From a virus: a stretch of 64,000 nucleotides of DNA. How positions within the stretch are numbered: the first letter of the stretch is position 1; every line of letters starts with the position of its first letter. Below are positions 1 to 64,000 of this stretch, piece by piece. The stretch is from positions 242 through 64,241 of IMG/VR virus record IMGVR_UViG_3300002036_000007; one strand, 5' to 3'. A program made the position numbers and the translations under genes. The notes beneath the pieces were generated by a model. That model made no database searches and was not told the DNA's origin. It saw nothing but the letters and a program-made list of their open reading frames with translations.

Positions 1-2
1 TG

Positions 3-182
3 CAGAAAACACCGAGAGCAATTTGCAAAGAACGCGAAGACAACGACAGCGCATTAACGAGATTTGCAAGACAGTCAGAGCTGCTTGCAAAGCATGGGTT
101 TTTGATTCGTAAGCAAGAGGGTAAGTTCAAGCGCGATCACGCTTACCTATCGAATCAGTTTGAGATGGAGTTTGCAGCATGA
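3..182 (+). CDS. 3' end of a hypothetical protein (truncated by window edge)
   Basis: Frame 3 is open from the window start to TGA at 180-182, overlapping the next ATG (ATGA). Confidence 0.4.
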   Translation, partial: QKTPRAICKEREDNDSALTRFARQSELLAKHGFLIRKQEGKFKRDHAYLSNQFEMEFAA

Positions 183-421
183 GCAGACGCCCAGATTCAA
201 CGATAGATGGTTATGCCAGCAGTGCTGACCCAAAGCCAAAGCAACCAGAGACGCCGCCGCTCGATGACGCTATGGCGTTTAGTCGTTACAGCAGTAAATA
301 CGACGTGACGTTTTACGGCGCCACTCAAGCCGAAGCAGATCAGAAGCTACTTGACGCTGACGTGAAACGAAACGGCGAGCGGCATAAAAATATAAAACTG
401 GGGGCTTGGCGTGGTGAGTGA
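179..421 (+). CDS. hypothetical protein (nin region)
   Basis: 80-aa ORF coupled to the upstream ORF by an ATGA overlap. Confidence 0.55.
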   Translation: MSRRPDSTIDGYASSADPKPKQPETPPLDDAMAFSRYSSKYDVTFYGATQAEADQKLLDADVKRNGERHKNIKLGAWRGE

Positions 422-463
422 TCCTAAATTCGGAATAGACGAATCTGTAATGGTTGTGGGCTG

Positions 464-928
464 ATGACTGGCGAATACAACCAAGATTTCTACATCACTA
501 AAAAAGTGAATGTGGCTGATGTTGCAAATCACATAGCGCGGAAAATCAAAGAACTTCCGAATGATAAGCGCTGGCATGTTCACATTAAGCCGCTTTACAA
601 CAAAAGGTCAGTTGAGCAAAACGCCTATTACTGGTCTGCTGTTGTTCCTGTTGTTTGTCAGTGGCATAGAGACTCAAGGGGTGAGAATGTACCGCCCGAC
701 ATCATGCATGAGTTGTTCATTAAGCCGGTTTACTGCCCTTACACAACGACAATATTTAACGGTGCGGAAGTCAAGCATTATCTAACTACAACGCAGTTAA
801 AGACGTGGCAGTTCAACGATATGATTGATCAGATTGTCGCTGACTTTGCAGAGATGGGTTATATCATTTCACCGCCCGATCCGAATTGGAAAGTTAATGA
901 ACGACGACCAAAGGGTGAGGCGGCATGA
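464..928 (+). CDS. ninB: NinB/YbcN-family recombination protein
   Basis: Motifs KRSVEQNAYYW and STT-like LTTTQLKTWQFNDMIDQIVA; position in a nin-like cluster. Confidence 0.7.
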   Translation: MTGEYNQDFYITKKVNVADVANHIARKIKELPNDKRWHVHIKPLYNKRSVEQNAYYWSAVVPVVCQWHRDSRGENVPPDIMHELFIKPVYCPYTTTIFNGAEVKHYLTTTQLKTWQFNDMIDQIVADFAEMGYIISPPDPNWKVNERRPKGEAA

Positions 929-1035
929 CCCAGCAAACCAGAAACCTAATCGGCTTTGCATTGCATTTCGCTTTGGTTATGGGTACAGGCGTTTTGGTTG
1001 GTTATGTACTTACAATTGCTAGCGGGGCTGTGTGA
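925..1035 (+). CDS. 36-aa single-TM peptide (not in ORF track)
   Basis: MTQQTRNLIGFALHFALVMGTGVLVGYVLTIASGAV; overlaps both neighbours by 4 nt. Confidence 0.5.
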   Translation: MTQQTRNLIGFALHFALVMGTGVLVGYVLTIASGAV

Positions 1036-1406
1036 TGAAAGGTAAAACGTTAACGAAGACTGAAAAGCAATTACACAGTGATCTCAGGAATATCGGCTGC
1101 TGTGTCTGTCGCTTTGTGTACGACGCCGATATGGATTTTGGCAACGTGGAGTCAGTAACAGCGATTCACCACATAGAAGGCAAGACAAAGCCCAATGCGC
1201 ACAGTGTTGTTATACCGTTATGCGCTCAGCATCATCAACACGGCACGAAGCAACAGCCAAGTATTCACGCTAATGGGTCAGTGGGTGGCAAGGCTGATTT
1301 CAAACGTGTGCATGGTGTTACTGAATATGAACTGCTGGAGATGTGTGAGGCTTATCTTGACCAGCCATACAGTGATGAGTGTAACGATAGCGTTCTTATT
1401 GCATGA
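1032..1406 (+). CDS. Ref-like (recombination enhancement) HNH nuclease
   Basis: CCVC...IHHIEG...IPLCAQHHQHG zinc/HNH pattern. Confidence 0.7.
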   Translation: MMKGKTLTKTEKQLHSDLRNIGCCVCRFVYDADMDFGNVESVTAIHHIEGKTKPNAHSVVIPLCAQHHQHGTKQQPSIHANGSVGGKADFKRVHGVTEYELLEMCEAYLDQPYSDECNDSVLIA

Positions 1407-1825
1407 GCAGAAGATCATCAATGCACATGTCATCACTCGACGTTGAGCGGCATCAAGCCAAGCATGGGCGCAATAGAACGCCAGTTCAATCAAGATCAAG
1501 CAATGAAAGTGATTTTGCTTACCAGCTACGCAAGGCAGGATTACCAGAGCATGAGCAGAACTATCAATTTTCTGATCGACTTTGGACGTTTGATCATGCA
1601 TGGCCTGATTTACTTTTTGCTATTGAGGTTGACGGATTAAGAAAGGATGGCAAGGGAAACCACCAAACAGAAAAAGGTGTGACAAATGACTATCGAAAAG
1701 CAGGTTACGCAATGCGGTTTGGTTGGGAGGTTTTGCGTGTGACTAAGACCATGATTGCTGAAGGCGATGCGCTTGTGCTTACTCAGCAGTTGATAACTCG
1801 ACGTACGCAGGTTCCGAATAAGTAG
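1403..1825 (+). CDS. PD-(D/E)XK endonuclease (DUF559/Vsr-like), possible Holliday junction resolvase
   Basis: EQNYQF...W.FDHAWPDLLFAIEVDG...GWEVLRVT pattern. Confidence 0.7.
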   Translation: MSRRSSMHMSSLDVERHQAKHGRNRTPVQSRSSNESDFAYQLRKAGLPEHEQNYQFSDRLWTFDHAWPDLLFAIEVDGLRKDGKGNHQTEKGVTNDYRKAGYAMRFGWEVLRVTKTMIAEGDALVLTQQLITRRTQVPNK

Positions 1826-1843
1826 AACAGAGCAAATAGAAAC

Positions 1844-2410
1844 ATGCCTTTCCCAGAGAACACGATCCGCATTGATGGATTAGCAGGTCCGCGCAAAAAG
1901 GTCAGAAGAAAAGGACTTACATGGTATCAAATATGGATTAATGAAAAAGAGTACATGCGCTGCGTTGAAACCAGAAGATCAAGGCATGCTGATCATGTAG
2001 GTGCGATATTCAAAGGCGATCCAGATATATCAATAGACATACCGATTCACGAATTTAACGCCTACATGGTCAAGTACAATAATTATCAGCCAGGACACAA
2101 ACCGCTGTTTGATTTATTGCTAAAAATAATCTGCGCTTTGTGCGTTGAGGAAAGATGGGCATTTGTGCCAAATAAAAATAATCCTCAGTTAGAATGCTTG
2201 GCTAATCTGGTTCTGCACGAATACATTAGCCCTGCCGCATTTAACAAGCGCAACACAGAAAAGCGTGTGTTTTCAATATCAGCATTGGCCAAAGTAATGC
2301 ACATGGATCGCAAGACATACAACGCACATTGGCACAAGCGATTCTTAGCGCTCAGACCAATTATTAAAAAATGGGGTGATAGCGGATACACAAAGTTTAA
2401 GTATCGATAG
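1844..2410 (+). CDS. putative late antiterminator (Q-like)
   Basis: Last nin gene, C-terminal HTH-like segment (ISALAKVMHMDRKTY), immediately followed by a promoter-terminator pair like lambda pR'/tR'. Confidence 0.5.
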   Translation: MPFPENTIRIDGLAGPRKKVRRKGLTWYQIWINEKEYMRCVETRRSRHADHVGAIFKGDPDISIDIPIHEFNAYMVKYNNYQPGHKPLFDLLLKIICALCVEERWAFVPNKNNPQLECLANLVLHEYISPAAFNKRNTEKRVFSISALAKVMHMDRKTYNAHWHKRFLALRPIIKKWGDSGYTKFKYR

Positions 2411-2411
2411 C

Positions 2412-2440
2412 TTGGCACCATTCCCAAAATGGGGTATATT
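2412..2440 (+). promoter_or_regulatory. late promoter (pR'-like)
   Basis: TTGGCA-17 bp-TATATT starting 2 nt after the Q-like stop. Confidence 0.65.
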
Positions 2441-2482
2441 TGTGGCTATGTTGGGTGAATGCCCATTGCTTTAAGACCCGAG

Positions 2483-2505
2483 GCCGCTTTCACAGCGGTT
2501 TTTTT
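2483..2505 (+). terminator. intrinsic terminator (tR'-like)
   Basis: GCCGCT-TTCAC-AGCGGT followed by a T run. Confidence 0.8.
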
Positions 2506-2531
2506 ATGTCCGTTTAAACACTTCTCCTCCT

Positions 2532-2834
2532 GTGGCGTTAGCTACATTCAAGCCGCTCAGCAATGGGCGGCATTCTTTTTCAGCCCTGGTAAATCAAATG
2601 AAAGTAGCAAAAGCATTGCAGTGGTTGATCGATAACGAACCAGAAGGACTGAGAGTTAAATGGCTTGGGCAGACTGTCTATTTTAACGGTGAGAACGTAG
2701 AGATAGAACGCAAAAGCTGCGCACCGATGGTTTATACGCCAGTTGATTTTCTGCGAATTTACGCACGCGAGCGATTTTCGCACAGGTGGTCACAGTTGAA
2801 TTATTTCCAACAGAATGTCGAAGCGAGTAACTGA
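2532..2834 (+). CDS. hypothetical protein (start may be a later ATG, MKVAKAL)
   Basis: First ORF after tR'; no hydrophobic segment. Confidence 0.5.
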   Translation: MALATFKPLSNGRHSFSALVNQMKVAKALQWLIDNEPEGLRVKWLGQTVYFNGENVEIERKSCAPMVYTPVDFLRIYARERFSHRWSQLNYFQQNVEASN

Positions 2835-3504
2835 GAATTCCAAGAGCGGCATTATAGGCGCTCTCGTTTCATTCCTTGTACAAACCTTTTTTTACATCAA
2901 GAACGAAACCACAGGCGCACCACTGGATTTATTTGCCGCTGCCTACTTCGTGGATTGGATAGAAACGATCTGGCTAAACATGGGCCTTACAGGCGGCGCT
3001 GCTGCATGGTATAGAGACAAAGTTTCACCGCGTGAAACAGTAGTTACCACGCCAGCACAGACACAAATAGCAACACAACCTGAAGTTATTCCAAAGCCGG
3101 TAAAAAAAAACTGGCGATTCTCGACAAGATCAAAAATACAACTTGAAGGTGTAAACCAGCGCCTGGTTGATGTTGTTTACCGAGCGCTTGAGTTATCACC
3201 GTACGATTTTGCAGTGACTTCAGGACTGCGAACAAAAGAACAACAAGCGGCATTTTTCAAAGCCGGTGCATCCAAAACAATGAACAGCAAGCACTTGCGT
3301 GGCAGAGCTGTTGACATAGCGGCTTACGACGAGAACGGCCAAATAACTTGGGAGGTTCCGTATTACGCGGCTATAGCTGACGCCTTTATGGATGCTGCAG
3401 ACGAATTAGGCGTTGATCTGGAATGGGGCGGTGATTTTGACGGCTTTGTCGATGCGGTTCACTTCCAGCTATCGGATCGCGATATGGACATCACGCTGAC
3501 ATGA
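2815..3504 (+). CDS. endolysin, M15 L-Ala-D-Glu peptidase (T5-like), with an N-terminal membrane domain
   Basis: FSTRSKIQLEGV...FAVTSGLRTKEQQ...SKHLRGRAVDI...WGGDF.GFVDAVHFQL; hydrophobic stretches in the first 65 aa. Confidence 0.9.
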   Translation: MSKRVTENSKSGIIGALVSFLVQTFFYIKNETTGAPLDLFAAAYFVDWIETIWLNMGLTGGAAAWYRDKVSPRETVVTTPAQTQIATQPEVIPKPVKKNWRFSTRSKIQLEGVNQRLVDVVYRALELSPYDFAVTSGLRTKEQQAAFFKAGASKTMNSKHLRGRAVDIAAYDENGQITWEVPYYAAIADAFMDAADELGVDLEWGGDFDGFVDAVHFQLSDRDMDITLT

Positions 3505-3532
3505 CAAAGATTAAGTAATTAACAGACAAAAC

Positions 3533-3562
3533 AAAGGCCCGCCAAATTGACGGGCCTTTTTA
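3533..3562 (+). terminator. intrinsic terminator, possibly bidirectional
   Basis: AAAGGCCCG-CCAAATTGA-CGGGCCTTT-TT. Confidence 0.85.
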
Positions 3563-3617
3563 TTGGACGGTTGGGTCACCACACCCTTTCGGCCTATCAC
3601 AACTAGGAATAGTAGTT

Positions 3618-4319
3618 ATGACAGTAAAAGATAGTACCAAACATTATTGCGTTTATGCGCTGCAAACCAATCTGGGTAACCAGAATGCTCTAAAAATTGG
3701 CATGACAGGAAATCTTGCTGAAAGAATATCAACAATACAAACATCAATGCCCGCGCCGCTGATTCTTTTAGGGCACTGGAACATGCCTTCAAAAGACCAG
3801 GCTGGAGTGTTCGAGCAGAGTATTCATCAGAAAAATCAAGCGCTAAAAATAAGCGGTGAGTGGTATGACGACCGAATATTAGAGAGTATTCCCGGTTTTG
3901 ATTGGCCTTCTACTCATCCGCAGTTTAAGAAGCTAAAAAAGCATCGCTTGCAGCTTAATTATGCTGCGCTGATGGAAGATAAATATTTCAACGATAAGAC
4001 AAGATTTTACTTTTCTATATGCGCAGCTGTAGAGAATGGCAGGCATATAAACAAAGAAATAACGGATATAGCTTTTTCCGCTGATGTTGAATACCGAAAA
4101 GCACGCCGTTTCATGAATGAGCTTGTTGAGAATGGAAAAGTAATTCGTACAGGAAAGCCGCGCCATTACAAGTATGAGCTTAATGAAATTTATTCGTGGC
4201 ATGGGTCAGAAGAAAGCAGAAACAATCGCGTTGCAAAGCGACAAAGGCAGCAACTAACAGAAGTTCAAAAAAAGGCTGTAAAAGCAAATATGTCGCTGCT
4301 CGATGGCGGCAAATCGTAA
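3618..4319 (+). CDS. GIY-YIG/T5orf172 (MUG113-like) domain plus C-terminal winged-HTH
   Basis: YCVYALQ...LKIGMTGNLAERISTIQT...GEWY; C-term MNELVENGKVIR...YELNEIYSWHG. Confidence 0.7.
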   Translation: MTVKDSTKHYCVYALQTNLGNQNALKIGMTGNLAERISTIQTSMPAPLILLGHWNMPSKDQAGVFEQSIHQKNQALKISGEWYDDRILESIPGFDWPSTHPQFKKLKKHRLQLNYAALMEDKYFNDKTRFYFSICAAVENGRHINKEITDIAFSADVEYRKARRFMNELVENGKVIRTGKPRHYKYELNEIYSWHGSEESRNNRVAKRQRQQLTEVQKKAVKANMSLLDGGKS

Positions 4320-4334
4320 ACCGGAGTAACCGAA

Positions 4335-4850
4335 TTGGAAAGACGAACATTCACTAGGGCGGCACTTGTCAGCCCGATTCTACTAACCACAACAGGATGC
4401 CAAACACTTATGGGTATTGACAAAGACACAGCAATTGACGCGGTCAAAGGTGGCTCAGCAGTAGCAGAAGCCAAAGACATGCATGACGAGATCATGTCTT
4501 ATTTAAATGGCGACGAAATAGCAACGAAAGCGTTATCAGAGCCGGTTGCGTTTTTCAAAGTCGGCGCTGACTTTCTCGAAGGTAAGCTCGATGTTCCAGT
4601 GCTTGATATCTTTGAGGCACAACCTGATTACGTTGAGGATGTCCCTGTCCAATGGGGAGCTGGCAAGGCTGTATTGAATGAATATGCAGAGCGCACAAAT
4701 CAGCCCATTCCAGCGTCAATCATGGCGTGGATTGGAAATGCAGAGGCAGGCTGGGAAGTAGTCAAGAAAGCTGCATCAGTACAAGACAAGATTGTAAAAG
4801 CTGTTGAGCTGTACAAGATTGTTAAGCCGTTTGCACTGATGGCTCTGTAG
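4335..4850 (+). CDS. lipoprotein with a twin-arginine-like signal, lysis region
   Basis: TTG start; MERRTFTRAALVSPILLTTTG-C lipobox. Confidence 0.65.
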   Translation: MERRTFTRAALVSPILLTTTGCQTLMGIDKDTAIDAVKGGSAVAEAKDMHDEIMSYLNGDEIATKALSEPVAFFKVGADFLEGKLDVPVLDIFEAQPDYVEDVPVQWGAGKAVLNEYAERTNQPIPASIMAWIGNAEAGWEVVKKAASVQDKIVKAVELYKIVKPFALMAL

Positions 4851-4853
4851 TAA

Positions 4854-5003
4854 ATGCCAAGCTTCGAAAATCCCAGCAAGTCGATAGGCTACTACCGCGA
4901 CTTAAAAAAGCGTCGTGATGCTTATCGAAATAAGCTGATGTTAAAAGGCGTGCTTCCTAGGTCGTCCAAGATGGCCACGCTAATGCATCGCAAGTTTCGA
5001 TAA
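4854..5003 (+). CDS. 49-aa basic protein (not in ORF track)
   Basis: MPSFENPSKSIGYYRDLKKRRDAYRNKLMLKGVLPRSSKMATLMHRKFR, starting 3 nt after the previous stop. Confidence 0.5.
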   Translation: MPSFENPSKSIGYYRDLKKRRDAYRNKLMLKGVLPRSSKMATLMHRKFR

Positions 5004-5094
5004 GGGAGTAATAACCATCGCTTTTGAATACGCGGGTCACATCTGGCGAAAAGGGTGTGATCCGGCATTCTGGAAAACGTTTGTTCGTCACCCG

Positions 5095-5445
5095 GTGGCG
5101 ACAACTAAGAAAGTACGCAGCCAACCTTCAGTCCGTCGAGCCATGCTTGCTAAGGCCAAGGCTCAGCCCACATGCGAGGCGACAGGCGCAAAGAAGATAG
5201 CCGTTCATCACAACATACCGGCGTCAATTGACGACGTTCTGGCAGATAAAGAAAAGAATTTGACTTCGCTGCATCCGTTTATCCACAGAATACTTGCTCA
5301 TCCGTTTGGGTTCAAAAGCTACAACCCAAACATCGAACAGGATGCCGCTGACATGCTTGCAATTATTGAGCGAGCAAAAACTAACGCCATCAGAACCAAA
5401 TCATACAAGTGGTTTGAAAAGCAGAAAGCTTCGGGCGTAGCGTAG
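5095..5445 (+). CDS. HNH endonuclease-like protein
   Basis: CEATG...VHHNIP...NLTSLH..IHRILAH..KSYNP pattern. Confidence 0.65.
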   Translation: MATTKKVRSQPSVRRAMLAKAKAQPTCEATGAKKIAVHHNIPASIDDVLADKEKNLTSLHPFIHRILAHPFGFKSYNPNIEQDAADMLAIIERAKTNAIRTKSYKWFEKQKASGVA

Positions 5446-6038
5446 TGCTCTATAGCGAACTGCGCGATCAGGCCGAGACTGGCGATGTGCTAATGGTTGA
5501 GGGGCGCGGCTTAATATCGTTAATCATAAGGATGTTTACAGCCGAAAAGCTAAGCCATGTTGGCGTGCTGTGCTGGTTGGATGACCAAAAAACCTGTTTA
5601 GTTGTTGTGGAAATGAAAGAGTTTCTTGGATGGAGAATCAACAGGGCGTCGGATTGGATTGAGGATGTATTCGATGATGGTAACAACGTTTATTTCGGCA
5701 AAGCTCCAAAAACAGTAAGCGATTACGAAGCGATTCACCAGTACCTATTCAAGCGTAGGAAGCTTAAATACGACTACTTTGGACTGATCAAGATTTGGTG
5801 GTCACAACTTAGGCGTAAAGGCTTTAGAAAGGCCATAGACGAACGCACAGCCGAAGTATGCAGCACCTTTGCCGCTGGCGCATGGGGCGCTGGTAACTGG
5901 CTTAAACCCGATAAAGATTTCGACCCTGGTGATTTTTTTGAATACGCGCAGTGGACATCAATCGTACGCCTTGATCCGATCATCGAGTCAGAGGTGTTGG
6001 AAACAGACGAGAGTATGAGTACACAAAATGACGATTAA
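5445..6038 (+). CDS. permuted papain-like (NlpC/P60, YiiX/YaeF-type) amidase
   Basis: TGDVLMV...SHVGVL (His) precedes YDYFG...VCSTFAA (Cys): permuted catalytic order. Confidence 0.75.
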   Translation: MLYSELRDQAETGDVLMVEGRGLISLIIRMFTAEKLSHVGVLCWLDDQKTCLVVVEMKEFLGWRINRASDWIEDVFDDGNNVYFGKAPKTVSDYEAIHQYLFKRRKLKYDYFGLIKIWWSQLRRKGFRKAIDERTAEVCSTFAAGAWGAGNWLKPDKDFDPGDFFEYAQWTSIVRLDPIIESEVLETDESMSTQNDD

Positions 6039-7182
6039 TATATTTAACAGCAGTGCTGGAACAAGCGCGGCCAGTGTACGTGTTGCGCAGGTCAGCGTTG
6101 CTGACTTTGTAGCGCCTCTGCCGCCGTTACAGTACCCAGAGACACCGACATCAGCAGAGCTGGTTGCGTTGTTAAATTCACGCGCAGACCGGGATGATAT
6201 AGACGATTTTATTTACACGTCACCGCTGAACCGCACACTTTCTATGCCAGTTGGCGAAGATGCAAGCGGTAATAAAGTTGTCCACGTCAAAGATCAAATT
6301 GACTATGTTTATAACGGCCCACTAGCGCCAGCGCAGTATCAGACATTCGCGCCGCAGAGTTTAGTCAAGGTATTTGAAAACGACACGCTGCGACTAAAGC
6401 GGGTTAACAACGTTGGATCGCCGATCAACGTACCGCATGACTCAGCATCGCTTATTATCGGCGGGACAGGCGGCACAGGTGGTGTAAGCGCAACTGATTT
6501 ACAAAATGCTATTGCAGCAAGCGAAGCGAATTTTGCAGCACAATTAAGCGCTGCGATCAGTAACGAAGTACTTGCACGTAACGCAGCCATTAACAACAAC
6601 CCTAACGCCAACTTTACCGAAATCATATTGACTGGCAGCAACGCGCCAGCGGTTGGCGTGATACCGCCAGAGCTAACAAACCTACCGGCAACAGATCAGG
6701 AAGTTGACGATCTGGGGGCAGCAGTGTTTGGCGATTATCGTATTTTGTATGAGGTTGTTGGCTCAAATGGTAACTGGACTGAAACAGACAGGGTTTCTGT
6801 GGCTTCGCCATCGTCAACATTAACGCTAATAGGTGGTGCTGGAAACGATGCGACGTTTGGGTGGTTCCAAAGCCCAACAGACCCACTTGTTTATTATCCA
6901 TTCGCTGCAAGGTTGGACAACCCAAATCTTGATGTGACGAAGAACATCACAGACGCAGATGCTTATTTGCATTTTACCCTGCTAACCCGATTTACTCCCA
7001 TGCCATTTGAGCCTTCAATAGCTCAATTCTATGTCAGCGGCACGTTCAACAACACAAGCGTTATGGTCGGCAGAAAACGCTACTACGCTGTTGGTACGTT
7101 TGCCCAAAAACTAGTACAGCCAGTAGATAACAGCGCGATAGGAACTGTTATTGATGGCTGGGAATTTGCGGAGATTGTATAG
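6028..7182 (+). CDS. virion structural/fibre protein
   Basis: Gly/Ala/Thr-rich, with the fibre motif AISNEVLARNAAI; first gene of the fibre cluster. Confidence 0.55.
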   Translation: MTINIFNSSAGTSAASVRVAQVSVADFVAPLPPLQYPETPTSAELVALLNSRADRDDIDDFIYTSPLNRTLSMPVGEDASGNKVVHVKDQIDYVYNGPLAPAQYQTFAPQSLVKVFENDTLRLKRVNNVGSPINVPHDSASLIIGGTGGTGGVSATDLQNAIAASEANFAAQLSAAISNEVLARNAAINNNPNANFTEIILTGSNAPAVGVIPPELTNLPATDQEVDDLGAAVFGDYRILYEVVGSNGNWTETDRVSVASPSSTLTLIGGAGNDATFGWFQSPTDPLVYYPFAARLDNPNLDVTKNITDADAYLHFTLLTRFTPMPFEPSIAQFYVSGTFNNTSVMVGRKRYYAVGTFAQKLVQPVDNSAIGTVIDGWEFAEIV

Positions 7183-7779
7183 ATGCAAACACTAACCACA
7201 TTAGCGAATGATACCGATGCATCGCTATACCCCAATACACCAGAAACGTTTTCAAGCGATGGATATCTTGCGCGTGATGGTGAATGGTGGCTAGAGGGCG
7301 TTGCCGCAAACGACAGTGGCCATGAATTAATTGAGCTTGTTGCTGCTGACTTGGCGGCGATTGATGCGTTTACAAACACGGAGACACCAAACAAAACGGA
7401 TTTAATGTCGTGGGTATCTGCCCAGCCAGTCGATAGCGTAAAACCAGGACAAATAATCTGGTACTCATCTCCGCTTGGTCGTCCAGTACACGCTGAAGTA
7501 ATAACTGACGCAGCAGGTAACTTGGATGTGCTGGTGATAACGGACTACACCGAGCCGTATATCTATAAAGCCTCTACCACATCGGCAGCTGTCTTAAACG
7601 CTGCCAGCGCTGCTGATGCATTTGGACCAGGAACGATTGTCGAATACTTCGACGATCTTGTTAGCTTAAACGTAACACGATATGTCGTCGCGCCATCAGG
7701 TGGTTTTCTTGCGACTAGTTACACAGGCACAGGCGGCAATGCTGGCGGTGCATCGGCAAACCCAGCAGGAACATTTTAA
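7183..7779 (+). CDS. putative virion protein
   Basis: Abuts its neighbours in the fibre cluster; beta-rich and acidic. Confidence 0.5.
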   Translation: MQTLTTLANDTDASLYPNTPETFSSDGYLARDGEWWLEGVAANDSGHELIELVAADLAAIDAFTNTETPNKTDLMSWVSAQPVDSVKPGQIIWYSSPLGRPVHAEVITDAAGNLDVLVITDYTEPYIYKASTTSAAVLNAASAADAFGPGTIVEYFDDLVSLNVTRYVVAPSGGFLATSYTGTGGNAGGASANPAGTF

Positions 7780-7795
7780 CTAAAGGTACAAACCA

Positions 7796-9583
7796 ATGGC
7801 TGTTACCAGACCAACAACCCATTCAAAAGTACAGCCGCTTCTGTCTGATACAGCGGGGAATGCGCCTACTGCTGCTGAACTTGGCGATCAGGAGTTAGCG
7901 CTAAACTATGTTGATAAAGAGCTTTACTATAAACAGTTAGATGGCGTAGTAGGCAAAACAAACATATCGGATCGCCGTTACTTAGATTGGGCCGGCACGG
8001 ACCCGAACTATTTTGTTGCAGGCGACCCGGTAAAGGGATTTGCAACAAGGCTAGGTCAAACGTATAAATTAATAACCGACCCGGCAGTAGATCCTTTAGA
8101 TGATTCAGGCGAATGGTTGAAGATCGGATGGTATAAAAATAAATACAACTTACAAGACTACTTAAAACTAGACGGCACAGATGAAGGTGCTGCTGCACGA
8201 GCTTTTACTGAGTCAAAGCCATTAGGTAGTGTGTTTATAATCCCTGAAGGTAGGACGCTGGGTTTATCGCTTAACTTGCGATTGCTCGATGATCAGGAAA
8301 TTAGAGGCGCCGGTAGAGGGGCTACCATAAAAGTGGTCGGTGGTGCTGGTAAGCACATCATATTAAATCGAACCGCAGGTACAACAATTCGTGTCAGTAA
8401 TTTAACCCTAGATTGCGACAAAGTGGGCAATCCAGGCGGTCTAAGAAACTGCATTTACGGAAACACGGGGACTGTCATAGCAAAAGACGTAACCGTGTTA
8501 AATGCATCAGACTGCGGCATACGAATCGCAAATAGCAAGGGAAGCATCCTTGAGAATGTTAGGGCATCAAATTGCGAGCGCGGGGTCTATATAAACGGTC
8601 TAGGCACTCCTACAGAATTCACATCGTGTAATTTAGACGGGTTAGATGTCGATTTGTGTCGTAACGGATTGAACTGCCACAACGTATCCGGCAACTACAC
8701 AAACATAAAATCATATAACAATACACAGCATGGGGTTGTGTTTACTCATTCAGAGAGTGGTTTTACGCTAACAAATGTCGAGGCATACGGTAATCAAGAA
8801 TCAGGCATAGTATTGGGAGGGGCGAGCAACGCTAATCTTGGGTCTAATAGAAACTACCATCTAAACAATATTTATACTTATAACAATACATTTATTGGTC
8901 TCACAATAGATCCAACCGTAGCTGGAAGCGATGCTAAGTTTGAACAAGATGGAACCGTTACAGGAGTTACATCCGTAAATAACGGCATACACGGAATTAA
9001 TGTTACGCATAGCTCTGATCTAATTATTTCTAACGCTATAAGCATTACGAATTCCCAGCATGGTATTAGTTTAGCGAATAGCAAAGGGATTACGCTGGTT
9101 TCTCCAATCACAAAAACAAATTTAAGTTATGGAATAAACGTAGTAGGGATGGATGCAGGTTCGGGTGACCACAATATTATTTCACCAATATATATAGGAA
9201 ACATCCAAGGAACATTAAAAAACACAATTCCTCAAAATGTATTTGTTAGTGGTGAGTCATATCGTGTATGGAGCGTGTCTGCTTCATTACATTATGTTGC
9301 AAATGATCCGGTTAAAGGATTCGCAGCGCACAACGGAAAAATCTATAGATTGCAAGCTAATGCTATTAATAATGAGCTTGGTAATGGGATAACTATAGCC
9401 GACCGTGATGCACTAACCGGGATGCTGTACGGTGATTACGTGCTGATAACTGGTGCTAATAGTTTCTACTGGGATGGTGCCGTGTGGGTTGATTCTGGTG
9501 CAACCACAGCACCTACCGTGCCGCCAAATGCAAGCATCGACCCGGAACTAAATAGCGGGGCATGGATAGATGCAGCAATTTAA
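7796..9583 (+). CDS. tailspike/depolymerase with a right-handed beta-helix (pectate-lyase-like)
   Basis: N-terminal fibre anchor (APTAAELGDQELALNYVDKELYYK), VFIIPEG...IRGAG, and repeated N/G-I helix rungs. Confidence 0.8.
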   Translation: MAVTRPTTHSKVQPLLSDTAGNAPTAAELGDQELALNYVDKELYYKQLDGVVGKTNISDRRYLDWAGTDPNYFVAGDPVKGFATRLGQTYKLITDPAVDPLDDSGEWLKIGWYKNKYNLQDYLKLDGTDEGAAARAFTESKPLGSVFIIPEGRTLGLSLNLRLLDDQEIRGAGRGATIKVVGGAGKHIILNRTAGTTIRVSNLTLDCDKVGNPGGLRNCIYGNTGTVIAKDVTVLNASDCGIRIANSKGSILENVRASNCERGVYINGLGTPTEFTSCNLDGLDVDLCRNGLNCHNVSGNYTNIKSYNNTQHGVVFTHSESGFTLTNVEAYGNQESGIVLGGASNANLGSNRNYHLNNIYTYNNTFIGLTIDPTVAGSDAKFEQDGTVTGVTSVNNGIHGINVTHSSDLIISNAISITNSQHGISLANSKGITLVSPITKTNLSYGINVVGMDAGSGDHNIISPIYIGNIQGTLKNTIPQNVFVSGESYRVWSVSASLHYVANDPVKGFAAHNGKIYRLQANAINNELGNGITIADRDALTGMLYGDYVLITGANSFYWDGAVWVDSGATTAPTVPPNASIDPELNSGAWIDAAI

Positions 9584-12500
9584 AAAATAGGAAGTATACC
9601 CTGTTGAATTTATCAAAACCGGATAAAGCCAATCTGGAGCGAGTCGCTGCGCGCGTTGATTACGAAGGCGAGTCTGAAGCTGTTTCATATTGGTTTCGGT
9701 ACGGTATCGAGAAAGGCGATCCAATACCCGACGACGTTGCAGCCGTTGAAAGCGGCCTGCAGTTTCTAAGGACGCATTTATCAACCGATGGACCATATGC
9801 GGAATCAGCGCCAGAGTTGGCGGCGAGAATCACAGGCTTAATTAATGAAGATAAAGAGGCGGGAGACATGCTAGCAGTAGTACCACAACAGGCAACGTTA
9901 CCAACGCCAAACGTACCAGTAACTGGTGTTCCGTTTGAATTTGTTGGGTTATCTAATGGCGATACAATCCAATCGTTCGACCAGATATTGGCCTGGAAAA
10001 GCCTAGACGGAGACACAACCAGACAATGGGATTTGCTCATTCGTGAAGCTCAATATGGGCCATTCGACATAACTCAAATTGACGAAGCCAATGTACTGTA
10101 CAACAGTAGTGGTCTAGGTGTTCTTACCAACACACAAACACAGCCGGTATCGTGGCCAACAAATGGGGGGCAATTATATGTACGTCTTTCAGCATCGGGT
10201 CCAAATGGCTGGTCTGGTTGGGATCCAATAATTGAAGGTTATTACATCGACATCACTATAAATTCTTGGACACAGCCGCCAGCGCCGGTAGTACCGTTTA
10301 ATTTTGTTGGGCTTGCCGATGGTGATTTGATCACATCACAGAATCAACTGTTGTATTGGGAAAGCACAGACGGCAACACGCTGGTTCAATATGATGTCTT
10401 AGCGCGCTTAGCTAGCTACGGACCATTTTCAACAACACAACATGATGTTGATAACGTTTTCTACGATACACAAGGTATCGGCACACTAACAGATTCGTCA
10501 ACCCAACCAATTACATGGCCAACCAATGGCGAGCTAGTTAACCTGCGAATACTACGATCTAACCCAGCAGATGGCAGTTGGGCTGGATGGAATGCAATTG
10601 CCGAAGGTTCGTATTTTGATATCACTGTAACAGCACCAACAGTCACGCCAGAGACAGCGGACGACATCAGTATGGCGGGCTTGTCTTTACTGCAAATGCC
10701 ATCGTCGGTTATACCGGAGGGAAGCTGGACTAGTGCGACATGGGCAGACACGTTACCGCCCAATAGCTCGCTGATTTTCTCTAGTTTAGAAGCCAATATC
10801 AGCTCTAAGATTATTAACGGTGACATGTACATAAACGCTCGCATGGACCCATTAACAGGTGCAAATGATACAGCAGGAACCAATAGGCCAGAGGTTGGAA
10901 TTGACATCGATGATGATACGCACTATCGAATGGTCTTTGAGACATTAATACCTGCATCTTTTGATTACGGCATCAATCTCAACCAAAGAACGGCTAAATT
11001 AGGCCCAGGCTTTGCGTCTGACAAAGTGATCAGCGGCGGCTCGCCAGATGACGATGGTTTTTCTGCACGTCTAAACATGCGAGCGGATAACACCCTGCTT
11101 GCTTCTGAGGCGTGGTGGTGCATCTACAGCTACGCGGCAAACAGAAACAACCAATTCGGTGACGATCTATTCCTTTTGAATGAAGATGGCTCGCGTCACA
11201 TCATTCAAAAAGATGCGCTTTATCGATTCGGTGTTGAAATCAAAATGAATAGCACAGCAGCGGCGGCTGATGGCTATATCAGGGTTTGGGTGCAGGTAGA
11301 TGGTGCGCCAAAATGGTTGGCACTCCAGCAAACAGGAATCCAATGGTGGGGTTCAGCCATACCAATCGTTGAGCGCATATTCTGGCAAATGTTTCACGGT
11401 GGGAATAGCATTAGTTGGCGACCAGCTAATTCAAATGATATTTGTTTTCGCGCATTGGGTTGGGCTAAAGGTGGCTTTACTACAACTGTTCAGCCGCCAG
11501 CAGCATCTTCAACGATGACATACGCTCAAATACGGGCGGCAGGTGATCAAAACAAAGGGTATGAAGCCGCTTTTTGGCATGACGATCATCTCGCTGAATT
11601 TCTAAATTTGAACGACACGGTAACCTCATGGACGGTTGATGAGGCCAACGAAATCATTTATGGAGAAGAGGAACCAGCGCCAGCCGCTAACGCTATATCA
11701 CTACCTGCTCCAACCGGTGGCAATGACACCAACAGGCTTTACTCAGCAATGCAGGCCAATAAATCATATGTTGGAAGCGGCACATATAAAATAGCAGGGC
11801 TAAATTTTGATAAAAACAACGTAAAGATACACAACTTAAATCTTGAACCTGCTAGTGGTGCGACCACTATGGTTACAGTGACCGCTGACGATGTTTATTT
11901 AGATAAATTGACAATAGACGCGAAGCGCCAATCCAGTGTCTATAGAGGGTTAGTCGTAGAGAAAAGTGCGGCTCGTTTTAAAGCAACTAGTCCGACTATA
12001 TGTAACTTTCATCACAAAGCCGGTGGAGTCGGAACAGGCAACTTAAACGTAGCTGGTATTTTTCTACGAGGTACTGATGGTTACCATATCGCTAGACCGC
12101 ACATAGAGCATTTAATTAATGATACTGGAGTAACTGGCAATCTTGGTTATAGACAATCGTCAGTCGTAGCGACATGCAACGGCATTGTTATAACTGGCTC
12201 TAATCAACATGTGATTGGCGATGGCTACATCGCCGGTGGCTATATTAATAATATCCAATCTAATGGGTCGGGACGTGATGCTGAAGGAATCAAAATTCAG
12301 GGACACGCAAACAACGGAGTATTCGATAAATACCCGCGCATATTTTCTATGGAGGCGTACGACACAGGGAAGCGCTTTATTAAACAACAAAGTTCTGGAT
12401 TGCTCGCAGTGGGTTGTTATTATCACACAACAACTTTGACATCACGCGATCTCACAGAGATCAGGTTCCCGTTTAATCACTACAACTGCGTACTGGCAGC

Positions 12501-12861
12501 AGGTGTAAGAGGTAATGTAGTTAGGAACTGCATTTCTGAAGATACGACAGGCCGATACGAATCTATTTTCGATTGGACTTCTAACGGGGCTATGCGAGAT
12601 AGCGCCTTTGAATACAACCAGGTTATCTTAAATACGCCAAATACCCGAACAAGCCAGATAATACCGGTATTTTTAATCCAAGGCACACTAACCGCAACGC
12701 CAGCGCCAATGCCTATAAACTCAAGAATTAACAATAACAGAGTGACGGGTCCGGCTAGATACATTTATAAATACAAAAGCCCTATTCCCAACCCAGCGCC
12801 ATCAAGTTTGACACTTGGGAATACGTGGGCACAGAACCCCACTGTATCAATTTACGGCTAA
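9562..12861 (+). CDS. multi-domain virion protein: two tandem ~120-aa domains, a PL14-like polysaccharide lyase and a C-terminal beta-helix (likely start TTG 9604)
   Basis: FDY...KLGPG...GG...DGFSARLNMR...YSY...MNS...DGYIRVW...FHGG...W pattern; beta-helix rungs after ~aa 715. Confidence 0.7.
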   Translation: MDRCSNLKNRKYTLLNLSKPDKANLERVAARVDYEGESEAVSYWFRYGIEKGDPIPDDVAAVESGLQFLRTHLSTDGPYAESAPELAARITGLINEDKEAGDMLAVVPQQATLPTPNVPVTGVPFEFVGLSNGDTIQSFDQILAWKSLDGDTTRQWDLLIREAQYGPFDITQIDEANVLYNSSGLGVLTNTQTQPVSWPTNGGQLYVRLSASGPNGWSGWDPIIEGYYIDITINSWTQPPAPVVPFNFVGLADGDLITSQNQLLYWESTDGNTLVQYDVLARLASYGPFSTTQHDVDNVFYDTQGIGTLTDSSTQPITWPTNGELVNLRILRSNPADGSWAGWNAIAEGSYFDITVTAPTVTPETADDISMAGLSLLQMPSSVIPEGSWTSATWADTLPPNSSLIFSSLEANISSKIINGDMYINARMDPLTGANDTAGTNRPEVGIDIDDDTHYRMVFETLIPASFDYGINLNQRTAKLGPGFASDKVISGGSPDDDGFSARLNMRADNTLLASEAWWCIYSYAANRNNQFGDDLFLLNEDGSRHIIQKDALYRFGVEIKMNSTAAAADGYIRVWVQVDGAPKWLALQQTGIQWWGSAIPIVERIFWQMFHGGNSISWRPANSNDICFRALGWAKGGFTTTVQPPAASSTMTYAQIRAAGDQNKGYEAAFWHDDHLAEFLNLNDTVTSWTVDEANEIIYGEEEPAPAANAISLPAPTGGNDTNRLYSAMQANKSYVGSGTYKIAGLNFDKNNVKIHNLNLEPASGATTMVTVTADDVYLDKLTIDAKRQSSVYRGLVVEKSAARFKATSPTICNFHHKAGGVGTGNLNVAGIFLRGTDGYHIARPHIEHLINDTGVTGNLGYRQSSVVATCNGIVITGSNQHVIGDGYIAGGYINNIQSNGSGRDAEGIKIQGHANNGVFDKYPRIFSMEAYDTGKRFIKQQSSGLLAVGCYYHTTTLTSRDLTEIRFPFNHYNCVLAAGVRGNVVRNCISEDTTGRYESIFDWTSNGAMRDSAFEYNQVILNTPNTRTSQIIPVFLIQGTLTATPAPMPINSRINNNRVTGPARYIYKYKSPIPNPAPSSLTLGNTWAQNPTVSIYG

Positions 12862-12881
12862 ATTATAGAGAGTACTAAAAC

Positions 12882-14813
12882 ATGGCAAATCACATAGAAG
12901 ATAAAGCCACAGATTGGCCGGTTGGCACGGTTGACGAAAATAATTCTGCAATTTCAGTACAGATTGTAGATGGTATAAAAGCGTGGACAGATTCGCAGCA
13001 ATCATTTGCGATGATTAACCCGCCTCCTAGTAATTTGATTTTGGGAAGTTGGAGCCGTATAGATGACAACACGGTCCAACTAGAATCTGGCGAATACACT
13101 GTTGACTCTCTCACATCATCTCTATCCATTCCTACGCTGTCTTTATTGGATAAACAGTCGATAGATATCGTCGATACTTCGGGCAATGTCAGCGCGGCAA
13201 AAACAATAACTATCACGGTTCTTGGGGTTATTGAGTACACCGATATAAACGGCAATTCGCAGACTGATACATCGGGGCTAATAATATTAGATTCAACAGG
13301 TCTTGCAATTAAAATCATTCGCGCTGGCAACGCATACCGAGTCATTGAGTATGGGTCCAGTCTTGTAAGCGGTAATTCGTCTGCGGACATTACGCAACTA
13401 CAAACCGATGTAGATACAGCCGAGGCCGCAATAGTCACATTGCAAAATGATGGCGCTACAGATGCAGAGCTAGCCACAGCCGAAGCTGCAGCGGCAACAG
13501 CACGCACTGCATTAATATCAGCTCAAGCCGCTGTGGATGCGACGCAGGATGCAGCGCAGACCGTTCAGAATAACAGGCTTACTGCTCTGGAAGCGTTACA
13601 CCAAGACGCGGCTGCGATATTGCCTGCAACACCAGGCGATACTACGCAGGTATTTAACTGGAATACAACCAGCCCACTGCAAATTGAAGCGTCTGATTTT
13701 TATGTAACCGAAGACCCCGCATCAACAACACCGTTAACAGAGATCGCTATTGATGACGGTGAGACAAAAAGACTTTATCTGGTCGGTGATTTAAAAGGCG
13801 GTACGCATGTTGCCGGTATTGAGTTTGACTTAACAAGAACCGGTAACGCTGTAGCTGGCACCCTTATTGATCAAGTTTTTAAATCAAATGAGACTGATTA
13901 CACGATTCTGACGTATAACGATTTAGATGAAAGTAATGCAAATGTTGGATTGCTTAGTCAAGCTATGATTGATTATATATTTGATCTGAACTTTGTAACG
14001 GATGTGCATCCAGCAACGGCTGGTGATTTAATAAATAATCTGGTCGTTAATGGCCCTACAGGTATATTCAGAAATAGGGTTTCTGATCCAACGGTATCTG
14101 ATACGCCAATCACATCTAACGCTGCTGGAACAGACATAGTCTTAGGAATGGATTTAACAGAGCATGCTGGTATGTTTCTTGAGGTCGATGTGTACGATTC
14201 GGCTGGTGATAAAAGAACTTGGGGTATTACCAAGCTTAATCTTGATAAAATTCTGGCTGATTTTGCTGCAAATCCTGCTGCGCCTGGTCATGGGCTTATT
14301 CATACATTTTCAAATGCGTATGTGCAAATTAAAATTATTGATCCGGCAACGGGATTAGTTAATTTACGTTCAGTTAACAGAGACATGACGTTTAACAATG
14401 CATCGCTGTTGATTGATGCAACGATGGTTTCTACACGAGTGGGGATGCGCGAATGGGGGCCGACAGGACGCACCCCAGCAGAAGGTTATTTAGCAATGAC
14501 TGGGATTGTTACTAACGGTGCTGTTGATTACCCAGTAGCAGCATCTCGCAACCCGGTTTATATCACGGCTAATGGACTAGACTTTGATTTTAGCGAATGG
14601 GATGGCGCATTCCCCAGTAACTTGGGGTTAAACCGAGACGCAGAGGGCGCAAGACAAGGCCATCAGCAACAGTACATACCTAATGCCCCTGTTGGTACTG
14701 CAGTCAATTCAGGCGGCGGCTCAACAGTTAGAGGGCGATCAGACACAGGTGAAACCAGACCAACTAACGTTGCAGAACAACTGTATATGATTGTCGATAC
14801 CTACAAAGGGTAA
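12882..14813 (+). CDS. tail fibre with coiled coil and C-terminal tail-collar domain
   Basis: Coiled coil (DITQLQTDV...NNRLTALE); C-term EWGP.G..PAEGYLAM.G...YP and ETRPTNVA collar motifs. Confidence 0.75.
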   Translation: MANHIEDKATDWPVGTVDENNSAISVQIVDGIKAWTDSQQSFAMINPPPSNLILGSWSRIDDNTVQLESGEYTVDSLTSSLSIPTLSLLDKQSIDIVDTSGNVSAAKTITITVLGVIEYTDINGNSQTDTSGLIILDSTGLAIKIIRAGNAYRVIEYGSSLVSGNSSADITQLQTDVDTAEAAIVTLQNDGATDAELATAEAAAATARTALISAQAAVDATQDAAQTVQNNRLTALEALHQDAAAILPATPGDTTQVFNWNTTSPLQIEASDFYVTEDPASTTPLTEIAIDDGETKRLYLVGDLKGGTHVAGIEFDLTRTGNAVAGTLIDQVFKSNETDYTILTYNDLDESNANVGLLSQAMIDYIFDLNFVTDVHPATAGDLINNLVVNGPTGIFRNRVSDPTVSDTPITSNAAGTDIVLGMDLTEHAGMFLEVDVYDSAGDKRTWGITKLNLDKILADFAANPAAPGHGLIHTFSNAYVQIKIIDPATGLVNLRSVNRDMTFNNASLLIDATMVSTRVGMREWGPTGRTPAEGYLAMTGIVTNGAVDYPVAASRNPVYITANGLDFDFSEWDGAFPSNLGLNRDAEGARQGHQQQYIPNAPVGTAVNSGGGSTVRGRSDTGETRPTNVAEQLYMIVDTYKG

Positions 14814-15048
14814 CAGAGTGGCTGTTAGAACTTCACAGATAGCCGGTGGTAGTTTCGGTGGCGCATCTAGCACCGTTACGAGCAGTGCTGCGATAACCTT
14901 TGCACCCGATCAGGATATAGAGGCAACAACGGTTAGGGCTGCATTGCTTGAGCTTGATCAGGAGATCGCAAACAACGCCGCGAGCATTAGTGCGCAGAAC
15001 AACATACCACCCGTTTTAGTACGATTTAACTCACTAAGAGATCAGTAA
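14791..15048 (+). CDS. small fibre-associated protein
   Basis: AITFAP..IEATTVRAALLEL fibre motif. Confidence 0.55.
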   Translation: MSIPTKGNRVAVRTSQIAGGSFGGASSTVTSSAAITFAPDQDIEATTVRAALLELDQEIANNAASISAQNNIPPVLVRFNSLRDQ

Positions 15049-15050
15049 AA

Positions 15051-15521
15051 ATGGCAACACCACAAGTAGAAATCGAAGCGCTAACAGATTTAACTGTAGC
15101 CAATATCCGTGATTTGGCCGTTAGTATTTCTGGTACAGGTGGTCACAAAAACGCTAACGTTGTATCAATACTCAACACCACAGCCAAAGACCTTGCAGGC
15201 GCGATTAACGAGCTTAACGCCGCGCTTGGTAATGTTGTGATGATCGATGACACAGCGCCATCTGCAAGCAGCACGTATTCATCAAATAAAATTGATGCAG
15301 ATCGAGCGGCAGATATTGCGGCCGCACTTGAAGGCGAAGACTTGTCAGACTTGGCGGCGGCTGTAGCGGCAAATGCTCAAGCCGACAGTGGCCTGTTGAA
15401 CTTCACATCAGCACAAACATTGACAGCAGCAGAGCAGGTGCAAGGACAAACAAATCTAGGGCTTGGCAATCTTACAAACCTTGATCTGGTTAATCGATTT
15501 AATACGGCTCGTGATGCCTAA
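15051..15521 (+). CDS. virion fibre/decoration protein
   Basis: LNTTAKDLAGAINEL, TYSSNKI and QTLTAAEQVQGQTNLG motifs common in phage structural proteins. Confidence 0.65.
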   Translation: MATPQVEIEALTDLTVANIRDLAVSISGTGGHKNANVVSILNTTAKDLAGAINELNAALGNVVMIDDTAPSASSTYSSNKIDADRAADIAAALEGEDLSDLAAAVAANAQADSGLLNFTSAQTLTAAEQVQGQTNLGLGNLTNLDLVNRFNTARDA

Positions 15522-16090
15522 TGACTATCACGGAAACAGAGCTGAAAGGCTTTGCAGATCATTTGGGCGATCAGGTCAAACAGCTTGCAGTTAATGTCGT
15601 CGATATCAGCGGCCAATTCCTGTTAGACCCGAACGAGATAAACGGTTGGGGTGCAATTGGCATGCACGACAACACCAACTCGCAGGATTTGGGTAATGTC
15701 AATGCGGCTAATTGGGTTAGAACATCTGGCGGCTTTAGGCGTCCGTATGACATTCAATTGCTGAGTTTAGAGGCTGACACCCATAACACTAATGCGGCGG
15801 CGCATGCTTGGGGCTGGGCTATGGCTCGACAGCTAAAAACAGGTGGCTCAAATACCGTCTCAACGACAATGATTATCAATGAGGCGCTAGACAATGGCGG
15901 CGCTGGGTTGCGTGATTATGGCAATAACCAAAATCAAAAGACATTGATTGACTTGAGTGCAAATGCAAATGCGTTAGTACCCGCTGGTGAGATCGTTGTG
16001 CTTGGCGTGGCTGCGCCAACAGCGGTTACTACTAACTACTATGTCCGGGTCATGTCCGGTTTTATTTCGTACCGGCGTGTATTTCAATAG
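15521..16090 (+). CDS. putative virion beta-sandwich protein
   Basis: Coupled ORF in the fibre cluster. Confidence 0.55.
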   Translation: MTITETELKGFADHLGDQVKQLAVNVVDISGQFLLDPNEINGWGAIGMHDNTNSQDLGNVNAANWVRTSGGFRRPYDIQLLSLEADTHNTNAAAHAWGWAMARQLKTGGSNTVSTTMIINEALDNGGAGLRDYGNNQNQKTLIDLSANANALVPAGEIVVLGVAAPTAVTTNYYVRVMSGFISYRRVFQ

Positions 16091-16146
16091 TTAAATATAA
16101 AGTTCGGGGGCTTTAATAACGGACAAAGGCAAATGGTAAAGAACAA

Positions 16147-16449
16147 ATGAGCACAGAAAACAAAGGCCCGCTTGATGGCGTCAGCCTTGGCGATATTTTA
16201 AAAATAGTCGGTATGGCTGCAGCGCTTGCAGGTGGTTGGTTTATGATGAAAGGTGCCACAGAACGCAATGCCGAAATAATAATGGAACTAAAAAAACACA
16301 ACGAAAAGCAGGATACTTTAATTTCGAACAATGCCAGCAAAATGGCAGGAATAGAAAACACGCTCACAGGCCAAGGCAGAGACGTTTCACACATCAGAGA
16401 GACACTTGACGAGCTAAAGCCGCATATCCTTAAAGGAATAAACAGGTGA
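16147..16449 (+). CDS. single-TM plus coiled-coil protein (holin-like/XhlA-like)
   Basis: ILKIVGMAAALAGGWFMM followed by heptads. Confidence 0.55.
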   Translation: MSTENKGPLDGVSLGDILKIVGMAAALAGGWFMMKGATERNAEIIMELKKHNEKQDTLISNNASKMAGIENTLTGQGRDVSHIRETLDELKPHILKGINR

Positions 16450-16673
16450 CCGGTTGGTTTGTATTTCTCAACTTATGGTACACATGCATGGGTGGTGCAA
16501 GCTGCCACATGGGGAACCCGAGATCACATTATGTGTTTGAAACCGAGGCTGCGTGTGAGGCCAGTCTTAAGGTTCGTGAAGATGAGGTCAGGTTGGTAAA
16601 TATGTTGTATGAGGGCAGCTATGACATTGAGTGCGTTAAGATCATCGACGGCGTACTACAACTAGACAATTGA
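16446..16673 (+). CDS. hypothetical, possibly secreted, protein
   Basis: Hydrophobic N-terminus and four Cys. Confidence 0.55.
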   Translation: MTGWFVFLNLWYTCMGGASCHMGNPRSHYVFETEAACEASLKVREDEVRLVNMLYEGSYDIECVKIIDGVLQLDN

Positions 16674-16707
16674 TTGATCAAAACAGACATTAAAAACAGG
16701 AAAGAGC

Positions 16708-17670
16708 ATGCCTTTATTATTAGTCAATGCGAATGATCTTGCGTCAGTTGTTAGACAGAAATGGAATGCTATCGCAACGCGAGTTAATCAAATCGACGCA
16801 GCGCCATCACAAGGTGGTATCCAGTGGGTTAATGGCAACACGCTAACACGCGTTGAGCAATCGCTGAGTGGAGAAACATATACCTTTGTATTGAAGCCAT
16901 CAGGCAGCACGACAGCGGACCCAGCATCACCAGCAGGCTACACGCATTGGGCTATTGAGAATCGCGGCACGTTGTTGTTCTACCCTTCTATTGGGCCTTA
17001 TCTGTCGATAGGTCAGATGGTGATGAGCGGCGGTAGGCAGTATCAATTGCTGACACCGTACCAATCGCCACCTACGCCTATTAGTGATAGCCAGTGGAAG
17101 GATATATTTGCTGATGCAGCGAGCGGTGCAGGTGGTGGTGTTGATCCGGTTGATCCAGAGCCTCCGGTAACGCCTCCCGTTACACCGACATCCGGTACGG
17201 AAACATCCTTTGCATTCGTTGACTATGACATGAGCCAAATTTGGTATCAGGTAGATGGTGACGGGGGTCAATCATGGTCGCAATCACAACTAATAAACGA
17301 CTACACCGGATTGGGGTACGTAACTACTAACAACGTCAGTCTTACTAACGTCGGCGATAACGCAAGAGCGTATTATCACAACTTTAACTTTGACCATGAG
17401 AACGACAGAAAGGCATGGATCCGTGTTTACTCGACTGGCATTAGTGGGCAGTTGGGCGTCCAGTCAAGGGGTAATGGTGACTTCTATCCGTTCACAGGCA
17501 TCGCGCCTGGTCAATGGGTTTGGCACGAGATAGGCCGACCATTCAAAGCGTACGATCATCAGTTTGTGCTTACGGGCATAACGCCGTTGTTTGCAGTTGA
17601 TAAGCTGATACTGACCGATATGAATAATCCTGATGTACCAACCGATGGGATTGGGTTCTATAACCCGTGA
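16708..17670 (+). CDS. virion protein with carbohydrate-binding-like modules
   Basis: CBM5/12-like GQMVMSGGRQYQLL...QWKD, Pro-rich linker, C-terminal jelly-roll-like GQWVW...VDKLILT. Confidence 0.6.
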   Translation: MPLLLVNANDLASVVRQKWNAIATRVNQIDAAPSQGGIQWVNGNTLTRVEQSLSGETYTFVLKPSGSTTADPASPAGYTHWAIENRGTLLFYPSIGPYLSIGQMVMSGGRQYQLLTPYQSPPTPISDSQWKDIFADAASGAGGGVDPVDPEPPVTPPVTPTSGTETSFAFVDYDMSQIWYQVDGDGGQSWSQSQLINDYTGLGYVTTNNVSLTNVGDNARAYYHNFNFDHENDRKAWIRVYSTGISGQLGVQSRGNGDFYPFTGIAPGQWVWHEIGRPFKAYDHQFVLTGITPLFAVDKLILTDMNNPDVPTDGIGFYNP

Positions 17671-18080
17671 GTTATTCGCAAGCTACAACCGGAATTGATC
17701 GAGAGCAAAACCTGTTTGGTGGGTTAAATGCTGATGAATCTATTGCGTTTGGACCGCTTGAGATTAACGATAGAAACACTGAGTTTTTTTGGGATGCAAG
17801 CAACGTAGCGGCTGATAGTTTTCGCCTGGTTATCGGTTTAGGTTCTGGTCAATCTGAATTTGCGGATAGCGGTATAATTACCAGCACGACTCAGGCATTT
17901 AGCTTGCCAGTCAACACACCGTATTTTGTCACGCTGTACTATCGATTTGGTGAGGAGCCTTGGCGCAGTGTTTACCGGCAATATACTGCTATTAACGTGG
18001 CTTACGTTCCATCACCTACCGCAGCATGGATTGAAGGCGATGGCATATTCTGGAACGATGCTGCGATCTGGACTGAATAG
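17667..18080 (+). CDS. putative virion protein (Ig/FN3-like)
   Basis: FFWDA...FRLVIG...LPVNTPYFVTLYY beta-sandwich pattern. Confidence 0.55.
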   Translation: MSYSQATTGIDREQNLFGGLNADESIAFGPLEINDRNTEFFWDASNVAADSFRLVIGLGSGQSEFADSGIITSTTQAFSLPVNTPYFVTLYYRFGEEPWRSVYRQYTAINVAYVPSPTAAWIEGDGIFWNDAAIWTE

Positions 18081-18284
18081 ATGATTGAGTATAAACAGGT
18101 CGTTAACTTCGTTGGTTTGATTGCTTGGGTCTCAATAGCTCTTGGGTGCATGGCCTATGCAATCCCGTGGAACAGTGAGCAAAGGCCAGATACATGGCTG
18201 CTTGTGATCGGTCTGGGAATTATTCTTATCCCCTTGCTTGTTTATGGGCTTTGGGACTTAGCTGGATCGTATAGAAATAAATGA
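18081..18284 (+). CDS. 2-TM membrane protein
   Basis: Two hydrophobic helices. Confidence 0.6.
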   Translation: MIEYKQVVNFVGLIAWVSIALGCMAYAIPWNSEQRPDTWLLVIGLGIILIPLLVYGLWDLAGSYRNK

Positions 18285-18745
18285 GAGTTATAAAAGAGCC
18301 TTGCATTCTGGCCGAAGGTGGGCTGAGTGACGACATCATTTCGATGATGGCCGAGAGTGAGCATTGTGATTCAGAGGCAGAGGCCAGAGGACAACTACAA
18401 ACGCTACTCACTGAAGCCTTTGAGGCTGGCCAGGCGCATTCAGTAGCGCCAGTACAGATAATACAGCAGCCACAGCCAGAAGTCGTCGTCAGGACGCAGG
18501 CAGCGCCAACAGGCGGCACAGTAGACGTTCATGAGCTAAGAGACTGGGCCATCATTGATGAAGAAGCACCAGAGAACGTACTAGAAACGTTTGTGTTTCA
18601 TCAGTGTGCAGGATTGGACAACAAAACCGCCTTCATGGCTCAACTGCATGCTGGCCTGAAATGGTTCGCAAAGACGTACACGGGTACAGAGATTAAGTTC
18701 ACTAAGCGACCGCCTCCGGTTAATGACAATGTTCAGAATATGTGA
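18281..18745 (+). CDS. hypothetical protein
   Basis: Coupled ORF. Confidence 0.6.
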   Translation: MRVIKEPCILAEGGLSDDIISMMAESEHCDSEAEARGQLQTLLTEAFEAGQAHSVAPVQIIQQPQPEVVVRTQAAPTGGTVDVHELRDWAIIDEEAPENVLETFVFHQCAGLDNKTAFMAQLHAGLKWFAKTYTGTEIKFTKRPPPVNDNVQNM

Positions 18746-19074
18746 GGAAAGTTATGAATAGCGAACAAATCGAACAAACTATTCAAGAAAAGAACCTATC
18801 AGCTTTGCGGGTAACTCTTGATCTTATCAATGCAATTGCAGAAAAGGCTGAGAGGCGCTACTGGGTGCCTGAAGGAACAACGCTCACTGTGTGCGTATTG
18901 GTCTTGGAGACAGGCTACACGGTATCTGGTGAAGCTGCATGCATAAGCCATGAGAACTACGACAAAGAAATGGGTGAGAAAATCGCATTTGAACGTGCTC
19001 GAGATAAATTGTGGGGCCTCGAAGGTTATGTGATGACCAGAACAGCCCATGATCTTGCTGTTAATTCAGATTAG
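18742..19074 (+). CDS. Phage_gp49_66-family protein
   Basis: TLTVCVLVLETGYTVSGEAAC...NYDKEMGEKIA...LWGLEGY. Confidence 0.8.
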   Translation: MRKVMNSEQIEQTIQEKNLSALRVTLDLINAIAEKAERRYWVPEGTTLTVCVLVLETGYTVSGEAACISHENYDKEMGEKIAFERARDKLWGLEGYVMTRTAHDLAVNSD

Positions 19075-19179
19075 AGCGTTATATTGATACACTAATGCAC
19101 ATTAATTGAACAAATATGCCTCAGATACCGAGGATATAACCAGAAATTGATACAAAGTCTTGAATTGGTAAAAATACCG

Positions 19180-19208
19180 TTGACCAGTTACGCGTAACTA
19201 GGTATACT
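19180..19208 (+). promoter_or_regulatory. sigma70 promoter with a palindromic operator in the spacer
   Basis: TTGACC-17 bp-TATACT; the spacer holds the perfect palindrome AGTTACGCGTAACT (19186-19199). Confidence 0.8.
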
Positions 19209-19250
19209 GTTTGCAAGTTAAGTAAATACACACGCAAACGGACCAATCAA

Positions 19251-19601
19251 ATGAATGTATCTGAAATCAAAAAAGTTGCAGAGATGGGAAGCTTGGCTGA
19301 CCCTGACTCTAGCGACATAAACGAGTCAACTTTGGCTAAATTGCGCAGCGCTTTTGTTGACAGCAAGCCCGATTCAATATTTGAACGACGATTTTCCAAA
19401 GGCGAGAAAAAAGGCGTAACAATAGAGTCTTTGAGTGCTTGCGCAGAAGCGCTTATAGCTAAGCGAGAAGCAAAAAACAACAGAGTCAGAGTTGAGTTTG
19501 ACAACTTTGCAGAGCTTGAAAAAGCAAAGGAGACTCAGGAAATCGGGAAATTTTGGAATGAGGGCATGAAAATAGTCGCATATTCATACGGAGATAAATA
19601 A
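19251..19601 (+). CDS. hypothetical protein (moron)
   Basis: First ORF after the 19180 promoter. Confidence 0.65.
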   Translation: MNVSEIKKVAEMGSLADPDSSDINESTLAKLRSAFVDSKPDSIFERRFSKGEKKGVTIESLSACAEALIAKREAKNNRVRVEFDNFAELEKAKETQEIGKFWNEGMKIVAYSYGDK

Positions 19602-19790
19602 ATGACTGCTCGATTCAGATTCAACGATCAAACAGAAGAGATACATGAGTACCGCGAAAATAAAAACGACTACATTTTTGCAGGCAAGTATCATACGTTT
19701 AACATAACGTCAAAAATGAGCGAGAAAAAGAAACACAAAATAGCAGAAGAATATTTGGACAAGCTCGAAGATAAGGACTTAAACTGCTGA
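19602..19790 (+). CDS. hypothetical protein (moron)
   Basis: GGAG RBS; abuts the previous ORF. Confidence 0.6.
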   Translation: MTARFRFNDQTEEIHEYRENKNDYIFAGKYHTFNITSKMSEKKKHKIAEEYLDKLEDKDLNC

Positions 19791-19875
19791 AAAGCAGCTT
19801 AGAAATAAATACCTATGAATATCAAATAAATATTTTTGAAGGGTAAACTGCTGAACAAGCAGCTAATTTAGATAA

Positions 19876-20043
19876 ATGGCTCTATCAAACAAAGACAAAC
19901 AGCGACAATACCGTGAGCGCCAGAGCGCCGAGGGGTTGACAGAGGTGCGTGGTATCTATGCAAAGCCCGAAGAGCATGGGCGGATAAAGAGATACGCCAA
20001 GAAACTCAAATCTAAAAAGCAGGCTGAAAACGAGAAACAGTAA
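19876..20043 (+). CDS. 55-aa basic putative DNA-binding protein (not in ORF track)
   Basis: MALSNKDKQRQYRERQSAEGLTEVRGIYAKPEEHGRIKRYAKKLK. Confidence 0.6.
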   Translation: MALSNKDKQRQYRERQSAEGLTEVRGIYAKPEEHGRIKRYAKKLKSKKQAENEKQ

Positions 20044-20088
20044 ACAAGTTGGGCGCAAACTTTCCGCCCAATTGCACAACCCAATAAG

Positions 20089-20110
20089 GCCCGTTAATTC
20101 GGGCTTTTTT
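20089..20110 (+). terminator. intrinsic terminator closing the moron
   Basis: GCCCG-TTAATT-CGGGC-TTTTTT. Confidence 0.8.
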
Positions 20111-20231
20111 GTGGGCGGTATTAGTACCTATTTACCGTTGTAAGTATTTGAAAATGTTATAATTGGGCAGCGATCAGAAACCTTCACGTTCTGACCGCTA
20201 CCACTTCCAAATCACTGCAAACCTAGAGGAT

Positions 20232-21077
20232 ATGCAGATCATGGCAATACCAATTGTAGTACAGGCCGGCGACCGATTCGGCAAGTTCACTGTAATAGCG
20301 GAAGCACCAGTGCGCCGCAAGTACGATAGATACTTCTTAGTCCAGTGCGATTGTGGCTCGGAGCCTCGAGAAGTGAGACTTCACAGCATGAAATCAGGCA
20401 GAACCGTTGGTTGCGGTTGCAGTCGAGGGCTGAACAAAACCAAATTTGTAAAAGCCGGCGAAACATACGGCCGGCTTACTGTTGTTCGTGAGCTCGAGGT
20501 AGAAGGCTACGAACGAACAATTGTCTGCTCTTGCTCATGTGGCTCAGGGGAAAAAGAATACTCTTTCTACCTAGTACGAAGCGGGTCGACACTAAGTTGT
20601 GGCTGCTTGGTTTCAGACGTTAATCGCGAGCTCAGAAAAACACACGGAAAGAGTGACACGAAGATATATGGATTATGGGCATCAATGCGAGCTCGCTGTT
20701 CAAACAAGAATGACGCTGATTACGGAGCTCGAGGCATTTCTGTATGCGATGAGTGGCATGACTTCGAGGCATTTGAGTCGTGGGCCATTAGTGCCGGCTA
20801 TCAGCATGGGCTGGAGATCGACAGAGAGAATAATGAAAAAGGCTACAACCCAGACAATTGCCGGTTCATAACCAAGGGCGACAACTGCCGCAACCGCAGC
20901 CGCTCAAGAATATGGCATGTGGCCGGCCGGCAGTACTCGAGCGCAAGGTTAGCGGCCGAACAACATAACGTGACAACAGGAACTATAAAGCATTGGGCTC
21001 GAGATGAAACGACTCGGGTGCATCCAACAATTGGAGAATGCTCGAGCGTTCCGAGATACAGAGATCGGGTTACATAA
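20232..21077 (+). CDS. HNH homing-type endonuclease with two N-terminal Cys-repeat units
   Basis: G.RFGKFTV...CDCG...SG...GCGC twice; WASMRARC...YGARGISVCDEW...LEIDRENNEKGYNPDNCRF; GAGG RBS before ATG 20232. Confidence 0.85.
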   Translation: MQIMAIPIVVQAGDRFGKFTVIAEAPVRRKYDRYFLVQCDCGSEPREVRLHSMKSGRTVGCGCSRGLNKTKFVKAGETYGRLTVVRELEVEGYERTIVCSCSCGSGEKEYSFYLVRSGSTLSCGCLVSDVNRELRKTHGKSDTKIYGLWASMRARCSNKNDADYGARGISVCDEWHDFEAFESWAISAGYQHGLEIDRENNEKGYNPDNCRFITKGDNCRNRSRSRIWHVAGRQYSSARLAAEQHNVTTGTIKHWARDETTRVHPTIGECSSVPRYRDRVT

Positions 21078-21102
21078 GCCCACAACTTCTACCAACCAAC
21101 TG

Positions 21103-21126
21103 AGCCTGCTACATGCAGGCTTTTTT
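21103..21126 (+). terminator. intrinsic terminator
   Basis: AGCCTGC-TACAT-GCAGGCT-TTTTT. Confidence 0.8.
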
Positions 21127-21137
21127 GTGCGGCGATT

Positions 21138-21710
21138 TTGAGGTCAAGCATGTCGAAAGATACTGAAGTTATAGAAAGCACACTGAATCCGAGGCAGATA
21201 CGATTTGCCCAAGAGTACTTGGTCGACCTAAATGCAACAGAGGCATACAAGCGGGCCGGCTATGAAACAAAAGACAACGATGTGGCAGGGGCTAACGCTG
21301 CGAGATTGCTAGCCGATGATAGGGTCAAAGCCCTAGTCGACCGCATGAAGATTGACCGCGAGCTCCGCACTCAGATAACGGCTGACAGGGTATTGGCTCA
21401 GGTGTATAGGCTTGCGTTCGCTGATATTCGAGGGCTGTACGGGGCAAATGGTGAGCATCTGCCGATACAGCAATTACCTGATGATTTGGCCGCTGCCATT
21501 CAGTCAGTGAAGGTTTCTGACCGAAGGGTGCCTAACTCTGAGACTGGCGATGAGTTTGAACAAGTCACTGAGTACAAGTTGGTCGACAAGAAAGCTACGG
21601 CCGAAATACTACTGAAGCACTTAGGCGAGCTCACTGAGAAAGTAGAGGTCGACGTGTCTGAGGGGATGATGCAAAGAATGCTTTCTGCTCGAGCAAGAGT
21701 TAAGAAATGA
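21138..21710 (+). CDS. terS: terminase small subunit
   Basis: LNPRQIRFAQEYLVDLNATEAYKRAGY...AARLL...ITADRVL...DKKATAEILLKHLG. Confidence 0.92.
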   Translation: MRSSMSKDTEVIESTLNPRQIRFAQEYLVDLNATEAYKRAGYETKDNDVAGANAARLLADDRVKALVDRMKIDRELRTQITADRVLAQVYRLAFADIRGLYGANGEHLPIQQLPDDLAAAIQSVKVSDRRVPNSETGDEFEQVTEYKLVDKKATAEILLKHLGELTEKVEVDVSEGMMQRMLSARARVKK

Positions 21711-23164
21711 CGGTCGGCTTTGCTAACAGTTTTGAAATTGAGCTCCAAACAGAAATATTCGAATTTTACGACGACCCGCTTGGTTATGCGATGTATGTGT
21801 GGCCATGGGGAGAAGAGGGAACACGGTTAGAGAATCACCCTGCACCCGATGACTGGCAATGCGAGGTGATGAATTACATCAGAGATCAGATGCTTGCTGA
21901 TCCTGAAGGCTTTCAGATTCGAGACGCCACAGCGTCAGGCCATGGCGTTGGAAAATCTGCGCTTCAGGCGATGATGGTACATTGGTTTCAGGCTACACGG
22001 TTTAAGCCGGCCGGTGTGACGACGGCTAACACGGCTTCGCAGTTGACGCTCAAGACAATGAGAGAGCTGTCCATATGGAACAGCGATGCCATCAACAGTC
22101 ATTGGTTTAAATGGTCAGTAACCAAATTCATGCGGGTTGGATATGAGCAAGATTGGTTTCAAAGCGCCGTTCCAAACTCTGAGCACAACAGCCAATCATT
22201 TGCTGGCCTTCATGGTGAAGAGGTGTTGGTCGTTTTTGACGAAGCCAGCACGATACCGCGCAGCATCTTTGAGGTAACGGAAGGTGCATTTACAACACCC
22301 AAAAACATCTGGTTGTTGTTCGGCAACCCAACAGAGAATACAGGCCCGTTCCGAGAAATATTTGGCGAAAAAAGAAAGTACTGGAATACGCGCCACATAG
22401 ATAGCCGCACAGCACGTATGGCCACGCTCAAGCCATCGAACATGAAGCAATTCGAAGACTGGGCCGAACAATACGGCGAGGACTCAGATTTCTTCAAGGT
22501 CCGCGTTAAGGGCGAATTCCCAGAACAAGCCAGCACGCAGTTCATCTCTCGATCAGTCGTAGCTAGGGCGCAAGGCTTTGAAGCACCAAGCCAGGAAGGC
22601 TTAATCAAAATGATGGGCGTTGATGTCGCACGCTACGGTGATGACTCAAGCGTGATAGCTCGCGTTCAGGGTCGCAAGCTTTATCCAATGATGGAGTTAA
22701 AGAAAACCGACACGATGACCACAGCGGCATGGGTAGCGGCTGAGATTAATCGATTCAAGCCGGACATGATCGTTATCGATGGCATTGGCGTAGGTGCTGG
22801 CGTTGTAGATCGTTTGATACAGCTTGGTTTTAACATCATCGAAGTAAACGCAGGCTCAATGCCGAGCGAATCGCACAAGAAAACCTGCACGAATAAACGC
22901 GCTGAGATGTGGACAGTGATGCGTGATTGGTTAGAGACAGCGGACATACCAGAGAAAGACACCGAGCTGTTCGACGATCTAACAGGGCTGACGTTTGCGC
23001 ATAACCGCGTTAACAACAAGCTGCAGTTAGAAAGCAAGGAAGAAGCAAAGAAGCGCGGGATTGCATCACCAGACAGAGCGGACGCATTAGCGCATTGCTT
23101 TGCGTTTCCGTATGTCCCAAAGATTGATGAAGTGCCAGAACCCGAACCAGACCCAGGATACTAA
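21707..23164 (+). CDS. terL: terminase large subunit
   Basis: Walker A ASGHGVGKS, Walker B VVFDEAS, GNP motif, nuclease GVDVARYGDD, C-term SPDRADALA. Confidence 0.95.
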   Translation: MTVGFANSFEIELQTEIFEFYDDPLGYAMYVWPWGEEGTRLENHPAPDDWQCEVMNYIRDQMLADPEGFQIRDATASGHGVGKSALQAMMVHWFQATRFKPAGVTTANTASQLTLKTMRELSIWNSDAINSHWFKWSVTKFMRVGYEQDWFQSAVPNSEHNSQSFAGLHGEEVLVVFDEASTIPRSIFEVTEGAFTTPKNIWLLFGNPTENTGPFREIFGEKRKYWNTRHIDSRTARMATLKPSNMKQFEDWAEQYGEDSDFFKVRVKGEFPEQASTQFISRSVVARAQGFEAPSQEGLIKMMGVDVARYGDDSSVIARVQGRKLYPMMELKKTDTMTTAAWVAAEINRFKPDMIVIDGIGVGAGVVDRLIQLGFNIIEVNAGSMPSESHKKTCTNKRAEMWTVMRDWLETADIPEKDTELFDDLTGLTFAHNRVNNKLQLESKEEAKKRGIASPDRADALAHCFAFPYVPKIDEVPEPEPDPGY

Positions 23165-23166
23165 CG

Positions 23167-23259
23167 ATGGATATATTGACTGTTGTCATATCTTTTTGGC
23201 TGTCAGCGCTAATCACGCCGCCTGTGTCGGCTTGGCTTTACGCAACAGGAATATTTTAA
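23167..23259 (+). CDS. 30-aa TM peptide (not in ORF track)
   Basis: MDILTVVISFWLSALITPPVSAWLYATGIF; TAATG overlap with the next ORF. Confidence 0.45.
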   Translation: MDILTVVISFWLSALITPPVSAWLYATGIF

Positions 23260-23546
23260 TGCCCGATCTTGCATTCAAGCAGTACCAAAGCTCCAAGCCT
23301 GTTGGCGCTCTGAGAATAGAAAAGATTCAGTACAGCTCAAGAAGTGACAATTACATTCTCACTCTTGAAAACAACCAGACGTTCACAGCGCAGAAGCATC
23401 ACGCTATCTACATCGATATCGAGTTCAGAAGCCCGTCTGAATCTGTCAGTGGTTACCTGATTGAATCATCGGGCGGCGAGCATGGTTACGAACTGATGTC
23501 GGACAAAGAGTTTAACAAGTGGCATGAGGCAATTAGCAATGAATGA
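23259..23546 (+). CDS. hypothetical phage protein
   Basis: AGGA RBS then ATG 23259 (track ORF 23100 over-extended); GYLI...G.GY..MS.KEF motif. Confidence 0.6.
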   Translation: MPDLAFKQYQSSKPVGALRIEKIQYSSRSDNYILTLENNQTFTAQKHHAIYIDIEFRSPSESVSGYLIESSGGEHGYELMSDKEFNKWHEAISNE

Positions 23547-23808
23547 ATTCGATCAAGTGCAGGCGCGAAGGTTTGGGCCGCATGCTGTTAGAGAATCGGT
23601 GACCAGAGAAACCGCAGCATTACGGGCGAATGCAGAAGCGGTATTGCGTCGCCCAACAGCCCAACCCGCAAAACCACCACGCGAAGAGATCGCCAACGAA
23701 GCAGACATGATCACCATTGCGGACGTTTTAAAGATCATTAATGACACGGCAAACGATCAACCGTTTGTGCGTGTAGACCAGCTCAAGCAGGCATTGAAAA
23801 AGGTATAG
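23524..23808 (+). CDS. hypothetical protein
   Basis: ORF between terL and the GH16 gene. Confidence 0.55.
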   Translation: MRQLAMNEFDQVQARRFGPHAVRESVTRETAALRANAEAVLRRPTAQPAKPPREEIANEADMITIADVLKIINDTANDQPFVRVDQLKQALKKV

Positions 23809-23811
23809 AAC

Positions 23812-25209
23812 ATGGTACAGCCAGTCATCAACGGTAGTACTCGCACATTTACTCAAGATTGGTTTGACAATTTCGACGACTCGACACCGTTGTTTGAGAA
23901 TTGGCAGCCGGATTTGATGTCTGATGGTCTTCATCGGGCCGGTAATGCTGATATTGATGCACAGGGTAATGACATCCCGAGAGTGCTGCGTGATGGCAGG
24001 CTAGTTACCAATGGCTCGGCTGCTGGCAAGCGCTGGTCAGCCTGGTACACACAGCAACACCAAACCTCATACATTGAGAATGGTCAGTTAGTGATGGGCG
24101 CACTGGTCGAGGATTTGCCGGACCCAACACGACGTTCATACATGCAAGGTGGTGAGCTGGTCGAGTGGAATACTATCCGAGTCATGCTCTCGTATCTGAC
24201 CACATGGGCACGCGTCTGGAGCAATGAGGCGAATAACGGTCAAGGCGGTTTCATAACCGACCCAGCATCGCCTGATCGTGCTTGGGGGCCTGGTCATTTC
24301 TTCGAAATGGACGTTGATTTCAGTCAGATGAGTACGCAGGGCATGCGGCTATCTTTTTGGCTGATGCCTGCTTATGACTATACGTCAGATGCATATAACG
24401 CAGACGCAGCCGACGGTGTAGAGATCGATATTTTCGAATACGAAAATACTCCAGGGTTTGAGCAAGTTGTACAGATGAAGGTCATCGGTGGCTCAGTGCT
24501 GGGCAATACGCCTGGTGGCTCAGTGAACGTGCCTAAATCTGTGGCTGATTTCTCCGAAGGGCCGTGCACAATTGGGCTGCTTTGGGAGACAGACAAACTA
24601 GTCTGGTACATCAACGGCAAAGAGATGCAGCGCGATGAAGATCGTGTACCGCAAGTACCGCATTATCTGATTATCAGTCGAGAGCTTAATTCAGGCGCAA
24701 AAAACAATCCTGGGCCGGGCGAGCTACAAGCGATACCGGCGTATATTTCCGATGCTAATGGCGATCCAGTAAAGAACACAGAGCCAGCACCGTACATACC
24801 TGAAGACGCAGGTCTATTCGCTAAGAATGCATGGTTTCACCGCGACCGAATGAGCGGTGATAAGGGTTTTATTGATTATGTTCGTGTTTGGTCTGTCGGT
24901 GAAGTAGTGCAGCCGGAACCAGAGCCGCCTGTTGTTGTAGAGCCAGAACCACCAGGCGAGCCAAGTCCGCCGACTGTCGTAACACCAGACCCAGACCCGA
25001 ACCCAGACTCAGACCCGGTATTAGGGCCAATCAGTGTGCCGGTCGATGATTGTCGCGAGTGCGGAGCTAGACAAGAGCCGGTGAGGTTAATGCCGCATGC
25101 AACCATACTAAATATGGATGAGATATTCGCATCTGTAGACCCGTCGATATTCAGCAATATCCATGTGGAGTACACATTTTCAAACGGTCGGAAGTTTAGA
25201 AACAAATGA
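23812..25209 (+). CDS. glycoside hydrolase family 16-like protein with a Pro-rich linker
   Basis: W.DNFD, LSFWLMP, catalytic EIDIFE (ExDxxE), IGLLWETDKLVWYING and FIDYVRVW. Confidence 0.85.
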   Translation: MVQPVINGSTRTFTQDWFDNFDDSTPLFENWQPDLMSDGLHRAGNADIDAQGNDIPRVLRDGRLVTNGSAAGKRWSAWYTQQHQTSYIENGQLVMGALVEDLPDPTRRSYMQGGELVEWNTIRVMLSYLTTWARVWSNEANNGQGGFITDPASPDRAWGPGHFFEMDVDFSQMSTQGMRLSFWLMPAYDYTSDAYNADAADGVEIDIFEYENTPGFEQVVQMKVIGGSVLGNTPGGSVNVPKSVADFSEGPCTIGLLWETDKLVWYINGKEMQRDEDRVPQVPHYLIISRELNSGAKNNPGPGELQAIPAYISDANGDPVKNTEPAPYIPEDAGLFAKNAWFHRDRMSGDKGFIDYVRVWSVGEVVQPEPEPPVVVEPEPPGEPSPPTVVTPDPDPNPDSDPVLGPISVPVDDCRECGARQEPVRLMPHATILNMDEIFASVDPSIFSNIHVEYTFSNGRKFRNK

Positions 25210-25643
25210 GCAACATAATACTGCCAGTGGGAATGAATCCAAAAGCCGCAGCCAATGATGGTGTGGCGGCTATCACAGCGCCTTATCTTGACGCACAACA
25301 AACCAAGTATGAGAAAGGCAACCCGATAGCCTTGCAAAAGCTGTGCACTGATTGCGCGGTGATACTGCAGAACGAATACAACGGTAATGGGCATTTTGCA
25401 TGGGGCTGCGCTCCCACGCCTGATGGGTCAATGATCAATATCCGATTGTATGCCGATGGGCTGCACGGTCGGTACGGCTGGCAGATTAAAACCACTGATT
25501 TACAGCAGGAAACCGGGCGCCGAAAAGCGCTGATCTTTGCCGGTGGCGAGATATTAGAGCGCTATAACATTGAAGGGAAAAAGCAAGCCGCAGAGTCTAA
25601 GAGATTGCGTGATACCCGAGGCGAGGTAATACCAGAGCTATGA
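25206..25643 (+). CDS. hypothetical protein preceding portal
   Basis: Coupled to the portal gene by overlap. Confidence 0.6.
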   Translation: MSNIILPVGMNPKAAANDGVAAITAPYLDAQQTKYEKGNPIALQKLCTDCAVILQNEYNGNGHFAWGCAPTPDGSMINIRLYADGLHGRYGWQIKTTDLQQETGRRKALIFAGGEILERYNIEGKKQAAESKRLRDTRGEVIPEL

Positions 25644-28027
25644 GATCCCAGGTCGCAGCAGGTCTATCCGACAATCTATCGGATGGTACGTATGGGCCAG
25701 GCGGTATGCCTGTTGCGCAGGATGAAAAGGACACGCGAACGCCTGAACAAATGGAGGCGGATAGGCAGGACTCGATTACTTTGCTTGAGTTCCGTCAGTC
25801 TATCGCTGATTCAACCCACTACATGGACACGAATTACCGCAGGCAGTGGGAGAGCAACATTGCCAACTTTCAGGGACGACATCCAGCGGGTTCGAGGTAC
25901 CACACGAACGGTTACAAGTTCCGTTCAAAGCTACATATGCCAAAGGTGCGCGCGGCTGAGAAGCGGTGGAGTGCTGCTTTAACATCTGCATTCTTCTCTA
26001 CTCGCGACGCGCTGGTAGTCGAGGCTGAGAACCAGAACGACAAGCAGCAAGCGGCGAGCGCTGCGCTGTGGAAACAGGTCATGCAGTACCGGCTGATGAA
26101 GACGATGCCGTGGTTTCAGACCGTGCTAGGTGCTGGCCAGGATGCATTTGTGAATGGTGTTTGTATTACTCACAATTTCTGGCGCTACGAAGAGGACGGC
26201 GACGGTAACGTCATTCACGACACGCCTGCGTGTGATCTAGTGCCGATTGAGAATTTACGTTTTAGCCCGGCTGCAGATTGGCGCGACCCGATAAACGATT
26301 CAGAATACCTTGATCACATCATGCCGATGACGGTCAATGCAATTAAGGCAAAGATGGCAACTGGAGAGTGGGCCTATGCGCCTGATTCACTCATTGCTGC
26401 TGCTACTCGCGACTATGACTCTACAAGCCATGCAAGACAGGACACAGCGACCGACACAGACAAGGCCGACACGGTTGCAGGCCATCAGATCGCGTACGTT
26501 CACAAGCACATCAAGCGAGAACAGGGCATTGACTACATTTTCTTTGTGCTGGGTCAAGAGCATTTACTGACCGTCCCGACACGTCTTGATAGCGTGAACC
26601 CTAACGGTATTCGTAACTACACGTTAGGCCATGTCGATATCGAAGCGCACAAGGTCTACGCGCAATCACCAGTACAGCAGATGGAATCGTTGCTCGCTTC
26701 ATTGAATGAGAGCGTTAACATGCGCAAGGATAACGTCAGGCTGGCATTGAATAAGCGCTACACGGTCAAGCGCGGTAGTCCGATTGATATACCGCAGCTC
26801 ATGCGAAATGTTCCCGGTGGAACAATCATGGTCAACGACCACACAGACGTTGAGCCGTTAGAGACAAATGACGTTACCGCGTCGAGCTATAAGGAACAGG
26901 AATTCGACGGTGCTATGTTTGATGAGATAGCTGGTACGTTTAACTCCAGTTCGATCAACACCAACAGGCGCATGGGTGAGACTGTGGGCGGTATGGAATT
27001 GTTGGCCTCTGATGTCAACGTGGTGACTGAGCACAAGCTCGAAGTGTTCGCCAATACCTGGATGGGTCCGACGCTTGAGCAGCTTTTTTTGTTAGAGCAG
27101 GCGTACGAAACTGACTTTGTGATTATGGCAATGGCGGCGAATGACGCCGATATTCATAAGCAATACGGCGTTGATGAAATCACTACGGAAATGATCAATC
27201 AGAATTTAATGGTATCAATCAACTTTGGCGTGGATGCCACTAACCCAGCCAGGGCGATAGACAAGCTCGGCATTTATATTCAGCACGCGCAGCTTTTAGG
27301 CAAACAATTAGACACTGATGAAGTGCTTAACGAACTGGCCGGACGCATGGGCTACGACAATGGCGGTCGATTCCTGCTAGACGAACAGCAGCAAGCAGAA
27401 CAAGCGCAGAATCAGCAGCCGTCACCAGAGCAACAACAGGCTGAAGCGCAAGCAGCATCAGAGCAATTGAAAGCGCAAGTGGCTGAGATGAAAATGCAGG
27501 TTGATAGCCAGAAATTGCAGCTTGAAGGTCAAAAGCTAGAAATGACCAAAATGAAGCAAGATCAGGATTTCCAGCTTGCACAAGCGAAGCTTGAGGCCGA
27601 CATAACGGCTAAACGCGAACAGCTAGCGGTGCAGCGTGACATAGCCGAAGAGAGCACAGAAACACAGATCGGCATAGCAATGGTCAACGACAAGACCACG
27701 CGCGAAACAGCCGCTCTGCAGGCTGAGACAGCGATACAAGCCAAGATCATGGATGGTGAGATAGCCACGCAAGCGCAGGAAGTGCAGCGCGAAGCTAAGC
27801 AGATCGATAGCCAGGTAGCCGCGCGCGGTCAAGATATCCAGCGCGAAGCCAAGCAGCAAGACACCCAGACAGCGCGGCAAGGGCAGGAAGTAACGCGAGA
27901 AGCTAACCATTTGAAGGATAGGCAGGCTGCAAATGCGGTAAAATCAAAGGCCGAATCCGACAAAGCGAAATCTGATGAGAGCAGGCGAACTGGCCGAGAT
28001 AATGGCAAAGATCGACCCAAAACGTGA
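25640..28027 (+). CDS. portal protein (podovirus type) with a long C-terminal coiled-coil barrel
   Basis: 795 aa after terL; LNESVNMRKDNVRLALNKRY, ETVGGMELL and a Q-rich coiled-coil tail. Confidence 0.85.
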   Translation: MRSQVAAGLSDNLSDGTYGPGGMPVAQDEKDTRTPEQMEADRQDSITLLEFRQSIADSTHYMDTNYRRQWESNIANFQGRHPAGSRYHTNGYKFRSKLHMPKVRAAEKRWSAALTSAFFSTRDALVVEAENQNDKQQAASAALWKQVMQYRLMKTMPWFQTVLGAGQDAFVNGVCITHNFWRYEEDGDGNVIHDTPACDLVPIENLRFSPAADWRDPINDSEYLDHIMPMTVNAIKAKMATGEWAYAPDSLIAAATRDYDSTSHARQDTATDTDKADTVAGHQIAYVHKHIKREQGIDYIFFVLGQEHLLTVPTRLDSVNPNGIRNYTLGHVDIEAHKVYAQSPVQQMESLLASLNESVNMRKDNVRLALNKRYTVKRGSPIDIPQLMRNVPGGTIMVNDHTDVEPLETNDVTASSYKEQEFDGAMFDEIAGTFNSSSINTNRRMGETVGGMELLASDVNVVTEHKLEVFANTWMGPTLEQLFLLEQAYETDFVIMAMAANDADIHKQYGVDEITTEMINQNLMVSINFGVDATNPARAIDKLGIYIQHAQLLGKQLDTDEVLNELAGRMGYDNGGRFLLDEQQQAEQAQNQQPSPEQQQAEAQAASEQLKAQVAEMKMQVDSQKLQLEGQKLEMTKMKQDQDFQLAQAKLEADITAKREQLAVQRDIAEESTETQIGIAMVNDKTTRETAALQAETAIQAKIMDGEIATQAQEVQREAKQIDSQVAARGQDIQREAKQQDTQTARQGQEVTREANHLKDRQAANAVKSKAESDKAKSDESRRTGRDNGKDRPKT

Positions 28028-28304
28028 GGTTATGATCGGGAATATCGAGGATGGAACAGCTGTTAAGCTGCTTGGCGTCGAGCCGGGTTTGTTGTATGAC
28101 GGCTCTAAGTTATACAGCGAAGACGACCCGCAACCAGAGCCGGATAAATCGATAACCAGCGTTGTTTGCTTGTGGCCGAGGGATGATCAATCAAGGCGAG
28201 CTATAGAAATGCAAGAGCGCGAGATTCCAGATCACGGCCACGATGTTCCAGAAGGCGAAATCGAAGTTGTAACTGAAGAGGTTAATGCAACGCAATGGGA
28301 CTAA
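27975..28304 (+). CDS. hypothetical protein
   Basis: MRAGELAEIMAKIDPKREVMI, a common phage small-protein start. Confidence 0.6.
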   Translation: MRAGELAEIMAKIDPKREVMIGNIEDGTAVKLLGVEPGLLYDGSKLYSEDDPQPEPDKSITSVVCLWPRDDQSRRAIEMQEREIPDHGHDVPEGEIEVVTEEVNATQWD

Positions 28305-28603
28305 CTAGACGAAACTTTCTAACCAAACTAGCCGCACTGCCATTGGTTGGTGCGCTGCCTTTTGTTAAAGCGAGAGCCGAACCCGAACCAACTGGTTTTT
28401 CGCAGAGATTGATAACCCGCGAGATGAATAGCTCTGGTGATATTGATATCAGGGAGCTTGAGAAGGGGCAATGGTACAAAGTATCGGCAGATTACAAGAT
28501 GACAGATCGCGGCGCAGTATTGCTTGATCAGAACGTCCGAAAGATAGACGGGCCGAACTACAAATACAAAATTGGCGAACATTGGCCGGATGGCAATGGC
28601 TAA
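28295..28603 (+). CDS. protein with a twin-arginine (Tat) signal peptide
   Basis: MGLTRRNFLTKLAALPLVGALPFVKARA-E. Confidence 0.65.
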   Translation: MGLTRRNFLTKLAALPLVGALPFVKARAEPEPTGFSQRLITREMNSSGDIDIRELEKGQWYKVSADYKMTDRGAVLLDQNVRKIDGPNYKYKIGEHWPDGNG

Positions 28604-28628
28604 ACCACCCAAACAACCAAGCCCAGAG

Positions 28629-28652
28629 AGCCGCTTTTACAGCGGCTTTTTT
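28629..28652 (+). terminator. intrinsic terminator
   Basis: AGCCGCT-TTTAC-AGCGGCT-TTTTT. Confidence 0.8.
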
Positions 28653-28669
28653 GTGCGTGTAGATAGAGC

Positions 28670-28987
28670 ATGAACGACGATTACATCGACCCGATAGAAG
28701 ACGACCAGAACGCGATACAGGCTGAGCATGATAAGCAAAAGTTCTTCGAGATGGCCGAAAAATACGCCGATTTCAAGGTCAAAAACCCAGATTTATACGC
28801 ATGGCTTTATTCAATGGCTGATGCTGACGAGAAAGCGGCAACCGAAAAGTTGATCGAGAACATCAGCGACGAATCAAACACAGAGCAGCGTTTCATCATC
28901 AGAGCGTGTCGTTATTACCGGCAGTGGCTCGAAGATGGCGACAACGCTGTGGCAGTTATGCGCACCCAGACAGAACCAAGTAACTAA
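28670..28987 (+). CDS. head morphogenesis-region protein
   Basis: Conserved podovirus position between portal and scaffold. Confidence 0.6.
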   Translation: MNDDYIDPIEDDQNAIQAEHDKQKFFEMAEKYADFKVKNPDLYAWLYSMADADEKAATEKLIENISDESNTEQRFIIRACRYYRQWLEDGDNAVAVMRTQTEPSN

Positions 28988-29001
28988 CACGAGGAAATAT
29001 T

Positions 29002-30054
29002 ATGCCTGACGAAATGACCGAAAAAGAAATCAAGGCCGAGCGGCAAACGACTGCAGAAATGGAAGCCGAAGCCGGGGCTGTGGTTGAGACTGCACCAGAG
29101 GCACCGGCGCCAGAGATCGAGCAGCCAGAGGTTGAAGCACCACCAGAGCCGCTATCGATTCAAGAGCAGCGCTTAGCCAAGCTTGACGAGATATCAAACA
29201 ACTTTAGGGCTGGTGAGATTGAAGAGGCAAGCGAGCCTGAACCGGAACCTGAGCCTGAAAAAGAGGTAGAACAGGAAGCAGCCGAAGCCGCGCCAGAATC
29301 ACCGTTAGAGTTTATCGACGGCAAGTACATGGCCACGCAAATCATTGATGGTGTTGAACAAAAAGTAGAATATGATAAGATCGTTGCAGACGCGCAGAAA
29401 GCGAATACCGCTACCAAGCGATTTCAAGAAGCTGCGCAGATGAAAAAAGAGGCTGAATTAGCGCTTCAGTCTCAGCGACCACCCGATCAGGGCGTCGATC
29501 AAACCGCTCCACCTAATGGCGAGCAACAGGGCATTACTACCGACACGCTGAATAAGGCCGTGTTAGATGGTGATGAACAAGCGTCACAACAAGTTGTTGA
29601 TAGGCTGAACACTGAAGCACCGACCATTGATGAAGTGGTGGATGCAACATTGTTCGAAACGGAGCGCCGCAAAGCATTGGATTCAGTTGTTAACGCAAAT
29701 GAAATCAACAAGGCTATAGCGGACAACCCTGAAGAGCTCGAAGTTGCAGGCGATTTTAGCCAAATGTTGCTAGAACGTGAGCCTGATCTTTCGCCAGCAG
29801 AGAACATCGAAAAGGCGTTTAAATTGGCACGAGTGTCATTAGGAAAACCAGAGCCAGAAACCGCGCAAGCGGAGCAAAAAACAACTCAAGTTGACGAATC
29901 CCTGTCCGAGCGACAGGCCGCGAAAGTGTCCCATACAAAGGGCAATTTGGCTGCTAGCTCAAAGCGCGCGAGCGTGGGGAAGGACCAACCAGTCTACTCC
30001 CACAAGTCAGTAATAGCCGAAATGCGAGAACAAAGAAGCGCTAAGTTCGGCTGA
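29002..30054 (+). CDS. capsid scaffolding protein
   Basis: Very acidic and helical; IIDGVEQKVEYDKI motif; directly upstream of the capsid gene. Confidence 0.8.
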   Translation: MPDEMTEKEIKAERQTTAEMEAEAGAVVETAPEAPAPEIEQPEVEAPPEPLSIQEQRLAKLDEISNNFRAGEIEEASEPEPEPEPEKEVEQEAAEAAPESPLEFIDGKYMATQIIDGVEQKVEYDKIVADAQKANTATKRFQEAAQMKKEAELALQSQRPPDQGVDQTAPPNGEQQGITTDTLNKAVLDGDEQASQQVVDRLNTEAPTIDEVVDATLFETERRKALDSVVNANEINKAIADNPEELEVAGDFSQMLLEREPDLSPAENIEKAFKLARVSLGKPEPETAQAEQKTTQVDESLSERQAAKVSHTKGNLAASSKRASVGKDQPVYSHKSVIAEMREQRSAKFG

Positions 30055-30073
30055 CAACTTGAGGTAGTTTAAA

Positions 30074-31072
30074 ATGCCAGTTGCACTAGCGACCGCGCCA
30101 GCGGCGGCACAACCAGCAGCAGCAGGCCAGTTATGGCTTGCGCACGAGACAGGTGGGTACATGTTTGCACCGAACCTGTCAAAATATTTACGAGTTCGCG
30201 TCCAAGCTCGATGTCGTTATCGACAATTTTGTACTTTGCCCGAAGACAATCAAAAGGCAAAGCATGCCGGTGACACCTTTCACTGGAACGTGTATGGAGA
30301 CATTCCAGACGCAGACGGCGGTGAAATCTTAGAAACGGATACTATCCCGCATTCACGTTTGCAGGCAGCACAGGGTAAGTGTGTTGTTACTGAATTTGCA
30401 CTCGGTGTTTACTATTCCGGCAAGCTTGATGACCTGTCAGAGCATCCAGTACGCGGCATTATTGAACAAGCGTTAGAGCGTCATTGCGCACGCAAGCTTG
30501 ATGCACGAGCACATCAGCAATGGGATAAAACCCTGCTGAAAGTGGGACCACAAGGCGGTAACTCAGCTACTAATATCGAGCTGAATGCTACCGGTGTAGC
30601 GACATCACCGAACAATGCGGCATTGTCCAAGCGTCACGTTAAAGCGATCTCTACCATGATGAGAGAGCGCGATATACCGACTCATCGACACGGTGATTAC
30701 TACTCGATTGGTCGTCCTGCATCTTACGAAGTGCTTGAGTCAGAGCTTGAGAACGTGCATCAGTACACCGATGCTGGATTTAAAATGATCACGGACGGTG
30801 AAAAAGGTCGTTACCAGGGCATTCGGTTTGTAGAGCAAACCAACATACCCGACAGTCCAGAATTTGCCGCTAATGGCTTTTCTGGTGATGTCTTCTTCTT
30901 TGGTGAAGATTGCGTAGCTGAATGCTGCGTCATTGCCGAAGAGATGCGCGGAAAGATTCCAAGCAACGACTACGGACGCGATAAAGGCGTGGCGTACTAC
31001 TACTTGGGTAACTTCGCACCAACCCGTTTGGATGCTGGCGATACTCGCGTATTGCACTGGGATTCTGCGTAA
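30074..31072 (+). CDS. major capsid protein (N4-gp56-like family)
   Basis: GDTFHWNVYGDI, EFALGV.YSGKLDDLSEHPV and GEKGRYQGIRFVEQTN; strong GAGGT RBS. Confidence 0.88.
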   Translation: MPVALATAPAAAQPAAAGQLWLAHETGGYMFAPNLSKYLRVRVQARCRYRQFCTLPEDNQKAKHAGDTFHWNVYGDIPDADGGEILETDTIPHSRLQAAQGKCVVTEFALGVYYSGKLDDLSEHPVRGIIEQALERHCARKLDARAHQQWDKTLLKVGPQGGNSATNIELNATGVATSPNNAALSKRHVKAISTMMRERDIPTHRHGDYYSIGRPASYEVLESELENVHQYTDAGFKMITDGEKGRYQGIRFVEQTNIPDSPEFAANGFSGDVFFFGEDCVAECCVIAEEMRGKIPSNDYGRDKGVAYYYLGNFAPTRLDAGDTRVLHWDSA

Positions 31073-31141
31073 GCGGTAACTAATACGGTGGCCGCTGTAT
31101 GGCGGTCGCTGTAATTCAAATTCAAAATAGGAATTAAACCA

Positions 31142-31363
31142 ATGAGCAAAATGAAACCATCGGTTGATAACAACAAGGTCGGTCGGTCGTCTACATCCCC
31201 AGGAATGACTAACAGCGCTGGAGTAGCAGACGGACTATCGTCACATCGTCAAATCAAGTCCGGTAATTCTAAAATGGGCATGTCACACGGTGAAGGCGAG
31301 CGGCCAAAGTCAATCGCACGAACCAAGCTGTCACACGGTGGAAAGACTTTCACGACTATGTAA
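31142..31363 (+). CDS. small basic virion-region protein
   Basis: AGGA RBS, follows the capsid gene. Confidence 0.6.
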   Translation: MSKMKPSVDNNKVGRSSTSPGMTNSAGVADGLSSHRQIKSGNSKMGMSHGEGERPKSIARTKLSHGGKTFTTM

Positions 31364-31412
31364 GTTAATAGCCGGTCGGTCTATCCGGCTGGCTTTACTT
31401 TGAGGATTAGCA

Positions 31413-31628
31413 ATGCCGAAGAACATTAAGACCAAAGACGGTTACTGGGGAGCGCATAACCGCGATCCAGCTCATCGCCATTATGTTGCAACAGGCGAGC
31501 ATGAGCAGGTAAGCGACCCTAATGCATTGCAGCAAGGCTACACCCGATCACCCATGACAGGCGTTGCAGATGCTTATATGGATGATGGTATACGCCGATA
31601 CCCAGAAGACTATGAAGGTAATTACTAG
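31413..31628 (+). CDS. hypothetical protein
   Basis: GAGGA RBS. Confidence 0.6.
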   Translation: MPKNIKTKDGYWGAHNRDPAHRHYVATGEHEQVSDPNALQQGYTRSPMTGVADAYMDDGIRRYPEDYEGNY

Positions 31629-32167
31629 TGAGCACACCACAACCCGTACAACGATCAGCCGATTCTATTGCTGAGAATGCGCTTGCATTGCGCTCGGACA
31701 CGAGAAAGGATCTATTGTCTCAAGGCTACACGCAACTGCATCCAGCTATGGGCGATGCCAGTTTTTACAAAGGTGACGAGTACTTAAACGCACTCGGTGA
31801 GCCTGTTAAAAAGCCAGAGCAGCAAGACGTAAAGCAAACAGATCGTGAGGCAGTGCAGGAACAAGCACAAGCCATGATCGATAGCATGGGTCATCAGGAC
31901 ATAGCCTTGCTGGTTATGGATGGCACGATCTCACAAGTGCCTTTGCGCTTGGCATTGCTCAATGGTACGTCAAAAGAAAATGACGCATTTATGAGAAATT
32001 TCGACAATGGGCAAATGGTCGAGTATTTGGCTTCATTCGGTCTTGATGTTGGCGTAACCATGAAGCGACCAGCGCTTGAAAAGTTGGTGTTCGATACAAC
32101 AGCGCCAGATTTCAACGCATCAACCGTTAAGATTGAAAAGCCGGAAAAGGCGAGCAAGAATAAGTAA
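31628..32167 (+). CDS. hypothetical protein
   Basis: Coupled ORF. Confidence 0.6.
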   Translation: MSTPQPVQRSADSIAENALALRSDTRKDLLSQGYTQLHPAMGDASFYKGDEYLNALGEPVKKPEQQDVKQTDREAVQEQAQAMIDSMGHQDIALLVMDGTISQVPLRLALLNGTSKENDAFMRNFDNGQMVEYLASFGLDVGVTMKRPALEKLVFDTTAPDFNASTVKIEKPEKASKNK

Positions 32168-32857
32168 GTGAACTACTTAGCGCTTTGCCAAAAGGTCGTA
32201 AAGGAAGGCGCGATCATTGGTGGGCATGAAGACAAACCGTTAACAGTAGTTGATCAAGTCGGACGCATGAACCTAGTAGTCGGCTGGGTTAACGATGCCA
32301 ATACCACCATCCAATCACTTTGGAATGACTACAATTTCAGATCAAGAGAGATAGATATACAGGTTGCAGCGAATGCTGAAAAAGCATCGTATCCAGGCAT
32401 ACAGCGGATAAACACAAACGGCGTGTATGCTCGTGATAGTATCGAACGGCGCAAAATCCACTGCATTGAATGGACTGCGTTTAGACACTTAAGATCGACG
32501 CAAGTTATACCAACAGAGAGCGCCATGCCCACACACATGGCAGTTGATCCGGCTGGTGATATTCACTTCTACCCCATTTGTGATAGGCAATTCATCTTGC
32601 GCGCTGAATGCGTTATGAATCCGCAGGTCATGACAGCAGACACAGATGAGCCGTGGATACCGGAAGGTTTCCGACTGGCTATTGTGTATCGAGCGCTCAT
32701 GTTCTTCTATGACTACGATGAAGCGTATGAGCGGTACAAAGTAGCTGAAATGCGCTATGCAGATTGGATGGACAAGCTCGATGGTGCGTGCTTACCACAA
32801 CACGACATGCACAGGACATCAACGCTTGATACACCTTTGATTGTGCGGACAGAATGA
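32168..32857 (+). CDS. head-tail adaptor / tail tubular protein A-like
   Basis: MNYLALCQKV...VGWVNDANTTIQ...DEPWIPEGFRLAIVYRAL pattern. Confidence 0.75.
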   Translation: MNYLALCQKVVKEGAIIGGHEDKPLTVVDQVGRMNLVVGWVNDANTTIQSLWNDYNFRSREIDIQVAANAEKASYPGIQRINTNGVYARDSIERRKIHCIEWTAFRHLRSTQVIPTESAMPTHMAVDPAGDIHFYPICDRQFILRAECVMNPQVMTADTDEPWIPEGFRLAIVYRALMFFYDYDEAYERYKVAEMRYADWMDKLDGACLPQHDMHRTSTLDTPLIVRTE

Positions 32858-34674
32858 GAGATCAAACCGCACTGATCGAATGCCGTGGTGGTCTAAACGA
32901 AACGGTATCAGAGCTTGAGGTAGGCGCGGGTGAAGTGCGCCGCTCGTTGAACTATGAGCAGGTGTCCGAGGGCGGTTATAGTCTAATGGGCGGTACTCGC
33001 CGCTATTCAGGCCAGCATTTCGTTACAAATCTGGACAATATTTTAATTGTCGAGGTCAAGCCCAAAATAAGGCAAGAACGCCATGTCTACGATGATGGCG
33101 GTAATTTTCAATTCAACGCAGCAGTCTCGGGCACACCGCATAGATACATTGCGAGTATACCGAGGGATGACAGCGAGCTAATCATCACGGAGCGCGATAG
33201 CGCCACAGCAGGATTTATATTAGGCGAAGCGCTTGGCTTTAATGGCGCGCAAACAATATGCGATTTAGAGCCAGAGCTGACAGAATCAGAACAAAATATA
33301 TCTTCCTTGTTAGTGGATTTCTACGGCTTTAGTAACGCAAGTCTACCTACCGGTGACGGCGAGACATGCCTGATACACGGTCATTATTTATTGGGTGAGG
33401 AAAGGGTATTCGTCGTTAGAAAAAACACCGACGGGTCAGCTTACCTTCAGTACGCGGTAGACAACAGCATAACGCCAGGTACTTGGAATGTTGCGGGCCT
33501 TATCAACCAAGCAGGCGCGGGCGAGCACTGGGAAGCGTACTCATACACGTTTGATGGCATTGGTAGTTTAATGTTTATCGTTAACGGCTCAATGGACACA
33601 AGGGTATTTGGCAACGGTCCATTAGCTCAGATAACCGTACCAGGCGTTGCATTGCATCCGACGCATGTTGTCGTCCACCAGAATCATTTGTTTTTGTCAT
33701 TCCCAAACGGTCGGATAGTCCATTCAGATATTGGTGATCCGTACAGCTTTAACGCGGCTGTAGGTGGTGCTGGTGAATTGGGATTCGGTGAAGAGATTAC
33801 CGGTTTTCAGGTTTTGGCAGGCGATTCGTTGGCTATATTTGGACGCGACAGGATAGGTATATTGTCCGGTACATCGGCAGCCGATTGGAGCTTGCAAATA
33901 CACACTGATGAGGCAGGCGCGATAGAGGGCAGTATCCAGAATTTACCAACCACGATATTTGCAGATAAGCGTGGAGCCACAACGTTAAACGCATCGGATC
34001 ACTACGGCAACTTTACTAACAAGACGCTATCGCACAGGTTTAACCCTCTGTATTTGCGCATCATTAGAAACAATAAATTATTCTCAAGTGTTCATCGTGA
34101 GAAATCGCAGTACAGGCTTTACAACCAAGACGGTTCAGGCATTCACTTTACTTTCACGTCAAATGCATTAGTTGGCGGGATGGAAACCAGTGTCAAGCGG
34201 AAAATAACCGCGATGGCAACGGTACAGCATGAGTTTGGTGACGTGGTTTACTTTGCTAGTGACAATGGATGGGTCTACAGAATGGATATCGGCAGGAATC
34301 ATGTTGGCCAGTCGATGGACGCATTTTTAGAATTCCCGTATCACCACTACAGCTCACCCAGACAGAAAAAGAACTTCAAGGAAGTGGCGCTGGATTTAAT
34401 CGGTGACCCAAGGGTTGAGCTAAACGTTACTAATTCGGTTGAACGTGGTGAACCATTTCATTGCGATGGCTCGCCTGTCGAAATGGATGTCAGGGAGCGA
34501 ATAAAACCAGGGCATCGAACCGGCTTACTTAGTCGATTCTCTCAGCGGTTCCGGGGTGTTGCGTACATTGTCGGCACGGGCTTTGATCAATCGATATTAA
34601 TTACAGGTGAGACATTCAGGCACACGATTAACTCGATCACTGTTCACTATACGTGGCGAGGTCAAAAGAAATGA
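32854..34674 (+). CDS. tail tubular protein B / P22 gp10-like stabilisation protein
   Basis: 606 aa beta-rich; HQNHLFLSF...SDIGDP, KSQYRL and KKNFKEVALDL motifs. Confidence 0.75.
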   Translation: MRDQTALIECRGGLNETVSELEVGAGEVRRSLNYEQVSEGGYSLMGGTRRYSGQHFVTNLDNILIVEVKPKIRQERHVYDDGGNFQFNAAVSGTPHRYIASIPRDDSELIITERDSATAGFILGEALGFNGAQTICDLEPELTESEQNISSLLVDFYGFSNASLPTGDGETCLIHGHYLLGEERVFVVRKNTDGSAYLQYAVDNSITPGTWNVAGLINQAGAGEHWEAYSYTFDGIGSLMFIVNGSMDTRVFGNGPLAQITVPGVALHPTHVVVHQNHLFLSFPNGRIVHSDIGDPYSFNAAVGGAGELGFGEEITGFQVLAGDSLAIFGRDRIGILSGTSAADWSLQIHTDEAGAIEGSIQNLPTTIFADKRGATTLNASDHYGNFTNKTLSHRFNPLYLRIIRNNKLFSSVHREKSQYRLYNQDGSGIHFTFTSNALVGGMETSVKRKITAMATVQHEFGDVVYFASDNGWVYRMDIGRNHVGQSMDAFLEFPYHHYSSPRQKKNFKEVALDLIGDPRVELNVTNSVERGEPFHCDGSPVEMDVRERIKPGHRTGLLSRFSQRFRGVAYIVGTGFDQSILITGETFRHTINSITVHYTWRGQKK

Positions 34675-35468
34675 ACGCTATCGGTAAGACAGTTTCTAAA
34701 GTTGGTCTTGCGCCATCGGCTAAGCTGCAGTCGCATACAACGAAGATTAACGACAATTCGCTAGTTGAAAATCGCATGACGGGGCTATTGTCTCGTGATA
34801 GCGACTACATGCGACAAGCTGAAACACGTGGACTACAGCAAGCGAACAAGCGCGGTTTGCTATCGTCATCAATGGCCGTTGGGGCTGTTGAGGGTCAGAG
34901 AATAGCCGCAGCATTGCCAATCGCTCAACAGGATGCGTCATTGTACGGTCAGGCTGACTTGCAAGATTCGCAATACAAGCAACAAGGCTATTTGAATCAG
35001 CAGCAGTACCAGAACACGGGTAATCTGAACAACCAAACCCACATACAGGCAGCTCAACAGGCTTCACATCAAGGCAACATTAATTCTCGATTGCAGAGCG
35101 AACAAGGGAATATCAACTCACGGCTGCAATCAGAGCAAGGCCAGATCAGTTCACGTTTGCAGGCTGAGCAAGGCAATATCAATTCGCGCTTGCAGTCAGA
35201 ACAGGGAAGCATTAATCAGGGCTTGCAAAACTCTGCGCACAGCAACAACGTGCAGCTTGCCAACATAAACAACAGCGCTAACGCATCGTTGCAGAGTCAA
35301 AACAATATATCTAACTTGCGATTAAATGCAGCCAATGCGATAGCCAATATCGAGAACAATCCGAACATGTCGGCAGAGCAAAGAACGCAGGCGATCAACA
35401 ACATTAACAGCTACTACAATGCACAGATCAGAGCATCTCAGGTTAGTAGCTCGTTTACATACGGCTAA
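34653..35468 (+). CDS. internal virion/pilot protein with 11-aa repeats
   Basis: Q/N-rich; RGLLSSSMAVGA motif; five QGNINSRLQSE-type repeats. Confidence 0.7.
   Translation: MARSKEMNAIGKTVSKVGLAPSAKLQSHTTKINDNSLVENRMTGLLSRDSDYMRQAETRGLQQANKRGLLSSSMAVGAVEGQRIAAALPIAQQDASLYGQADLQDSQYKQQGYLNQQQYQNTGNLNNQTHIQAAQQASHQGNINSRLQSEQGNINSRLQSEQGQISSRLQAEQGNINSRLQSEQGSINQGLQNSAHSNNVQLANINNSANASLQSQNNISNLRLNAANAIANIENNPNMSAEQRTQAINNINSYYNAQIRASQVSSSFTYG
35070..35234 (+). repeat. 5 x 33-bp coding tandem repeat (hendecad)
   Basis: Units start at 35070, 35103, 35136, 35169 and 35202. Confidence 0.9.
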
Positions 35469-35905
35469 TGATAAGAACAGCAAAAATAGCGGACTTGGCA
35501 GCGGTGGGTGACTTGGTTCGCGCTGCGTGGAATGAATCTCAAACGTTGCCAGTGAACGAAGATAAACTCAGATGTGTAGTCCACAAGTACATGTCAGGTG
35601 CTAACAATCGGGTATTTGTCTCGGACGTTGATGGTGTTAAGGGCATGTTGGCGGCATCAATTGCATATCTTGATATAGCCGATGGCCTGGTTGCGACAGA
35701 TCAATGCTTTTACTGCAAAACTGGTGAGGGCAAACAATTGATTGATCGGTCCGTGGAGTGGGCTAAAAAACGCAACTGCAGCATGATCAACATGTGTGTT
35801 TCATCTGGCAATGAAAGATCAGATAAATTAATTGAATCACAAGGGTTTACGCGCGCGGGCGGTAACTTTTATTTAGTGGAGGGCAGCAATGTCGAATCCC
35901 GGTAA
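35468..35905 (+). CDS. GNAT acetyltransferase-like protein
   Basis: MIRTAKIADL, ATDQCFY, GKQLIDRSVEWAKKRNC and LIESQGF pattern. Confidence 0.8.
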   Translation: MIRTAKIADLAAVGDLVRAAWNESQTLPVNEDKLRCVVHKYMSGANNRVFVSDVDGVKGMLAASIAYLDIADGLVATDQCFYCKTGEGKQLIDRSVEWAKKRNCSMINMCVSSGNERSDKLIESQGFTRAGGNFYLVEGSNVESR

Positions 35906-36449
35906 AACTCTCAAAAAAGCAGTCCCAGCAATCATTGCGGTTGCAGCTATTGCGGTCACAGCCGGAGCCATAGCGCCAGCGGTAGCCGGTGCATTTGGCG
36001 CAGGTGGCGCGGCAGCGGGAGCAACGGCAGGTGTCGGATCGCTTGCTGCTGCCAGTGTTCCAACGGGGTTGTCCGCAGCCGCAACCGGGGGAGGGCTTGG
36101 CGGATTACTCGCCAGCGGCGGGAGCTTATTAGCCGGTGGGGCCATGAAGGCCGGGGCCGCGATAGCCGGGGCCAGCCCGATGGTCAAACTCGGCTTGATT
36201 AACGCGGGGTCAAGTTTTATTCAAGGCGCAATGACGCCAGAGCCGCAGACAGCAGCCGAAGCGCAAGCTGAAATGATGGCGCTGCAGCACTCTCAGGAAC
36301 AAGGGGTTCGTAACTACGACGTAGCAGGTGGTCAGGTGGGTTATGCGGCACCAGCTCAAGCAGGAACAGCAGATTATCAACCGGCAGCGCAATCGCGTGG
36401 GTTAATCGGTCGATACAACAACGAGACCAAACAATGGGAGCGCGGTTAG
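35889..36449 (+). CDS. DNA ejection/pilot protein (Ala/Gly-rich)
   Basis: Long hydrophobic Ala/Gly tract typical of podovirus ejection proteins; position. Confidence 0.7.
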   Translation: MSNPGKTLKKAVPAIIAVAAIAVTAGAIAPAVAGAFGAGGAAAGATAGVGSLAAASVPTGLSAAATGGGLGGLLASGGSLLAGGAMKAGAAIAGASPMVKLGLINAGSSFIQGAMTPEPQTAAEAQAEMMALQHSQEQGVRNYDVAGGQVGYAAPAQAGTADYQPAAQSRGLIGRYNNETKQWERG

Positions 36450-37118
36450 ATGATCGGTAAACCAGGCGGCTTGATCACGAACGGGCGCACACAGCAGCCG
36501 CAGAGCGACATACCGCAGGCGTCACCCATGAAGCCAATTCAACAGCAAGCACCGCCGCAACCGGCGCCACAGGCAGCACCACAGCAGGCTATGCAACAGC
36601 AAGGCCAACCAGGAATGGAACAGCCGCCACAGCAGCCAGGCATGGGACAGCCTCAAGGTGATCCAGGCGCACAGGGACAGCCTGGTGTAAACCACCTTGC
36701 CAGCAATGCACTCAAGCTACTGCACGACCCAGAAGCTAGCAAAGAGTTTGAACAGATGATCTCCCAGGGTCCACAGGGCGCAGCTCAAGCGGTGGTCATG
36801 ATTGGCGAGCAAGTGATTCAAGCACACCAGCAAAACGGCGCACCGATTGACGAGCAGCAAGCCACAGATGCAACCATCGAGTTAATTCAGGATGTTGGCG
36901 AGATTGGGCTTAATCAGGGCTATCTGCAGCCCGAGCCGGTGATTGACGGCGTACCAGCTTCGGTTACTGAGTTGTTTTCGAACGTCATGCAAATGTGGGG
37001 TGAAAAGTTCCCTGAATTTGCCGAAGAAATGAGCCAAACAGCACAGAGCGCATCACCACAAGAGCAAGCCAGTGCGCAGCAATTCATGCAACACCTACAG
37101 CAAGGGCAGCAGCAATGA
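36450..37118 (+). CDS. Gln/Pro-rich virion-region protein
   Basis: Low-complexity N-terminus plus a helical domain. Confidence 0.6.
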   Translation: MIGKPGGLITNGRTQQPQSDIPQASPMKPIQQQAPPQPAPQAAPQQAMQQQGQPGMEQPPQQPGMGQPQGDPGAQGQPGVNHLASNALKLLHDPEASKEFEQMISQGPQGAAQAVVMIGEQVIQAHQQNGAPIDEQQATDATIELIQDVGEIGLNQGYLQPEPVIDGVPASVTELFSNVMQMWGEKFPEFAEEMSQTAQSASPQEQASAQQFMQHLQQGQQQ

Positions 37119-37762
37119 CACAAGTTAATTTACGACAAGCACCAGGCCAGGCGACGCCTTTAACGGTTGCGCAGGGCGACGAATCGCTTATTCATTTGAG
37201 CAATTTTCAAAGCATATCAAGCAATGCAGCGCTGTTTACCGGTGGCAAATACCTAACATCGGGCAATATCATTGTTAATTTGCCTGCCGATGGTAACGAG
37301 TTCGAGATCACGGTTGCATCAGGCACAGTGCAACTTAATACGGCGGCTGGCGATACCGTAGACGGTGCGACCAATCCGGTGATTGGTGCAGGCCCAAATC
37401 GAAAGTACTGGAAGATCGGTACAGACTGGCGGTTACAAGCAAGCCCAAGCGTGAGCGGATCAGGCGCTACAACAAACGTAACAGCCAGCACAACCATTAA
37501 CACTAACAACCGTGAGATTTTCTGGGTTGATTCAGCTACGCCAGTAACGCTGACCATACCGGCTAACTTACCTTTAAACCATACATTTTGGGTTGTGCGT
37601 CCGGTGGCTACATCGACTGTAATAGTCGTACCTACAGCACCAGAGGCGGCGATTAATTTGGCAACCGGAGGAACGGACCCTGCTGGGTTTTTATTCAATC
37701 AATCGGGCGTTGCAATCTTCACCAAGTTAGCAAACGGTTGGCACGTAGCAGCGAATCAGTAA
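37115..37762 (+). CDS. putative virion beta-rich protein
   Basis: Two similar units (NIIVNLPA... and VTLTIPA...). Confidence 0.55.
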   Translation: MTQVNLRQAPGQATPLTVAQGDESLIHLSNFQSISSNAALFTGGKYLTSGNIIVNLPADGNEFEITVASGTVQLNTAAGDTVDGATNPVIGAGPNRKYWKIGTDWRLQASPSVSGSGATTNVTASTTINTNNREIFWVDSATPVTLTIPANLPLNHTFWVVRPVATSTVIVVPTAPEAAINLATGGTDPAGFLFNQSGVAIFTKLANGWHVAANQ

Positions 37763-38542
37763 ATGATTACCTCAATTGCGATAGACCAGGAATACGTATA
37801 CTTTCTTGACGCTGGCCAGATCAGGCGAAAAATACTGGTCAGTAACAAGATTGATGACCCTATAGCAGGACCGGTGCATGCATCGCCGGTCATCCAGGTT
37901 ATGACGTCGCACGAATGGCTATTTGCACTATGTGCTGATGGTGTTGGTTTTCGCCTGTACGGGGATGATGACTACGCGATCTGGGAACAGCTCGATTTGC
38001 CAGCGGGTACGATTTGGCTGGCCAGTAACGAGACCAGTATTTTCACGATCTCGAATGATCGCATTTACTACAGCTCATTGATTGGCGATGATTCTTACGC
38101 AATTACACCAGCTGATCCCAATTTATTCGGTGTTAGTCAGATCGACTATGACGAGGAATTTGGCTATGCCGTTGTTAATGGCGATGTCTATTACCAGCAA
38201 TTCCCTAATGGTGTATGGGTTCCGTACCCGGAAACGTTAGCCGATGTTGTATCGGTTGTCGCTGGTACTGACTTTGTCTATGCACTTGATGTTAATGGTG
38301 ATGTTTATCGATCACAAACTATCGGTCATTCTGTATGGGAGCAGATCGGTAGCGGTGGCTATTCTGTATTGTCCATCCCATCAGATCACGTCGATAGAGT
38401 TTGGCTATCCGATGGTGCAACACCAGGCGGTGAAGTGCAGCCCTATAGTTGGAGAGGGCCAGGCGCTGTAGTGCCCCCTGTTGCCGACGGTTGGATATCT
38501 GATGACTGGATAGATGGTGATTGGATAGTGGTTGCAGCATAG
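37763..38542 (+). CDS. beta-propeller-like (tectonin/lectin-like) protein
   Basis: Repeated blades: ...V YALD..GDVYR....WEQI and similar W.QL/W.PY units. Confidence 0.55.
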   Translation: MITSIAIDQEYVYFLDAGQIRRKILVSNKIDDPIAGPVHASPVIQVMTSHEWLFALCADGVGFRLYGDDDYAIWEQLDLPAGTIWLASNETSIFTISNDRIYYSSLIGDDSYAITPADPNLFGVSQIDYDEEFGYAVVNGDVYYQQFPNGVWVPYPETLADVVSVVAGTDFVYALDVNGDVYRSQTIGHSVWEQIGSGGYSVLSIPSDHVDRVWLSDGATPGGEVQPYSWRGPGAVVPPVADGWISDDWIDGDWIVVAA

Positions 38543-38551
38543 GGGTAAAAA

Positions 38552-39469
38552 ATGAAACTCAATCTTCGCGGTGGACTTGCAGCGGTTGCTGGCTCAGTAG
38601 CTCAGACCGCGCAACTGATGATTACCGAAGACGCTCAACGCCTAAGAGATGAGCGCATGATGCAGTATCGTCAGCAAGAAACGCAGATGCAGGGTCAGCA
38701 GAAAATGCAGCAGATGCAAGCGCAACAGGTTGCAGATCAGGCAGCATTGCAGGAGCAGCGGCAATACGATGAAAGTCAGGCGGCTATAGCGAGAGAGCAA
38801 CAGTTAGCCGATGCCAAAGTAGATCGAGAGCATGATATGAGCCAGATCGAAACACGCGCAAAGCTTGACCCAAGGGCCAACAAAACCGAAATCAATAACA
38901 ACATGGGTGGTGGTATTGGTCATTTGCGCGGCAAGAAAGCACAAGAGGGAATGGGCACCAATGACGCAACAAGGATTGATGAAATCCAGCGAGCTGGCGC
39001 AGGCGTTGCCAAAATTCGGGATAGTTTGGGCATCTTAGAATCTGTTGGAAGTGAGTTTAAAACCGGCAAAGTGCCTGATTTGTTAGCTGCTGTTGGTGAG
39101 TACATGGGCACCGATGCCGGAGCTGCGCGGCAAATGGTTAATGGTGCTGTGGCTCCGATGGTGCTAGAGCTAATGTCGCAGCAAAAAGGCCCACAAACAG
39201 ATGCGGATAGGCGTCAGTTTGAGAAGTTAATGGCGACCTACGACAAATCGCCAGAAGCATTTCAAACAATGCTTGGACTATCCAATAAGTATGTTCGACG
39301 TGCTACTGAAAATGCTCAGGCGCTTGATGAGTACATGCAAACACCGTTTTATCAAGAGAATGGACATCTTGGACAGTTCAAGATGCCAAATGCAATTGAT
39401 ACAAGAGAAACTGAGCATACGCAGAAATCTGTTGATGCAGTTGACGATCCGTTGGGGCTGTTCGATTGA
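38552..39469 (+). CDS. DNA ejection protein
   Basis: Q-rich coiled coil; KGPQTDADRRQFE motif seen in podovirus internal proteins. Confidence 0.65.
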   Translation: MKLNLRGGLAAVAGSVAQTAQLMITEDAQRLRDERMMQYRQQETQMQGQQKMQQMQAQQVADQAALQEQRQYDESQAAIAREQQLADAKVDREHDMSQIETRAKLDPRANKTEINNNMGGGIGHLRGKKAQEGMGTNDATRIDEIQRAGAGVAKIRDSLGILESVGSEFKTGKVPDLLAAVGEYMGTDAGAARQMVNGAVAPMVLELMSQQKGPQTDADRRQFEKLMATYDKSPEAFQTMLGLSNKYVRRATENAQALDEYMQTPFYQENGHLGQFKMPNAIDTRETEHTQKSVDAVDDPLGLFD

Positions 39470-39566
39470 AGCCTGATTAAATACTGGTATAATAGACAGT
39501 ACGGCTAAGTGTATCGAGCACCTAGCCGCACCTAATCACAACAACGGCCATATGAGGACCGATGCA

Positions 39567-40217
39567 ATGACTAATTCTAATTCTACGCGAAAGCGTATCC
39601 CCGTCAGTGAGCGAGTTGGCGAAAAATACAACAGATTAACCCTGATTAGACTCACAGAAAACAGAAAAGCCATTTTCAGGTGTGACTGCGGGGGCCTAAC
39701 AGAAAAGTACATTACCAACGTCACGAGCGAAAAAACCAAGTCATGCGGATGCTACAACCGTGAAGCAGCTAGAAAGATGGGCAAGCTAAATACACATGGA
39801 TGCTCTAAAAACCCATCATATGGAAACTACCATTCAATGATGCAGCGGTGCTACAACCCCAAGGCCGATGGATATGATAGCTATGGCGCAGTCGGCATAA
39901 CGGTTTGCGATGAGTGGAAAGGCAACCCACGGCAGTTCATAAACGACATGGGGCCGAGACCATCAAAGACTCATAGTCTTGACAGATATCCGAATAAAAA
40001 AGGTAATTATGAACCGAGTAATTGTCGGTGGGCCACGCCAACACAGCAAGCTCGTAATACAAGGTCCAATAGACTATCAATGCCTATGGTGAGGAAAATG
40101 CGCAAAGATTACGCTACAGGCAAGTACACAATAAGGCAAATAACTCAAAAGTATGCGCCCTTGGCTCATAACGATACTGTGGGGAATGCTCTTAATAACA
40201 ACACCTGGAAAGAGTGA
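39567..40217 (+). CDS. HNH homing-type endonuclease
   Basis: GEKYNRLT...CDCG...SCGC, MMQRCYNP...YGAVGITVCDEW, SLDRYPNKKGNYEPSNCRWAT; GAGGA RBS before ATG 39567. Confidence 0.88.
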   Translation: MTNSNSTRKRIPVSERVGEKYNRLTLIRLTENRKAIFRCDCGGLTEKYITNVTSEKTKSCGCYNREAARKMGKLNTHGCSKNPSYGNYHSMMQRCYNPKADGYDSYGAVGITVCDEWKGNPRQFINDMGPRPSKTHSLDRYPNKKGNYEPSNCRWATPTQQARNTRSNRLSMPMVRKMRKDYATGKYTIRQITQKYAPLAHNDTVGNALNNNTWKE

Positions 40218-42427
40218 TGGATATAAAATCGTTTCGCGAACAATACCCAATGTATGAATCGATCAGCGACGCCGATCTTGCCAACAAACTTTACACAAAA
40301 CACTATTCGTCAAAATTGTCCCGCAGCGAATTTGACTTAAAATTTCTCGGCGCGCCAGAAAAGTCAGATAGTTTTTTAGGAGAGGAGTCAGGCGATTGGT
40401 GGCTTACTAAGCAAGCCAAGAAAGCCACCCGTGGTGCTATTGATGCGTTTCAAGGAGATGCGGAGTTCAAAGAAATGGGTTCTTTCAAAGACAGCGGAGC
40501 GTTAAAAGATGTCGGGTTAATTGATCGAGCTAAGTTTGTAGGTTCAGAGTTATTTGGTGATGGTCAGGACCTCACCAACCGCATAAAAGACTTATACCCA
40601 GACGCGCAAATCAAGAAGGATGCGAATGGCAACACCTATGCTGAACTTCCAGATGGGCGTAAGGGATATGTCGAAGTTCCAGGCATGGATAGCTCAGACA
40701 TTGCCAAAGGCGTTGCAACAGCCGCGGCATTCACGCCCGGCGCTAGAGTTGCGTCAATGGCCGGCAGTGTTGGCAGCAGGGTGCTCGCGGGCAGCGTAGC
40801 TGCCGCAGGAACTGATGCAGCGCTCCAGAAGGCTGCGGGCAGAGATGAAATCGACGGCGGTCAGGTAGCGTTAAATGCTGCTGTCGGTGGTGGTGGTGAG
40901 GCTTTCGCGCCGTTGGTCGGTGGCATTATTAAGAAGCTATGGAACGCAGATCAAGCCAAATGGCGGTCAATGAGCCGATCTAAGCAGAACCAGGCTATCA
41001 AACGTCAGTTAATAAAAGACGGGTACAAGCCTGCTGATTTGCAAGGCATGATTGATGGGCGCGGTTTTGGTGAGGCGCGGGTTGCTGGTGCTAACGCTAT
41101 ATCAGCAGAGGCGCAATTGGCGCAAAAGGAATTCGGCTTCAAGCACTCTCGCGGTCAAGCCATGCCGGAAGGAACGCTAAAGCAACAGACAGCCAAAGAG
41201 CTGCAATTAAACAACGAAGAGTTATTGGAACAGCTTCCGAACGAAGGCGGTCAGAAACTAAGGAAATATAAATCTGATAATTACGCACAGCTTGATAAGG
41301 TTATCAACGACATGGTGGCTGATATGTCGGGCGGTGTCGCACAAGGAACATCGAGAAACGATAGCGCAAGGCGTGTGCATGAGGGCCTGGTGAGAGCCAG
41401 GGACAAGTCTAAACAAGCTTATGATGCTGAATATGCAAAAGCCGATGGGATGAACGCAGAGGTAAGCGGACTGGTTACTATTCCGATGGCAAGCCGAATG
41501 ATTGAACGTCTTCAGAGTCAGGGCGTACATGTTGATGACATGGGCGGCGAAGTTGGCAAACTTACAAAAGGCGCGTTTGCGGTCTTAAAGGAACTGCAAA
41601 CTAAACCGCAGTCAGGCATACATCGCATTGAAAACCAGCGCAAGATGATTAACAACATGCTAAACGATACCAAAATCAGTGACCCTATGGATCACCGAGC
41701 ACTGGCTATTATCAAGCGTGAATTTGATGAATCTATCGCAGAAGCGTTCGACGACCATTTAATCAAGGGCGATCCTGAAGCGCTGAAAGTACTGCAAGAA
41801 AGTCGTGCACTGTACGCCGACTATTCGCGTAAATTTAACAATCCAGATCAGGCCGGAAAGCTGATACAAAAAATGGTCGAGGATGAAACCGATCCGGCAG
41901 AGGTAGCTAAGATGGCATTTGGCGCTACCGGATTAAAAACAGGCGCATCCCGTTTTGTTAATCGATACGCTAAAGCGGTCGGCGGTAAAGACACACCAGA
42001 ATTTGACGCATTGCGCGAAACGTATTTGCAAACAGCGTTGACCAGTGGAGGTGCTGATAATTTGGGCATGGATGCCATGATCACCAGATTAAATAAGGTA
42101 TTGCGCGGTGATGGAGAAGAGACAGTCAAAGCGCTTTATTCAAAAGATGAGGTAGCAAAATTACACCGTCTTGAGAGAGCCTTAAAAACGATGGTTAAAA
42201 AAGGTGATCGGGCGAGGTCATCCGGTACAGCAGAGAGAATGATCCGGTATTTATCAGCTTCTCAATTGTCAAATATTCCCGGTATTAGTGGCCTGATAGG
42301 CGTATTTGAAAATATGGCCAATCATGGGGCGCTCAGGAGAGCCACAACAGCACCGAGACAGTTGGCAGCTCCAATCAACGCATCACCAGCCGCCGCCGCT
42401 GCTATCGCTGTCAATGGCGATGAGTAG
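40214..42427 (+). CDS. large DNA ejection protein (P22 gp16/gp20-like position)
   Basis: 737 aa; N-term FREQYPMYESISDADLANKLY motif; helical; ends the virion module. Confidence 0.7.
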   Translation: MMDIKSFREQYPMYESISDADLANKLYTKHYSSKLSRSEFDLKFLGAPEKSDSFLGEESGDWWLTKQAKKATRGAIDAFQGDAEFKEMGSFKDSGALKDVGLIDRAKFVGSELFGDGQDLTNRIKDLYPDAQIKKDANGNTYAELPDGRKGYVEVPGMDSSDIAKGVATAAAFTPGARVASMAGSVGSRVLAGSVAAAGTDAALQKAAGRDEIDGGQVALNAAVGGGGEAFAPLVGGIIKKLWNADQAKWRSMSRSKQNQAIKRQLIKDGYKPADLQGMIDGRGFGEARVAGANAISAEAQLAQKEFGFKHSRGQAMPEGTLKQQTAKELQLNNEELLEQLPNEGGQKLRKYKSDNYAQLDKVINDMVADMSGGVAQGTSRNDSARRVHEGLVRARDKSKQAYDAEYAKADGMNAEVSGLVTIPMASRMIERLQSQGVHVDDMGGEVGKLTKGAFAVLKELQTKPQSGIHRIENQRKMINNMLNDTKISDPMDHRALAIIKREFDESIAEAFDDHLIKGDPEALKVLQESRALYADYSRKFNNPDQAGKLIQKMVEDETDPAEVAKMAFGATGLKTGASRFVNRYAKAVGGKDTPEFDALRETYLQTALTSGGADNLGMDAMITRLNKVLRGDGEETVKALYSKDEVAKLHRLERALKTMVKKGDRARSSGTAERMIRYLSASQLSNIPGISGLIGVFENMANHGALRRATTAPRQLAAPINASPAAAAAIAVNGDE

Positions 42428-42554
42428 GTGTGGTTTGCCGTATACCCGCTGTCTACACCCCACAAGGAGGACTGTACGGCATCATTGAAGGGCGTCTTTA
42501 CTGTGCCCATTATTGCTGCCCATCGGATATCGAGCACCACGGCATTAGTTTATA

Positions 42555-42803
42555 TCATTTAACGCAAGTGACGACCCTGTTATTTATATTAAACTTTACC
42601 GTCATTGATGCACGCCGGTCGCTTTCAAAAAATATGTACACCACGCCGTCAATGCACACATCGGTTGAATTACTTTCGTTTAGCCAGAAATCCGCACTTC
42701 TTTTTGCTTCAGCTTTGTTAAGACTGGATTGCTCTTGCGGTGTTGTTTTTTCGGCACAGCCTGAAATGAAAACAATTAGAAGTGTAAGCCATAATTTCAT
42801 CAT
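42555..42803 (-). CDS. small lipoprotein
   Basis: MMKLWLTLLIVFISG-C lipobox. Confidence 0.7.
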   Translation of the reverse strand: MMKLWLTLLIVFISGCAEKTTPQEQSSLNKAEAKRSADFWLNESNSTDVCIDGVVYIFFESDRRASMTVKFNINNRVVTCVK

Positions 42804-42822
42804 GAACGCACCATTTATTTAA

Positions 42823-42966
42823 CTACTGACGACGAAAGTACCAGTCGTAACCATACGCAATAGCCACCATTACAATAAAAGCCACAGCCACCCCATACAT
42901 CCCCCATAGCGCATGAGAGCCGTATATAGCGCCGCCTGCAATCGTGTAGCTGATTAGTCTTGCCAT
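42823..42966 (-). CDS. 47-aa membrane peptide (not in ORF track)
   Basis: MARLISYTIAGGAIYGSHALWGMYGVAVAFIVMVAIAYGYDWYFRRQ. Confidence 0.5.
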   Translation of the reverse strand: MARLISYTIAGGAIYGSHALWGMYGVAVAFIVMVAIAYGYDWYFRRQ

Positions 42967-42978
42967 TCGCCGCTGTGT

Positions 42979-43254
42979 TTAGTCGTTGATATGGGGTGCC
43001 ACACCTTCGCGTTCATAGCGTTCACGCGCTGCATTAAATATGTGCTCTAATTTAGGCCCATCTTCTAAGCCTTCAGACATGGCTTGCCCGTTTAGAACGG
43101 CATCATAACCTTTCATTTTAATGGCGTAGAATGACAGCTCAACAATATTTTTCTTGTTCGTGAATCTGAGCCGCAAAACTTCACTTATTAAAGAAACGTC
43201 GTCCATAACGCTGTTATTAATTATTTCAATTATTTTTTTAGTGTATTCGTTCAT
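42979..43254 (-). CDS. hypothetical protein
   Basis: Probable start MNEYTKK at 43254; the longer track start overlaps the divergent ORF. Confidence 0.5.
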   Translation of the reverse strand: MNEYTKKIIEIINNSVMDDVSLISEVLRLRFTNKKNIVELSFYAIKMKGYDAVLNGQAMSEGLEDGPKLEHIFNAARERYEREGVAPHIND

Positions 43255-43346
43255 TTGGGTATAAGCCTTGCATTTGAAGGGCAGAGAGTCAACCCTGACC
43301 CTCCCAGCATTGGCGTGCTGGTTCATCAATCTAAGGTAGTAGATCA

Positions 43347-43634
43347 ATGGCCCTATTTAATAATAGCCGTATTTCCACAGATAACATCCCCCGATCATTA
43401 ACATCGCTAGAACTGCGCAGAATCACTGGTAAAAATACACCTATCGAGCAGTTGAACGTTTTTGCAACACTTGGCATACCAGCACACCCAAGAAATCCAA
43501 CCGGCTACCATATTATCGAATGTTTGGCATACACCAATGAGGTACGCCCGTTTTTTACTGATGACGAATGGGCTGCTATTGACGATGAAAATATTGGCAC
43601 TTTATTACTAGAAGATTTTCTGAAGCAAGCCTGA
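43347..43634 (+). CDS. DUF4224-like (excisionase-like) small protein
   Basis: LTSLELRRITGK...EQLNVFATLGIP resembles LT..EL..LTG...Q...L...GI. Confidence 0.4.
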   Translation: MALFNNSRISTDNIPRSLTSLELRRITGKNTPIEQLNVFATLGIPAHPRNPTGYHIIECLAYTNEVRPFFTDDEWAAIDDENIGTLLLEDFLKQA

Positions 43635-44039
43635 AAGCTGAGCCACGGATGGCACAAAACCAAACAAAGCAGGGTGTCTCACGTACAGATAAGCTACACC
43701 CAGTATAACAGCCAGTAGAGCAAGGCCAAACCAGCGCCATCCAGTACGCTTGTACTCGCCTGTAGTACATCGTTCAGCTACTTTGATTGCATCGTTAACC
43801 GACACCTTAAAGAACTCTCTGCGTGGATTAGCGCGGCAATGCTTCAGCTCTCTGAAAATAGCCGATTCAGTGGCCCTACGATCAGGCACATCAATCTCAT
43901 ACTGAACTTTGAAAGGATAGGGCACCGACGTATTAAACAGAGAATCTAGCCGCTGTCGTAGCTTTGTGGTCATGCCGATTTTGCACAGACCGGGCATCGA
44001 TTTGTTGGTGAGTATGTAGACCTTGCCGGATTTAGCCAT
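43608..44039 (-). CDS. T5orf172/GIY-YIG domain protein with a C-terminal TM helix
   Basis: GKVYILTNKSMPGLCKIGMT...SVPYPF...REFF; TM WFGLALLAVILGVAYLYV. Confidence 0.8.
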   Translation of the reverse strand: MAKSGKVYILTNKSMPGLCKIGMTTKLRQRLDSLFNTSVPYPFKVQYEIDVPDRRATESAIFRELKHCRANPRREFFKVSVNDAIKVAERCTTGEYKRTGWRWFGLALLAVILGVAYLYVRHPALFGFVPSVAQLSGLLQKIF

Positions 44040-44046
44040 GATGTTT

Positions 44047-44292
44047 TTATGAGTGACTGTAATTGGACAACTGGTGTCGCTTAGCTTGACTATAACCAAT
44101 CAGACTTTTGTCAAACTTTTGTATGTGATGGGTGCGTATTTTCTTTAACGCATTATTCCCGATCTCGTTTATCGCTTTGCGGTTGACGCCGCACACTTCT
44201 GCTATCTCACAATCTCTCAATGTCTGCCCACGCTCGGCATGTTCAACCAGAGCAGCAAGACCGATATCGATATCAGTGTTTCTCTTTCTCAT
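44047..44292 (-). CDS. sigma70 region-4-like HTH protein
   Basis: TLRDCEIAEVCGVNRKAINEIGNNALKKIR. Confidence 0.65.
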   Translation of the reverse strand: MRKRNTDIDIGLAALVEHAERGQTLRDCEIAEVCGVNRKAINEIGNNALKKIRTHHIQKFDKSLIGYSQAKRHQLSNYSHS

Positions 44293-45070
44293 GTTGATTC
44301 ACCTTTGGGTTATAAGAATTGCCAGTGCGTTCAAGTACTTTGCTAATTTCTGATTCTGGTAGCTCCTGGTAGATCGTTGTGGTTGCTGCGCTCTTGTGAC
44401 CAAGTACCTGTTGAACTGTTTTCAAGTGCTCGCCTTGATCGTGCAGCATTTTAGTGGCTAACGTTCTGCGTCCTGAATGGCTCGAAGCGCGATCAATGCC
44501 GGTCCATTGGAACATTTTGGACATGTGCATTTGCAGGGTGTTCGGAATGTATGCACCGCCTTTCTGAGAAAGTATCAGCGGTGCGTTAGGCTTCAGTGTC
44601 TCGCCTGAATCAATCCTATCGTCCAGGTAGCGAATGATTGCGTTCTGTAGGTCTGTATCAGCCAGCGGTAGCTCGCGCGTCTTACCGGCTCGCTTTTTTA
44701 GGGCGGGGTAGTAGTCTGATGGCTCCATTGTGCTTCCATCAATACCCATCTTATAAACCAAGCGAAGAATGCGGTCAAACTCATCGATAGGATGGGTAAC
44801 GCTGGTTCTAACACTCTTAGCCTTTCCATCAGCGCCCTTGGTAAACGACTTGGGCAGCACCAGCACATCCTTTAAATCATACTCTGTGCCGTCTATGTGT
44901 GCGACCTGACGAACGCGCAGCAACGATATCTCCTTTACACGCAATCCCAACTTAAAACTAATCTGCATGATCAATGCATTTTTGGCAGGGTGACGGTGCT
45001 TTTCAATATTAGCGAAAAGCTGCTCAACCTCGGTATTCGAGAGTACTTTTGCTTGACCGTCTTTTGCCAT
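44273..45070 (-). CDS. tyrosine recombinase, catalytic domain only
   Basis: LGLRVKEI (R), K, SSHSGRRT (HxxR), LGHKSAATTTIY (H/Y). Confidence 0.9.
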   Translation of the reverse strand: MAKDGQAKVLSNTEVEQLFANIEKHRHPAKNALIMQISFKLGLRVKEISLLRVRQVAHIDGTEYDLKDVLVLPKSFTKGADGKAKSVRTSVTHPIDEFDRILRLVYKMGIDGSTMEPSDYYPALKKRAGKTRELPLADTDLQNAIIRYLDDRIDSGETLKPNAPLILSQKGGAYIPNTLQMHMSKMFQWTGIDRASSHSGRRTLATKMLHDQGEHLKTVQQVLGHKSAATTTIYQELPESEISKVLERTGNSYNPKVNQHEKEKH

Positions 45071-45073
45071 TGT

Positions 45074-45481
45074 TTATTGCGGCTCGTCCGCGTCGAGATG
45101 CCCAGCTTTTACCCTGAAAGTCGTTTCCATAACTGCTTTGCGAGTATTTTCTTTTAAAGATGCCTTGAATTCATCTGATTGAAGAATCTCATTGGTCGCA
45201 TCTGTAACCATACTCTTCATATCGGACTCGTCTATAGCGTCCCTAACTGCTGACCAAATAGCTTGGTGCATAGCTTGGCGTGCGTTACTTTCTATCCAGT
45301 TGTCTTCCTTGTCGTGCAGCCATGACTTTTCGAATGCAGATTTGAGCATTTCATCCAAGCCGTCGCGAGGCAATGCGGCAGTCACTAAGCTTGTAACTAC
45401 TTGCTTTATTGAATCTTGAACGTGACCGTTAAATTCATCACGATCTAGTTCCATCTTAAAAGCGGTGTCTTGATCTGTCAT
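45074..45481 (-). CDS. hypothetical helical protein
   Basis: AGGA RBS; adjacent to the recombinase. Confidence 0.6.
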   Translation of the reverse strand: MTDQDTAFKMELDRDEFNGHVQDSIKQVVTSLVTAALPRDGLDEMLKSAFEKSWLHDKEDNWIESNARQAMHQAIWSAVRDAIDESDMKSMVTDATNEILQSDEFKASLKENTRKAVMETTFRVKAGHLDADEPQ

Positions 45482-45556
45482 TTGTGTTTCCTGGTCTATT
45501 TATCGAGAGTGCAGGGTATCAAATAAAATATGTACTAATCCGATTTCTACATATTA

Positions 45557-45871
45557 TTACGCTGAAAGCTTATTTTTAGCGTCAAGATGACAAATGATAG
45601 CGATCATGCACAACATGGCGAATGAACAAAAAGCAGAACCCGCCGCTAGCAATGAACGCACTATCGAGTCAAAGCCTGTTAAACGCTCTGCGGCATGCAC
45701 CATAGGAACCGTTGCAACAATTATTAGTAAGCAAAGGAACGTAAAAATTGCCACCCGTACTCGCCCTGGTTTTTCAGCGTTTCCAGCCATACACATGATT
45801 AACATAAACACAATCCAATAAACGCCCATACCAACATCAGTCATAAAAAAAACAATCAGCGATTCAAACAT
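45557..45871 (-). CDS. 3-TM membrane protein
   Basis: Three hydrophobic helices. Confidence 0.65.
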   Translation of the reverse strand: MFESLIVFFMTDVGMGVYWIVFMLIMCMAGNAEKPGRVRVAIFTFLCLLIIVATVPMVHAAERLTGFDSIVRSLLAAGSAFCSFAMLCMIAIICHLDAKNKLSA

Positions 45872-45968
45872 GTATCACCCAATCAATAAACATAAGAATG
45901 TATCCAATGGCCACGAATGCCGCGTAAATCACAAGGCCACAGGCAGCTAGTTTGATGAACTTACTCAC
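45864..45968 (-). CDS. 34-aa single-TM peptide (not in ORF track)
   Basis: GTG start; MSKFIKLAACGLVIYAAFVAIGYILMFIDWVIHV; overlaps both neighbours. Confidence 0.5.
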   Translation of the reverse strand: MSKFIKLAACGLVIYAAFVAIGYILMFIDWVIHV

Positions 45969-46288
45969 GGATTCAAGTTAAGCAACTGACTGGTTTCATT
46001 GTCCAGTCCGTATCCTTCAGGAATGCGCTTGTCAACGTACTCATCCCTGCGCTGTTGTTTGCGCTGTCTTGTCATCCAGGGCTCAAGGAATGTCCAGTGG
46101 CCAAACTCATCCAGGTGACATCTTTTGTTTACACCATAAACGTTAACAACGCGCTCCCCAGGAACACTCTTGAATCCACCAGATGGCCTGCACAACCAGT
46201 CAGCGCTAAGCGCATCGGATATACCACCGCCTTTAGCGCAGCCTGCCAGCACCCAAACAGATGCCACAATAAGCAATGCGGCTTTCAT
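45965..46288 (-). CDS. lipoprotein
   Basis: MKAALLIVASVWVLAG-C lipobox. Confidence 0.7.
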   Translation of the reverse strand: MKAALLIVASVWVLAGCAKGGGISDALSADWLCRPSGGFKSVPGERVVNVYGVNKRCHLDEFGHWTFLEPWMTRQRKQQRRDEYVDKRIPEGYGLDNETSQLLNLNP

Positions 46289-46797
46289 TGGACACCTTTC
46301 GCTGTCAGATAGTTGAGTTCACTTTGACTAAGGGCTGCCGGTTGAATCGGTTCGTCTAGCTGTTCTGGTTCGTACAGAAAAGCTGGGCCGCGATCTGTGT
46401 CTACGTATTTGGCGTGTATCAAGCCCAGTTCGCGCTCGATGTTATGCGCCTTTTGTATCATCGGTATGGTCATTGAATTGACCGGTGTTGCACGAGTTTG
46501 CTCTGCCATTTGCATGAGCACCCTGACTTGGTTCTGGTCTATTTTTTCATCATCGGTTAATTCGACCTCCTGTAACGACTCCTGTTGCATCACCACGATT
46601 TGCTGACCATTTGGGTGCCGCTGCACTAGCTGACGTTCTATAACAGGCTGGCTAGGCATCTGGTTAATGATGATCGGCTGTAGCGGTTGTGCTGGCGTTT
46701 GCACTTGCACCGAACGGTCAGGTTGCAAGAACGGCGAATTTAACGTGCAGCCGCTCGCTAGAACTGCGCTTAGTAATGCTGTGGTTCGTAGTTTCAT
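46285..46797 (-). CDS. lipoprotein with a Q/P-rich linker
   Basis: MKLRTTALLSAVLASG-C lipobox. Confidence 0.7.
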   Translation of the reverse strand: MKLRTTALLSAVLASGCTLNSPFLQPDRSVQVQTPAQPLQPIIINQMPSQPVIERQLVQRHPNGQQIVVMQQESLQEVELTDDEKIDQNQVRVLMQMAEQTRATPVNSMTIPMIQKAHNIERELGLIHAKYVDTDRGPAFLYEPEQLDEPIQPAALSQSELNYLTAKGVQ

Positions 46798-46805
46798 TGT
46801 GGCCC

Positions 46806-47336
46806 CTATTTAACTAAAGAAAACTTTGCCTTGACAGGCTTGGTAACGATGTATGATCTGCCGCTCTTTTTTAAGTACTTCTGTTTGGACAATTCAATTT
46901 TGACCTTGTTGATCAAAGGATCGCCCATGCTGTATGGCTTGGCTCGACCAGTCTTATTGATAAATGCAGAGCCGTCTGGAATCACATCATTGTCGATATC
47001 GCGCTTTATCCACTCCACCATTTTCAATAGGTGGTCTGAATTCACTGTGCCCGTTTTGCCTTTACCTTTGCCGGTTTTGGTTGGCGTACGCTTAGCTTTC
47101 CTCTTGGCTGCAGATTTCTTCTTGGGCGCGGCCTTTTTTCTAACAACTGGCTTCTTACCCTTGCTGGCTACCTTTCTAACTATCCTGCTACCGGGATTGG
47201 AAGCGATTGATCGAATATCAACGACCTTCTTATCATCAGACAGTGGTTCAACCGGCTTATTGTTGGTCTCGGCAAGCCTGGTATCGGCGGTGCTGTTTCC
47301 ACTCTGACCGCCGAAATTTCGACTTGCCGTTACCCC
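46806..47336 (-). CDS. -1 frame extension of the 47330-48142 membrane protein (Lys-rich histone-like segment plus HTH-like end)
   Basis: Frame open from the slippery site to the stop at 46806, with no ATG/GTG/TTG for ~96 codons before the GTG at 47045. Confidence 0.7.
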   Translation of the reverse strand, partial: GVTASRNFGGQSGNSTADTRLAETNNKPVEPLSDDKKVVDIRSIASNPGSRIVRKVASKGKKPVVRKKAAPKKKSAAKRKAKRTPTKTGKGKGKTGTVNSDHLLKMVEWIKRDIDNDVIPDGSAFINKTGRAKPYSMGDPLINKVKIELSKQKYLKKSGRSYIVTKPVKAKFSLVK

Positions 47337-48142
47337 TTTTTTGGCGATACCTCTTCACCTTCGTCTATGTCGATGGTCAGGTTTCGCTTGCCGTTCAGGT
47401 TGCTCAACATAATGGTCATGCTGAGCGGAAACAGCGTTAAGAAAAACGCCTTCGCAAGCGCCCAAGCAAACGGCGAAACGTGAGTCTTCTCTTCCATCTT
47501 GTCTAGCGACTTTTGAAGCGGGCTGAGTGATGACGCATCGGTCGCCTGATTAACTTCAGCGGTTGCTTGATCAAGCTGCCTATATTGCGCCTGTGCTGCT
47601 TTGTCGGTCACTGAAACATAGTCGGAATTAGTCTCGCCAAGTCTGTCTAATTGCCCTCCTGCTGCCTTTGCTCTCGCATTAGCAATGCCCATAAGTGCTT
47701 GGCCTCTTGGCGAATTATCGACCTCGGCCTGAATGCCGGTGAATGTCTCATTCATAAACATGGCCGTACTGGTGTAGATACTGATGCCTTCACCTATAAG
47801 CAGTATGCAGCCCATTAAGAAAACATTCAGATGCCTTCCAGCGCTGTAGTTAAGACCAATGTAATAAGCTGAAATATGAGCGCAAATAATGAACAAGCAA
47901 AATGTAAAAACAGTGGCAACCTTTACCCATGTTTCAGCCTGTGCGGCTTGCGCCAACCCAAATCCGCTGGCCTGTCTTAGCGATATAGCGATACAAACCC
48001 AGCCCAGTACGATTCCAATCCAAAGCAGTTTTTGCCAGGATATGATTCGCTTCAAATGAAGCACGACATTTTTAACGGGTTGTTTTGGTTTCTCGTCAAG
48101 CTTCTTCCTGCCCCACCATGTACGCTCTGCTGCTGCACTCAT
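47330..48142 (-). CDS. membrane protein: 3 TM + coiled-coil-like loop + 1 TM; ends in a slippery site
   Basis: Four hydrophobic helices; ends CCA AAA AAG GGG TAA. Confidence 0.75.
   Translation of the reverse strand: MSAAAERTWWGRKKLDEKPKQPVKNVVLHLKRIISWQKLLWIGIVLGWVCIAISLRQASGFGLAQAAQAETWVKVATVFTFCLFIICAHISAYYIGLNYSAGRHLNVFLMGCILLIGEGISIYTSTAMFMNETFTGIQAEVDNSPRGQALMGIANARAKAAGGQLDRLGETNSDYVSVTDKAAQAQYRQLDQATAEVNQATDASSLSPLQKSLDKMEEKTHVSPFAWALAKAFFLTLFPLSMTIMLSNLNGKRNLTIDIDEGEEVSPKKG
47336..47342 (-). other. putative -1 ribosomal frameshift heptamer A_AAA_AAG
   Basis: Minus strand AGGTGAAGAGGTATCGCC-AAAAAAG-GGGTAA; SD-like GAGGT upstream; stem TCGGCGGT/ACCGCCGA downstream. Confidence 0.7.
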
Positions 48143-48648
48143 TTGGAATTACCTCGATTTTGTTGTGCTGTTAGATGGCTATCACCAGCCCAAAACGACG
48201 CAGTGAAAGACGCGACAATGCCAAGCGCGAAAAGTATCTGCATATCGATTTTCATTGGCAGGAATATCGCCACAGCCAGAAAAGTGACGCCGGAACACAT
48301 CGACCCAATTTGGACACTGATTCGATATGTGAAAAAAACAAACGGAATCAGGGCCAATTGCATCAACACCGCCAGCATTGCTCGCTCTATATCAATCAAA
48401 TGCTCGGGTGATGCGTCGTGGATCGCAAAGCCAGTTGCAGCCCACATGGCGACACCAGGCAAGCCAGAGGCGATCAGCGGTGCTAGCTGTCCATAACAGT
48501 CCTTATCGACCGCCGCAAAGCTATTGGGGTCTTGCGCTACAGAGCTTCTACCGGGCGGCAGAGCTTCAATGACTGGCAGATATTGCGACGGTTCGAGCGC
48601 AACAGCAAGCGCACTCTCCCCGCCGTTGCTATGATTAGCGTGGGACAT
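48139..48648 (-). CDS. 4-TM membrane protein
   Basis: Hydrophobic helices in the C-terminal two thirds; GGAG RBS. Confidence 0.7.
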   Translation of the reverse strand: MSHANHSNGGESALAVALEPSQYLPVIEALPPGRSSVAQDPNSFAAVDKDCYGQLAPLIASGLPGVAMWAATGFAIHDASPEHLIDIERAMLAVLMQLALIPFVFFTYRISVQIGSMCSGVTFLAVAIFLPMKIDMQILFALGIVASFTASFWAGDSHLTAQQNRGNSK

Positions 48649-48674
48649 TGATAGACTCCAGACAGTCTGTTGGT

Positions 48675-55508: not shown

Positions 55509-56483
55509 GTGGCTAAACCCAGGAAGGTCGGCAAGCGATGGCGCATTGAGCTCCAAGTCAACGGCCAGAAGCTTTCCAGCTACCACGACACACGACAAGC
55601 GGCCGCTAATTGGGCAACAGAGCAGGAAGTAGTAAACAGCGCCCAGGGCTTCATACGCGGCCGCACGATGGATATGCTGTTCGACCGTTACGCCGATGAA
55701 GTCGTTGCCGGCCGCAAGGGTGAGCGATGGGACAGGGTGAGAATCAAGAATCTCAGCAAGCGATTCGGAGCCACGGCCGTTATGGGTATTACTGCGCGCC
55801 AGATTGAGCTCTGGCGTGATGAGCGGCTTCAATCTGTCCAGCCTTCTAGCTTTAACCGCGAGCTCAACTTGCTCAGCGCCATACTCAGCAAGGCTGTTAA
55901 ATGGCGTTGGTTGCACGAAAATCCTGTCAAACATGTAGAGCGGCCGAAAGATCCGCCGCACCGTGAGCGCATTATCAGCGACAACGAGCGCGACATGATT
56001 CTGGGTGAGCTCAAGCTTGATCCTGATAATATTGTGGTTAAAACACGTAAGCACGAGCTCGGGGTTGTGTTCTTGGTTGCGCTCACCACCGCCATGAGAC
56101 TGGGTGAAATCACGGGTCTGCGCTGGGAATACGTGCATTTGAGTGAAAAGTACTGCCATCTGCCTGATACCAAAAACGGCACCAGTCGCAACGTCCCGCT
56201 TTCTACGAAAGCCGTGAGCTACATCGGCGCCATGGGTCAAAGGGAGTCCGGCAAGGTGTTCAGAATCAGCAGGGATATTGCCAGCAACTACTTCAGGGAT
56301 GCTCGAAGGGCGGTTGGTATAGATGATATCGTTTTGCATGATGCGCGTCATACGGCTATTACCAGGATGGCTGACCACTTGACACCGCTTCAACTTGCAC
56401 GCGCTGTTGGACATAAAAAGCTGGATATGACGTTGCGGTACTATAATGCTCATGCAAGTGATTTGGCCGATCTATTAGGCTGA
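55509..56483 (+). CDS. int: phage integrase (tyrosine recombinase)
   Basis: N-terminal arm-binding beta domain, TAMRLGEI, DTKNG, LHDARHT and VGHKKLDMTLRYY. Confidence 0.95.
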   Translation: MAKPRKVGKRWRIELQVNGQKLSSYHDTRQAAANWATEQEVVNSAQGFIRGRTMDMLFDRYADEVVAGRKGERWDRVRIKNLSKRFGATAVMGITARQIELWRDERLQSVQPSSFNRELNLLSAILSKAVKWRWLHENPVKHVERPKDPPHRERIISDNERDMILGELKLDPDNIVVKTRKHELGVVFLVALTTAMRLGEITGLRWEYVHLSEKYCHLPDTKNGTSRNVPLSTKAVSYIGAMGQRESGKVFRISRDIASNYFRDARRAVGIDDIVLHDARHTAITRMADHLTPLQLARAVGHKKLDMTLRYYNAHASDLADLLG

Positions 56484-56732
56484 TTGTTCAAGAACAGGCG
56501 GGTGACTGTCATACCACGCCAACACCTCTTCACGTTTATAGGTTTTATTCATTTCAATTTGTGCATTTTTACCAACAGTGCATTTACGCGCGGCCGGAAA
56601 ACCCGGCGTTACCACAACCGTTTTACGCACATACTCAGGTGTTACATCAAGTAACTTTGCGATATGCCGAAAACTCCAAACCGGTTGGGATATGTCTATT
56701 TCCCAATCTAAACTTTCAGTCTTACTGCCCAT
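56475..56732 (-). CDS. excisionase/AlpA-like winged-HTH protein
   Basis: FRHIAKLLDVTPEYV...TPGFPAA...YKREEVLAW; convergent with int. Confidence 0.65.
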   Translation of the reverse strand: MGSKTESLDWEIDISQPVWSFRHIAKLLDVTPEYVRKTVVVTPGFPAARKCTVGKNAQIEMNKTYKREEVLAWYDSHPPVLEQSA

Positions 56733-56743
56733 AATTAATACTC

Positions 56744-57286
56744 CTAGCCAGTCACCATATGCGCGATGTTATGGCAAGGCTGCTCAGCCTTTATTATTAT
56801 CTTCTCTGCCAGTTCCAATGCGACTCTATTCGGAAATCTTTCAATTTTAATTTCAGTTACAAGGCTCCACCATGTTGTTCTTTTGTGGGCCGTAAACCTT
56901 GTCAATGCATTAATAGAGATTCCCACGTAAAGCAATTTATTTTCTGCATCAAATAGGCGGTAAAGTTCGTGATTACCACCATCGGGCTTTTGCCTCAATA
57001 GCCGGTCTAAATTTTTATGCGCCTCATAGCCGTCGCTCCAATACAAAACATCTTCGCGCAAATAGGTTCTGTGGGAGGAAATGTCACCGTTTTTACCAGT
57101 TTTACAGATACGCGCTTTCGGGAAGTTAGGCGTAAAAATTATAGTTTCTTGCACGTAGGCTAGATCAACATCAAGCAATTTGGCGATATGCAGGTGAGTG
57201 TAAACAGGGTTTTCCAAATCCATAGACTGGACCTTTGCATGTTCAAGTTCGGCCTTGTTTTTAATATCACTCATACCATCACCCAT
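56744..57286 (-). CDS. excisionase-like domain fused to a GIY-YIG nuclease domain
   Basis: N-terminal half paralogous to 56475-56732; C-term LYRLFDAENKLLYVGIS...RFTAH...PCHN. Confidence 0.8.
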   Translation of the reverse strand: MGDGMSDIKNKAELEHAKVQSMDLENPVYTHLHIAKLLDVDLAYVQETIIFTPNFPKARICKTGKNGDISSHRTYLREDVLYWSDGYEAHKNLDRLLRQKPDGGNHELYRLFDAENKLLYVGISINALTRFTAHKRTTWWSLVTEIKIERFPNRVALELAEKIIIKAEQPCHNIAHMVTG

Positions 57287-57402
57287 AAATATTCACTGAA
57301 ATTAACCCCAAAAAACAAGCGGCCCAATATCACACCGACCGCAAATGTAAAAGCCCAAACTCATGCCTGCTATAAACCCTAGCGATGCAATAAGTACAAT
57401 TC

Positions 57403-57597
57403 TCAAGATAAGGTTTCTGATTCGCTTTCCTCTTTCTCTTTTTCAATCCTTTGGGCTATCTCTTCGCGATGAACGGTAATATCATCATCTGCGACAATGC
57501 CAAGACGAACTTGTTTTCCTTTAACGCTTAAAACAGTAACTTTTACATTGTCGCCAATGACTATGGCTTCGTTAACACGTCTGCTCAAGATCAACAT
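57403..57597 (-). CDS. csrA: carbon storage regulator CsrA/RsmA homologue
   Basis: [35 protein letters not shown]...VHREEI. Confidence 0.95.
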
Positions 57598-58229
57598 TAC
57601 GCTGCCTCCTGTAGTTTGAGTAAAGCACCTAAAGCATCGTCACGAAGTAGATTTACTATCACTATCTGCTCTGACAAAAGCTTGCAAATTTTGTCGTCAC
57701 GTTCGATTCGGATAATTGATTTAGGCAGATCAGGGTGATACAAAACAAGATCAACCCATTCGCGCTCAGATGCCATCATTTGCATTTGTGGCTGTAGCTT
57801 GTAATCCTTCGGTATTTCCTTTTTACTGGTATATGCAAGCAGGGTCTTGACATGTCCAGCTGCTTTCTGGTTTTTGATTTCCAGCAGTCCTTTATCACCT
57901 ACCAGCCGATCAGGACTTGCGCCAAATGTGGCTTTATCGTCGGTGAAAAAACCGCACTCGATAACATCAATATCGCGCTCAAAGCTGTAGTAAGCGGCGG
58001 CGGCAGATTCAAGCTCGTGGCCGCGCTCTGTGGCGTCATTACCTTCCCACGCATCCAGCTCAAAGCCTGCAAACAAATCAGCGGCAAGCTTGTTAGCGTA
58101 TGGTTTCACTGATGTTGACGGCGCCAGTTTGGCTGGCGTTACCAGTGAGCTTGCCATTGATGCTGTTGGCAGGCCCAAGCGAGCCGCCATCCATTCTGGC
58201 GTATTCTGTTCGTGTTCATGGTGTATCAT
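57597..58229 (-). CDS. YqaJ/lambda-exonuclease-family nuclease
   Basis: [25 protein letters not shown]...LEIK and QPQMQM. Confidence 0.9.
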
Positions 58230-59005
58230 TTCGCCGCCTTTTTCAGTTGCGCAATAGCTTTAGCTTTGTCATCTTTGGGCATTGCCAGAAGCTCCTCCGT
58301 GGAGCCAGGGTACTTGCTAGCAATCCATTTGACCCAGCGCGTAAAGTCTTTGTCTACTTCTTCGCAGACAGCCTGAAAGTCGAGCATGTCGGTATCGTCG
58401 ATCATGTCAACAGGAGGTGCTTGACTGTAAGCGGTGTGACCATCATCGTCGAATGACTCAGCCAGTCCGAGTATTGCAAAGCCAGTAGTGCGCTGTAGAT
58501 ACGTTATCGTTGATTTAATCTGCTGTATCGTGTTTTTTTGGCCGCTTGAATCGGGTGGCGCAAATAGTGCGACGGTTTCAGAATGGCCCATCTGGTGCGT
58601 TAATATTGCTGTAACCGTTATTGTCTCAGCATCTTGCTTGGTGTCCCATGATAGATTCAAACCGCACTGACCAAGAATAGGGTTGACCGTATCCATCGTA
58701 TTACCCAGACTTGCATGCTGATAGTTTGTGTTTCCAAAGGACACAGCTCTATCCTTGTTAATCGTTGGCGCAAGCTTGCGAAATTCAGACAGTGCAGCCG
58801 CGTAAGCTTTCCGCGCTTCGTTTTGTTCGTGGTCTTTTTGCACTTCAAGCATTTGCTTAAGAATTTCAGGCGTGTACTGACCAGATGCAACCATTGCAAC
58901 AATAGGTGATACGCCATCGGGTACAGGAACCGGCTGCAAAGGCGTCACGTTCTGCTCTGCAATCTCGGTTGATTGTGTTACTACTTCTTGTTTCGGTGTG
59001 CTCAT
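58226..59005 (-). CDS. erf: ERF-family single-strand annealing protein
   Basis: YQHASL...NPILGQCGL, HQMGHSE and Q.IKSTITYLQR...LGLA...DDDG. Confidence 0.85.
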   Translation of the reverse strand: MSTPKQEVVTQSTEIAEQNVTPLQPVPVPDGVSPIVAMVASGQYTPEILKQMLEVQKDHEQNEARKAYAAALSEFRKLAPTINKDRAVSFGNTNYQHASLGNTMDTVNPILGQCGLNLSWDTKQDAETITVTAILTHQMGHSETVALFAPPDSSGQKNTIQQIKSTITYLQRTTGFAILGLAESFDDDGHTAYSQAPPVDMIDDTDMLDFQAVCEEVDKDFTRWVKWIASKYPGSTEELLAMPKDDKAKAIAQLKKAAK

Positions 59006-59036
59006 GTTGCCGACTCCAATCGGTTGTTGTTAGGGT

Positions 59037-59204
59037 TTACTGTTCTTCTTCGCGCGATTCAGAATCGACAGCCAAGCCGTCGAGAAAATCACTGCCCTTT
59101 TTGTATATCTCATCAGATTCAGCGCTTGCGATAATGGCCTCGATTTTTTGAATGCCACTCGTTACAATCCGAATCTGCTTTTGTAATTCTTTTACATCAT
59201 TCAT
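59037..59204 (-). CDS. 55-aa hypothetical protein (not in ORF track)
   Basis: MNDVKELQKQIRIVTSGIQKIEAII; TAATG-type overlap. Confidence 0.5.
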   Translation of the reverse strand: MNDVKELQKQIRIVTSGIQKIEAIIASAESDEIYKKGSDFLDGLAVDSESREEEQ

Positions 59205-59440
59205 TAAAATATATCCCTAAATGTGTCACCGAATAAATTTTCAACGTTGCTTTTCTTCTTGCTTGATTCTTTTTTAATCCGATCTTGAATTGCCTTTCCG
59301 TTCGCCAGCCCTTGCTTGTGACCTTGCGTATACACGGTGTCAAATAGCTTTTTTAGGCCATCCGGTGTTAGCGTCACGTTTTCGGTCAGCCAGTGTTGGT
59401 TTTTTTCTGTTAGGTGACTCCAAAGCTCATCTTGTCTCAT
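59204..59440 (-). CDS. hypothetical protein
   Basis: Probable start MRQDELWSHL at 59440, overlapping the upstream stop. Confidence 0.6.
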   Translation of the reverse strand: MRQDELWSHLTEKNQHWLTENVTLTPDGLKKLFDTVYTQGHKQGLANGKAIQDRIKKESSKKKSNVENLFGDTFRDIF

Positions 59441-59703
59441 GACGCAACCCTCTCTGCAAAAGCCAACAGCCAAGGCTTGATTGCATATAAAAATCCACCA
59501 GTTGCAAAGACAGACAGCAACAATATCCAAAGATCAAACCAGCGAGCGGTGTATTCATCGGTTTCATCGGTTTCATCGGTTTCATCGTGGCCGTAGTCAC
59601 TATCATTTGCGGCATGATCTTGCAATGCGTAACACATGAATAGTTGGTCCTGGTTGTCTGGACGTTCGGCTAGAATGCGCTCTAGTTCGGTCGCGTAGCT
59701 CAT
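59437..59703 (-). CDS. hypothetical protein with a DET repeat and C-terminal TM
   Basis: DETDETDETDE encoded by a 9-bp repeat TTCATCGGT (59554-59587). Confidence 0.6.
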   Translation of the reverse strand: MSYATELERILAERPDNQDQLFMCYALQDHAANDSDYGHDETDETDETDEYTARWFDLWILLLSVFATGGFLYAIKPWLLAFAERVAS

Positions 59704-59912
59704 GTCTTAGCCTCCTTTATAGCTTTGCGATGCTCAACAAGATTCGTTTTAAATCCGGCAATCATTATTCTGCTATATGATTCAAGATCACTTATCACTT
59801 CATCTATAGTGCCTTTTACCTCAGAAGGTTTAGCTGTAATTGACAGACCTTCAAATGACAATGTTAATTTGCCTTTATCGTCACTCTTTTTTTCAGTTGA
59901 TTCGGTACTCAT
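59700..59912 (-). CDS. hypothetical protein
   Basis: Coupled ORF in the pL operon. Confidence 0.6.
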   Translation of the reverse strand: MSTESTEKKSDDKGKLTLSFEGLSITAKPSEVKGTIDEVISDLESYSRIMIAGFKTNLVEHRKAIKEAKT

Positions 59913-60454
59913 GACTCACCCCGCAATCGATTCAACTCGATACCAATCTCATCCCGTTGTTTTTCGAGCAACTTAATCTGAATTGATTTAGGCTTGTCTT
60001 TGTTATCCCAAACCAGCTCCATGGCGCGGGTAACATCTGCAGGGTCGTATCCATCCTCGGTCATTGAAGACTCAAGCCAGCGGTAGAAAATGGCGCGTAT
60101 TGATATTTCAGAACATGAGCGACTGACAGTGCCCGTGTTCAGCTCATAGAGAGATTCACAAGTCAGCTCAGCCAATGCTTCAGAAAGCACTTCGATCCGT
60201 TTGTTGTCAATGTCAGACTGAACCCGCAACCGGTCGGCGTCCGTTCTAATAACAGCGTCCGTTAAATCAGTTTTGGTTTGTCTGGTGAAATGATCAATGC
60301 AGGCTTGAGGGTCTTCTTTGAAATCAACAAGGGCGGCGCTAGCGGCTCTGATTAGCCTGGCATCGCTGTTGCTGTGGCCTTGGGCCTCTGCGATTTCGAA
60401 GCGATTTGTGTCTACCAGGGCGCGATCAGGGGTGTGTAGTGCTGTGTTCATCAA
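59909..60454 (-). CDS. first gene of the pL operon, hypothetical
   Basis: GGAG RBS about 25 nt after the pL start. Confidence 0.65.
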   Translation of the reverse strand: MMNTALHTPDRALVDTNRFEIAEAQGHSNSDARLIRAASAALVDFKEDPQACIDHFTRQTKTDLTDAVIRTDADRLRVQSDIDNKRIEVLSEALAELTCESLYELNTGTVSRSCSEISIRAIFYRWLESSMTEDGYDPADVTRAMELVWDNKDKPKSIQIKLLEKQRDEIGIELNRLRGES

Positions 60455-60489
60455 GTGACTCCATATCAGTTAATTGCTGCGATGGAGTA

Positions 60490-60529
60490 ACTATAGCAAG
60501 TTAAACTTACCTGTGCAAGCAAAACTTAC
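60490..60529 (-). promoter_or_regulatory. pL promoter with two operators (OL)
   Basis: Minus strand TTGCAC-17 bp-TATAGT; operators GCAAGTTAAACTTAC (60496-510) and GCAAGCAAAACTTAC (60515-529). Confidence 0.85.
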
Positions 60530-60588
60530 ATTATGTTTGGGATTTATTGGTGGTGGTAAGTTTTTAAGCGGGTGGAGTTAGCTACTGT

Positions 60589-61284
60589 TTATCGTTGGCG
60601 GCGATTAATAACGGTTTTGTCGATGACGCCAATAAGTGTAAATTCATCTGTAATAGGTGGGTATTTGTCATTGACCGGCATAAGAACTGGCTTACCGTCA
60701 ACTTCATCGTACAATTTAAAAACGTGCTGGCCTGAACTACTAATTTGGGCTATAACGCCATCACCAATCTGCACATCATCAACCAAGGATTGATAGCACA
60801 ATACTACGCACCCATCAGGGTAACTCGGTTCTTTTCCCGCCTGATACATCGAAGTGCCTGTTACTTTGAGCGCTATACAATTCTCATCCTCGGTAAGCAC
60901 GACAGACATCCATTCAACGATTGGAATATCAGTATAAGTACCTGTACGGATAAAAACTGCAATATCTGTTAATTTTATTACCGGGATATTCTTTGTTAGT
61001 ACATTCGCTTTATCAACTGGCGAAATGTTGCTTTCTACAGCGTACTTGGACAGAGAGGTGTTATCTTCGGACGCCATTAGCTCTGATACTGAAAGCCCAT
61101 ACAATTTGGCTAATGCGGATCGGTTTGCCTTCCGCGGCTCCGTTCGCTGGTTTGGATCATCGGATTCCCAGAATCCAACCGCTACGCGCGTAACGCTACC
61201 AGGCATGTTTTCGGCAACCTCGGCCAGCGTCATTCCTGACATGGCTCTGAGCTTTGCTAATTTTTCATTAAGTTGCATATGCAT
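60589..61284 (-). CDS. cI: CI-type repressor (HTH plus S24 peptidase)
   Basis: LAKLRAMSGMTLAEVAE...WE HTH; ALKVTGTSM (Ser) and HVFKLY (Lys). Confidence 0.92.
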   Translation of the reverse strand: MHMQLNEKLAKLRAMSGMTLAEVAENMPGSVTRVAVGFWESDDPNQRTEPRKANRSALAKLYGLSVSELMASEDNTSLSKYAVESNISPVDKANVLTKNIPVIKLTDIAVFIRTGTYTDIPIVEWMSVVLTEDENCIALKVTGTSMYQAGKEPSYPDGCVVLCYQSLVDDVQIGDGVIAQISSSGQHVFKLYDEVDGKPVLMPVNDKYPPITDEFTLIGVIDKTVINRRQR

Positions 61285-61289
61285 ATTAT

Positions 61290-61354
61290 GTAAGTAAGGC
61301 TTTCATTCCGCAGTGATAGAGTTACTTGCATTTAAGGCAAGTTAAACTTACACT
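61290..61354. promoter_or_regulatory. OR region: pR, pRM and three operator-like sites
   Basis: pR TTGCAT(61326)-17 bp-TACACT(61349); operator 61337-51 identical to OL 60496-510; weaker sites at 61290 and 61315; pRM -10 CATAAT on the minus strand. Confidence 0.85.
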
Positions 61355-61360
61355 GTGCGC

Positions 61361-61609
61361 ATGAGAAAGAAAAACACATCCAAAATTCCAGTAAAAACCA
61401 TTATTGACGCCGCTGGCGGTGCTGTTTCTGTGGGCTACCTGTGCAATGTCAGCTCTCAAGCTGTTAGTCAATGGCAGGCAATACCCGCTGTTCATGTATT
61501 GACCATCGAGCCTCATTGCAAATATAGCCGGTATGAAATCCGACCAGATATATACGGAACCATTCTGGCCGCAAGAAAGGCGCTTTTAGGAACAAAACAA
61601 GCCGCCTGA
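61361..61609 (+). CDS. cro: Cro-like regulator (YdaS family)
   Basis: IIDAAGGAVSVGYLCNVSSQAVSQWQAIPA...YEIRPDIYG. Confidence 0.85.
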   Translation: MRKKNTSKIPVKTIIDAAGGAVSVGYLCNVSSQAVSQWQAIPAVHVLTIEPHCKYSRYEIRPDIYGTILAARKALLGTKQAA

Positions 61610-61710
61610 CTGGGTTTTCATTAAACACCGCCCGTTGAAAAAACACATCGAAACAGCGGAATAAACATAAGGAACACGCGCCAGTAGGCGCTTTCAGGAG
61701 AGCGCAGGAA

Positions 61711-62133
61711 ATGCATGCAGAAATAGCAGGTCAGTTTGAGATACCGCTAGCAACAGTGGCTCAAAAGCCAGTGTTAGCGCCGATGACGACTGTTTATGAG
61801 TGGGAGACAGAAGCCGATGCAATCAACTACTCAGTAAACGAAATCATCAGACAAGAACCGGGATTAACACAAATGGCACTAGCAGATCGAATTCGTATTA
61901 CTCGCTCAGTGATGAGCAAATTAAGACAAGACCAGATCGCTATGCCTAAAGGAAAGCTGCGTGTGTTTATGGAGGCTTGCAGGTCATTTGCCGTACTTCA
62001 ATGGCATGCCGTTGATAACGGCTTGGTGATCAAAACCAAAGAAGAAGAGGCGCAAGATCAGGAAACAATCAAACGACTTGAGGCTGAGCTGGAGTTGAAG
62101 GACTGGAAGTTACAACGAGCCATTGGCGAATAA
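61711..62133 (+). CDS. CII-position HTH regulator
   Basis: LTQMALADRIRITRSVMSKL HTH; follows cro. Confidence 0.65.
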   Translation: MHAEIAGQFEIPLATVAQKPVLAPMTTVYEWETEADAINYSVNEIIRQEPGLTQMALADRIRITRSVMSKLRQDQIAMPKGKLRVFMEACRSFAVLQWHAVDNGLVIKTKEEEAQDQETIKRLEAELELKDWKLQRAIGE

Positions 62134-62140
62134 CAGACAC

Positions 62141-62173
62141 AAAAAAGCCGGTACTACGCAAATAGCACCGGCT
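62141..62173 (-). terminator. antisense (oop-like) terminator
   Basis: AAAAA-AGCCGGT...ACCGGCT after the CII-like gene. Confidence 0.6.
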
Positions 62174-62217
62174 CCGTTTTACACAAACCCGAATCAACCA
62201 CGAAACAGGAATGCACC

Positions 62218-62550
62218 ATGAATTTACAAGATGACCAACATCTGAGCAATAGCTTACCAGATCAGAATTGCGAAAACTCAGCAATTAAATCGAGTAATCA
62301 ACAAAAAAAACGTGGTAGACCCAAAGGGGTTAGGAAAAAAGGGCCGCGTAAGCGAGAGCTAACCCCGATACAGAAACGTGAGCAAGAGTTGAAGTTGAAA
62401 AAGCAATCGGTCGTCGTCAAGCGTGCTGAGTACACACGTAACTTGCCGAAATCTTACCCTGCAATAGATGACTATGGCTTGGAGACAGCAGCGCTCAAAG
62501 CGCAAGCGAAGATTCAGCGGTTACGTGCTGCTATTGGGGGTGATGCATGA
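62218..62550 (+). CDS. basic hypothetical protein (AT-hook-like RGRPKG)
   Basis: AGGA RBS; KKRGRPKGVRKK. Confidence 0.55.
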   Translation: MNLQDDQHLSNSLPDQNCENSAIKSSNQQKKRGRPKGVRKKGPRKRELTPIQKREQELKLKKQSVVVKRAEYTRNLPKSYPAIDDYGLETAALKAQAKIQRLRAAIGGDA

Positions 62551-62714
62551 GCGCCCAAACAAAACGACAAGCAACAAAGTCGCAAAAACCCAATCCAGCG
62601 CCACGCGAAAATTATCAAGAATACGAAAGGCGCAAGGCCGAGCTACCCGCTGATTTAACGCCAGAGCAGTACGACCAGGCTTTGCAGGCTATAGCGCGGA
62701 GGTTGGGAGTATGA
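62547..62714 (+). CDS. 55-aa hypothetical protein (not in ORF track)
   Basis: YQEYERRKAELPADLTPEQYDQALQAIARRLGV, a common small phage motif; ATGA overlaps. Confidence 0.6.
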   Translation: MSAQTKRQATKSQKPNPAPRENYQEYERRKAELPADLTPEQYDQALQAIARRLGV

Positions 62715-63169
62715 GCTATTCATGCTTTGACAAACCAGAGATAAAGCCGCTTTTCCTGAATGGAAAATCAAAGCCACTGCCTGTTAAATCTGGCTTTATT
62801 TACGTGGCAACTAATCCGCTATTTGAGCAGTTTTGCAAAATTGGCATTACATCCAAGTATCCAGAAAAACGGATGGCTTCATTGTCTACGACTGCGCTTC
62901 CATTTGACTATGAGCTGCAAGCCTATGTCTGGGCTGACCATTGTGGGTACATCGAAAGAGAAACGCACCGAAAGCTAGATAAAACAAGGGTTAATGCGGG
63001 CCGAGAGTTCTTTCAATGCGACTGTGATTTGGCCTACAAAACCATAATGGATATATGGCATTCGCTTTACGGTGATGACTTAGACGCCTGCTGGGAGTCA
63101 CATTCACATTGGCGCGTGTTGGATATTAACGAGGATATTGCAAAAGGCATACAGCGAGGTGTTGCATGA
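62711..63169 (+). CDS. T5orf172/GIY-YIG domain protein
   Basis: GFIYVATNP...CKIGIT...PEKRMASLSTTALPFDY...REFF. Confidence 0.8.
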   Translation: MSYSCFDKPEIKPLFLNGKSKPLPVKSGFIYVATNPLFEQFCKIGITSKYPEKRMASLSTTALPFDYELQAYVWADHCGYIERETHRKLDKTRVNAGREFFQCDCDLAYKTIMDIWHSLYGDDLDACWESHSHWRVLDINEDIAKGIQRGVA

Positions 63170-63744
63170 GAAAGCAATTACCCTTCATTCGGTTTTATGT
63201 CGATGACTACATGGGTGATACAGGGCACCTAAGAACCATCGAGCATGGCGCTTACGATTTGATTCTATGGGTTTACTGGCGTCGGCAAAAAGCGCTCCCT
63301 GAATCACAACTACAGCGCATATCCAAAACTAGCTCCGAAGAGTGGGCTGAGATGCGCGACACGCTAGCCGATTTCTTTGATATTGACGTGTCAGGTGTTT
63401 GGCATCACAAGCGAATTGAACTTGAATTAGAGCGTGTTAGGAACGATGTAAAACGCAAGAGAAAAGCCGGAAAAGCATCAGGAAAAGCACGTCGAAAAAA
63501 GGCTGAAAACGAACTAAATCGAACAGACGTTCAACAGGCGTTGAACACACGTTCAACAAATGCTGAACAATCCATACGTAGTAACGAGTTTTCTGCGAAA
63601 ACCGTTCCTATTGCAAGACAAAGACTCACAAAAACTGAAAATGAGTTGATGGAAGCGAGAGCCGCTGTTTGGAAGCTTGAAAAGCAGCTACAAGACACTC
63701 AGGCCGAGCTTGACCAGACTGGTGAAATTGGGGGTGAGTCATGA
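63166..63744 (+). CDS. replication initiator, DUF1376/YdaU family (lambda O-like position)
   Basis: LPFIRFYVDDYMGDTGHL..IEHGAYDLIL..YW...W.HKRIE.EL. Confidence 0.85.
   Translation: MRKQLPFIRFYVDDYMGDTGHLRTIEHGAYDLILWVYWRRQKALPESQLQRISKTSSEEWAEMRDTLADFFDIDVSGVWHHKRIELELERVRNDVKRKRKAGKASGKARRKKAENELNRTDVQQALNTRSTNAEQSIRSNEFSAKTVPIARQRLTKTENELMEARAAVWKLEKQLQDTQAELDQTGEIGGES
63521..63570. repeat. iteron-like repeats inside the initiator gene (probable ori)
   Basis: GAACAGACGTTCAACA (63521) and GAACACACGTTCAACA (63543), 22-bp period; inverted repeat GTTGAAC-acac-GTTCAAC. Confidence 0.7.
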
Positions 63745-64000
63745 ACGCCACAGACAACGCGGGCCCATTTGCCGACCGTGACGGATTGATCGGTCTCTAT
63801 GGCGACAAAAAAGACCCTGCCAACGAACCAAAAATAAACCATTCACCTGATCAAGTAGCAGCGATTCAACGCATGAGTGAATTTCTGACGGACAAGTCCG
63901 AATGCTTTTCGTTGATTGGTCCCGCTGGATCGGGTAAGTCCATGCTCATGCGCGAGATTGCCGATCTGGCATCACAGAAAACATGGCGGGTCTGTTTGAG
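63741..64000 (+). CDS. 5' part of an SF1B (Dda/RecD2-like) helicase, truncated by window edge
   Basis: PDQVAAIQRM...LIGPAGSGKSML Q-motif and Walker A. Confidence 0.7.
   Translation, partial: MNATDNAGPFADRDGLIGLYGDKKDPANEPKINHSPDQVAAIQRMSEFLTDKSECFSLIGPAGSGKSMLMREIADLASQKTWRVCL

Follow-up and report, generated by a model that had tools for sequence, protein, structure and literature searches.

The locus described here raises the question of whether a single phage gene can yield two proteins, a short membrane protein and a longer form with a DNA-binding-like tail, through a −1 shift of the translating ribosome. It lies in a 64,000-nucleotide stretch of the IMG/VR virus record IMGVR_UViG_3300002036_000007 (positions 242 to 64,241), which we call the window and whose lineage we label WIN. 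To our knowledge, the well-known programmed frameshifts of dsDNA phages are mostly those of tail chaperones and of some capsid genes. The accessible part of a recoding review (PMC5009743) describes no bacterial or phage membrane protein extended by such a frameshift.

A membrane-protein gene ends at a slippery heptamer

Four features define the site:

47330..48142, minus strand: 0-frame gene for a 270-aa membrane protein (ORF list, hydropathy scan, charge counts, model and homologues).
47336..47342, minus strand: slippery heptamer A_AAA_AAG in the X_XXY_YYZ register (sequence; seven of seven lineages).
47349..47353, minus strand: SD-like GAGGT, a possible upstream stimulator 6 nt 5' of the heptamer (sequence).
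46806..47336, minus strand: −1 frame extension of 176 codons with a TAG stop at 46808-46806 (translation P0001, selection and shuffling).

Using a hydropathy scan we located four transmembrane (TM) segments in the 270-aa protein, at residues 37-55, 75-93, 105-125 and 228-246, with a loop of 102 aa between TM3 and TM4. Because there are four such segments and the N-terminus carries a charge of +9, the charge distribution places the C-terminus, together with any tail, on the predicted cytoplasmic side. The membrane part was modelled as all-helical with low confidence (pLDDT 58), which is too poor for a fold search.

The gene ends CCA AAA AAG GGG TAA, with the TAA stop one codon after the heptamer. 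The first-pass annotation had pointed to this gene end, to the heptamer and to the upstream GAGGT, all of which are present in the sequence, and it had correctly read the junction peptide as VSPKK/GVTASR. It had also described a −1 frame open for 176 codons to 46806 and lacking a start for about 96 of them. We confirmed this, as the frame is open from 47354 to 46806 (182 codons from stop to stop, 176 of them past the heptamer), codons 1-97 past the heptamer contain no ATG, GTG or TTG, and the first start is a GTG at 47045, codon 98. One distance required correction, since the −1 stop, given as 9 nt from the next gene, is 8 nt from the ATG at 46797. Residues 1-269 joined to the −1 extension would form a 445-aa isoform. 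When the window tail was shuffled, it stayed open in 1 of 10,000 trials.

The arrangement recurs in seven diverged lineages

Six further lineages of the gene family were found (L002, L003, L005, L006, L009 and L010), giving seven in total, and all six are metagenome contigs; the family is small and its members are all metagenomic. Protein identity in the membrane part ranges from 17 to 66% among lineages, and homologues of this part comprise P0003, P0004, P0008 and P0009 plus the L005 and L010 genes. No relative was found in the phage record collection with blastn and tblastn, or by pattern-based locus searches of IMG/VR, JGI metagenome contigs and GTDB genome contigs. A DNA pattern combining the heptamer with the base of the conserved hairpin matched 41 viral sites and at least 120 genomic ones, and tblastn showed them all to be due to chance. 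The Atlas feature matches of the membrane part were viral clusters without names.

The first-pass annotation had suggested looking in homologues for the heptamer, a nearby stop and the −1 ORF, and all three are kept in each of the seven lineages. A_AAA_AAG stands in the 0-frame register 0-11 codons ahead of the 0-frame stop, with a run of exactly six A followed by G throughout, and the encoded Lys-Lys is the sole invariant pair in the C-terminal region, where neighbouring residues are unconserved. The −1 frame opens before the heptamer in all lineages and continues past it for 153-186 codons in six of the seven (P ≤ 4e-4 each, by shuffling), while in L009 the −1 ORF has just 47 codons and the folded domain is encoded apart from it, in an ORF that begins with an ATG. 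An overlapping A_AAG_GGG heptamer in the window was set aside, as it is not conserved among the lineages.

These comparisons bear on whether the two frames are an artefact or a decayed gene, a single 445-aa gene having been broken by a 1-nt error in assembly or by a recent frameshift mutation. In favour of this are the metagenomic origin of the contig and the position of the break, in an A6G4 homopolymer region. Against this, the same frame arrangement occurs in seven diverged lineages with differing flanks and stop positions, both frames are under selection, and the site was reproduced in independent assemblies or samples for three lineages. A Logan contig assembled independently from a public run matched 46800-48045 with zero differences, so that no indel appeared in an independent assembly of reads, and no in-frame fused homologue was found among 5.8 billion protein clusters or 1.84 billion representatives. 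Homologues with one continuous in-frame ORF and reads with a 1-nt indel were the signs by which the first-pass annotation had proposed to recognise an assembly error, and we regard an artefact or decayed gene as extremely improbable. None of the RNA runs checked for the locus contains it. Gene calls in the six related contigs leave the tail missing, truncated or begun at an internal start; gene callers miss the putative frameshift every time.

A predicted hairpin lies at a fixed distance from the heptamer

Downstream of the heptamer we predicted the following structure:

47270..47329, minus strand: two-tier RNA hairpin, 6 nt 3' of the heptamer (predicted folding; stems kept in L002 and L003).

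Its outer stem of 9 bp pairs 47329-47321 with 47278-47270, and its inner stem of 8 bp, TCGGCGGT/ACCGCCGA, pairs 47314-47307 with 47291-47284. The 8-bp stem had been noticed previously at about 20 nt from the heptamer; it is present, but only as the inner part of this larger hairpin, which starts 6 nt past the heptamer. The window hairpin has an MFE of −35.7 kcal/mol and a z-score of −6.74, and none of 200 shuffles folded as well. In-register A_AAA_AAG occurs in the window at 7 per 19,700 codons, and the six other copies have downstream folding of −10.7 to −16.9 kcal/mol and −1 ORFs of 1-27 codons, compared with 176 codons at the putative frameshift site. Together with the shuffling of the tail, this control sets the arrangement well apart from chance.

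In WIN, L002 and L003 the predicted hairpins start at exactly +6 nt and fold at −35.6 to −36.7 kcal/mol (z −3.8 to −6.7), and the outer 9-bp stem is maintained by one compensatory and two single-sided changes, while the L003 inner stem differs in sequence and retains its pairing. The predicted structure is weak in L005, L006, L009 and L010, with a 6-bp stem at +6 nt and z-scores of −0.1 to −2.4. An intrinsic terminator was rejected because no T-run follows the hairpin, and a terminator scan made no call there. Upstream, an SD-like core (GGAG, GAGG or AGGA) lies 4-14 nt 5' of the heptamer in five of seven lineages, against a background of 4.5%, and is absent in L003 and L005. The SD-like spacing of 6-7 nt falls short of that in dnaX, which is 10 nt. 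The site would constitute a compact frameshift cassette with a covarying stimulator.

The same two isoforms could in principle arise if RNA polymerase slipped within the run of six A, so that some of the transcripts gained one extra A. Homopolymer A runs are a known substrate for this, such as the A9 of Thermus dnaX (PMC3711429), but the run is A6 in all seven lineages, shorter than the >7 A quoted for realignment in the same source. In addition, the register and the terminal G are invariant, which is relevant to tRNA re-pairing only, and a hairpin at +6 nt is a stimulator for ribosomes. We therefore judge polymerase slippage very unlikely.

The tail is under selection where it lacks a start codon

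Comparison of the window tail with that of L002 gave a dN/dS of 0.16 overall and 0.20 over 96 aligned start-less codons, and across lineages the values were 0.16-0.27 for whole tails and 0.19-0.22 for start-less parts. Judged by these ratios, six of the seven −1 ORFs are under purifying selection, including the start-less part (dN/dS about 0.2). Over tail codons 1-31 the ratio is 0.55 and the stretch overlaps the hairpin, and for these reasons its conservation may stem from RNA structure rather than protein. The first canonical start after the heptamer comes at 97 codons in WIN, 81 in L003, 127 in L006 and 50 in L005. L002 has an ATG 31 codons past the heptamer and L010 a GTG one codon past it, so that in these lineages the tail could formally be initiated on its own.

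This leads to the alternative of two separate genes, with the tail translated alone from a non-canonical start or by termination-reinitiation and the heptamer merely a conserved Lys-Lys. The L002 and L010 starts were both chosen by gene callers, a CTG in WIN aligns with the L002 ATG and is a candidate non-canonical start, and the free-standing ORF for the folded domain in L009 and the ratio of just 0.55 over codons 1-31 also fit this arrangement. It is harder to reconcile with WIN, L003, L005 and L006, which go 50-127 codons without an ATG, GTG or TTG and yet show purifying selection there, the first start of L006 falling within the folded domain; likewise, the GTG at 47045 has no SD. Moreover, the Lys-Lys is written as AAA AAG after an A-ending codon in seven of seven lineages, where about 11% would be expected from the 7 of 64 Lys-Lys dipeptides in the window that are coded as in-register A_AAA_AAG. 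Two separate genes would also leave unexplained both the placing of the hairpin exactly 6 nt past the heptamer and the −1 frame always opening ahead of it. On balance we consider two separate genes unlikely.

A −1 programmed frameshift of the dnaX/IS3 type at the 3' end of an inner-membrane protein gene, giving isoforms of 270 and 445 aa, is therefore the probable explanation, and homologue comparison and purifying selection support the first-pass annotation in having proposed it. That the shift occurs, and at what rate, we infer from sequence. The 0-frame C-terminal tails of L005, L006, L009 and L010 are GGFWSRLKS, GGFWSRLRS, WGFFK and GSWWKR, respectively, and both frames are conserved over the overlap of about 10 codons in these lineages, which suggests that the short 270-aa form is also under selection there.

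The tail combines a basic linker with a predicted winged-helix-like domain

Two parts of the tail were distinguished:

47046..47189, minus strand: strongly basic disordered linker, tail residues 50-97 (composition, model pLDDT).
46809..47045, minus strand: small C-terminal domain, tail residues 98-176, winged-helix-like (model, Foldseek).

The whole disordered linker spans about 95 aa and its second half is the strongly basic part, with 21 K+R and 0 D+E in residues 50-97, a net charge of +21 over 48 residues. It was modelled without secondary structure at pLDDT < 60. WIN, L002, L005 and L010 share a block rich in Lys that closes with TGKGKG, while the linkers of L003 and L006 are basic and have no TGKGKG motif.

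Structure models were built from 7-sequence alignments and had mean pLDDT values of 63 and 58. The C-terminal domain was modelled as two confident helices and a β-hairpin, with the middle helix of a winged HTH not modelled; block-mean pLDDT was 69-89 over tail residues 101-170 and 84-89 over the two helices and the β-hairpin. Searching the PDB with Foldseek, the top 44 matches to the tail domain were all GntR-type winged-HTH proteins, mostly transcription regulators, at weak E-values (0.02-0.3, probability 0.93-1.0). An HTH-like end had been seen in the first-pass annotation, and the uniform match list, weak E-values notwithstanding, supports a GntR-like winged helix for the predicted model at the level of fold only. 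No member of the tail alignment matched a Pfam wHTH family, and neither Pfam nor PHROGs gave a match for the membrane part, the tail or the module neighbours.

Two further searches gave leads only. An Atlas feature search with tail residues 95-176 returned a DsrD-like match (0.84), and a PDB profile search with the tail alignment returned eS25 (E = 0.022). We take DsrD and eS25 to be winged-helix proteins.

The gene belongs to an envelope module

The neighbouring genes are as follows:

48139..48648, minus strand: 169-aa membrane protein that opens the conserved module (ORF list; stop overlapping the frameshift gene's start).
46285..46797, minus strand: 170-aa predicted lipoprotein with a signal peptide ending LASGC (ORF list; module partner).
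45965..46288, minus strand: second predicted lipoprotein, 107 aa (ORF list; homologue in L005).

Homologues of the 169-aa membrane protein occupy the same position in L002, L003, L006 and L010, and those of the 170-aa lipoprotein lie directly 3' of the tail ORF in L005, L006 and L010. Together these genes form part of a leftward envelope module on the minus strand at 45.5-48.6 kb, adjoined by an integrase-like gene. The module has six genes and comes from phages of algae-associated marine metagenomes. The plus-strand structural block ends at 42822, leaving the frameshift gene outside it. A reading of the module as a lysis cassette was rejected, as no lysis domain was found among its genes.

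Proposed mechanism and its implications

We propose that most ribosomes would read CCA AAA AAG GGG and then the stop, producing the 270-aa four-TM protein. A stable hairpin beginning at +6 nt would make some of them pause while AAA occupies the P site and AAG the A site, and the GAGGT 6 nt 5' of the heptamer may assist the shift. Both tRNA-Lys would then move back one base onto A AAA AA, and the −1 frame would be read for 176 codons. The long isoform would thereby share the membrane body and carry on its cytoplasmic side a linker of about 95 aa followed by a winged-helix-like domain of about 70 aa.

Going by the model, the tail would bind DNA, and from its architecture the long isoform would tether DNA at the membrane. 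Both isoforms, the neighbouring membrane protein and the lipoproteins may combine into an envelope complex, and this complex may keep DNA at the inner membrane. A more specific and rather doubtful version is that the frameshift fixes the ratio of tailed to tail-less subunits in a complex of two inner-membrane proteins and two lipoproteins, whose cytoplasmic tails hold DNA at the inner membrane. If this tentative version were true, recoding would produce a DNA anchor that resembles FtsK but has no motor.

Such an anchor might help to localise the genome of the phage or prophage, to segregate it or to intercept incoming DNA. It would represent a new kind of phage DNA-membrane system, and its frameshift would be the first known to equip a membrane protein with a DNA-binding module. 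If the frameshift reading is true, it would be a conserved case of recoding in a non-structural, envelope-associated module, joining a membrane body to a cytoplasmic nucleic-acid-binding tail and thus two compartments of function. The putative frameshift further offers a way in to what the six-gene envelope module, otherwise anonymous, may do.

Comparison with known systems

A −1 frameshift conserved among dsDNA phages is also known from the tail assembly chaperone G/GT of lambda-like phages, reportedly described by Xu et al. in 2004, where it fixes the ratio between a short form and one extended at the C-terminus. However, the present gene does not lie between tail tube and tape-measure genes and encodes a 4-TM protein in an envelope module; this protein and the minus-strand position outside the structural block rule out G/GT identity.

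Two kinds of membrane-anchored DNA-binding protein offer analogies of architecture. The phi29 protein p16.7 organises replication in a Gram-positive host as a membrane-anchored DNA-binding protein, and the likeness, a functional analogy and a lead only, would lie in a TM anchor combined with DNA binding by a C-terminal domain in the cytoplasm; p16.7 is made without recoding and has one TM segment, whereas the present protein has four. FtsK/SpoIIIE resemble the predicted long isoform by analogy in having four TM segments at the N-terminus, then a long disordered linker and, at the C-terminus, a winged-helix-like DNA-binding module (FtsK gamma), although the phage protein has no motor or ATPase domain. 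The first-pass annotation had likened the architecture to that of the Streptomyces spread protein SpdB2, which is reported to be a DNA-binding protein of the membrane. Pfam, PHROGs and profile searches detected no sequence similarity, and general searches returned no named relative.

In its recoding the locus resembles the OrfA/OrfAB genes of IS3-family elements (IS911, IS150), where an A_AAA_AAG-type slip and a downstream structure fuse two ORFs into a longer product that joins two functional domains, the fused form having no start codon of its own. The order differs, as in IS3 elements the DNA-binding HTH belongs to the upstream ORF and the catalytic domain comes after it, whereas the phage gene has the membrane part upstream and the DNA-binding-like part downstream, and the phage locus has neither transposase nor inverted repeats. 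E. coli dnaX (tau/gamma) has the identical A_AAA_AAG, a stem-loop 6 nt downstream and an SD-like element upstream (details of the dnaX cassette taken partly from PMC3711429), and gives two isoforms with a common N-terminal body, as proposed for the phage gene. Its protein family is unrelated to the phage 4-TM protein, and the outcome is reversed: in dnaX the shifted frame ends almost at once to give a shorter product, whereas the phage gene would bypass its stop and gain 176 residues.

A slippery heptamer and an open -1 frame at the end of a phage membrane-protein gene

The window covers 64 kb of a 66,178-bp IMG/VR viral contig and, judged by its large terminase and a PHROG 332 match, comes from a tailed phage. 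Recombination and immunity genes (ERF, YqaJ, S24 repressor, resolvase) lie at its right end, and the public runs containing its sequence are labelled algae metagenome. The features considered here are:

21707-23164, large terminase
25640-28027, protein with the PHROG 332 match, annotated as head-tail adaptor (connector)
48142..47330, minus strand, gene for a 270-aa membrane protein, ending CCA AAA AAG GGG TAA
47342-47336, minus strand, A_AAA_AAG heptamer in the X_XXY_YYZ register
47354 to 46806, minus strand, -1 open frame

On rechecking sequence, open reading frames and translation, the sequence-level statements of the first-pass annotation were correct, apart from the position of the downstream structure and one spacing, the -1 stop lying 8 nt and not 9 nt before the next gene. 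Translation of the -1 frame starting with the heptamer's last base gives a tail of 176 residues (P0001), and the first ATG, GTG or TTG in this frame is the 98th codon past the heptamer, a GTG at 47045. Overlapping the heptamer is A_AAG_GGG (47333-47339, minus strand), formally a second in-register X_XXY_YYZ site, which is not kept among the relatives' sequences. A 158-aa ORF antisense to the tail ORF (46831-47307, plus strand) mirrors it; this is most likely no gene but a shadow cast by the Lys-rich coding strand.

In the conserved gene order a ~150-170-aa membrane protein comes first, the four-TM gene and its tail ORF second, and two lipoproteins last, one of 160-170 aa and then a small one. 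Two genes follow this envelope module on the same strand (43608-45070, minus strand): one is tyrosine-recombinase-like but short, at 265 aa, and the other encodes a T5orf172 domain. A serine resolvase (50853-51596) lies on the opposite strand; the phage therefore has two kinds of recombinase.

Relatives of the membrane part and tail

Neither the membrane part nor the tail had a Pfam or PHROGs match, or a relative in phage records or IMG/VR. A small family was recovered from large protein collections, comprising membrane-part homologues ~65% identical to that of the window (P0003, P0004), others recovered by profile search (P0008, P0009) and tail-like proteins (P0005, P0010). The relatives' metagenome contigs (L002-L011) gave six further lineages, L002, L003, L005, L006, L009 and L010, with 17-66% identity to the window in the membrane part. 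One contig of the same algae-metagenome study, from a third run, resembles the window only over 47151-47191 (41 nt of the basic linker, 90-95% likeness) before diverging, and a further relative, as yet unsampled, may be its source.

Conservation of the heptamer and -1 frame

Exact A6G in the A_AAA_AAG register was found in 7/7 lineages, 0-11 codons ahead of the 0-frame stop, and the KK it encodes is the sole invariant pair in an otherwise unconserved C-terminal region of the lineage alignment. Within the window's own genes A_AAA_AAG encodes 7 of 64 KK dipeptides and occupies 7 of about 19,700 codon positions; its recurrence in 7/7 lineages is far from the outcome expected of codon choice alone. 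The other six in-register heptamers of the window, used as controls, lead into -1 ORFs of 1-27 codons with downstream folding of -10.7 to -16.9 kcal/mol. Among the controls, those at 3935-3941 and 4268-4274, in a 233-aa gene (3618-4319, plus strand; PHROG 8130, function unknown), have -1 ORFs of 5 and 27 codons without strong structure downstream and look like chance sites. L005 alone carries an extra in-register A_AAA_AAG (L005:717-723), which precedes the conserved heptamer by 14 codons and also falls within the open -1 frame.

Past the heptamer the -1 frame is open for 153-186 codons in six of the seven lineages, with a chance of at most 4e-4 for each of the six that a shuffled tail would stay open. 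No canonical start occurs for 97 codons in the window, 81 in L003, 127 in L006 (where the first start codon is inside the folded domain) and 50 in L005. In the -1 frame dN/dS was 0.16-0.27 over whole tails and 0.19-0.22 over the parts without a start codon, which indicates that those codons are translated.

Production of the tail by separate initiation or reinitiation would fit an ATG 31 codons past the heptamer in L002, a GTG one codon past it in L010, and a dN/dS of 0.55 over the first 31 codons, a stretch that overlaps the hairpin described below. It would also fit L009 (L009:4129-4453), where the heptamer is kept and the -1 ORF ends 47 codons past it within the basic segment. There the winged-helix-like domain stands apart as a 73-aa ORF (4232-4453) that has an ATG of its own and is in the 0 frame; either the tail is genuinely split in this lineage or the single old contig carries a 1-nt indel. 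However, separate initiation leaves unexplained the invariant heptamer register, the hairpin spacing and the 50-127 codons without a start in other lineages, and we consider it unlikely. Transcriptional slippage is more improbable still, given a run of only six A and the invariant register.

The first-pass annotation had named an in-frame fused homologue and an assembly error as evidence that would count against frameshifting. Exhaustive phmmer search of 1.84 billion representatives with the tail matched only P0005, no ~445-aa protein was among the profile search matches of membrane part and tail, and thus no fused homologue was found by either approach. Independent assemblies are identical at the site: three lineages are identical across independent assemblies or samples, and 46800-48045 is reproduced with zero differences by a Logan contig assembled from a public run. 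An artefact or pseudogene is essentially excluded.

Candidate stimulatory elements

Folding of the 81 nt 3' of the heptamer gave -35.7 kcal/mol for the window (z = -6.7), -35.6 for L002 (z = -5.3) and -36.7 for L003 (z = -3.8). All three have a 9-bp outer stem, made of CGGCAAG and two variable pairs, which begins exactly 6 nt past the heptamer and encloses a second, inner one. Pairing in the outer stem survives one compensatory change (C-G to G-C) and two changes on a single side, while the inner stem changes from C-G to U-A between the window and L002 and differs in sequence in L003. The 8-bp stem noted in the first pass is present, but forms only the inner part of this larger hairpin. No T-run follows the hairpin, and a terminator scan makes no call there. 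In 5/7 lineages an SD-like core precedes the heptamer by 4-14 nt, against 4.5% of background positions.

L005, L006, L009 and L010 have a 6-bp stem (GGGUYS, partner ending CCC) 6 nt past the heptamer, with weak folds (z -0.1 to -2.4), and the stimulator in this subgroup is uncertain. Here the 0 frame runs 6-11 codons past the heptamer into a conserved aromatic-basic tail (GGFWSRLKS, GGFWSRLRS, WGFFK, GSWWKR):

Aromatic-basic stretches in the 0 frame
L005:766-798
L006:2080-2112
L010:1484-1504
L009:4142-4168

The -1 frame over this short dual-coding stretch is also conserved (VLEQVE.VKPSERTQ), and conservation of both frames over the same bases argues that both isoforms would be wanted.

Predicted products and mechanism

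A hydropathy scan placed four TM segments in the membrane part (37-55, 75-93, 105-125, 228-246), with 9 K+R at the N-terminus and a 102-aa acidic loop between TM3 and TM4; by the positive-inside rule both termini would be cytoplasmic and the long loop periplasmic. Modelled from a 7-sequence alignment (mean pLDDT 63), the tail has residues 1-99 disordered, followed by helices 100-115 and 139-151 and a beta-hairpin 155-164 at pLDDT 84-89; residues 50-97 contain 21 K+R and zero acidic residues. All of the best 44 Foldseek PDB matches were GntR-type winged-HTH proteins, mostly transcription regulators (E 0.02-0.3, probability 0.93-1.0), with TM up to 0.68 against isolated 74-75-aa domains. Based on model and matches, we assign a winged-helix-like end to the tail with moderate confidence. 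The folded domain has no Pfam match, and a weak profile match to ribosomal protein eS25, in which a Lys-rich tail precedes a winged helix, is a hint only. Fold and charge together suggest that the tail binds DNA.

Frameshifting would most likely result from two tRNA-Lys slipping in tandem on A_AAA_AAG, with the hairpin that begins 6 nt further on holding the ribosome, and would yield isoforms of 270 aa and 445 aa, the latter made of residues 1-269 and the 176-residue tail. The two isoforms would form a complex with the lipoproteins and the other membrane protein of the module, and the cytoplasmic tail of the long form would hold DNA at the membrane, for which a replication site, prophage maintenance or exclusion are candidate purposes.

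The accessible text of the recoding review PMC5009743 contains no description of this gene family, genome position or product, and the passages of the GeneTack survey matched by term search contain no phage membrane-protein frameshift cluster. By frameshifting, the membrane protein would acquire a basic linker and a winged-helix-like domain. The proposed mechanism is of a known kind, shared with dnaX and with IS3 elements; for dnaX, the features compared here are those cited in PMC3711429.
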